This document shows, one piece after another, positions 1 through 34,691 of a stretch of DNA of 34,691 nucleotides (position 1 is the stretch's first letter; each line of letters starts with the position of its first letter). The DNA comes from an uncultured virus (IMG/VR IMGVR_UViG_3300032229_000206). Taxonomy: Duplodnaviria > Heunggongvirae > Uroviricota > Caudoviricetes. The notes under the pieces were generated by a model that was not told where the DNA came from, made no database searches, and was given only the letters and a program-made list of their open reading frames with translations. The DNA lies in the IMG/VR virus record IMGVR_UViG_3300032229_000206; one strand, 5' to 3'. The position numbers and the translations under genes are program-made.

Positions 1-173
1 GGGTAGTCTATATTTAAACTGCCTTCAGATAAGGTAACAGATAGGGAATTAGCTACGTCAGCAGGCCATCCTGCAGCTACAGCTAGCTCTCGTAGCTCCA
101 AAGTAAGCTCTTTGGCAGCAGACTGAGCGTATGATAACGCGAGCTCTTCAGAGCTACTTGTGTCTTTTTCCAC
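1..173 (-). CDS. hypothetical phage protein, runs off the left edge
   Basis: Manual translation from GTG at 173 (VEKDTSSSEELALSYAQSAAKELTLELRELAVAAGWPADVANSLSVTLSEGSLNIDY...) is open to the window edge and overlaps the stop of the upstream gene. Not in the ORF track. Confidence 0.7.
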   Translation of the reverse strand, partial: MEKDTSSSEELALSYAQSAAKELTLELRELAVAAGWPADVANSLSVTLSEGSLNIDY

Positions 174-312
174 GAAGCTTCTTCCTTATAACGTACGCTG
201 CTAAAGCTCCAGTCCACACTATACGACTGGCAAGTTCTCCAGGAATGTTTTCTGTTATCTGCTCGCGGAATTCGATATCAGACGCTTTGTCTATTTTCTT
301 ATTCTCGGGCAT
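154..312 (-). CDS. hypothetical protein (52 aa)
   Basis: The ATG at 312 has GGAG 5 nt upstream. The longer track start at 393 runs through a terminator/leader region. Confidence 0.7.
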   Translation of the reverse strand: MPENKKIDKASDIEFREQITENIPGELASRIVWTGALAAYVIRKKLRGKRHK

Positions 313-390
313 GACATCTCCATAGAAGTAGCAAGGTACATCGCAAGGGTAGAGCTTTGAGTCCCGCATGGACTCAATACTAGGATAAAG

Positions 391-414
391 CAAAGAGGGG
401 CCTTTCGGCCCCTC
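391..414 (-). terminator. intrinsic terminator
   Basis: GAGGGGCC-GAAA-GGCCCCTC followed by TTTG, just after the stop at 421. Confidence 0.75.
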
Positions 415-420
415 AACTAC

Positions 421-651
421 TTACTTCTTTTTGTCATCCTTATCGGACTTCTTAATCTTCTTAATAATCTTGGCGTCAATCTTCTTATCTTCCGCCATAG
501 TCTTAGGCTTCTTCTTAGCTCCGTGAGCCTTGTCAGCCTTTTCAAACTTAGCCTTTTCGTCCTTGTCAAAGCCAGCCTTCTTAAGCATCTTAGAGTCCTT
601 TTTCTTATCCTTAGACTCTGTGTACTTGCCCTTCATAAATCCTGCAGCCAT
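421..651 (-). CDS. Lys/Asp-rich small basic protein
   Basis: 76 aa, extremely Lys-rich; TAATG coupling with the upstream gene. Confidence 0.8.
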   Translation of the reverse strand: MAAGFMKGKYTESKDKKKDSKMLKKAGFDKDEKAKFEKADKAHGAKKKPKTMAEDKKIDAKIIKKIKKSDKDDKKK

Positions 652-791
652 TACATGCCCTTCTTTCTTACCATTGAAGACTTCTTACCTTTAGCAGGTG
701 CAGTCTTTTTAGCGAACTTCTTGTTAGCCGCTTGCAGGGTCTTCATACCGTGCTTGTCTTTTGGCTTACCGCAGCCACAGGTGGCGCACAT
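651..791 (-). CDS. Lys-rich microprotein with N-terminal CxxCGC motif (46 aa)
   Basis: Manual translation MCATCGCGKPKDKHGMKTLQAANKKFAKKTAPAKGKKSSMVRKKGM; TAATG overlaps at both ends. Confidence 0.85.
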   Translation of the reverse strand: MCATCGCGKPKDKHGMKTLQAANKKFAKKTAPAKGKKSSMVRKKGM

Positions 792-958
792 TACTTCTTC
801 TTCTTTCGTAGGGCAGCAAAGTCTGAGCCTTCTAGCTTGCCGTCTTTATCAACATCAAGTTTCTTCTGCTTTGGAGACATACCCTTTGGGGCCGCCTTCT
901 TAGCTACTTTCTTAGCAGCCTTCTTCTTCTTTCCCATACATCCGCATGTAGCACACAT
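791..958 (-). CDS. Lys-rich microprotein with CxxCGC motif and EF-hand-like loop (55 aa)
   Basis: Manual translation MCATCGCMGKKKKAAKKVAKKAAPKGMSPKQKKLDVDKDGKLEGSDFAALRKKKK; TAATG overlaps at both ends. Confidence 0.85.
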   Translation of the reverse strand: MCATCGCMGKKKKAAKKVAKKAAPKGMSPKQKKLDVDKDGKLEGSDFAALRKKKK

Positions 959-1107
959 TATTTTTTACCAGCTTTCTTTGTAGTAGGTTTTGCAACTTTC
1001 TTCTTGCCAGAGCCTGCAGGGACGCAGTTCGGAACTTTCTTGCCACCCTTATTCTTCATGCCTACTTGAACGTAGCCATCCCAGCAAGGGTTAGTGTCTT
1101 TAGCCAT
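958..1107 (-). CDS. Lys-rich microprotein with CWDGY...VPNCVP motif (49 aa)
   Basis: Manual translation MAKDTNPCWDGYVQVGMKNKGGKKVPNCVPAGSGKKKVAKPTTKKAGKK; starts 2 nt after the upstream stop and has a TAATG overlap downstream. Confidence 0.85.
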   Translation of the reverse strand: MAKDTNPCWDGYVQVGMKNKGGKKVPNCVPAGSGKKKVAKPTTKKAGKK

Positions 1108-1109
1108 TA

Positions 1110-1394
1110 TCAAATAACCTTAGAGTAAAGAACAGTTAATGCATTTGCTGGGCTAGTTGTAGCCGCTACAGCGTATAGCTTATCTTCAGCGTTTAAAGTA
1201 ACTGTGTATATGTAGTCTTTATATGCAGGCATGCCTTTATCTGCTCCTGAAGTCGCAAGGGAAGCATCACCAATATAAATTGTGTGGTTTGCATCATTAA
1301 ATACAGTAATCACTGTTGCAGGATTTCCTTCAGGAAGGTTAACAATTAAAGTTGGGGTCGTTCCTACAGTAAAAGATTCGTGTACAAGCGCCAT
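1110..1394 (-). CDS. hypothetical beta-rich protein, possibly virion-associated
   Basis: 94 aa ORF with AGGAG RBS, in operon. Confidence 0.75.
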   Translation of the reverse strand: MALVHESFTVGTTPTLIVNLPEGNPATVITVFNDANHTIYIGDASLATSGADKGMPAYKDYIYTVTLNAEDKLYAVAATTSPANALTVLYSKVI

Positions 1395-1402
1395 GGTGTC
1401 TC

Positions 1403-1924
1403 CTAGGATGCGTATTGGGAAAACTGAGGGTCGTTGACCATCTCTTCAGGCATCAACTGAATACATTCTACGCTGAGGATGGTGAACCTGTCTGCCACAA
1501 TGCCACGCTCTTGGATAGCAAACGGGCGATATACCTGACCACGCCAGACCACACGGTCACGGTTGTTAGTATCTGGGCGAAAGATGATGTTAGGAGCAAA
1601 CTTCTGTACATCTTCAATGTTGAAAGTTAAGTGCAAAGTATCAGCGTTGTAGTAACCAACTGCTGAGGTTTTAGCCTCACCCTGCTTAATAACCGCTCTT
1701 ACTACTGGCACTGGGTATGGACCAGTCCAAACCTTGCCACCTACAGAGGATGAGATATCTTGACCAACATCGTAGATAGGGTCTACTGTGGTATTGATTG
1801 CATCAAAAATCCACCACTCAGCATTTGTTCCTACTGGATGCTTTAGGTCTGTGTCAACGCCTTTAAGGATAGCGGTAGTCTCAAAGTCTGCGTCAAAGCG
1901 ACCGCCTGGAGAATGGGCTCTCAT
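1403..1924 (-). CDS. putative head-closure/neck protein
   Basis: 173 aa; the DRVVWRGQVYRP pattern is typical of head-closure beta-barrels; coupled to the GT2 stop. Function is inferred. Confidence 0.5.
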   Translation of the reverse strand: MRAHSPGGRFDADFETTAILKGVDTDLKHPVGTNAEWWIFDAINTTVDPIYDVGQDISSSVGGKVWTGPYPVPVVRAVIKQGEAKTSAVGYYNADTLHLTFNIEDVQKFAPNIIFRPDTNNRDRVVWRGQVYRPFAIQERGIVADRFTILSVECIQLMPEEMVNDPQFSQYAS

Positions 1925-2979
1925 TAGACTCCCTGTTTGTAGAACTCTAGGTTACTAAGTAATCTCTCATCTGTAGGGCTAAGCTCTACCGCCTTTTCCC
2001 CAAACTCAAGCGCTTTCTCTCTTTCGTTTAACCAATAGGCGCATACTGCAGCTAGGTCGTATGGAATAGAACCCCAAGCAAATGCTTCATTTAAATAGTC
2101 TAATTGACGTTCTTTAATATTGATTGCCTTTTTACAGAGTGTGTAGCACTCCGACATGCGGCCTTTGTCATAGTGATATTGAGCTAGCTCTACATAAGCC
2201 TCACGTTTGCCAGGCTCTTCTTGCATAGCTAGCTTCCACCACTTAAGTTTTTCTTCCTCATCAATAGAGCACTTAGCTATATAACGCATAGAAGCGGCAC
2301 GTTCAGCTTTCCATATAGCTTTAGGTAGAGATAGGTGGCGTTCAAACTGAGCCTTGGCTTCTTCTATTTGACCGTGGAAAAATAACTCACGAGCGTAGTA
2401 GTAGGCGTTACGGTCGTTGTGTGGGTCTTCTTCTATTGATAGTTTAAGAAGTGGAAGGTACTGGCTGCGAGACTTACTGTCATCTGCCTTGTGCCATAGC
2501 CCTAGTTGAGACCAATATTCTTTTTCCTCTAAGCGGTCTGTATATAAACACTCATGTACAGGATGTACCCAACGATAGCCGTGGCGGGCGTGAATCTTAT
2601 CCCCACCAAATACTAAGCCAGGTGAGCCATCTGGATTAAAGTTCCATGTGTAGTTGTAGCGAATACGAGTAGTTCCAGCAGGGGCCTTCTCTATCTCTTT
2701 ACGCCAATCAGGTGCTAAAAGCTCATCCATGTCCAAAGAGATGCACATATCAATATCATCTGGGAGTAGGGCAAGAGCCGCATTTCTAGCATCATCAAAC
2801 CGCCATGGTCGTACGCTTATTACATGTACGTTGATTCCTAGAGCACGTGCTTTTTCAACTGTACCATCTATAGAACCAGTATCAGCAATCATTAGGTAGT
2901 CAGCGTCTTTGCAAGACTCATACCAGCGTTCTACGAACTGTTCTTCATTAAGGGCGATAGTGTATACGGCTATTTTCAT
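1924..2979 (-). CDS. family 2 glycosyltransferase with C-terminal TPR repeats
   Basis: IAVYTIALNEE, ADTGSIDGT, FDDARNAAL, SLDMDE (DxD) and VHE motifs, followed by helical TPR-like repeats. Confidence 0.9.
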   Translation of the reverse strand: MKIAVYTIALNEEQFVERWYESCKDADYLMIADTGSIDGTVEKARALGINVHVISVRPWRFDDARNAALALLPDDIDMCISLDMDELLAPDWRKEIEKAPAGTTRIRYNYTWNFNPDGSPGLVFGGDKIHARHGYRWVHPVHECLYTDRLEEKEYWSQLGLWHKADDSKSRSQYLPLLKLSIEEDPHNDRNAYYYARELFFHGQIEEAKAQFERHLSLPKAIWKAERAASMRYIAKCSIDEEEKLKWWKLAMQEEPGKREAYVELAQYHYDKGRMSECYTLCKKAINIKERQLDYLNEAFAWGSIPYDLAAVCAYWLNEREKALEFGEKAVELSPTDERLLSNLEFYKQGV

Positions 2980-2996
2980 ACGCTTATTATACTCCT

Positions 2997-3034
2997 AAAA
3001 AGAAAAGCCCCACCAGTCCCGTAGGACGGTGGGG
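2997..3034 (-). terminator. intrinsic terminator
   Basis: CCCCACC-GTCC-TACG-GGAC-T-GGTGGGG followed by CTTTTCTTTTT; UNCG tetraloop. Confidence 0.8.
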
Positions 3035-3049
3035 AACTAATCTTAATTA

Positions 3050-3433
3050 TTAAGCTAGTGTTGCGAACTCTAGACGACCGTAGATAGTTGTTCCACCATC
3101 TGGTGAGTAGAATACAAGAACTGACTTGTTTGTACCTGATGCAATAGTAGGGACTGAGCCGCCATCCCAAGTAATACCGTTGAAAGCCACAGCGTTAGCG
3201 CCACGGTTTGCAACTTCTACTTGCCAACGTGTTCCATATCCTGATGGCACACCAGTAAAGGTTACTGTTACAGCACCTACTGGGTTAGCAATACGAATGA
3301 AAGAACCGTTTGTTGGATTGACAGATACAGAGCCTGTCTGTCCTACAAGATTCTGAAGACGACCTGTAACCCCCACATTGATGTAGGCATCGTTAGACTG
3401 GGCCAACACCGTTGGCTGTGAGGAAATTGCCAT
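3050..3433 (-). CDS. small virion fibre-associated protein
   Basis: 127 aa beta-rich; the ITWDGGSVPTI...YSPDGGTTIYG ending resembles phage fibre tip domains; N-terminus MAISS matches the 1223-aa fibre. Confidence 0.6.
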   Translation of the reverse strand: MAISSQPTVLAQSNDAYINVGVTGRLQNLVGQTGSVSVNPTNGSFIRIANPVGAVTVTFTGVPSGYGTRWQVEVANRGANAVAFNGITWDGGSVPTIASGTNKSVLVFYSPDGGTTIYGRLEFATLA

Positions 3434-3726
3434 TACTTGCTCGCTTTCTTAGCAGGTTTTTCTTCTTCTTCTGCTGGAGCTTCTACTGCCTTTGGTGCAT
3501 CTGGGTCATCAAACCCAGCGCCGTTCCAAAGAGCCTTAGCTGCTTCTGGAATTGTTGGTGGGAACCACACGCCATTAGCGCGTGTCCAACCACGTGATGG
3601 TTCTGGGTCCAGACCATCGATATTCACTACCTCAAAAAGCTGACCTAGAGTACCTAGGTCATCTTCTGAAGCTGCGACCATTACCTGAGTAATGATGTCA
3701 CTATCAACGAATGCGTACTTTGCCAT
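3433..3726 (-). CDS. putative tail-fibre assembly/chaperone-like protein
   Basis: 97 aa, directly downstream of the large fibre; KYAFVD...GWT...G.W.PP pattern. Confidence 0.5.
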   Translation of the reverse strand: MAKYAFVDSDIITQVMVAASEDDLGTLGQLFEVVNIDGLDPEPSRGWTRANGVWFPPTIPEAAKALWNGAGFDDPDAPKAVEAPAEEEEKPAKKASK

Positions 3727-3737
3727 TTTCTATCTCC

Positions 3738-6700
3738 TTAGAGGACTGCCTTGTCGAACCAGCGAATCATAGCAAAGCCATCTGCGCCGTTTCCACCAAA
3801 GGACATGTAACCATAGTACTGGCAACCGTTAAGGTCAACGTCAACGACGTCTCCAGCATCCATGTAGAGGAACTCCCATGTCACATCAAAGAATGATGCA
3901 TCTACAGGAGCTGCAAGTGTTTGCCAGTAACCAGATGTTGCACCTGTTGCTCCAAGGTAAGTAATTGTGTTAGTACCTGAGAACACGATGTCAAATGGAG
4001 GGCGGTCTTCGCGGATGATGACGTTGCGGTCATTCTTCCAGCGAACTGTTGGACGTACACGCTTTGGTAGACCTGTGAACTGTGCAGATGTAACACCGCC
4101 AGGAGCAGTTGTTAGACGTGCAGCCACACCAGGGAATACTAGAGGGATACGTGGAAGGATAGGGAATGACTGCCATGAAGTTGTAACTTTGGCATTACCT
4201 GTATCCTGAATAACTGTACGTAGAACGTTTGAACCGTAGAAACCAGCCTGTGCTGAGATGTTGGTTACTGCGTTGTAAATAGGGTTCCACTTGAAGAATT
4301 CAGATGTTAGCGCTTCGTAGTTCACTGCTGGTGATGCAGAGTTGTGAGTAAGAAGTGTCTGTGGAACGTTAGTCCAGTTAGAACCACCACCACCGCCACC
4401 TGCTCCAGTGTTCTGGATAGCGTCAAGACCACGTGCGTAGTAATCCTGTGTAGTAGAAGCTTGGGTTGAAATCCATGTTGGAGCACCCTTACCGCCACCG
4501 TTTTGTCCGTAACCAGGAGTTGCCTGTGTCTGAGAGTTAGATGCGTTCCAACCCGCTCCACCGCCTCCGCCACCAAGTGGTAGACCTAGAGGTGAACCTG
4601 AGTTAAGGCCATTAAGTAGAACACCATTACCACCATCGCCTGCTTTACCCATCATATGTGATGTACCAGTTGTGGTTGTGTGCCATACAGCAAAGCCACC
4701 TTGGTGACCGCGCATAGGCCAAATCTGCTGTGAAGAACCAGCTGTTGTACGGTACTGGTCAACTGAGTTAGAGCTTGAAACAGATGTTCCGTACATGATT
4801 GCTGGTGAACCAAATGAGCTTGCGCCCGCTCCGCCACCTGCAAGTGTTGTGAATGACTGAGAGCCCTGAGCTGCGTGACCGCCGTTGTTACCGCCTTCAA
4901 GGCCATACTGCCAGTGACGTGAGTTAGTGTTCCAAGTACCACCACCTCCACCGCCTTCTGCAGATAGAGTTCCAAGTGAGTTAACAATTGGAGTTAGGCC
5001 AGGCTGTCCTGCATAGAAGAAGTTGACGTTATCAACTTTCTTGTATGTAGTAGCAACTGCTGCTGGTTCTAGCTGTGGAGCAAGAATGTGGTATTCAGAA
5101 ACAGTACCAGTTGCAGATTGTGCACCCTGGAAGTTCAAGATACCAAACTTAGCCCAACGTGCTGTTGCTGGTGCTGCTACACCATTGACTGCAACGCGTA
5201 CTGGGTAAGTAACTGCTGGCATCTGCTGGTTAAATGTTGCTGCACCAGAGATTGGGATAAAGACGTTGCTTCCTTCTGTGCGAAGGAGTGAGTTGAAGTC
5301 AGCATCAAAGTACTCAATATACGCACGAGTTGGGCGATACTGGTTAGCTGTACCTGTTGCTACTACGAACGCAGAACCTGAGTATTGAACCGCAGGTGTT
5401 ACGCGAACAAAGCGATGTGAAGTTTCAAGGTTTGCACCGTTGGTTGAGTTAGTCTGCATAAGCATTGACTGAGCCTCACGGTAGATTGGCATACGCCATG
5501 TTGTAGCAACGTTACCAACTTCAAGCTGTAGGTTGTCAATCCAGAAGTTAACTGATGGCTGCTGGAAGACAATTACAGGGTGAATAAACTGTGGTGTTGA
5601 ACCCCACTGGTACACACCGTTAGCAAGAGCTGACGCAATAGCTGGTGTTGAGAATGTTGCTGAAAGACGGCGCCATCCTGTCTGACCAACAGTTACGTTA
5701 GAACCAAGCATCTGGACACCAGCTGGGTTAGCAAATGTAAGAGATGTTGAAGATAGTGGGGCGTTAGTAGCTAGAGACAAAGTAACAGACGTTCCAACAA
5801 GGTTAGAGACAACAGTGTTTGACTGGATACCAGAGCCTGTTACAGCCATACCAATCAAGATACCTGTAGCGTCTGCAACAGTAATTACTGTTGCTCCGTT
5901 TGAACCTGTACCAGTAGTACCAAATGAACCACCGTAGTTAGTCAATGTTGCTGGGGTTGTCTGGCGTACGAAGAATCCGTTAGCCTGACCAGCATCGATT
6001 GAGTTAGTTGTACCAGAGTTAGAACCACCAAGGTATGAAACGTTTGAAACTGCGTTCCATGAACCACCTGCAGAACGAATCTGGAAGAGGATAGGTGTTG
6101 ATGTACTGATATTTACGTTAGTTGAAACGTAGGCGGTCATTGTGTAAGTAGCACCTGGGATGTAAGGAACACCCTGGAAGGTTGTAGATGTCTGGGTACC
6201 GTTAGATGTGTTGGTTGAGTTCATTGTTGAGAACTGAACCCATGTAGGTGCACCAGCAGATGTTGATGAGCTTGTACCAGCGATAAGACCGTTGATACCA
6301 AAAGCACCAGAGTAAGAAACTGTTACTGTCTGAGCGGTCTGATTTGAGGTTGCTGCAGCAGATACTGTAATAGAAGTTGCACTATCAACGCTGAGTACAA
6401 CTGTACCTGAAGCAAACATTGAACCAACAATGTACATATTTGGATAAATGTTAAGAGTAGAGTCAACTGTAACTGTTGTTGAGTTAAGTACAGTGGTTAC
6501 TACCTTGCTGTATCCACCAACCATTTCTGGAAGCTTTGTAGGCACACCAGCGTTTGTGATTGAGAATGAAGACAGCGCAGTACCATACTGACGAATGTAG
6601 TTGTTAGTAAGGATTGCTGCTTCTTCAAGCTGTGCAACTTCTGGCTGAAGGATATTGTTAGAAAGATTTGTAAAGTATGGGCTACCAGCAGTATTAGCTG

Positions 6701-7409
6701 TCTGTGGGTTAGTGAAGATGTCCGCACCCGCAGATGAGATGTTGTTGAAGTATACGTTTGATGGGCGAACTACTGTTGAGCCCTGTCCGATACCTACAAC
6801 TGTTGCTACTGTACCTGTGTTAGCTACAGAAAGAGTAACCAAGTTACCTGAAACAGTTACAATCTGAGCGTTAGTACCGAGGTTAGTACCTGTTACAAAC
6901 TGACCAGTCGCTAGACCGTTAGAGTTTGGATACACAGTGATAGAAGACTGACCTGAGATACCTGTTGCTGAACGGTAGTAGGTTGCTGCATCCCATGAGT
7001 TAACTGAGTAATCAAAATCTGAGTTAACAAGAAGGTTAGCAATAGTAATGTTACCGAATACGGTAGCAGAGCCGTTACCTCCAGGAAGAGTGTTAGTTGT
7101 ATCAGCAGCGCCGTTAATAGCACCCTGACCACCTTGTCCACCTGCACCGATTGTTACGTTGTAAGTTGTAAGAGGTGTGACAGTAAGGTTACGAACAATT
7201 ACCTGTCCACCAGCGCCACCGCCACCAGCGATATCTTGTGAACCGCCGCCGCCTCCGCCGCCTGCTCCTACGAGAATGATTTGTGCGCTTGTTACGCCCG
7301 CAGGCGCAGTCCAGGTACCACTGGCTGTAAAAGTGGCCTCATTGATGAACAAGCGACCCGAATTGTCATTCGGGAAGACGATAAAGTCTTTACTTGAGGA
7401 AATTGCCAT
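3738..7409 (-). CDS. large tail-fibre/receptor-binding protein with Gly-rich and CBM-like domains
   Basis: 1223 aa; TFTASGTWTAPAGVT..VGAGGGGG Gly-rich domain closing with GGNGADGFAMIRW; CBM-like segments (NLLVNSDFD, WRRLSATF, IDNLQLEVG). Confidence 0.8.
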   Translation of the reverse strand: MAISSSKDFIVFPNDNSGRLFINEATFTASGTWTAPAGVTSAQIILVGAGGGGGGGSQDIAGGGGAGGQVIVRNLTVTPLTTYNVTIGAGGQGGQGAINGAADTTNTLPGGNGSATVFGNITIANLLVNSDFDYSVNSWDAATYYRSATGISGQSSITVYPNSNGLATGQFVTGTNLGTNAQIVTVSGNLVTLSVANTGTVATVVGIGQGSTVVRPSNVYFNNISSAGADIFTNPQTANTAGSPYFTNLSNNILQPEVAQLEEAAILTNNYIRQYGTALSSFSITNAGVPTKLPEMVGGYSKVVTTVLNSTTVTVDSTLNIYPNMYIVGSMFASGTVVLSVDSATSITVSAAATSNQTAQTVTVSYSGAFGINGLIAGTSSSTSAGAPTWVQFSTMNSTNTSNGTQTSTTFQGVPYIPGATYTMTAYVSTNVNISTSTPILFQIRSAGGSWNAVSNVSYLGGSNSGTTNSIDAGQANGFFVRQTTPATLTNYGGSFGTTGTGSNGATVITVADATGILIGMAVTGSGIQSNTVVSNLVGTSVTLSLATNAPLSSTSLTFANPAGVQMLGSNVTVGQTGWRRLSATFSTPAIASALANGVYQWGSTPQFIHPVIVFQQPSVNFWIDNLQLEVGNVATTWRMPIYREAQSMLMQTNSTNGANLETSHRFVRVTPAVQYSGSAFVVATGTANQYRPTRAYIEYFDADFNSLLRTEGSNVFIPISGAATFNQQMPAVTYPVRVAVNGVAAPATARWAKFGILNFQGAQSATGTVSEYHILAPQLEPAAVATTYKKVDNVNFFYAGQPGLTPIVNSLGTLSAEGGGGGGTWNTNSRHWQYGLEGGNNGGHAAQGSQSFTTLAGGGAGASSFGSPAIMYGTSVSSSNSVDQYRTTAGSSQQIWPMRGHQGGFAVWHTTTTGTSHMMGKAGDGGNGVLLNGLNSGSPLGLPLGGGGGGAGWNASNSQTQATPGYGQNGGGKGAPTWISTQASTTQDYYARGLDAIQNTGAGGGGGGSNWTNVPQTLLTHNSASPAVNYEALTSEFFKWNPIYNAVTNISAQAGFYGSNVLRTVIQDTGNAKVTTSWQSFPILPRIPLVFPGVAARLTTAPGGVTSAQFTGLPKRVRPTVRWKNDRNVIIREDRPPFDIVFSGTNTITYLGATGATSGYWQTLAAPVDASFFDVTWEFLYMDAGDVVDVDLNGCQYYGYMSFGGNGADGFAMIRWFDKAVL

Positions 7410-7434
7410 TGATAGTTACCTGTCCTTTTCTTAA

Positions 7435-7740
7435 TTAAGAAATCAATACGCCAGAGATTAAAAAGTCAACAGCTGACGCCTGGTCTGCTGTTACTGTAAT
7501 CGTCTCCGCTGCGTTTAATACGGTGCGAGCATCAAAGTTTACAGTACCGTTTGCTGGAACCTGTAGACCTGTGCAAAATGAAACTCCTCCAGTAAGGACT
7601 GTTACCGTACGGGTAGCAGCTGTCTTGTTTGAAAGGATGATGTTAGTGATGATTGCAGTGTTAGAAGCTGGAACCGCATAAGCACTTCCGTCTGAAGTAC
7701 CAGCTGTACCCGCTCTGAATCGTGTTACTGTTGTTGGCAT
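7435..7740 (-). CDS. small virion structural protein
   Basis: 101 aa; YAVPASNTAIITNIILSN...ISGVLIS, a small beta-sandwich common in fibre clusters. Confidence 0.65.
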   Translation of the reverse strand: MPTTVTRFRAGTAGTSDGSAYAVPASNTAIITNIILSNKTAATRTVTVLTGGVSFCTGLQVPANGTVNFDARTVLNAAETITVTADQASAVDFLISGVLIS

Positions 7741-8078
7741 TACGCTAGTACTCCTATATACGCTAGATTGGTTAGATTAGCTGCTTCTGCTTGAATAGCC
7801 GCTACCTTGTTATTTCCCGCAGTGTTGACTGCAGAAACCTGTGTTGTTCCTGCGGTATTAACAGCAGTAACCTGTGTTGTACCAGCAGTAGTGATTGCTG
7901 TTACGCGGTCAGCGGTTGCAGCAACAATGTCATTGACGCCCAGAAGGGTGCCTAGAGTTTCAAGGGTCTTTGCAACGTAGATTAGCTCTTGTGCTGTATA
8001 AGTACTAGCTGCAAGGCTGGTTGTGATTTCTGATTTAACAGAATCAATCTGCGTAGCTAAGGATGTGTAATCAGGCAT
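7740..8078 (-). CDS. helical hypothetical protein with 11-aa repeats
   Basis: 112 aa; (TAGTTQVTAVN)-type repeats suggest a coiled coil. Confidence 0.75.
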   Translation of the reverse strand: MPDYTSLATQIDSVKSEITTSLAASTYTAQELIYVAKTLETLGTLLGVNDIVAATADRVTAITTAGTTQVTAVNTAGTTQVSAVNTAGNNKVAAIQAEAANLTNLAYIGVLA

Positions 8079-8110
8079 TCTATATTTACCTACCTTCCGA
8101 GGTTATTAAA

Positions 8111-8145
8111 AGTATAGCGTTTTTTAAAAAAGGGGCACTGTAAAC
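8111..8145 (-). promoter_or_regulatory. putative promoter GTTT-N3-GTGCCC-N16-TATACT
   Basis: Intergenic and aligns with similar elements at 15788, 18278 and 20891. Confidence 0.5.
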
Positions 8146-8153
8146 CTTTAACA

Positions 8154-11100
8154 TTATGCCTGTGCCTCAATCCATGAGATACGGGCTGAAATGTTGGCAA
8201 CCGCAGCACCAATATTGGTAGCCGTTAGGACCAAAACGTCTGGGCCGTTAGGGTATGAAGGGCTTGAGATGTTTCCATCGCCAGAGATAACAGAGTTACC
8301 AAGGTCGCGGACGGTACGAAGGTCGTAGTTAGAGACGTTGTAGTTAGAGCCACCACCACCATTTTCGGTGAAGAATGAGGCTACTGAGTCTCCGCCAAGA
8401 ATACGACCAGAGGCTGACTGAACGTTACCAGCTCCAGGACCTGAGTTATCAAAGTAGAGAACCTGAGCCAAAGAACCAGAACCCACAAGGTCACGAGCCC
8501 AGTCATCAGGAAGTCCACTAAAGCCAGTACGTGGGGTAAAGGTAATAGTTCCAGATACACCACTTGAGTTAGGAACAGATAATGTAATTGTGTTAGCTGA
8601 TACTGTAGAAATTTGAGCTTGAGTTCCAATACCAGAACCTGATACCAGCATACCTGGGATGATACCTGTAGTACCAGTTGCATCACCAATAGTGATGATG
8701 TTAAGACCAGCTGTACCAGACACGCTAGAGCGTGTAGTAGCAAGTGAAGCTGCTGTGTAGTTGTTATATAAAATTGATGAAGGATTAAGAACACCATCAA
8801 TACGGAACTGTCCGTTAGTAGAAACACCGATAGAGTTAAGCTGAAGCTGCATTCGATTCATTAATTCACGAATACCGAAGTTACGAGCAATAGCGTTATC
8901 TACTGACGGTGCTAAACGAATAGCAATCAGTGGACGAGTAACACCAGCCGCTACGTTAAGAAGCTTTGTCATACCACCAGTAAAGATGAAGTTAGCATCG
9001 TTATCAAAACGACCATCCATAATAACTGATGAACCCCAGTGACTGATGATAGGAGCACAGTTTTGAGTGATTGACTGAACTGCAACCTGCGCATCTCCAC
9101 CAACACCTGTAATAGATGAGTCTGGAGTAAAGACTATTGGAGTGGTAGTTCCGCTGTATGTAAATGGTGTGTCTGGGTAAACCTGTGTAATAGACGCACG
9201 ACGTTGCGCAAGATTAATCTTGTATCCGCCAGGTGTTGCGTTGTATGCATCAATAGATGTATATCGCATAATTTCACAGTTCACGGCATCACGTACGTAG
9301 ATGAAGCCTGCAGGTGGAAATGCGCTTGCATCTTCTACCCATAGAGAAAGGTCATTAGCACCAAGCTGAGCTCCAAGAGTTCCAGCAGCACCTGCAATCA
9401 TCTTAGTAAAGATTGATGGGTCGTTAGTTACTTCATAGCGAGCAGGCAAGTTACCAGAGCGCTGGTATGCGCTGTTGTTAACGTTGTTCTGAGGCAAGCG
9501 GTGGCACCAGTAAATCTTTCCATTAGGACCACGCATACCAAAGCGGATAGTTCCAGCACCGTACCATGTGTAGTCGATGTAAATCATCTGCATGCGACCC
9601 ATGTCAAGCTTGTAACCTGAAGGGCCTGTGCCATCAAACCTATCTTCGTTCCAAAGTTCTTGAGGGAATCGGTCAGATTGTGTAAGTAGGTAACGAGTGC
9701 GAATACCTGAAGCTCCGCGATAAGCAGGAGAAACGTTCATAGAGGTTGCGCTGTTAATTGAAACAATCTTGTAAGAAGAACCCTTAATAACAATAGACTG
9801 ACCTACTGTTAGCTGCTTACGGAACTGAGTATTTAATCCAGTAACAAAGCTTGAGTTCTTAGTTACGTTTACGCGACCAATACCTTCTTTTTCAGAGTGA
9901 CGACGGCAAGCGTATATTTTCTGTCCGTCATACTCAAAGTAAAAACCGTTCTGGTCATCATACATACCAGCGCGTGTAACAGCTCCAAACCACTTACGAG
10001 CGTGAATGTATACGTTAGTTCCCGCTGGGTTCCAGTCTACTGTAGGCAACGCCTCTGTAAGAGTTACCTGGTATTCAAATGTATTAACGTCAATAATTCT
10101 ACTTACAGTAATATCATCACCGTTAAATGGGTTGTAAGGAAAGCGTGTCTTAACGCCTTCAATATCAATCTTTACGCCAGCCTGCATACCATGGTCTTGT
10201 ACAGTTTTAACTGTAATAATAGCTGCTCCAGGAGAACCACCGTTGATAAAGAGCTGCTCTACGTCGTATACAGGGGTTAGCTGTGCACCTGTTGAGAACT
10301 GCATTCCTTTACCTGACTGGTAACGGAAGTAACGGCGAGTCTGACGAATAACTTGTGAACCCATTGAGTTAGTTGCAGTAGAAATAGAAACACCACCATC
10401 AAATGGGCGGTGAACAACATATGAGTCACCCTTAGTAAAAATAAGAGCTGTGGTTGGAACTGATACAGCAGATTGCTGACGAGACAATGTGAATTCCAAA
10501 CTTGTCTGAGTAGCAACTTTAGTTACCTGCCAGTTACCGTCAATGCTATTAGTTCCAGAAACTACAATAAGGTTTCCTGGAAATACGCCGTGAGGCTGGT
10601 CAAAAAGAACTGTTACTGTTGATACTGGAGCTGCACCATCTGTAGTAGCTCTCCAACGGTTAAGGGTGTTAACACCACCAATTGGAAAGTTACCACCTGG
10701 GATGTGAGCGCCATCAAAGATGTCTCCACCGTAGATAGATGTAAGAGTTCCAGACTGAATATCACCAGATACAGCTCCACGAGCTGTGTACTGGAAAGTA
10801 GTTGTTGAAGGAACAGCTGTTACAAGAGATGTACCTTCTGCAAGGTAGTTAAGTGTTTCCTGAACAGAAACAATCTGACCTGCAGATAGGCCGTGAGGAA
10901 GAGCTGTTGTTACTGTGATAGTTGAACGTGGGCGAACACCGTCACCAGTTACTGTGATAACGTCAAATGAGTTACCGCCAGTACCCTTTGCAAAGAATGA
11001 TGGGTAACCGTTAGCTAAAAATAGGGACTCCCACTTAGATGGCTGTACTGAGTATTCAAAGTCAGTATCCATAAGAGATTGTGGGGTTGAGGTACGAAGC

Positions 11101-11450
11101 TTCTGTGCTCCGTCAATAAATGTATCTTCAAAAGTTACTTTTTGTTCTTCATCATCAAGAATAATCTGTAGAACGTCACCAGATGTCATGCCTGTGGTGT
11201 CACAGCCAGAACCTGTCAAAGTGATAACCGTCTTGTATACGGTTTCAGCAGAGGTGTTTGAGATACTGTAAGTTGGGTAAATGTATGAGACTGTTGCTGT
11301 TAGTGTTGGGTCAGAAAAGTTAAATAGAACCTTGTTATTTTTAGAGTTAACAATAAGGAAGATGTGCTTCTCTTGGATATAACGATTAATAGTGATTGTT
11401 TTAAGAGTCGGATTAAATACATACGCCTCTGGAGCAATATTACGTGCCAT
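8154..11450 (-). CDS. large virion structural/fibre protein
   Basis: 1098 aa; three V(T/L)xxxxHGxxxG beta-repeats (TTALPHGLSAGQ, FDQPHGVFPGN, TVQDHGMQAGV) and an RQTRRYFRYQSGK motif; lies in the fibre cluster. Confidence 0.75.
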   Translation of the reverse strand: MARNIAPEAYVFNPTLKTITINRYIQEKHIFLIVNSKNNKVLFNFSDPTLTATVSYIYPTYSISNTSAETVYKTVITLTGSGCDTTGMTSGDVLQIILDDEEQKVTFEDTFIDGAQKLRTSTPQSLMDTDFEYSVQPSKWESLFLANGYPSFFAKGTGGNSFDVITVTGDGVRPRSTITVTTALPHGLSAGQIVSVQETLNYLAEGTSLVTAVPSTTTFQYTARGAVSGDIQSGTLTSIYGGDIFDGAHIPGGNFPIGGVNTLNRWRATTDGAAPVSTVTVLFDQPHGVFPGNLIVVSGTNSIDGNWQVTKVATQTSLEFTLSRQQSAVSVPTTALIFTKGDSYVVHRPFDGGVSISTATNSMGSQVIRQTRRYFRYQSGKGMQFSTGAQLTPVYDVEQLFINGGSPGAAIITVKTVQDHGMQAGVKIDIEGVKTRFPYNPFNGDDITVSRIIDVNTFEYQVTLTEALPTVDWNPAGTNVYIHARKWFGAVTRAGMYDDQNGFYFEYDGQKIYACRRHSEKEGIGRVNVTKNSSFVTGLNTQFRKQLTVGQSIVIKGSSYKIVSINSATSMNVSPAYRGASGIRTRYLLTQSDRFPQELWNEDRFDGTGPSGYKLDMGRMQMIYIDYTWYGAGTIRFGMRGPNGKIYWCHRLPQNNVNNSAYQRSGNLPARYEVTNDPSIFTKMIAGAAGTLGAQLGANDLSLWVEDASAFPPAGFIYVRDAVNCEIMRYTSIDAYNATPGGYKINLAQRRASITQVYPDTPFTYSGTTTPIVFTPDSSITGVGGDAQVAVQSITQNCAPIISHWGSSVIMDGRFDNDANFIFTGGMTKLLNVAAGVTRPLIAIRLAPSVDNAIARNFGIRELMNRMQLQLNSIGVSTNGQFRIDGVLNPSSILYNNYTAASLATTRSSVSGTAGLNIITIGDATGTTGIIPGMLVSGSGIGTQAQISTVSANTITLSVPNSSGVSGTITFTPRTGFSGLPDDWARDLVGSGSLAQVLYFDNSGPGAGNVQSASGRILGGDSVASFFTENGGGGSNYNVSNYDLRTVRDLGNSVISGDGNISSPSYPNGPDVLVLTATNIGAAVANISARISWIEAQA

Positions 11451-11462
11451 TCACTTACCTTC

Positions 11463-11876
11463 CTAAATTAACGCTATCGGTGGAATAACGGTTGATGTAA
11501 TTGTTGTTGTTCTGGTTTGAGAGTAACGAGGAAAAAATAGTCCAAGCTCTAGTTGAGCATCCATAACTAATTCTTCACCACGCCCACCATCACCAGCTGG
11601 TCCTGCAACACCTGTAGGTCCACGAAGTCCTGTCGGTCCTGCAACACCATTTACACCAGCGGGTCCAGTAGCGCCATTTGCGCCAGCAGCACCTGCAGGT
11701 CCAGTTGGACCTTGAATACCACTGGCATATACTAACGCATTCCATAAACCTACGCCGTTGCCAACTTTAAATCTTCCAGTGTCTAGTTCAAGACCAAGTT
11801 CACCTTCTGCAAGCAGAGGGTTTGTTGTTGACCATTGCGAAGCTGTTCCGCGACGTAACTGTACTTTAATTGCCAT
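11463..11876 (-). CDS. Mtd N-terminal-like domain plus short collagen repeat
   Basis: VQLRRGTASQW..NPLLAEGELGLELDTGRFKVGNG..W motif followed by about 14 Gly-X-Y triplets. Confidence 0.8.
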   Translation of the reverse strand: MAIKVQLRRGTASQWSTTNPLLAEGELGLELDTGRFKVGNGVGLWNALVYASGIQGPTGPAGAAGANGATGPAGVNGVAGPTGLRGPTGVAGPAGDGGRGEELVMDAQLELGLFFPRYSQTRTTTITSTVIPPIALI

Positions 11877-14701
11877 TACTGAATGACTCCTCCGCTGTCG
11901 ATAACATCTACTCCACCATAATTAGTGGTTGGAGTTCCAGCATCCACGTTAAGTAGTGTAGTGCCTGTAGGGCCTGTTGGACCCAGTAAACCTTGATTTC
12001 CTGTAGGACCAGTTGGTCCTTGAATACCTGTAGGACCTGTTACACCTTGAATACCAGTTAAACCTTGAGGTCCTGTAGGACCTGTATTACCAATAGTTGC
12101 AGCAACAAGAGCTAACCAGTTTGCTGGGTCTTCTAGTGGTGTGATTCCAGCAGTTGAAACATTGTTTCTACGAACATAAGTTCCCTTTAATGTAGGGGTA
12201 TCGTAGAAAACTGCTTGACCTGGAGAGTAAGTAATACCTTGCTGCCAAGTTCCAATAATTGTAAATGGAGCAGCACCTGTAGAACCTGTGGCACCAGTTG
12301 GGCCAGTAGCGCCAGTTAAACCAATAACACCTTGCGCACCTGTAGGACCTGTAGCACCAATTACACCAGTAGGTCCTTGAACAGTTCCAGCGTTAACCCA
12401 CTGAACACCTTGCCAAACATAAAGCTGTCCAGCAATAAGATAGCCATCACCAGTAACACCTGTTGGAACTGCTGATAGAAGTTCAGCAAAGGTATTGAAT
12501 GTTCCTTTGATTTGAAGACCAACACCTTGCGGTCCAGTTGGTCCAGGAACTGTTGATGCAGCACCTGTAGCTCCTGTAGGTCCAACATTTCCTTGGACAC
12601 CTGTAGGACCCTGAATACCTTGTGCACCTGTTGCACCTGTCGGACCTACTGGACCTTGAACACCTTGAATACCTTGTGTACCTTGGTTACCTTGAGCACC
12701 TGTTGGACCAAGTAAACCTTGCGCTCCTTGAGCACCTGTAGCACCCGTAGGTCCTTGAATAAATCCAGCGTTAATCCATGAAGAGCCGCCCCATACAAAG
12801 AGGTTGCCGTTTACAAGATAGCCATCTCCTGTCGCACCAAATGGTTTAGCAGCAACAAGGTCTGCATAACTGTTGTAAGTTCCAAGTACATAAATAGATG
12901 CACCAGCAGCACCAGTTGGTCCCGCTACACCGCTTGCACCTGTCGCACCAGTTGCACCTGCTGCTCCTGGAGCACCAGTAGCACCTGCTGTACCTTGTGG
13001 ACCTTGTGGACCTGTAGCTCCTTGAGCACCAGGAAGACCTGGAATACCTTGTCCACCAGTATTTCCTTGTGGACCAGTAGCACCGACTGCACCTGTAGGA
13101 CCGACAGCTCCTTGTGGACCCGTTGGTCCAATGACTGTAGAAGCTGCACCTGTCGCACCTGTTGGACCTGTTGCACCCTGTGGGCCAGCAGCAGTTAAAG
13201 TAAAGATTGCATTTAAATTAGAGTTGTCTTGAGAAACTACATATAGAGTAGCTGGGCCAGTAAATGGAACATCCCAGAATATGGTTCCAGTTTCAATACC
13301 TAGGTTAGTAAACCCATCTGTGTATTGAGTACCAGCGTTATAAGCGCCTGCTGTTGTTTGTACTCTAAATCTATTTCCAACTGTATTAATAGTTAATCTA
13401 TAGCGAAGACCACGGATAACAGTAATGTTTGGATTTGTTAATCCATTAATAACATAGTTAGGAGTACCGTTAGCGGTTACTGTTAAGTCAATACCGCCTG
13501 ATGTACCAGCAGGACCTGTAGGTCCAGTTACTTGTGACGCTGCACCAGTTGGTCCTAAAGGTCCTGTAGGACCTGTTGGTCCGTCAAGACCAACTTCACC
13601 AGTAGCTGCAAAAATCCAACCAGTGTAAATCTGACCAATATTACCGTTACCGTTATCAACTAAAAGAGTTAAAGTTAATCCGTCATTGCTTATTGTTGCG
13701 TAGCCTTCAATATAAAGGCCTCTATTAGATTGAAGCACTGCACGAACGCGCATACCAGTAACAAAAGCGTGGTCAGCATTGCTAAGTGTAAATGCTTTAG
13801 AACCTCCGCCATATGTAATTGCGGTAGAAGAAGTTACGTTTCCATAACCAACGCCACGAGGTCCTTGACCACCTGTAGGTCCAATAAGACCAATAGGGCC
13901 AGTAGGACCTTGTAAACCTGAAATACCTTGAGGACCTGCAGCACCAGTGTCACCTTTAGGACCAGCTAAACCTGTAGGACCTTGAGTACCTGTAGGTCCA
14001 GTAGAACCTTGTGCACCTTGTGGTCCAACAGGACCAAGCGCTCCTTGCGGACCTGTTGGACCTGTTGGTCCAGCGCTACCAGTTGCACCAGTAGGGCCTT
14101 CTAAGTTTCCAACGTTCTTCCATGCAGAAGTTACAGTGTCCCAAATAACCAAATTACCGTTAGCAAGTAACCAAGCATCGCCAGCAGCTCCAGTTGGACG
14201 TGCAGTTTGCAAAGCAGAAAGAGTTGCATACTCTCCAAGAAGATTTAAACCTTGACCAGGTGCACCAGTAGGTCCTGTAGTTCCAGCTAAACCAGAAATA
14301 CCTTGTGGACCAGTAGGACCAGTTGCTCCAGCATTTCCTTGATTACCTTGTGGGCCTGTCGCACCTGTGCGTCCAGTAGGCCCTGTTGCTCCTGTTGCGC
14401 CAGCAGGTAGTGGGAGCGTGTCAAATACCCAAGCATTATTACTGCGTCGATAAACACGAATATTTGCAGTATCACCTGTGATGCGTACAAACGCCCACTG
14501 ATTAGGTGTAGGTGTTGGGTACGCAGTTGTTAAAGCTGTAAGAGTTGCAAAGGTACCAAGGAACTGTGAAAAATCTCCTTGTGGACCTGTAGGCCCTGTT
14601 GCACCTCTAGGACCTGTAGGCCCGTTTAAAATGCCTGTAGGACCCGTTGGGGTAGGGAACCAGTTGCCATTATCTGGCGGAACAATAATTATATCTGCCA
14701 C
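11876..14701 (-). CDS. collagen-like fibre protein
   Basis: 941 aa; long Gly-X-Y runs (GPT, GAT, GPQ) interrupted by repeated globular modules. Confidence 0.9.
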
Positions 14702-14702
14702 G

Positions 14703-15761
14703 TTAATCCACCGATACCTGTTGGGTTACGAATACTTGACCTCGCAAAAATGTCTTTTGGAATGTTGCATCTGTAGTAGAAGTAGCTTGCAAATCCCAAA
14801 ATAGTCGCACTGGTAGATATTTAGTAGCGGACTGAGTAAGAGTGATTCTTATACGTCCAGTTGCGGCGTCTATAATTGTAACAGTAAAGGACGCATATCT
14901 AGCAGGTGAATTAGGGTAAGTTCTCATCTCTGATTTAAAGACAAGACCAGTGACAGATGCTCCAAGAACAAAGTCTTGGCTAAAACTGTCACCTTGGTAT
15001 AGAACTAAGTCATAGGCCTGAACTGTAGTTGGGAATACTTGACGTCCATTTAAATCGTTTGGTAGATACACTCGCTCTGGCTTACGTGAGTCATCATGTT
15101 CTTGTGCCATGTAGATAGGTACAAGCTTATTAGTATGGCGAGAGACTCGACGTAGGGTACCCATTTGAATGCGCCATAGGCCAATGTTAAGAGCTAAGCA
15201 AAGCTGTCTGTATTGTTCCTGGCGCTGTTGAATCATAGAAGTCAATTGCTGCCAGCGCTGGCTACGTGGGATGACTACTCCATCTGGAGCGGTAATGTTA
15301 ATATCAAAAGATGCATCAGTAGCTAGGGCCCATAGAGCCTCAATAGTTGCAAGAATAGCTACTGGGTACTCTTCAACTGCTGGAATAGCGCCAATTGACA
15401 TTCTGCTTCCGTAAGCATCTGTGCGCTCATGTAAGTGCTGACCTACGGCTGTGTCAATAAAGCGTTCAATGTCAGAGTCTGAAAAGTAGCGATACGCGGT
15501 GCCGTGAACAGTAAGAAGGGCTTCATCAGCAATAGGGTTTTGAAAACGAATAACGCCTTGGTCTACCTCAAGCTTATATCCAGTAGGTGCTGGAATATAG
15601 TCTTCGGTAACAGTGACTGTAAGAGTAAATGCGTCAATAGGCTTATTATTTAAATAAAACTCTTTTGTTACACCATCTCCAAGTGCAGTAAAAGTAAACT
15701 CTTTACCTTGGTCCCCAAGTTCTAGGCGAACGCGAGATACCAAATCCGATAAGAGGGCCAC
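14703..15761 (-). CDS. putative head-to-tail adaptor with C-terminal BppU-N-like domain
   Basis: 352 aa, two genes after the [14 protein letters not shown]...YFSDSDIE connector-like N-terminus; [11 protein letters not shown]-terminal module. Confidence 0.55.
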
Positions 15762-15787
15762 TCATTTACTCCTAACGCTACTGATAC

Positions 15788-15823
15788 ATGGTGTCAGTAA
15801 ATGGACAAAAAATCCGTACAAAC
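15788..15823 (-). promoter_or_regulatory. putative promoter GTTT-N3-CGGATT-N17-CACCAT
   Basis: Immediately after a terminator; same spacing as the other GTTT-anchored elements. Confidence 0.4.
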
Positions 15824-15824
15824 G

Positions 15825-15850
15825 AAAAAGCGGGCATCAATGTGCCCGCT
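15825..15850 (-). terminator. intrinsic terminator
   Basis: AGCGGGCA-6 nt loop-TGCCCGCT followed by TTTT. Confidence 0.8.
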
Positions 15851-15868
15851 AATCCGCCAAAATTAATG

Positions 15869-16234
15869 CTAGATAACGCCAGCTAAATAACCTTTTTCTT
15901 CAAGGTGCTGGGCTACTTGCTTGTCAACCTTGTACTTCTGTCCTGCTTTGAAGTTATAAAAGTTGCCAGCACCTAGGGTCATGTTTTCGATATCCTCGAC
16001 AACACGGATGACAACTGTGTCATCTCCCTTGCTTACAACTGTAGCTTCATCAACGATTACTGTTGCCCGATTAGGGGTAGTAGCGTCTAGGACCTCGGTC
16101 TCAAGTTTAATCTGAGCGTTGGCGGTAGCCATTGACATTTCTGATGAACGAGCCTGCAATGCTTCTGCATTGTCAGAAATCTGCGCTTCACGAGCGCGAC
16201 CTGTGACATCAGATGGTTTTACTTTACTTGCCAT
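15869..16234 (-). CDS. hypothetical protein downstream of the major capsid gene
   Basis: 121 aa with AGGAG RBS. Confidence 0.8.
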   Translation of the reverse strand: MASKVKPSDVTGRAREAQISDNAEALQARSSEMSMATANAQIKLETEVLDATTPNRATVIVDEATVVSKGDDTVVIRVVEDIENMTLGAGNFYNFKAGQKYKVDKQVAQHLEEKGYLAGVI

Positions 16235-16260
16235 TTGTATTCTCCTAATTATTGTCTGTT

Positions 16261-16290
16261 AAAGTGGGGGAGGGCCGTAGCCCTCCCCCA
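16261..16290 (-). terminator. terminator/hairpin after the major capsid gene
   Basis: 11-bp perfect stem TGGGGGAGGGC-TACG-GCCCTCCCCCA with a short U tract. Confidence 0.75.
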
Positions 16291-16305
16291 TTAGCACATT
16301 AGTGC

Positions 16306-17376
16306 TTAGTTGGTTTCTGCAATGATTACAGACTGGTCAGTAATTAGACCAAGACCGAAGATTGAGTACCAAGCAAGAGCATGCTCACGACCGAAGTCAA
16401 GAATACCGCCATCGCGGAGTTCGACTGGAAGAGAGATTGCGTGACCGAATGCGTTATCTCCAATGAAGATAGCTGCGTAACGGTCTGAACCGCCATTACC
16501 TGTCTTTGTAGCAGGAGTGATATATCCACCACCAGCTGTAACTGTTGGGTTAGCAACAGTTGTATCAGTTGTGTAAGAAGTACCAGCACCACCAGCAACC
16601 TTGAGAACCTGTGTGGTCTCAATGAATACTGTGTCATACAAACGACCGATTTCACCGAGCATGAAGTTACCTGGAGCTGCGTACTTGGTTACTTCGATGA
16701 ATTCTGGATTGTCACGTAGCTTACGTGACTGGTGTGGGTGAACGAAAGCAACATATGTCTCACCAAGGCGAGGGATGTTCTTTGTTGCTAGGGTCTCTAC
16801 TGCGTCCTTGACTGTGTGTGGTGTCAAGTAGTAGGTACCTGTCATAGCAGCACGGTTAGCAGCGGTTGTACCATCTGCATACCAGTTGTTTACTGCTGTG
16901 AGTGATGAGCGGTCTTCACCGTAAATTGTTGAAGTCGCTGCATAAAGTGTGTCGCGTGATAGCTGGTCTAGGTAGATAGCCATGTTACGACCAAGAAGAC
17001 GTGAGGCTGAAGCCATTACGTCATCGAATGAAGCATTAAGCAATAGCTCTGATACAGCAAGAGCATAACCATGCTCTGTTACTGTGATTGAGAACTGCTG
17101 TGCTGTTAGTGCGTTTGTCTGCATACGAACACCTTCAACTAAGCTGTTTGCAAAGCCGAGGTTGTTGTAACGCATGAAGTTAATCTGTAGACCAGGTGCA
17201 ACACCAAGTTCAGTCTTCTTGACTGCAAATTGCTCAAAGCGAAGGATAGGCATAGCCTGGAAAAGGATTTCCTTAGACCAGATTGTCTGAATCGCTTGAG
17301 TCAACTGTGTGTTTGTACCTGAGTACGCTGTTGGGGCTGCGGCTAGATTGCCAGTACCCGTAATACCAGATGCCAT
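16306..17376 (-). CDS. major capsid protein (N4-gp56-like family)
   Basis: 356 aa after portal and scaffold; IWSKEILFQAMPILRFEQFAVKK, YVAFVHPHQ and GEIGRLY motifs recalled from Bxz1-like MCPs; strong AAGGAG RBS. Confidence 0.92.
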   Translation of the reverse strand: MASGITGTGNLAAAPTAYSGTNTQLTQAIQTIWSKEILFQAMPILRFEQFAVKKTELGVAPGLQINFMRYNNLGFANSLVEGVRMQTNALTAQQFSITVTEHGYALAVSELLLNASFDDVMASASRLLGRNMAIYLDQLSRDTLYAATSTIYGEDRSSLTAVNNWYADGTTAANRAAMTGTYYLTPHTVKDAVETLATKNIPRLGETYVAFVHPHQSRKLRDNPEFIEVTKYAAPGNFMLGEIGRLYDTVFIETTQVLKVAGGAGTSYTTDTTVANPTVTAGGGYITPATKTGNGGSDRYAAIFIGDNAFGHAISLPVELRDGGILDFGREHALAWYSIFGLGLITDQSVIIAETN

Positions 17377-17420
17377 TTTAGTTGTTTACTCCTTGTTGGT
17401 TGGATTTGGGATTGTGGGAT

Positions 17421-18200
17421 TTACCCGAACAAGCCGCGAGACTTACCTCGAGCTGTAGCGCCCAAGATTTTCTCTCTGTATTTTGCATAATCATTCATCG
17501 ACATTGACTGAATATCTTCAGCCGTTAACGAGCGTTGGTCCATATTGGTGTCCATTTGTCCGAGCGGGGGCGTGGTTACCCTTGTCCCCGTCATTTCTTT
17601 CCGTGCATTCTGCATAGCAGATTGCGCCGATTCAAGAATCTTTGCGGAACGTTCCTTCAAACCTGCAATACTTGCATCAACTTCATCAGGGGTATTGCCA
17701 CTGATTAGGTCTAACAGTTCAGGAATAATAGCTTCACGTTCTGCGTCTACACGTTGTGAACGGTAGTTCTGTAGGTCAGCAAAAGACTTTTCGCGTTCCA
17801 GTAGAGCGAAGGCACGTTCACGTTCTTGACGCTCACGCTCCAACTGCTCCTGCCACTCTGATTCCTTGGTCTTAAGCAAGGTACGAACATCCATGTCACT
17901 TTCAAGAGCTTCCTGCTCAGCCTTAGCTTTTGCTTCAGCTTCTGCAGCACGTGCAGCAAGTTCTGCTTCACGCTCTTTCTTAATGCCATCTAGTTCTTCC
18001 TTCAGTTTATCAATCTGAGGGTAGAGTTTTTCTTTTTCTTGGCTACGTACACGAGCCAAGTCATCTTCCGTATAAAACTTGGAAGTTGCCTTAGTAGTAA
18101 GTGCGTCAGCGACAACTGCGTTGTCTGAAGACTCAGCTACAACTGGAACAACTCCTGCTTCGACCGCGAAGGCCTCTGCATTAACTTCTGCTGTATCCAT
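17421..18200 (-). CDS. capsid scaffolding protein
   Basis: Acidic coiled coil between portal and MCP, with YTEDDL and MSMNDYAKYR motifs; start at 18200 chosen by the AAGGA RBS. Confidence 0.8.
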   Translation of the reverse strand: MDTAEVNAEAFAVEAGVVPVVAESSDNAVVADALTTKATSKFYTEDDLARVRSQEKEKLYPQIDKLKEELDGIKKEREAELAARAAEAEAKAKAEQEALESDMDVRTLLKTKESEWQEQLERERQERERAFALLEREKSFADLQNYRSQRVDAEREAIIPELLDLISGNTPDEVDASIAGLKERSAKILESAQSAMQNARKEMTGTRVTTPPLGQMDTNMDQRSLTAEDIQSMSMNDYAKYREKILGATARGKSRGLFG

Positions 18201-18277
18201 AAAGATTCCTTTTTCTCCTAGAGGTCGTTTTCCGAATGCCATTACTGGCGTAACACATATGACCGAACGTTGTATAT

Positions 18278-18313
18278 ATTTTCTTGCTTAACACAAAAAA
18301 TGTCAGCGTAAAC
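18278..18313 (-). promoter_or_regulatory. putative promoter GTTT-N3-CTGACA-N17-GAAAAT
   Basis: Near-consensus -35 with a 17-nt spacer, upstream of scaffold-MCP. Confidence 0.55.
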
Positions 18314-18315
18314 GC

Positions 18316-20022
18316 TTATTTTTCGTATTCTTCTGGTACACGTCTCTGTGGGAGAACGGTTCCATAAGCTTCAGTTACCAACTTGTTACGTAGGTCTGCT
18401 TCGCCCATATTTGCGGCACCTAGCGCTTCATCCATTGTTGGTGGTAGTACTGCTGGGGCTCCAGGAGCACCAGTTGCACTAGGGGCGCCAGGAGCGCCTC
18501 CAGTTTCAGGGTTAGGCATAGTGCCTGTAAGTTCAGCAATTTCTTGCTCAATCTGAGTTTGTAGGAGCTTAAGGGCTCCATCAGCAACTGCATCGTCCAT
18601 AAGTTCTTGACGGATTTCATTAAGCTTCTCAGTAGGGAACTCTTCACCGAGGGTACGAAGAGCGCCTTCTTTAGACTCCAACCCTAGTGAAAGCATAGAT
18701 TGAACTTCGTTAAGAGCAATCAACTTGTCTAGTGGGAGTGGTTGTGGGAAATGTACATAAGTTAGGTAGGTAAGTGGGTCGTTAGGGTCTAGACGGTCTA
18801 CCTGACCCTTCTTAAGCTTTGTATTAGTTGTTGGGTTCCAAATAAAACTTTCAGGTTCCTTGACCGCAAGGCTACGTAGGATAAGCTGATTAACAAGTTC
18901 TAGCCCACGTGCGTATTGAACAATCTTCTGGTGGTAACGGTTCATCAAAGGCTGGAACTGGATAGATAGCGCTACGCCAGATGTATTAGAGATAGGTTGT
19001 GCTTGACCAAGGGCGGTCTCAGGAACACCAATCATTTCGTGCATAGACTTCTTAAGCATTGCTAGGAAGTCCATAGCACCCTTAAGTCCTTGTGCACCGC
19101 CTTCTAGGTTTTCTACTCTCGCGTCTTTTGGTAGACCGCCCCAGACTTTGTTAGCGCCTTTTTCCAATTGTGAAGCTTTGGCACCAATGATGACTGTGAC
19201 GGGAGCAGCATGATAATTAACGATGTCAGCGATGTCAGTAGCAGTCTCGTTATAAGTACGGTTAATATTAATAATGTCATGACCATCGCTAAGACCCCAA
19301 GGGCTACCACTAATGCGAACATTTGGAACATGAACAATGGGAATAGTACCAAGCGGGTTAGGGCGAGAATCAATGAGCTCATCATTAATGTATTCCTCAA
19401 TCACATCTTCTGTAAGGATTTCAGTGTAAGTAAATACCTGACGAGTACCTTCTAGTGATGTGCCCCAGAAACGATACTTTAACTTAAAGCGAATAAGGCG
19501 CTCGCGGTCATGTGGGTGAAACTCTGGAAAACAGAAAGCTGCGTTAAGAGGAAGAATGCGAACACGTCCAGGGTGTGCCATTCCTGATGGGTCAACCCAA
19601 GCTTCTTCGTAAGCTACTTTAATAAATACATCGCCAGAGACTGAACCTTGCTGGCCCATCTCCCATAAAATTGTGGCTTTGTTGTTATCTACTTCCCATA
19701 CTCTTTCAAGTAGGTCAGGAACAATAGCTTCTGTCTCTTTTGGTGAGCGGAAGTTAACGCCCTTACCAAAAGTAAAGTTAATAATAAAATCTGTAAAAGC
19801 GCGATAGTAATTAAGTACTAGCTGTGCATCGCCAATTTGACGGCGGTATGAATAGTGGTGACCAAGGTACATAGCCCAGTTAAGGGAGTAGCGGTTTAAA
19901 CGAGGACCGTGAACTTCAAATTCTTCATCAGCCAATTCCACTAAACCTAGTGGAGAAATGGAGATAGTTAGGTCGCTAGACGCCGCCCTATAAGAGGGAG
20001 GAGAAAAATCAATACCGCTCAA
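18316..20022 (-). CDS. portal protein (SPP1 gp6-like)
   Basis: 568 aa with TTG start and GGTGG RBS; NPLGTIPIVHVPN, WGLSD and NTSGVAL motifs; lies between terminase and scaffold. Confidence 0.9.
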   Translation of the reverse strand: MSGIDFSPPSYRAASSDLTISISPLGLVELADEEFEVHGPRLNRYSLNWAMYLGHHYSYRRQIGDAQLVLNYYRAFTDFIINFTFGKGVNFRSPKETEAIVPDLLERVWEVDNNKATILWEMGQQGSVSGDVFIKVAYEEAWVDPSGMAHPGRVRILPLNAAFCFPEFHPHDRERLIRFKLKYRFWGTSLEGTRQVFTYTEILTEDVIEEYINDELIDSRPNPLGTIPIVHVPNVRISGSPWGLSDGHDIININRTYNETATDIADIVNYHAAPVTVIIGAKASQLEKGANKVWGGLPKDARVENLEGGAQGLKGAMDFLAMLKKSMHEMIGVPETALGQAQPISNTSGVALSIQFQPLMNRYHQKIVQYARGLELVNQLILRSLAVKEPESFIWNPTTNTKLKKGQVDRLDPNDPLTYLTYVHFPQPLPLDKLIALNEVQSMLSLGLESKEGALRTLGEEFPTEKLNEIRQELMDDAVADGALKLLQTQIEQEIAELTGTMPNPETGGAPGAPSATGAPGAPAVLPPTMDEALGAANMGEADLRNKLVTEAYGTVLPQRRVPEEYEK

Positions 20023-20052
20023 CTATTCCACCTTTTTCTTACATATAGACAA

Positions 20053-20063
20053 AGACTACCACA
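20053..20063 (-). promoter_or_regulatory. extended -10 element TGTGGTAGTCT upstream of portal
   Basis: TGn-TAnnnT; 10/11 identical to the element at 24826-24836. Confidence 0.5.
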
Positions 20064-20074
20064 ATTAAATAAGG

Positions 20075-20380
20075 TTAGCGAATACGCTCGCCGCGGATAT
20101 TGGCTCTGCCAACTTTTTTAACAACCTTCTTTTTTTGCTGTTCTTCTTTTTTTTCTAATTCTTCGTGTGCGTAATCTCGAAAACGTGGGTCTACTTCTCT
20201 TTTAGATTTAACGTATTGACCACCCATTTGATTGTATCTAGCGTGAATCCAGTGACCACGGGCAGGGGAGTTTTTAGAAAACTTTGCTCCCGCTTGAGCG
20301 GTAATCATGTTCCAAAGTTTAGGATTTGCGGCTACGCGCTCTTCCGTCTTTTTTACTTCTTTACCTGAGATAAGTGCCAT
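20075..20380 (-). CDS. basic hypothetical protein
   Basis: 101 aa with AAGGA RBS. Confidence 0.8.
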   Translation of the reverse strand: MALISGKEVKKTEERVAANPKLWNMITAQAGAKFSKNSPARGHWIHARYNQMGGQYVKSKREVDPRFRDYAHEELEKKEEQQKKKVVKKVGRANIRGERIR

Positions 20381-20404
20381 TGTTAATCCTTAGAAAATGA
20401 GGAA

Positions 20405-20444
20405 CCTACCCCCGCGACGTATTCGCCGTACAAACGGGGGTAGG
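20405..20444. other. GC-rich hairpin with 20-nt loop
   Basis: CCTACCCCCG/CGGGGGTAGG 10-bp inverted repeat in an intergenic gap. Confidence 0.65.
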
Positions 20445-20452
20445 GAGCCTAA

Positions 20453-20851
20453 TTAATCGTTTACTACTGCTGGGTTAGATGCTTTTTGGTTTGCACCGCT
20501 GCGCTGTACGCGCTCAATGCGGTTATCTCCATGGTCAGCAAATCCGCCTGCTGAAAAATCAGTAAGGCTTGCTGGTGCTTCTACCCATGCTGCAGAACCA
20601 ACGTGTGCGCGTTCACGCATTGTCTCTTCTGCTGTCTTTGTGTGAACAGCCTTATTACGATTTGGACGACCTGCAGCAGGTTCGTATCCCTGCATTGCAC
20701 CGTTAGTGAATTCGCTAGGAATGTCAGTATCAGTTGCAAGACCTTCTTCAAAACGTAGTGGGCCACGTTGTCCTGGTGTTGCAGAAGCCATCTTACGGTC
20801 GTAAGTGGTTCCTGGCTTTTCAGGGAACTTAGGTGTTGGGGCAATTGCCAT
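20453..20851 (-). CDS. hypothetical protein between terminase and portal
   Basis: 132 aa with strong AAGGAG RBS. Confidence 0.85.
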   Translation of the reverse strand: MAIAPTPKFPEKPGTTYDRKMASATPGQRGPLRFEEGLATDTDIPSEFTNGAMQGYEPAAGRPNRNKAVHTKTAEETMRERAHVGSAAWVEAPASLTDFSAGGFADHGDNRIERVQRSGANQKASNPAVVND

Positions 20852-20890
20852 TTTTTATACTCCTTATAAGGGTTGAGGACCTCGTGTAAA

Positions 20891-20926
20891 AGTGTCCTAC
20901 TTATTGGTCGTAAAGTCAGGCTAAAC
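20891..20926 (-). promoter_or_regulatory. putative promoter GTTT-N3-CTGACT-N17-GACACT
   Basis: Near-consensus -35, 17-nt spacer, intergenic. Confidence 0.5.
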
Positions 20927-20932
20927 GGGTAA

Positions 20933-22522
20933 CTACCTACTAAAGAACGGGGAGGTAGACACTTCAACCGAAGGCATAGTCATATCTAAAGTTAAAGATA
21001 CGGCTATTGCAAGGCTGTCCGCATAGTCATCGTGGGCATGCGCCTCATCTGGCGCATGAGCAAGGAAGTTAGGTCCTGTGAACTTAGTTTCCAAGTCTGT
21101 CATTTGTTGATAGAAGCGCTTCCAGGTACGTAGTCGCCTTGTTTTTGCGTGTGCAGGCCAACCAACTAATCTGCGGTCAATTAAAGCTTTAAGGTGTTTC
21201 CAACGCTTTGATTGCTCAGGTTGGCTACTTCCTATGGAATGTACTTCTGCTCTTGGGAGGAGGAGTTTGAGTCTTTGTGCAACCGCATCACCCACGCCGT
21301 TAGCGTCAACCCCAACAGCAAGTACGTCATAACTCCCCAAGAAATTAACGATTTGAAAATATTGGTCTTCCCAGTCATCACCTTGTAACTCCAGCCAGTT
21401 TAAAATTCTATGGTCAAAATATCCAAACTCATCAGGCCTATCCCAGTCAACCCAAACAACTGTGACTACCGTAGAGTCCATCTTACGAGCAGGGTCAATA
21501 CCTACTACAACTGGAGAACGGTGCCAAGCTTTAACGGTTTCTTGAGATGTGTCTCCAAGCTCGTCCATAACCGTGGACGTAACGAACATACCACGCTCGA
21601 GTAACCATTTACAACAATACGACATTTGGAACTCATCTGAGTCCTCGCCAATACGCAGCATCTCTTTTTTAATAAACTTTGCATAGTTAGCGTTGCACTT
21701 ACTTACATCTCTGTAGTCCCACTCAAAGTGGTTTTGCCTAATACCCCTACCTGTCTGTCTACGCTTATTAAGCTGAATAGAGCGGTAGAAGTTGTTTTTA
21801 TGTGTAGTAGGAGTTCCTGTCTTAACCATAGTTCCTGAGTAGTACGCAAGCATAGGGGAGATTGACTTAGATACTACGAAGTCGTCGGCTTCTTGACACT
21901 CGTCAATAACAATAAGGTGGAAAGACTTAGACTCAATCTTTGCACGTGGGTTAGCAGTCATCATCATAAGGCTACTGCCAGAGTTCTTTAATTTAATCTG
22001 TCGTGTAACGCCAGGAACTTTACCTAAACTATCATCAATCTCAGGGTCTCCTAAGATTTCTAAAGCACGTTCGCTAGTAAGCCTATTAACAGTACGACCA
22101 AATAGAGTTTCTACCTGACCTTCAACTGGAGCAAACATGCCAATCCAGATGCCCTCTTTAAACTGACCTAGTAGGTCTGGGTACATTTTTGCAAGGCGTG
22201 GCAAAAGCACCATTAGCGTTGCTACGGTATTAGCAATTGTTTCAGATTTACCTGACTGACGTGCTGCTAACGCAGTTACTTCTTCACCGTCATTAATAAT
22301 TACAGACTCAATGATGCGACGGGCAAGCGGCATTTGATAGGGGTGTAGCTCATGGCCTACTAAGGCGTTCATAAACTCTATGCATCTATCAATTAGCTTT
22401 TTTACAAACTCTTTAGATAGCTCATCAAGCTCAATATCTTCTTCTTCAGGCAGGCCTTCTTCAAGCTCTTCCTCAGGGAAAAACTCTTCGTCGTCATCTT
22501 CTAAAACAATGTTGTTGTCCAT
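20933..22522 (-). CDS. terL: terminase large subunit
   Basis: Walker A ARQSGKS, Walker B LIVIDE, TGTP coupling motif, RNase H-like VGIDPA and HDD. Confidence 0.95.
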   Translation of the reverse strand: MDNNIVLEDDDEEFFPEEELEEGLPEEEDIELDELSKEFVKKLIDRCIEFMNALVGHELHPYQMPLARRIIESVIINDGEEVTALAARQSGKSETIANTVATLMVLLPRLAKMYPDLLGQFKEGIWIGMFAPVEGQVETLFGRTVNRLTSERALEILGDPEIDDSLGKVPGVTRQIKLKNSGSSLMMMTANPRAKIESKSFHLIVIDECQEADDFVVSKSISPMLAYYSGTMVKTGTPTTHKNNFYRSIQLNKRRQTGRGIRQNHFEWDYRDVSKCNANYAKFIKKEMLRIGEDSDEFQMSYCCKWLLERGMFVTSTVMDELGDTSQETVKAWHRSPVVVGIDPARKMDSTVVTVVWVDWDRPDEFGYFDHRILNWLELQGDDWEDQYFQIVNFLGSYDVLAVGVDANGVGDAVAQRLKLLLPRAEVHSIGSSQPEQSKRWKHLKALIDRRLVGWPAHAKTRRLRTWKRFYQQMTDLETKFTGPNFLAHAPDEAHAHDDYADSLAIAVSLTLDMTMPSVEVSTSPFFSR

Positions 22523-22541
22523 ATTAACCTTAGTTTAATAT

Positions 22542-22572
22542 AAAACAAAAAGCCTGGGTAGTTATACCCAGG
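22542..22572 (-). terminator. intrinsic terminator, possibly bidirectional
   Basis: CCTGGGTA-TAAC-TACCCAGG followed by CTTTTTGTTTT. Confidence 0.8.
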
Positions 22573-22612
22573 ACCTTTTGATGCCATCACACGGGGAGAG
22601 GAAGAGAGGCAA
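22545..22612 (-). ncRNA. candidate ~70-nt small RNA with a C/U-rich anti-SD-like tract
   Basis: Extended -10 TGTGCTAGAAT (22618-22628), then CCTCTCTTCCTCTCCCC, then a terminator; no ORF. Confidence 0.4.
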
Positions 22613-22641
22613 GGCTAATTCTAGCACAACTAATAGGATAA

Positions 22642-22887
22642 TTAAAGAGGCTTGCTCATTCTAATATGTAACTGGTCTATAACTGCATGCAAAGCTTCAG
22701 CGCCCTTAAGAGCTTCATTTAAGTAAACAGCGTCTCTATTTTTAGTGTAGCCAGATAAGCATCGACCAATTTCGGTAATAGCTTGGTCTGCCCACATCTC
22801 TAGTTCCCCAGTAGGAATCTTAGATACTCTTCGGGATACTTTTTCAGGAAAAGGCTTAGTCCAAGCTTCTTTCTTAAAAAAACTCAT
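22642..22887 (-). CDS. hypothetical helical protein
   Basis: Start MSFFKKEAW chosen by the GGAG RBS; overlaps the upstream stop. Confidence 0.75.
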   Translation of the reverse strand: MSFFKKEAWTKPFPEKVSRRVSKIPTGELEMWADQAITEIGRCLSGYTKNRDAVYLNEALKGAEALHAVIDQLHIRMSKPL

Positions 22888-23164
22888 CATATGCTCCATC
22901 CTTAGGTTTCCAGGCTTCACGGCCTTTCATAGCATCAGATAGTATCTTATCAATAGCATCCTCGTCATCCCACATAATATTAGGAGTGTGGTAGAAAACT
23001 CCTGCATATAAACCAGGCTCTGTAAATGGGAGCCTGAATACTAGGCACTTGCCCTTTCTATATGGATACTCTGTCTCTTGAGTACTGCCCACCTCAATTA
23101 TAGGTAAGGCTTTTCTATGCCAGTAACGAAGCTTTCCGCCGTATAGTGGTCCGTATGATTTCAT
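22874..23164 (-). CDS. hypothetical protein
   Basis: 96 aa, tightly packed in operon. Confidence 0.75.
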   Translation of the reverse strand: MKSYGPLYGGKLRYWHRKALPIIEVGSTQETEYPYRKGKCLVFRLPFTEPGLYAGVFYHTPNIMWDDEDAIDKILSDAMKGREAWKPKDGAYDEFF

Positions 23165-23166
23165 GC

Positions 23167-23652
23167 CTACTCTTTACCTGAAAAGGGGATTTTAAAGTCT
23201 TCTCTTACTTTTTGTATTCTACTAGCAGTTGCTGCAGTTTGTGAAAGTCGTGCTTGTGATTCTTTAGATATATTTTCCATATTTGCAGGACCCATTGTAG
23301 GCCACTTGTCTAAACCACTAGATGCAAGATAGCCCCCAGTTGAATCTGTGTTTTGTAAACCTTCCCAGTGATTAGCTCCCACATTTTCATATTGCCATTG
23401 TGTTCCATCTCTAAATACCACGTACAAAGTTCTCGACTCGTAGCTGTACCCTATAGCGTGTGCACGTGGGCGTGAGGCGTTTACAGTATTAGCGTGACGA
23501 AACTCAGAAGGTAAAACTACTTTAAACTGCTCTTGAAAAGGGCTATCAATTAATAGCTTTTCTTGTGCTCTTAAACCAAGGTTAAGAATCCTATTCTTTT
23601 GTTCTTCTCGTTGCTTAGCGGCTAACTCTAGCTTTGGGTCTTTTTTTGGCAT
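23167..23652 (-). CDS. KTSC-domain protein
   Basis: AIGYSYESRTLYVVFRDGTQWQYENV...WEGLQNTDSTGGYL matches the KTSC pattern. Confidence 0.8.
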   Translation of the reverse strand: MPKKDPKLELAAKQREEQKNRILNLGLRAQEKLLIDSPFQEQFKVVLPSEFRHANTVNASRPRAHAIGYSYESRTLYVVFRDGTQWQYENVGANHWEGLQNTDSTGGYLASSGLDKWPTMGPANMENISKESQARLSQTAATASRIQKVREDFKIPFSGKE

Positions 23653-23915
23653 TAGTCCTCACAGCTGTGGTTTTTAGTCTCCGATTCTGTAACACGTGAA
23701 AAACAGCGTGAACAACGAAGGTATTTTTCTGGAGTAAAGTTGTTTTGTACTGTAGAGCCTAATTCGTGATTTGAACCATCATCAGAATATGGGTCATCGT
23801 AATCAATAACAATTTCAGGTTCTCTAAAAAGTTCTCTAGGAAATGGGCCTTGAGGCTCCACCATTCTGTCAGGTACTGGATGTACCTGGATTGCTTGGCG
23901 TCTAGTTACTTTCAT
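23652..23915 (-). CDS. hypothetical protein with C-terminal CxxC..HxC
   Basis: Start MKVTRRQ at 23915; ends CSRCFSRVTESETKNHSCED. Confidence 0.7.
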   Translation of the reverse strand: MKVTRRQAIQVHPVPDRMVEPQGPFPRELFREPEIVIDYDDPYSDDGSNHELGSTVQNNFTPEKYLRCSRCFSRVTESETKNHSCED

Positions 23916-24132
23916 CGGCAGGGACTTCCTCTGCCTTATCTTCAGCAGGAGCAGCCTTTTTCTTAGAAGGCTTTTCTTCAACTGCTTCAACTAATGGAAA
24001 ATGACCAGCATCAGCACGTTCCTGTAACCACTTTGGTAAATCGTTGTGGCAATAATTAACTGGATTAGTTCCTGGGTCTGCACATGTATAAGCAGCGTCT
24101 AGTTCACAATTGTCACACTTTGGCTTCGCCAT
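23902..24132 (-). CDS. small zinc-finger-like protein
   Basis: CDNC...C...YCH; AGGAGG RBS. Confidence 0.75.
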   Translation of the reverse strand: MAKPKCDNCELDAAYTCADPGTNPVNYCHNDLPKWLQERADAGHFPLVEAVEEKPSKKKAAPAEDKAEEVPADESN

Positions 24133-24150
24133 AATATCCTCCTAATAGTT

Positions 24151-24173
24151 GGAGGCGGGGGTTACCCGCCTCC
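24151..24173. terminator. GC-rich hairpin after the holin-like gene
   Basis: GGAGGCGGG-GGTTA-CCCGCCTCC; weak U tract. Confidence 0.55.
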
Positions 24174-24180
24174 CCCTATT

Positions 24181-24375
24181 CTACTTACTTGCGCCGATTC
24201 CGTATGCCTTATCTTTAGGATTTACGGCTTTTGCTAAAGGTCCAATAAGACCTGCAATAAATGCGTTAAGCAGAGTCTTTGGGTCCGTGATGCCGCTCAT
24301 GTATAGGGCGACGACTGATGCAGCACTTGCACGTAGGTATGTGCCAAGAGCTGATGTTAGTTGTTCTTTAGTCAT
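24181..24375 (-). CDS. putative holin
   Basis: 64 aa with two hydrophobic segments; AAGGAG RBS. Confidence 0.6.
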   Translation of the reverse strand: MTKEQLTSALGTYLRASAASVVALYMSGITDPKTLLNAFIAGLIGPLAKAVNPKDKAYGIGASK

Positions 24376-24422
24376 GGTTCTCCTTCTACCCCCGTGTGTG
24401 GGGGATTGTTAGAAGAGTACTA

Positions 24423-24668
24423 CTACTTCTCGGTTTCGTCTAGATGCTGTGTAAAGCGACCTTCTAGACGCGCTAGGGATATGCGCAGGTCTACCATCTC
24501 GGCATGAATTTTATTAACGGTGTCTTTTATCGAGCTGCCTCCATTAGGCTTAAGCTCATGTACAAAGTTCTTTAGATATGACTTTAATACCCATGATGTG
24601 GCTGTAATAATTGCTGCTCCAAAAGCTGCAAATCCAGCTAGCGTTCCAGCCCACTCTGCTAATGACAT
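24423..24668 (-). CDS. membrane protein (N-terminal TM plus coiled coil), lysis-cassette type
   Basis: TM helix followed by ELKPNGGSSIKD, a motif recalled from actinophage holin-adjacent proteins. Confidence 0.7.
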   Translation of the reverse strand: MSLAEWAGTLAGFAAFGAAIITATSWVLKSYLKNFVHELKPNGGSSIKDTVNKIHAEMVDLRISLARLEGRFTQHLDETEK

Positions 24669-24806
24669 ATATCTCTCATTTTCTAGTTTAAATTAGAATA
24701 TAGATATATGTTGTCCAATACGCATGTACAAATGCGGAAATACGTACTCCTATTAAATACGTAAATACTTAATTTGTCTCAATATAAAAAATATATTTAC
24801 TTCGGC

Positions 24807-24836
24807 TTGACTCACGCTGTAACTCTGTGGCAGTCT
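24807..24836 (+). promoter_or_regulatory. sigma-A-like promoter TTGACT-N18-CAGTCT with extended TG
   Basis: AT-rich upstream tract; points into the only plus-strand gene. Confidence 0.6.
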
Positions 24837-24844
24837 AGTTCTTG

Positions 24845-24869
24845 AAAGGCTCCAGTAATGGAGCCTTTT
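24845..24869 (+). other. 5' leader hairpin AAAGGCTCCA-GTAA-TGGAGCCTTT
   Basis: 10-bp perfect stem with a GNRA loop between promoter and RBS. Confidence 0.7.
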
Positions 24870-24888
24870 GCAACTGAGAGGAGCAGAA

Positions 24889-25422
24889 ATGTTCAATATC
24901 AGAAAAGAAACAATGGATAAAGTGGCGGTGTTTTCGATGTATGCACTGTTAATAGGAGCACTACCTCACACGTTAGCTAATGCGGATGAGGAAGTAACAC
25001 CTGTGACAGTACAAGAAATCGCTGTGGACCCACTAGATAAGTACAAAGGAGCAAAAGAACTGTCAGATACAGATTTAGTTGACTTGCTTAGCGCGGTTGG
25101 TTTTGAGGGAAAAGCTCTCAAGGTCGCCTACGCGGTTGCTAAAAAAGAATCTAACGGTCGCCCCTTAGCTCATAATGGAAACGTCAATACAGGTGACAAT
25201 TCTTACGGCATGTTCCAGATTAATATGCTGGGAAGTCTCGGAGAAGATAGACGGGAGAAATTTAAACTCACAACTAATAAGGACCTTCTGGACCCTGTGA
25301 CCAACGCACAAATTGCGTACCACATGTCAGACGGCGGAAAAGATTGGTCCGCCTGGAAAGTATACCCAGGCCAGAAAAATGGAGAAAGATACGAGAGCTT
25401 CTTAAAGAAGTTCCCTAACTAA
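24889..25422 (+). CDS. secreted lysozyme-like/lytic transglycosylase protein
   Basis: GAGGAG RBS; signal peptide ending ANA; AVAKKES (catalytic Glu), SYGMFQIN, LLDPVTNAQIA and WSAW motifs. Confidence 0.85.
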   Translation: MFNIRKETMDKVAVFSMYALLIGALPHTLANADEEVTPVTVQEIAVDPLDKYKGAKELSDTDLVDLLSAVGFEGKALKVAYAVAKKESNGRPLAHNGNVNTGDNSYGMFQINMLGSLGEDRREKFKLTTNKDLLDPVTNAQIAYHMSDGGKDWSAWKVYPGQKNGERYESFLKKFPN

Positions 25423-25436
25423 TATACCTTTAAATA

Positions 25437-25469
25437 AAAAAGCCCCCAGCCATTGGCTGGGGGCTTTTT
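25437..25469. terminator. bidirectional intrinsic terminator
   Basis: AAAAAGCCCCCAGCC-ATT-GGCTGGGGGCTTTTT between convergent genes. Confidence 0.9.
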
Positions 25470-25482
25470 GCTTGGGAGCTTA

Positions 25483-26541
25483 TTATGCAGCCCAAGGTGT
25501 GATTGTAATTGTTGCTGTTGAAAGAACATTTGCTGTTGCTGCTGCAACTGACTGTGTTCTGATTGTTCCAGCTGCACCAGTTAGGCGTGTGCCAGGTGTG
25601 ATAGCGCCTGTGTTGGCAACTGTCCATCCTGTACCTGCGATAACAAGTGTGCTTCCTGAACCACCAGTTACAACCCAAGTACCAACAAGTGCTGTTGGGA
25701 TACCTGTACCAGCGGCGATAGTAACCTTTGTGCCTACTGGCCATGAGGTTGTTCCGCCAGCTACTGTGACTGTTGCTGCTGTAGTAGCAGTTACGTTAAT
25801 CTGAGTTGGCTGTGTAGCTGTATTAGTTGCGCCAGCTGCTGTAGTGATGTTAGCTGCTTCGTAACCAGCGTCCTTAAGCTCGTCAAGGGCTAGTGCTGTT
25901 GTCTCACCAACTACTGAAGGTACTACGATGAATGTGATTCCAGCGCCATCATAAGCTGTAAGAGCGTTTGTTGCCTGAACCTTGCCGTACCACTGTCCTG
26001 TAATTTCACCAGCGTTAGCTGCGTTAGTTACTGTGAACTTTAGTGCGTCTGCTGAAGCAACTGTTGCTGAAGACAGGTTGTAAGCTGAAGCTGTAAGACC
26101 TGTGATGTTAACAGTATCTCCTACTGCAAGCTTGTTCTGTGATGTGTATGTAACAGTTGTGCCGTTACCTGAAGCCGCTGTAATCATGTAGTTACCTGCG
26201 CCTGGTAGGAATGATGGATAATCGTTCCATTCAGCTTCTGCTACTGTGTGGTTGTTGCTAGTTGCAGGGGTTAGACGTGCGCTTGGGTATTCTGAGTACC
26301 CGTTCCAGTTGTAGTTCTGGTTTGCGTTTGCTGCTACTGGAGTAGTTGCTGCTCCGTCTGTGCGCTCGTCGTTTGGCTGCATAGGGTAGTTACCCCATAC
26401 GAAATCTACTCGGACGTTTCCTGCTGAATCGGTAGAGTTACCGACGTTGTTCGTTCCAGCTGCGTTGTTACCAATAGCAATGGCGTAAGCGCCTGTGCCC
26501 TGGTCTGAACCCACTGGTAGTGGTGAGTTATAGCTTGACAT
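25483..26541 (-). CDS. Thr/Ala-rich virion protein with interrupted PASTA-like domain
   Basis: VVPSVVGETTALALDELKDAGY ... GTIRTQSVAA..ATITIT halves flank a beta-rich insert. Confidence 0.6.
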   Translation of the reverse strand: MSSYNSPLPVGSDQGTGAYAIAIGNNAAGTNNVGNSTDSAGNVRVDFVWGNYPMQPNDERTDGAATTPVAANANQNYNWNGYSEYPSARLTPATSNNHTVAEAEWNDYPSFLPGAGNYMITAASGNGTTVTYTSQNKLAVGDTVNITGLTASAYNLSSATVASADALKFTVTNAANAGEITGQWYGKVQATNALTAYDGAGITFIVVPSVVGETTALALDELKDAGYEAANITTAAGATNTATQPTQINVTATTAATVTVAGGTTSWPVGTKVTIAAGTGIPTALVGTWVVTGGSGSTLVIAGTGWTVANTGAITPGTRLTGAAGTIRTQSVAAATANVLSTATITITPWAA

Positions 26542-26615
26542 TGTTTACCTTTTCTCTAGAGAAGTAATTACGCCTGATATCGGGGGCGCTGGCTACTATT
26601 CTCCAAGAGGAACCT

Positions 26616-27542
26616 TTATTTGTCTTTGTATAGTGGCTTTACGTAATCTAAGCCCTTAAATTGGACTCCTGACTCCTTCTCAAGCCTTTGGTACCTAGTT
26701 AAATCATTAAGGCCGTACTCACCAAGATATTCTCCATCAAACAGAGCCTGCAGCCTTTTTCTTGCGGCTTTATCAAAGTCTATCCATGTGTTTTCATCAT
26801 CGTTCCATATAAAATGCCTGCGCCCATTTACTCTGTCATAGTTAGTCCAAAGAAAATTGCAAGGTAAAGAGGCTAAAACTACCCCCGCAACATATGCTCG
26901 GACTCCAAGAGATATCTCCTCTCCTAAAAAGAAAAGATTTGGGTCATAAGGGATTTTTAACATAGATTTTGCACTGCCAAAAACACAATTAGCAGCAAAC
27001 CCGTATGACCTATCACCAAACTCAATATCTTCTAATGGTTCCCAATCTAAAAGATAAAGACTTTCTTCTTCTTTCCAAAAAGGAGATGCTTTAAAAAATG
27101 TATCTTCTAAAAATAAATTATCGCGTGGGTTACTAGGGTCAGTCCAATCTATTAAAAATCCATGGGGGTATTTTGTAAACAAGTAATCTTCACCCCATTT
27201 AACTTTACATCTAACGTAATGAGAGATAACTAGCTCGTCCCATCGACTTTGTGCTCTTGAATGGGAGTCTGTTTGTAAAAAATACTTATACTTTTCAGAT
27301 AATAAAGAATTTGCTATATGCCTACCATTACATGCCCCAAGAGCTAACCTGTAATCTATGCGATTATAGTTTATTTGATTATCAGGTATAAAAGATAAAT
27401 CTAATGGATTATCTAAATCTTCGTGAGAAACTATAGAAAAATAAAGATTTTCTGGATATACAGCATGTTCATAAAAGCTTTTAACCGTATTTACTAGGTC
27501 TGGGTCTCTATAAGCAGATAAGCTTATAAAAATCTTGTCCAA
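26616..27542 (-). CDS. GT60 / GlcNAc-transferase family glycosyltransferase (Skp1-Hyp Gnt1-like)
   Basis: IFISLSAYRDPDL, GACNGRH, YFLQTDSHSR (DSH) and PYDPNLFFLGEEISLGVRAY motifs characteristic of the family; TTG start 1 nt after the oxygenase stop. Confidence 0.85.
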   Translation of the reverse strand: MDKIFISLSAYRDPDLVNTVKSFYEHAVYPENLYFSIVSHEDLDNPLDLSFIPDNQINYNRIDYRLALGACNGRHIANSLLSEKYKYFLQTDSHSRAQSRWDELVISHYVRCKVKWGEDYLFTKYPHGFLIDWTDPSNPRDNLFLEDTFFKASPFWKEEESLYLLDWEPLEDIEFGDRSYGFAANCVFGSAKSMLKIPYDPNLFFLGEEISLGVRAYVAGVVLASLPCNFLWTNYDRVNGRRHFIWNDDENTWIDFDKAARKRLQALFDGEYLGEYGLNDLTRYQRLEKESGVQFKGLDYVKPLYKDK

Positions 27543-27543
27543 T

Positions 27544-28161
27544 TTACTCGAACCAGTTAACTACGGTGTAGCGGGTACCTTCTGTGACTGGGTATATCTT
27601 GTGGTTATAGACGTAGTTGGCAGCAAACAAAATAGCCATATTGGCCTTGGGTTTAACTTTAAGGCCAAAACGTGGGAACTCAATCTCTCCACCCTCATAG
27701 TCATCATTTAGATAGTAAGAAATAGAAAAAGTTCTAGGAATACCTTTGTTATCATCTATATGGTTTTCAAAATGGTGGCCTTTACCATATTTTAAGATTT
27801 GCCAGTTTTCACCAGTAGCATAGGCCAAGCATCCGTGAGCAGCAGCATAGTCTTTAATAGTTGGGTTCAAAAGTTCATTTAAAAGGTCGTGAATCATCAA
27901 TCCTGTACCAGGAAGGTGATTTCTTAAGTCTGGGTTTCTATCAAAAGCATGCAAACCAATTGTTTCAACAACTCTTATTTGTGTGTCAACTTTATAAGAG
28001 CTAGTAGTTGTATCTGCAATATCTCCAACAGTTCCAAGATTCCAAGTAAGGTTTTTAATTTCTACAAGACCTTCAATGTCATTAATAAAACCTTGTGGGT
28101 CTTCTATTACATCGTAATATGCCCAAATACCTGGAGCTAATTCTTCTTTTTTAAATTCCAT
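27544..28161 (-). CDS. 2OG-Fe(II) oxygenase, prolyl 4-hydroxylase-like
   Basis: QILKY..G..F..HID (HxD), YLNDDYEGGEIEF and H-KIYPVTEG-T-RY; start MEFKK with TAATG coupling. Confidence 0.9.
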   Translation of the reverse strand: MEFKKEELAPGIWAYYDVIEDPQGFINDIEGLVEIKNLTWNLGTVGDIADTTTSSYKVDTQIRVVETIGLHAFDRNPDLRNHLPGTGLMIHDLLNELLNPTIKDYAAAHGCLAYATGENWQILKYGKGHHFENHIDDNKGIPRTFSISYYLNDDYEGGEIEFPRFGLKVKPKANMAILFAANYVYNHKIYPVTEGTRYTVVNWFE

Positions 28162-28442
28162 TATGCTTCTACCTCTACTTGACCCCATTTATGAAGTGGA
28201 CACTCGGCTTTAGCTAATTTTGACTTTTCTGGCATAAAACAGCCGCATTTTTTACACTGTTTAGTAATTTTAATTAATTCTGGGCAAGATAAGCACATAT
28301 CATATCTGGTTTTGTGAATTTCATCAGATACTCGGTCTACATTAGGGTTTACTAAGTCCCATGGACGTGTTTCACCAAGGTTTTTCTTCCATCTTTGCCA
28401 TGGAGTTAGGCCATCATCAAAGTTGTTGTCCATAGTTGTCAT
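28161..28442 (-). CDS. Cys-rich small protein (DUF6171-like)
   Basis: R...CLSCP...QCKKCGCFM..K......CPLHKW pattern. Confidence 0.75.
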   Translation of the reverse strand: MTTMDNNFDDGLTPWQRWKKNLGETRPWDLVNPNVDRVSDEIHKTRYDMCLSCPELIKITKQCKKCGCFMPEKSKLAKAECPLHKWGQVEVEA

Positions 28443-28452
28443 TTAATGCTCC

Positions 28453-28665
28453 TTACTCTTTTGGTCGTATAAATCCTATACCATCATGACGCCAGCCTTC
28501 GCCAATATCTTGGTCGGGCATGAACTCAACAACTTGAGGGTTAGAAGCCATACCAGCTAGAATCATTTGAAATCTTGCTGGGTCCATATTTTCTGGGTCT
28601 GTATCGTCAAAAGACATAACCATAAAAACGTCACCTTCGGCAACAAAGGCAAACTTTCTTTCCAT
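28453..28665 (-). CDS. small acidic protein, possible fibre chaperone
   Basis: 70 aa; KFAFV...GWRHDG.GF resembles the 3433-3726 product, which also follows a fibre gene. Confidence 0.6.
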   Translation of the reverse strand: MERKFAFVAEGDVFMVMSFDDTDPENMDPARFQMILAGMASNPQVVEFMPDQDIGEGWRHDGIGFIRPKE

Positions 28666-28697
28666 TTTAATTCTCCTTAATTATAGGATTAATCATA

Positions 28698-29978
28698 CTA
28701 GAACAAACACCCACCTCTACGCCAGATTCCACCAAATTCTACACAACGGAAACGAGCATAGCTACTTGAGTCTGTGCCTACAACACTAGGTGTTGGAGTA
28801 GGTGTTGGAGTAGGTGTTGGAGTAGGTGTTGGCGTAGGAACAGGTCCTCCGCCGCCTCCACTTGTAACGCATTGGCAAAACCCGTTAGTATTTACCCAAG
28901 TACCAAAGCATGGTCCTTGACAGTTACCAGAGCAGCTATTAGTACACTGACAGCAACCGCCGCAAACAAGGCCTGTACAAGCGCCAGCACAGTTATATGT
29001 TCCTGTATAACCGCAACCTCCTGAGTAAGTTCCGCAAACTTGACCCGATAGAGGGCTACAAGGAACTACAGTTCCACCACCACCACCACCACCAACGGTA
29101 ACCCCACAATTAGTAAGTGTTCCACCGCTTCTAGTGATTTCTGCGCCTTTTCCACCATTAAGAAGGTTAGTTCCATCAGAACATACCTGTCCCAATTGTT
29201 GATAATAAACAGTGTAAGTATAGGGACTAACGCATATATCTTCTTGAATGTTATATCCAGCTAGAACTTGGATACCACTACAAGTAACTCCGCCCCCTCC
29301 TCCTCCTCCACCTCCACCTACCGTAGGTTGAGGTGTAGGGGTTGGAGCAACATATTGCGTAATAGTAATTAAATTAGAGGTAGTAGAGGCTTGTCCTAAT
29401 CCGTTTTCATTTCTTGCAGCAACGTTAAAATTATACTGAGAACCAAGAGTTAACCCAGAAAAAGTGTAGGTAGTAGAGGCGTTGCCTGTTTCTACAGTTG
29501 CACCAATATTAGGGGTAATAAGATAGCTAGTAATTGCTTTTCCACCATTTGCAGGGGCGGTCCAAGAAAGGCTAGCTCCACCACCATTTGTTGAATCTGT
29601 GGCTCCAGCAGAGGTAACTCTTCCAGGAACAGTAGTAGAAGTTCCTGGACCAAACTCAGATGAATCAGCTGAGTTATAAACAGCATTTCTAGCTCTAATT
29701 TTAAATCTATAGCTTTTTCCAGATTTTAAACCAGTAATAACAAAAGGAGCTGTGCTATTTAATGTTTGAGTAACGGTATCTGAATTATCGGTGGCGGTAG
29801 CGGTAAGAACATAGTCAATAATTGGAAGCTTGCCTGTAAAAGGGGTGTCTTGAAACGTTAAAGAGTTTGCTCCATTATCAAAAGCTCTACCAGAACCAGA
29901 ATCAGACTGCGAAACTACCAAAGGTGGTAGTGGTGGCTGCTTTTTCTGAGAGTCAGATATTCCCAGTGGTAATGGCAT
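28698..29978 (-). CDS. FN3-domain protein with Cys/Gly-rich C-terminus and (PT)n linkers
   Basis: Two FN3 repeats (ITGLKSGKSYRFKIRARN; LSWTAPANGGKAITSY..GLTLGSQYNFNVAARN), followed by poly-Gly, many Cys and PTPTPT tracts. Confidence 0.85.
   Translation of the reverse strand: MPLPLGISDSQKKQPPLPPLVVSQSDSGSGRAFDNGANSLTFQDTPFTGKLPIIDYVLTATATDNSDTVTQTLNSTAPFVITGLKSGKSYRFKIRARNAVYNSADSSEFGPGTSTTVPGRVTSAGATDSTNGGGASLSWTAPANGGKAITSYLITPNIGATVETGNASTTYTFSGLTLGSQYNFNVAARNENGLGQASTTSNLITITQYVAPTPTPQPTVGGGGGGGGGGVTCSGIQVLAGYNIQEDICVSPYTYTVYYQQLGQVCSDGTNLLNGGKGAEITRSGGTLTNCGVTVGGGGGGGTVVPCSPLSGQVCGTYSGGCGYTGTYNCAGACTGLVCGGCCQCTNSCSGNCQGPCFGTWVNTNGFCQCVTSGGGGGPVPTPTPTPTPTPTPTPTPSVVGTDSSSYARFRCVEFGGIWRRGGCLF
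28788..28835. repeat. 4 x 12-bp tandem repeat (AGGTGTTGGAGT) encoding (TP)n
   Basis: Three exact copies and one with a single mismatch. Confidence 0.9.
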
Positions 29979-30760
29979 TAAACACTCAAATCGCCTGATA
30001 GGAACCAGGTGTTATTTGCAATCTTCAATAATGAAGCTGCAGACCATTGAGCGCGAAGAATCAAACCTGGAGTTGCGTTTACGCTTGCTGGAGAGGTGCC
30101 TACAAAACTTACAGCACCAGCAGCTCCGCGAATAAAGTCAATACGAGAACCAACTGGAAAAGCAATTGAATCTGTTGGAACAGTTACAACTACTGGTGCA
30201 GAGGTGTTTACTAAGAAAAATACTTTGTTTTTATCAGCTAAAGCTAATGTAAAGTTTTGATTTTTTTGCTCTACAACGCTATCGGCAGGAACAGCAGATA
30301 CAGAACCTTGGATATTAGCAGCTAGCGTCTTTCCTGTATATGTGCCATCTGGCTGTACTGCAGCTTGAATAACTCCAATAGAATCTTGCCACTCTTGAAG
30401 GTTTACAGCCTGGTTTAGCGCTCCACGAACAATAATTCCGCGGTTATTGATATCACCTGTATCAATTCGGTTGGCGTTAGCTCCGTCAGCTGTTTTACGC
30501 AGGTATTGAGTGTGAGAATCAGCAATAACGCCGTTTTCTATATTAGCAAGGCGAGCGCTTACAGTTCCATAAGATACGGCAGCGGCATTAAACGCAACGC
30601 TTGAATTGGCAGCAGACGAAAGATTTGGGTTAGTACCTAGGATAGTCTGGACAGCCACAACCTCTTCTTGAAGAGTATTTGGGTGAGACGCATCGATAGT
30701 ATCAGTGACGTTTGCCTTAGTAGTAAAGACTCGTACGGAGCCAGGATATGTTGCTGCCAT
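29978..30760 (-). CDS. virion structural/fibre protein
   Basis: 260 aa; ASHPNTLQEEVVAVQ N-terminal anchor; FTLALADKNK..VTVP...FPVGSRI..LRAQWSAASLLK...W.LSGDL C-terminal module. Confidence 0.75.
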   Translation of the reverse strand: MAATYPGSVRVFTTKANVTDTIDASHPNTLQEEVVAVQTILGTNPNLSSAANSSVAFNAAAVSYGTVSARLANIENGVIADSHTQYLRKTADGANANRIDTGDINNRGIIVRGALNQAVNLQEWQDSIGVIQAAVQPDGTYTGKTLAANIQGSVSAVPADSVVEQKNQNFTLALADKNKVFFLVNTSAPVVVTVPTDSIAFPVGSRIDFIRGAAGAVSFVGTSPASVNATPGLILRAQWSAASLLKIANNTWFLSGDLSV

Positions 30761-30772
30761 TTTTTATGCCTT

Positions 30773-30931
30773 TCAGTTCTGACTTTCGCCGTTTGGGCCT
30801 CTACCAGGAGTATTGTAGATACCAATTGATGGTTTTTCTGTGTCATTGAAGAAAAACTTTCTCAAACCGAAGCGTGAGTCATTAATCTCTACTGGTTTTG
30901 GATGTGCATCTTTAAATTCAATTTTTCTCAC
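30773..30931 (-). CDS. hypothetical microprotein (52 aa)
   Basis: GTGA overlap with the upstream stop; MRKIEFKDAHPKPVEINDSRFGLRKFFFNDTEKPSIGIYNTPGRGPNGESQN. Confidence 0.6.
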   Translation of the reverse strand: MRKIEFKDAHPKPVEINDSRFGLRKFFFNDTEKPSIGIYNTPGRGPNGESQN

Positions 30932-31098
30932 GGAGTCCAGCCCTCATATCGGCTCCATTGCTTAGATTGAGTAACTTGGCCTTTAATAGGGGTTGTTACC
31001 CGTGTTAAGCGGTCTCTAGTTCTTCGTCCAATATCAGAACTAACTGAGGTAGCAATTTCAGACTTAATTCCAGATTGTGACTTCTTTTTGCGAGCCAT
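30928..31098 (-). CDS. basic microprotein (56 aa)
   Basis: MARKKKSQSGIKSEIATSVSSDIGRRTRDRLTRVTTPIKGQVTQSKQWSRYEGWTP; fills the gap between neighbouring genes. Confidence 0.65.
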   Translation of the reverse strand: MARKKKSQSGIKSEIATSVSSDIGRRTRDRLTRVTTPIKGQVTQSKQWSRYEGWTP

Positions 31099-31104
31099 TT
31101 TAAG

Positions 31105-31581
31105 TTACCTAAACTGTCGTGGGTTAGCTGGCTGCTTTGTTTTGGTTATTTCGTGAGTAATCTTTCCAAAGTCTGCGCCCTCTTCTAATTTAACTACTGG
31201 CTCTGCTACAAAGACTGTACGAGTTTTCTCTTTTTTAACTTTTGGCCCAGCGTTTTTCTTAGGCTTTGGTGGCCCAGCAATAGCTTTTGGCTTAGAAGAC
31301 CCTAAAGGAGAATTTGTACGCGTAGATTTAACATCGTCTGGCTTGTTAGGAACAATAACGGCGTCTTCAATATTTGAGTCTACCTCTTTTTTAACTCTTT
31401 TAGACTTTACTTTTTTAGTTTTATTTTGAGGAACTGACTTACTGCCCTTTTTCTTAGGTGGGGCCCATGTGTTTTTTTTACGCAAAGTAGGAAAAGCTGA
31501 GCGGGTAGCTGCTGCTCCCGTGGCTCCTTTTCTCAGACCAATATCTGAGGCGCTTTTAGCTGCCTTAACCTTTTTCATCAT
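31105..31581 (-). CDS. Lys-rich basic protein
   Basis: 158 aa, low complexity, GGAG RBS. Confidence 0.7.
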   Translation of the reverse strand: MMKKVKAAKSASDIGLRKGATGAAATRSAFPTLRKKNTWAPPKKKGSKSVPQNKTKKVKSKRVKKEVDSNIEDAVIVPNKPDDVKSTRTNSPLGSSKPKAIAGPPKPKKNAGPKVKKEKTRTVFVAEPVVKLEEGADFGKITHEITKTKQPANPRQFR

Positions 31582-31714
31582 ACTCCGATTGTAGGTGCTT
31601 CTCTTCGCACATTCTGGCTAAATCAGGGACCACATAACGCTTATCGCATAAAGCGCAGGTATAGCGCTTTATGCGTTCAGCATCACTATTAGCGTTCAGC
31701 CCACCACATCCCAA
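31565..31714 (-). CDS. zinc-finger-like microprotein (~49 aa, start uncertain)
   Basis: Contains YTCALCDKRYVVPDLARMCEEKH; only a TTG or CTG start is available. Confidence 0.55.
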   Translation of the reverse strand: MGCGGLNANSDAERIKRYTCALCDKRYVVPDLARMCEEKHLQSEYDEKG

Positions 31715-31781
31715 GGATTGTTACAGCAACTAGAGTCACAATAAATACTCCCTGAAAGGTTACGTGGGTTAGGTAATACAT
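31689..31781 (-). CDS. 30-aa single-TM microprotein
   Basis: MYYLTHVTFQGVFIVTLVAVTILGMWWAER; TAATG-coupled to the endolysin stop. Confidence 0.6.
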   Translation of the reverse strand: MYYLTHVTFQGVFIVTLVAVTILGMWWAER

Positions 31782-32329
31782 TACTTACCGCAAGTTGGGC
31801 ACTTAGCTGCTGGCGCGGCTGCACCTGCTGCCTTGAACTTAGGGCGACCGAAACCTACGATAGAAATCTGAACCTTCTTAGGGTTCTTCTTGTAGGCACG
31901 GAGTTTCTTAGAAACTTGTCCGCCATTTCTTTGGCTTCCTTTATCATCTGGGCTAGTGTTTCCCTCGATGCACCAAACTGTGCCATCGCCATTGTCCTTG
32001 ATAACAATTCCTACGTGAGAAATTCTATCGACGCCATCTGATGGGAAATCAAAATAGGCAATATCTCCAGCATCTGGGTCTGCAATGTCTCCATCAATCC
32101 AAGCGTTAGCTTTCTTAAATGCTGCTGCGCCACCTGGTGTGTAAACGGTATTAGGAACCTTTACACCAGCCTCGTTAGCGCACCAGTTTACAAAAGAACC
32201 ACACCATGGCTGAAAATTAGCCTTTGTGTAAGCGCCGTACTTGGTCTCATTGTCTTTAGGACCTTCAATGGTTCCTAGTTCTGCTGTTGCAACTTCAATG
32301 AGTTTAGCTGCTGTGCCTTGGTCTGCCAT
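31781..32329 (-). CDS. CHAP-domain endolysin (cysteine peptidase/amidase)
   Basis: PWCGSFVNW (catalytic Cys), GDIAYFD, SHVGIV (His), IEGNT and GFGRP motifs; start MADQG by TAATG coupling. Confidence 0.9.
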   Translation of the reverse strand: MADQGTAAKLIEVATAELGTIEGPKDNETKYGAYTKANFQPWCGSFVNWCANEAGVKVPNTVYTPGGAAAFKKANAWIDGDIADPDAGDIAYFDFPSDGVDRISHVGIVIKDNGDGTVWCIEGNTSPDDKGSQRNGGQVSKKLRAYKKNPKKVQISIVGFGRPKFKAAGAAAPAAKCPTCGK

Positions 32330-32718
32330 TAGTCTTTGTCCCAATCTTCGTCAACTGGCTGCTCTTCAGGAACTTCGCCCTCAGATTTTGTAGCAACAGC
32401 TACAGCAGCAGTGGAAACGCCAGCAGAGATGATGATGTCTTGGCCGTTTTGCTTAGCCTCAACCTTTAAGTCATGCTCACTCTTTGCTTTAGTATCAACT
32501 GCAGCAAATGCAGCGTTAATTTCATCAAGGTCTAGCTTGCCGTCATTCATAAAGCCACGTGCTAGCTTCTCTACGACTGCAGCAACCGCTGTTAGACCAG
32601 CCACTGTTATTGCTGTGATAGTGTCGACGCCAGCGATAGCACCTGCACCAATTACTGAGAGACCGCTAGCAGCAAATGTTGCAAGGATTCTCAGAAGAAT
32701 GTTTCCTATTGATTTCAT
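32329..32718 (-). CDS. holin-like membrane protein
   Basis: Two hydrophobic helices, an NDGKLDLDE loop and an acidic tail; directly upstream of the endolysin. Confidence 0.65.
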   Translation of the reverse strand: MKSIGNILLRILATFAASGLSVIGAGAIAGVDTITAITVAGLTAVAAVVEKLARGFMNDGKLDLDEINAAFAAVDTKAKSEHDLKVEAKQNGQDIIISAGVSTAAVAVATKSEGEVPEEQPVDEDWDKD

Positions 32719-32888
32719 TATTCCTCATCTTTCGGGTTTCGTAGTGGGTAGGTGATAGCCCATGCAATCAAAGTAGCAATGATTGCGTACCCAACGACTG
32801 TTTTTGCTGAACCGTCTAGTACAACCCAAGCAATGAACATGCCAAGCAGTGTCCATAGCTGGTCAATCATGTCTCTAATTACTCTCAT
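32718..32888 (-). CDS. two-TM membrane microprotein (56 aa)
   Basis: MRVIRDMIDQLWTLLGMFIAWVVLDGSAKTVVGYAIIATLIAWAITYPLRNPKDEE; ATGA and TAATG overlaps. Confidence 0.8.
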   Translation of the reverse strand: MRVIRDMIDQLWTLLGMFIAWVVLDGSAKTVVGYAIIATLIAWAITYPLRNPKDEE

Positions 32889-34690
32889 GGCTTACGTCTC
32901 CTAACGCCTTTTGATTCGCCAGAGGCGCCTCCGCCTCCAGAACTTCCTCCACCGCTTGAACCACCAGTGCTTCCACCAGCGGCACCTGCTGCTGCACCAA
33001 CTGCGTTCATAGCAGCGCCTGCAGCTACAACGGCAGCAACTACCATTTCTGTTGCTTCTTCACGTTCTTCGGGGGACATATCAGCACCAATACTTCCAAG
33101 TGCTTGCAGGGCTTGACCAGGGTCATCAAATATTGCGCCAATTAACTCCGCAGGGTTCTCTAGTAGCACGAGAGCCGCGGCAACGTCTGCTGTAATTATA
33201 ACCTCGTTACCGTTTTCATCCTGCCTAACCTCAACAGGAGTATCAGCTGGAAGGTCCTTATACTCAATTCCAGCGTCCTGAATCTGTTCTTTTGTTAAGG
33301 TCTCACCTGGGGCTACAGACTCAATAAGAGCAGTAGCAACTAGGTCTTTCTCAGCCTCGCTAAGCTTGCCGTCTTCATTTAGGGCATCAACTAAAGCTGA
33401 TACCTCTTCAGCGGTAACTTCGCCATCCGCGTTTAAGGCATCCATAACATCTTCAGCATCAGCAGCAGTTAGGTTGCCGTCAGACAAAACGTCTTCTACC
33501 GCATTATCTACAGCTTCCTCTTCTGTAACAACTACTTCCTCTTCAGGGCTAGCGACTTCTTCTTCAGTTGTGATATCCTCTGGGGATGATTCTTCTGACG
33601 GATTTTCTGGCTCTGTTTCTGGTAACTCTGGTTGTACTTCTTCTTCCACGGGTGTTTCGACTTCCGCAGGAGGCTCCTCAGGTGTTACGGGTGGCTCTTC
33701 GGGCTCTACCTCTGGTTGTGGCTCTTCTGTGGGTTCTGATGGCGTTTCTGTATCAGGGTCAGGCTCAGTAGATGGATTTTCAGAATCTGTCGGAGGAAGA
33801 GTGGTTGGCTCATCGACAGAAGGAGACTCTGGAGTTTCTGGACTTACAGGCTCAGTTGGCGTTGAAGAAGAAGCATTTGCTTGAGCAGCAGCTTCAGCAG
33901 CAGCCTGAGCAGCAGCAGCCGCAGCCTGTTGAGCCGCTAGTAGCGCAGCAGCCTGAGCCTCCGCTTCAATACGAGAGTTCGTACTGGACACCACAGGAGC
34001 GATAGCTTCAGCTTTTACAATTGCAGTATCTGCTAATTGATTAGCTGTTGTTAAAGCGCTATTCTGCGCTGATTGGAGGTTACCTAATGTTTGAGTTTCT
34101 GCTGTTAATGTGGTCTGAGCAGTTGCAAGTGCTGTCTCTGTTACTTGTTTCACTTCTGTCTTATCTATAACAACTGCTTCTGCTACAGGCACAGCAGCAA
34201 CTGCTGTAGCAGCAGCAGCAACTAATGCTGGGTCTTGAGTAGTTGTTGTATGTGATAAGTACTCAGCGCCTACGCCAGTATGAATACCGCTATGTTGCCA
34301 AGCTAAGTGTAGTGTTGCACCACCACCATTTTCGTAATACCACACTGTAATATCTTTTGTTCTGTCATTAGTAAAATCAAGCCAATTACTAGCAAGACTC
34401 CAAGTAGGTCCTTGGTCCCTCCAGTTATTAACTACTAATTCATTATCTATGTAGATTCTGGCGCCATCATCCGATAATACTATGAATCTGATGGTGTTCA
34501 CATTTTCTGGTGCGGTAACCTGTCCTTCATAGGTAACAATTACATCCTCTGAACGATTAGAGCCAGCAACGTTACCGCTTCCCCAGTTTTCATTAATACC
34601 ATTAGTGTCAACTGCTGTGTGGATAGGTGTTGCTCCTTGTGGTAATACTGGAGCATTATTTTGACCTTGAACGTTATAAACCTTTACAAC
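32885..34690 (-). CDS. PA14-domain protein with Ala-rich coil and acidic Pro/Glu stalk; 5' end lies outside the window
   Basis: The frame stays open beyond the track start to the right edge; INENWGSG...SDDGARIYID...WYYENGGGA.L.L.W PA14 motifs; hydrophobic segment plus RRRKP at the C-terminus. Confidence 0.85.
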   Translation of the reverse strand, partial: VVKVYNVQGQNNAPVLPQGATPIHTAVDTNGINENWGSGNVAGSNRSEDVIVTYEGQVTAPENVNTIRFIVLSDDGARIYIDNELVVNNWRDQGPTWSLASNWLDFTNDRTKDITVWYYENGGGATLHLAWQHSGIHTGVGAEYLSHTTTTQDPALVAAAATAVAAVPVAEAVVIDKTEVKQVTETALATAQTTLTAETQTLGNLQSAQNSALTTANQLADTAIVKAEAIAPVVSSTNSRIEAEAQAAALLAAQQAAAAAAQAAAEAAAQANASSSTPTEPVSPETPESPSVDEPTTLPPTDSENPSTEPDPDTETPSEPTEEPQPEVEPEEPPVTPEEPPAEVETPVEEEVQPELPETEPENPSEESSPEDITTEEEVASPEEEVVVTEEEAVDNAVEDVLSDGNLTAADAEDVMDALNADGEVTAEEVSALVDALNEDGKLSEAEKDLVATALIESVAPGETLTKEQIQDAGIEYKDLPADTPVEVRQDENGNEVIITADVAAALVLLENPAELIGAIFDDPGQALQALGSIGADMSPEEREEATEMVVAAVVAAGAAMNAVGAAAGAAGGSTGGSSGGGSSGGGGASGESKGVRRRKP

Positions 34691-34691
34691 A

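Follow-up and report, generated by a model that had tools for sequence, protein, structure and literature searches.

The Skp1 pathway of Dictyostelium and Toxoplasma is a two-step modification in which the glycosyltransferase Gnt1 adds alpha-GlcNAc to a hydroxyproline (Hyp) and the prolyl hydroxylase PhyA is required first, as described in PMC6939170. Gnt1 belongs to glycosyltransferase family GT60 (PF11397), which, according to PMC8724618, also includes Ser/Thr-specific mucin-type enzymes and differs from family GT27 by a missing lectin domain. A related arrangement is encountered in LH3/PLOD3, an animal ER enzyme that acts on Lys and not on Pro, in which a PF13640-related oxygenase is joined to a glycosyltransferase of another family and the two activities are sequential on a repetitive structural protein. 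GT60 enzymes use UDP-GlcNAc as donor and transfer alpha-GlcNAc to a hydroxyl group of the polypeptide, which belongs to Hyp for Gnt1 and to Ser/Thr for the pp-alpha-GlcNAc-transferases. The short, single-domain prolyl-4-hydroxylases (P4Hs) of PBCV-1 and Bacillus anthracis use Pro-rich repeats or collagen-like peptides as substrates. In mycobacteriophages, glycosyltransferases reportedly modify the phage's own virion proteins, in work ascribed to Freeman and colleagues (Cell Host Microbe, in 2023); these enzymes are said to belong to other glycosyltransferase families and to target C-terminal extensions of capsid and tail-tube proteins, and the system reportedly includes neither a hydroxylase, nor a DUF6171 partner, nor fiber linkers. 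Phage genomes, those of cyanophages above all, carry many genes annotated as '2OG-Fe(II) oxygenase / prolyl hydroxylase' without an assigned substrate.

Here, we analyzed a 34,691-nt stretch of viral DNA (the window, at its full length), in which a PF13640-type oxygenase gene and a PF11397-type glycosyltransferase (GT) gene adjoin in a small cassette behind a fiber gene. The original prediction interpreted this pair as a candidate Skp1-like pathway that may hydroxylate and then GlcNAcylate prolines of the virion fibers. Our literature searches found no paper describing this cassette, no description of GT60/PF11397 glycosyltransferases in phages (the PF11397 match concerned a brown alga), and nothing relevant on prolyl hydroxylase together with glycosylation of phage fibers. 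The reading that we favor, tentatively and at somewhat less than an even chance, is a fiber-linker decoration cassette with separable enzymes and not an obligatory hydroxylate-then-glycosylate relay.

Like the Skp1 pathway, the phage locus combines a PF13640-type P4H (as PhyA) with a PF11397/GT60 enzyme (as Gnt1), both cytoplasmic and soluble. However, the Skp1 pathway modifies a single Pro, whereas the phage candidate substrate is a repetitive fiber linker; the phage enzymes occur singly in close relatives, and the Skp1 pathway is without counterpart of the DUF6171 partner or of the second oxygenase family described below. No Pfam match to the Skp1-family substrate was found in the 38 window ORFs scanned, a set that takes in part of the ORFs of <90 aa outside the module. 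With the enzymes of mucin-type initiation (protist GT60 of Dictyostelium and T. cruzi, animal GT27), the phage GT shares Pfam membership, a GT27-like predicted fold and candidate acceptors that are dense Thr/Pro repeats; it also shares the D-x-H motif (D92-S-H94) and has no ricin-type lectin domain, the latter being the GT60 trait according to PMC8724618. In contrast to these Golgi enzymes, the phage GT is phage-encoded, cytoplasmic and paired with a small Cys-rich protein. As in mycobacteriophage virion O-glycosylation, a phage-encoded glycosyltransferase lies among structural genes and would act on the phage's own virion proteins. The phage oxygenase resembles the P4Hs of PBCV-1 (5c5t) and B. 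anthracis (3itq, 5hv0) in its short, single-domain build and HxD...H triad, with modest E-values and low identity, and, unlike them, it is coupled to DUF6171 and in many cases also to a GT and another oxygenase. Finally, LH3/PLOD3 is comparable to the bacterial fusions described below, whereas the phage oxygenase and GT are separate genes, either of which can be lost alone.

Organization of the cassette

The cassette is an AT-rich, translationally coupled run of four genes on the minus strand (28665-26616). Its first gene encodes a 70-aa protein and its second a DUF6171-like six-Cys protein; the oxygenase and GT genes follow. The cassette is located directly behind an FN3/Cys-rich fiber gene with (PT)n linkers. 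The features of the window considered here are as follows:

28698-29978, minus strand: modular FN3 fiber protein, 426 aa, candidate substrate (fn3, E 1.8e-19)
28453-28665, minus strand: 's70', 70 aa, first cassette gene, without known family (ORF, recurrence in relatives)
28161-28442, minus strand: DUF6171-like small protein, 93 aa, six Cys (phrog_13558, E 7.6e-15)
27544-28161, minus strand: prolyl-4-hydroxylase-type Fe(II)/2OG oxygenase, 205 aa (PF13640, E 3.5e-16)
26616-27542, minus strand: GT60-type (PF11397) polypeptide glycosyltransferase, 308 aa, TTG start (PF11397, E 1.4e-33)
26550-26611, no strand: conserved intergenic element directly 3' of the GT stop, at the edge of the GT indel (L165 comparison)
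25483-26541, minus strand: Thr-rich protein downstream of the GT, 352 aa, without known family (ORF, composition)
11876-14701, minus strand: collagen-like protein, 941 aa, G-P-T/G-P-Q triplets (PF01391, E 6.2e-51, 8 stretches)

Direct reading of the junctions bore out the predicted 1-nt distance between the enzyme genes: a single base separates the TAA stop of the oxygenase gene (27546-27544) from the GT start TTG (27542). Upstream, in the TAATG at 28163-28159, the stop of the 93-aa DUF6171-like gene overlaps the oxygenase ATG. We set the oxygenase start at ATG 28161, the position used by relatives; an alternative ATG at 28188 falls within the preceding gene. The DUF6171-like, oxygenase and GT genes have a GC content of 0.35-0.38, compared to 0.447 for the whole window. 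When deposited phages were searched at the nucleotide level with the oxygenase-GT pair, no match was returned, and the nearest record (G001, a 16-kb fragment) contains neither the PF11397 nor the PF13640 family. As part of the favored reading, and with the same guarded confidence, the cassette may represent an accessory, horizontally exchanged unit that is co-expressed with the fiber gene just upstream.

Predicted activities of the encoded proteins

In agreement with the GT60 assignment of the original prediction, the GT matched PF11397 ('GlcNAc') with 117.3 bits (cut-off 21), in addition to phrog_24687 glycosyltransferase (E 2.5e-30), and PF11397 is present in all 60 GT relatives examined; NCBIfam gave no match for the GT. 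The anticipated motifs SAYRD (residues 9-13), QTDSH (90-94) and GEE (207-209) are all present, with Y11, D13, D92, H94, G207, E208 and E209 invariant across 19 relatives, and we take the D-x-H to be the metal motif. Because the GT profile retrieved nothing significant by sequence among solved structures (best E 0.17), we made use of a fold search. With the structure model (pLDDT 91.2), the Foldseek matches listed to rank 48 were all GT27 polypeptide GalNAc-transferases (E 4e-11 to 1.7e-8), at 13-18% identity in the structural alignments, and the protein consists of a single Pfam domain without a C-terminal ricin-like lectin domain. As judged from this model, the GT-A fold is related to that of the GT27 polypeptide GalNAc-transferases. 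A protein search with the GT in deposited phages found only four jumbo Xanthomonas/Stenotrophomonas phages, in which the adjacent gene encodes a carbamoyl transferase instead of an oxygenase. More distant GT relatives stand in DNA-metabolism contexts (at ~28-32% identity, among genes for dCMP deaminase, ThyX and RNR) or adjoin Gly-rich fibers.

Similarly, the presumed P4H-like 2OG-Fe(II) oxygenase matched PF13640 2OG-FeII_Oxy_3 above cut-off (60.4 bits; cut-off 27) and phrog_61 (E 3.8e-28), with only sub-threshold 'Fe2+-dependent dioxygenase' matches in NCBIfam, and 401 deposited phage records match it. The HxD...H...R motif noticed beforehand is present as H134-x-D136, H187 and R197; across 19 relatives, H134 and H187 do not vary, D136 hardly varies and position 197 is occupied by R or K. 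Presumably, H134-x-D136...H187 forms the iron triad and R197 provides the basic residue for 2OG. When the family profile was compared with the PDB, the best matches were the P4Hs of B. anthracis (3itq, 2.3e-14) and PBCV-1 (5c5t, 6.2e-8), followed by PiuC-type (6e-7), P3H1 (3.9e-6) and LH3 (4.3e-6) structures. By profile comparison, the closest characterized relatives of the oxygenase are prolyl hydroxylases and not other 2OG oxygenases.

A second family, oxyL3, is found only in relatives of the window, where it substitutes for the P4H-like oxygenase beside the GT. As sequence-level comparison showed no relation (hhalign against the PF13640 group, probability 0.2% and no profile similarity; best E against the PDB 0.94), it was identified as an oxygenase by fold alone: the listed Foldseek matches of its model (pLDDT 85.4) are all Fe/2OG dioxygenases (SptF, AlkB, SnoN/K, PHD2; E ~1e-7, TM 0.53-0.73), and H88, D90 and H138 are invariant. 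On the basis of this model, oxyL3 is an Fe(II)/2OG dioxygenase with a double-stranded beta-helix fold.

The original prediction had omitted both oxyL3 and the DUF6171-like protein, which is the steadiest member of the cassette. The alignment of the latter revealed six invariant Cys in the arrangement C-x2-C-x9-C-x2-C-G-C-x12-C-P. Against PF19668, the protein of the window scored under the cut-off of 27 (21.7 bits, E 2.6e-4), and its orthologs in L014, L015, L028 and L055 reached 30.7-33.3 bits; its Atlas clusters carry the name DUF6171 with a score of 0.95. NCBIfam yielded no match, and a literature search on DUF6171 found no paper.

We surveyed the genomic surroundings of both enzymes in the best 80 of at least 571 GT loci and the best 80 of at least 610 oxygenase loci, which are phylogenetically related, so that counts are not independent events, and which lie mostly on contig fragments, so that 'absent' denotes absence from the available part. 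DUF6171 directly precedes the oxygenase in 46 of 53 oxygenase-centered clusters (best 80 of at least 610 loci). Of 49 GT clusters, 23 have it no farther than 1.5 kb from the GT, six of them without oxygenase (best 80 of at least 571 loci). Moreover, in L027 and L039 it is joined to the N-terminus of the GT in one polypeptide. Taken together, these sequence features indicate that the DUF6171-like protein is probably a zinc-ribbon-type accessory subunit and a constant partner of both enzymes. A complex prediction of the GT with the DUF6171-like protein, run without controls, gave 0.00 against a mark of 0.32 and counts neither for nor against binding. In Stenotrophomonas phage Moby, DUF6171 is present without either enzyme nearby. 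No Pfam, PHROG or NCBIfam match was found for the 70-aa protein; in many loci its gene directly precedes the one for the DUF6171-like protein, and L054/L055 carry it as a fusion with the GT.

Pro-rich periodic linkers upstream of the cassette

The (PT)n FN3 protein that the original prediction had named as substrate is indeed encoded just upstream. It contains two FN3 domains, poly-Gly runs and 20 Cys, and its linkers (APTPTPQPT at 211 and PVPTPTPTPTPTPTPTPTPS at 379) are followed by a small Cys-containing tip; homologous (PT)n-linker fibers lie upstream of the cassette in relatives. Of 48 evaluable oxygenase-centered clusters, 38 have a Pro-rich periodic linker in the ORF that immediately precedes the cassette, compared to 0/57 for the downstream-ORF control; the detector is crude, and the 10 clusters without such a linker include the closest relative of the window (L165), whose fiber carries a (GTTV)n linker with just a short TPTTPSTPT stretch. 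This distribution leaves the fiber linkers as the best substrate candidate.

Linker types beside the oxygenase include the Thr-less (PVAA)n and (PPFF)n, in keeping with proline being the residue that the oxygenase targets. In the oxygenase-centered set, the GT accompanied Pro linkers with Thr/Ser in 7/32 cases and Thr-less ones in 0/6, and all seven evaluable clusters with GT, oxygenase and a flagged linker have Pro in that linker. Poly-Thr fibers are found with a GT and without oxygenase (L057/58, L061), an argument for Thr as a usable acceptor of the GT. We also considered, and rejected, a simple rule by which the chemistry of the linker would determine which enzymes are present, since exceptions occur in both directions: six clusters combine Pro-Thr fibers with a GT and no oxygenase (L027, L039, L054/55, L068, L078, L079), and many (VTP)n or (PT)n fibers have the oxygenase while the GT is absent.

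Linkage and separability of the two enzymes

Across 30 related contigs (1.27 Mb), PF13640 has 27 matches, or ~1 per 47 kb. Of 49 non-redundant GT clusters (best 80 of at least 571 loci), 20 have a same-strand oxygenase within 1.5 kb, which relative to this background reflects co-occurrence above chance. Within the GT clade of the window, a 2OG oxygenase adjoins the GT in 12/12 cases, six of PF13640 type and six oxyL3, interleaved on the tree. In addition, bacteria encode PF11397 and PF13640 on single polypeptides (L109, 621 aa; L145, 625 aa; L084, 1709 aa), and both domains occur in 16 of 120 long relatives among the matches listed. From these comparisons, we conclude that the GT and oxygenase families are genuinely linked. 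By analogy to LH3 and Skp1, the fusions may be explained equally well or better by sequential action on one residue (Hyp).

Nevertheless, the closest relative (L165), with an oxygenase of 81% amino acid identity, is exactly missing the GT gene. The GT appears as a clean indel, 27542-26612 of the window corresponding to 29 nt in L165, and the 62-nt element behind it (26550-26611) is 92% identical to the stretch after the L165 oxygenase gene. Reciprocally, GTs 57-69% identical to oxygenase-linked ones are encoded on contigs without a detected oxygenase of either family, among them G003 (81% complete), and a GT within 4 kb was encountered in only 10 of 50 evaluable oxygenase-centered clusters (best 80 of at least 610 loci). 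The predicted co-occurrence receives support from the clade of the window and from the fusions; the L165 indel, the GT-only contigs and the oxygenase-centered scan speak against it. These patterns suggest that the link is facultative and that each of the two enzymes is gained and lost on its own in related phages.

This bears on the obligate Skp1-/extensin-like relay, in which the oxygenase would generate 4-hydroxyproline in (PT)n and the GT60 enzyme would attach GlcNAc there. In its favor, both families are present and translationally coupled, GT60 holds the Hyp-specific, PhyA-dependent Gnt1 (PMC6939170), the clade of the window is consistently paired, Pro is present in the linkers of all clusters with both enzymes and a flagged linker, and the bacterial fusions find in LH3 a precedent for a fused hydroxylase-glycosyltransferase on one residue. 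However, an obligatory two-step pathway is difficult to reconcile with a closest relative that retains the oxygenase alone, with close GT homologs that lack a detectable oxygenase and in some cases accompany poly-Thr fibers, and with the rarity of the GT beside the oxygenase; moreover, GT60 also contains Ser/Thr-specific mucin-type enzymes (PMC8724618), and the folds nearest to the GT model are Ser/Thr-specific GalNAc-transferases. The obligatory form of the original prediction is thus unsupported, and we regard the relay as unlikely.

Alternative substrates

The GPT-rich collagen of the original prediction is likewise real, as the 941-aa protein listed above. An oxygenase acting on its GPT/GPQ repeats, as proposed for the B. 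anthracis P4H, with the GT being independent, would agree with the collagen-type P4H of B. anthracis being the solved structure that best matches the oxygenase family, and with PF01391 matches in 11 of 14 contigs that carry an oxygenase of either family. Yet the cassette occurs in G014 (72% complete) without a collagen match, G029 (99% complete) lacks an oxygenase despite six collagen matches, and in the window the two genes are 13 kb apart, whereas the oxygenase consistently adjoins Pro-linker fibers. As the contigs show that collagen is not required for oxygenase presence and does not suffice for it, we rejected it as the primary substrate; it is the weaker candidate and, as an explanation of the oxygenase, quite improbable, collagen and fiber linkers not being mutually exclusive as substrates.

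Very unlikely, in our view, is a precursor-plus-tailoring-enzyme operon, in which the DUF6171-like or 70-aa protein, or a host protein, would be modified in place of the fiber. A conserved small ORF just upstream of, and overlapping, the enzyme genes would be expected from such an operon, P27, P82, K73 and K85 of the DUF6171-like protein are invariant with T60 and T74 nearly so, and in cyanophage Sf-FS3 a DUF6171 and P4H-like pair is distant from obvious fiber genes. Full-length conservation and six invariant Cys, however, resemble a folded metal-binding domain and not a variable core peptide, DUF6171 is also found as an N-terminal domain of the GT, and the position of the cassette behind Pro-linker fibers is highly non-random. 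Finally, a non-protein GT acceptor (host envelope glycan, lipid carrier or DNA), with incidental fiber adjacency, could be entertained from the nucleotide-metabolism neighbors of distant relatives and the carbamoyl transferase beside the jumbo Xanthomonas phage homolog, but is highly improbable given that polypeptide transferases make up both the PF11397/GT60 family and the nearest folds (GT27) and that in the clades of the window the GT is fixed behind fiber genes and beside DUF6171.

Discussion

Overall, these results are compatible with a model in which the small zinc-ribbon-like protein and the two enzymes probably decorate the fiber. In the favored reading of separable enzymes, the P4H-type oxygenase would hydroxylate prolines in periodic Pro-rich fiber linkers, here (PT)n, and the GT60-type enzyme, as a putative cytoplasmic polypeptide O-glycosyltransferase with a mucin-type GalNAc-transferase fold, would add a HexNAc-type sugar to the same linkers. 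Its likeliest acceptor would be Thr, as in mucin-type modification; where the oxygenase is present, Hyp may take this role instead of or alongside Thr. The DUF6171-like six-Cys protein may serve as a shared accessory or targeting subunit for whichever modifying enzymes occur. The likely benefit would be stiffer, protease-resistant or antigenically masked linkers between the fiber modules.

The placement of the cassette behind Pro-rich periodic linkers provides a concrete substrate hypothesis for a large group of phage oxygenases and, in addition, ties these to a protein glycosyltransferase family. A farther-reaching interpretation, which we advance with little confidence, is that tailed phages run a eukaryote-like Hyp-rich-glycoprotein chemistry on their receptor-binding fibers, in which P4H would produce Hyp, GT60 would glycosylate Hyp and/or Thr, the DUF6171 zinc-ribbon would recruit tailoring enzymes to the linkers, and the toolkit would be horizontally exchanged. 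If the fibers are indeed hydroxylated and glycosylated, this would bear on their stiffness, their resistance to proteases, their antigenicity and the recognition of the host, and known virion modifications would extend past the mycobacteriophage case; Hyp/mucin-type chemistry, usually deemed eukaryotic, would be widespread in bacterial viruses and, via the fusions, in bacteria.

The Thr-rich 352-aa protein encoded downstream of the GT (16.8% T) is probably another fiber or host-binding protein and possibly a second substrate. Its homologs follow the cassette in L019-L021, L024 and L165, and the one in L021 contains a PASTA domain (E 3.1e-8).

Organization and family assignment of the modification genes

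As determined by ORF calling in the window, the genes of this region lie on the minus strand throughout and follow one another in transcription order as listed:

29978-30760 (-), tail-fibre-like protein, matching phrog tail families
28698-29978 (-), modular fibre of 426 aa with two FN3 domains (E 1.8e-19), poly-Gly runs, 20 Cys and two (PT)n linkers
28453-28665 (-), 70-aa protein without a family
28161-28442 (-), DUF6171-like protein of 93 aa
27544-28161 (-), oxygenase (PF13640, 3.5e-16)
26616-27542 (-), glycosyltransferase, hereafter GT (PF11397, 1.4e-33)
25483-26541 (-), Thr-rich protein of 352 aa

Reading the junctions in the window, the DUF6171-like stop and the oxygenase start overlap (TAATG) and the TTG start codon of the GT comes one base after the oxygenase stop, showing translational coupling across the three genes. 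The same genes (26616-28442) have a GC content of 0.35-0.38, lower than the 0.447 of the window as a whole and the 0.44-0.49 of the genes on either side, suggesting an exchangeable accessory cassette that may have been passed horizontally.

The original prediction had paired a P4H-like 2OG-Fe(II) oxygenase with a GT60-family transferase. Both genes are present with all the motifs that it named, these motifs are kept in relatives too, and HMM searches matched both families above the curated cut-offs. When a profile built from 19 phage oxygenase relatives was compared with solved structures, the Bacillus anthracis P4H ranked first (2.3e-14) and the chlorovirus PBCV-1 P4H next (6.2e-8), with PiuC-type enzymes, P3H1 and the lysyl hydroxylase LH3 ranking lower. 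No solved relative of the GT was found by sequence search; its AlphaFold model (pLDDT 91.2) is nearest in fold to GT27 polypeptide GalNAc-transferases, which account for every listed match through rank 48 and which initiate mucin-type O-glycosylation at Ser/Thr. By these profile and fold matches, one enzyme is an oxygenase of the P4H type and the other a polypeptide transferase of the GT60 type.

In the literature, GT60 includes Gnt1, which acts in the Skp1 pathway and is specific for Hyp (PMC6939170), and also the mucin-type pp-alpha-GlcNAc-transferases found in Dictyostelium and T. cruzi, which are specific for Ser/Thr, are relatives of the GT27 enzymes and do not have the GT27 lectin domain (PMC8724618). 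Since the family, as described there, holds both kinds of enzyme, GT60 membership by itself cannot decide between Hyp and Thr as acceptor.

Oxygenase and GT60 families are linked in phages and bacteria

At least 571 IMG/VR loci carry a GT relative; the best 79, together with the window GT and two deposited jumbo-phage relatives, formed 51 GT clusters at 90% identity, and the 49 from IMG/VR or the window were counted using a six-frame HMM map. A same-strand oxygenase was observed within 1.5 kb of the GT in 20 of these 49 clusters and a DUF6171-like gene within the same distance in 23, with both present in 17 and the DUF6171-like gene alone in 6. Three clusters had an oxygenase only, two being cut by the contig end and the third having its DUF6171-like gene just beyond 1.5 kb.

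The GT-adjoining oxygenases are of two kinds, one being the PF13640 type of the window. The second, found in relatives only, comprises proteins of 182-197 aa with an invariant H-x-D...H; Pfam gave nothing beyond one weak match, profile comparison detected no similarity to the PF13640 kind, and the listed structural matches of its model (pLDDT 85.4) are exclusively Fe/2OG dioxygenases. In a maximum-likelihood GT tree, the window falls inside a clade with good support; each of its 12 rows has a GT-adjoining oxygenase, six of the PF13640 type interleaved with six of the second family. Among relatives, the orders oxygenase-oxygenase-DUF6171-GT, oxygenase-GT-DUF6171 and DUF6171-GT-oxygenase all occur. 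That an oxygenase was kept through rearrangement, and swapped for one of an analogous kind, points to a functional tie beyond inherited synteny. The juxtaposition initially noticed in the window is real and non-random.

Among 164 GT relatives in a species-level genome collection, the best 80 loci included 13 with a PF13640-like ORF within 5 kb, of which 8 are from alphaproteobacterial MAGs (7 labelled Rickettsiales). Three ORFs were checked for both domains on one polypeptide: fusions of 621 aa (L109) and 625 aa (L145), and a 1709-aa protein of a Rickettsiales MAG (L084:3924-9053, (+)) which by Pfam combines two oxygenase domains with three GT60 units and an AhpC/TSA module. Both domains are present in 16 of 120 listed relatives of more than 549 aa. 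Such fusions show, as judged from domain architecture, that the PF11397 and PF13640 families frequently share one pathway; on gene neighbourhood and fusion together, there is a functional link between the two enzyme families in phages as well as in bacteria. Giant bacterial proteins resembling the Pfam-verified L084, with 3-7 tandem GT60 units, a peroxiredoxin-like AhpC/TSA module and PF13640, were also seen at L087, L089, L091, L098, L099 and L112.

The two enzymes also occur apart

The tie is nevertheless facultative, as judged from the reciprocal scan, the closest relative of the window, oxygenase-less GT loci and multi-copy PF13640 genomes. The oxygenase-centred scan yielded at least 610 loci, the best 80 of which formed 58 clusters; a GT was present within the 4-kb flank in 10 of the 50 evaluable ones. 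L165, the closest relative among the loci examined (oxygenase protein 81% identical, flanking DNA 79-82%), has the order of the window (70-aa gene, DUF6171, oxygenase, Thr-rich protein) with the GT missing: 29 nt stand opposite window 27542-26612, and a 62-nt element past the GT stop matches the stretch past the L165 oxygenase at 92% identity.

Conversely, three GT-bearing contigs (G003, 81% complete; G009, 84%; G029, 99%) and several shorter ones gave no match to either oxygenase family when searched over their whole length. GTs of oxygenase-less loci are 57-69% identical to those of oxygenase-bearing loci, a range comparable to the 61% between the window GT and its own nearest relative. Whole-contig searches also revealed PF13640 paralogue arrays, with 8 copies in a 33.7-kb, 7 in a 25-kb and 5 in a 116-kb contig (the contigs of L004/L012, G021 and G022, and of L026, G016), G016 having 8 matches to the second family as well. 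Because PF13640 is multi-copy in such relatives, some oxygenase-GT adjacency there could have arisen by chance; the window has a single copy.

The original interpretation holds in part. These comparative data do not favour the originally proposed Skp1-like relay, in which hydroxyproline formation would be obligate for GlcNAc addition. The linkage of the two families fits such a scheme, but an oxygenase without GT in L165, GT-only contigs and the low reciprocal count make a strict relay unlikely. We tentatively prefer a model, plausible though short of probable, of two separable decorations of fibre linkers organized around DUF6171, in which the oxygenase would hydroxylate Pro and the GT would carry out Thr-type O-glycosylation. 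A literature search found no published description of a system of this kind in phages. Glycosylation of phage virions in general is reportedly known from mycobacteriophages.

Fibre linkers as candidate substrates

In the oxygenase-centred set, linkers were flagged as stretches of at least 16 residues in which at most three residue types occur and Pro makes up 25% or more. The ORF directly upstream of the cassette carries such a linker in 38 of 48 evaluable clusters, compared to 0 of 57 for downstream ORFs, and the (PT)n FN3 fibre accordingly ranks as the best candidate among the substrates first suggested. Linkers near the oxygenase include (PT)n, (VTP)n, (PPVT)n and (PTPPS)n as well as the Thr-less (PVAA)n, (PAPVA)n and (PPFF)n. 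Proline is the feature common to these linkers, which provides the best indirect evidence that the oxygenase may hydroxylate linker prolines. Periodic linkers of unusual make-up, such as (PPFF)n, (PVAA)n, (PAPVA)n and (PPVV)n, adjoin the DUF6171-oxygenase pair at L177, L196, L199, L202 and L243.

In the same set, a GT accompanies 7 of 32 Pro+Thr/Ser linkers and 0 of 6 Thr-less Pro linkers, small numbers which, together with poly-Thr fibres of the GT-centred set that have a GT and lack any oxygenase (L057/58, L061), favour Thr as an acceptor of the GT. In the GT-centred set, (PT)n-type linkers occur in all 14 oxygenase-bearing clusters with a flagged upstream-fibre linker; in 7 further ones no linker was seen, owing to contig ends or, in L080/81, none being flagged. 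GTs without an adjoining oxygenase are also found with poly-Gly (L028, L047-52/L077) and, in six cases, Pro-Thr linkers (L027, L039, L054/55, L068, L078, L079). Exceptions occur in both directions, as L165 combines an oxygenase with a (GTTV)n linker and many (PT)n fibres have an oxygenase and no GT, so that the enzyme set is not dictated by linker chemistry. All these linker and enzyme counts are descriptive and do not represent independent trials, the loci being related and mostly fragmentary.

The other substrate initially put forward, a GPT-rich collagen, is encoded in the window:

11463-14701 (-), collagen-like protein of 941 aa with GPT/GPQ/GAT triplets broken by globular inserts, then a 137-aa Mtd_N (major tropism determinant N-terminal) and collagen protein

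A collagen match was obtained in 11 of 14 oxygenase-bearing contigs among 30 searched, but one contig, 72% complete, carries the cassette without collagen, and another, 99% complete, encodes collagen and lacks the oxygenase. The cassette does not track collagen, which may be an additional substrate.

The DUF6171-like protein accompanies either enzyme

Alignment of the mostly viral DUF6171-like family revealed six invariant Cys (C-x2-C-x9-C-x2-C-G-C-x12-C-P). Its gene is directly upstream of the oxygenase in 46 of 53 clusters (from the best 80 of at least 610 oxygenase loci), occurs with oxygenase alone, GT alone or both, and is fused to the GT N-terminus in L027 and L039. We read the protein as a putative accessory or targeting subunit shared by both enzymes. 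Deposited phage records with the protein number 68; that of Stenotrophomonas phage Moby has neither enzyme annotated near it. In the cyanophage Sf-FS3, it is immediately followed by an annotated prolyl 4-hydroxylase, then by another 2OG dioxygenase and by sugar-nucleotide enzymes, a larger cassette found twice:

PV340856.1 183681-187657 (Synechococcus phage Sf-FS3, L163) and L032:2318-6888, DUF6171, P4H-like oxygenase, second 2OG oxygenase, NAD-dependent dehydratase, methyltransferase and epimerase

In L032, a GT60 gene comes next after the epimerase. The dehydratase, methyltransferase and epimerase suggest that an unusual nucleotide sugar may be made on site.

Other genes in the window and in related loci

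A second glycosyltransferase of 351 aa (window 1924-2979, (-)), combining a GT2 domain (PF00535, E 2.6e-6) with TPR repeats after it, closes the large fibre block in the structural region and could act in glycan extension or modify another virion protein. A protein cut by the window end (32885-34690, (-)) has a PA14 domain (E 6.9e-7); behind this come long regions of low complexity, Ala-rich and acidic Pro/Glu/Thr-rich, and a tail of Gly/Ser. Among relatives, an ORF just 5' of two oxygenase genes (L022:1-573, (+)) gave weak, sub-threshold Hint/intein-type matches (Intein_splicing 5.3e-6, PT-HINT 2.2e-4), and a phage contig encodes a cytochrome P450 (L046:7171-8409, (-); PF00067, E 5.4e-48) near a GT60 relative.
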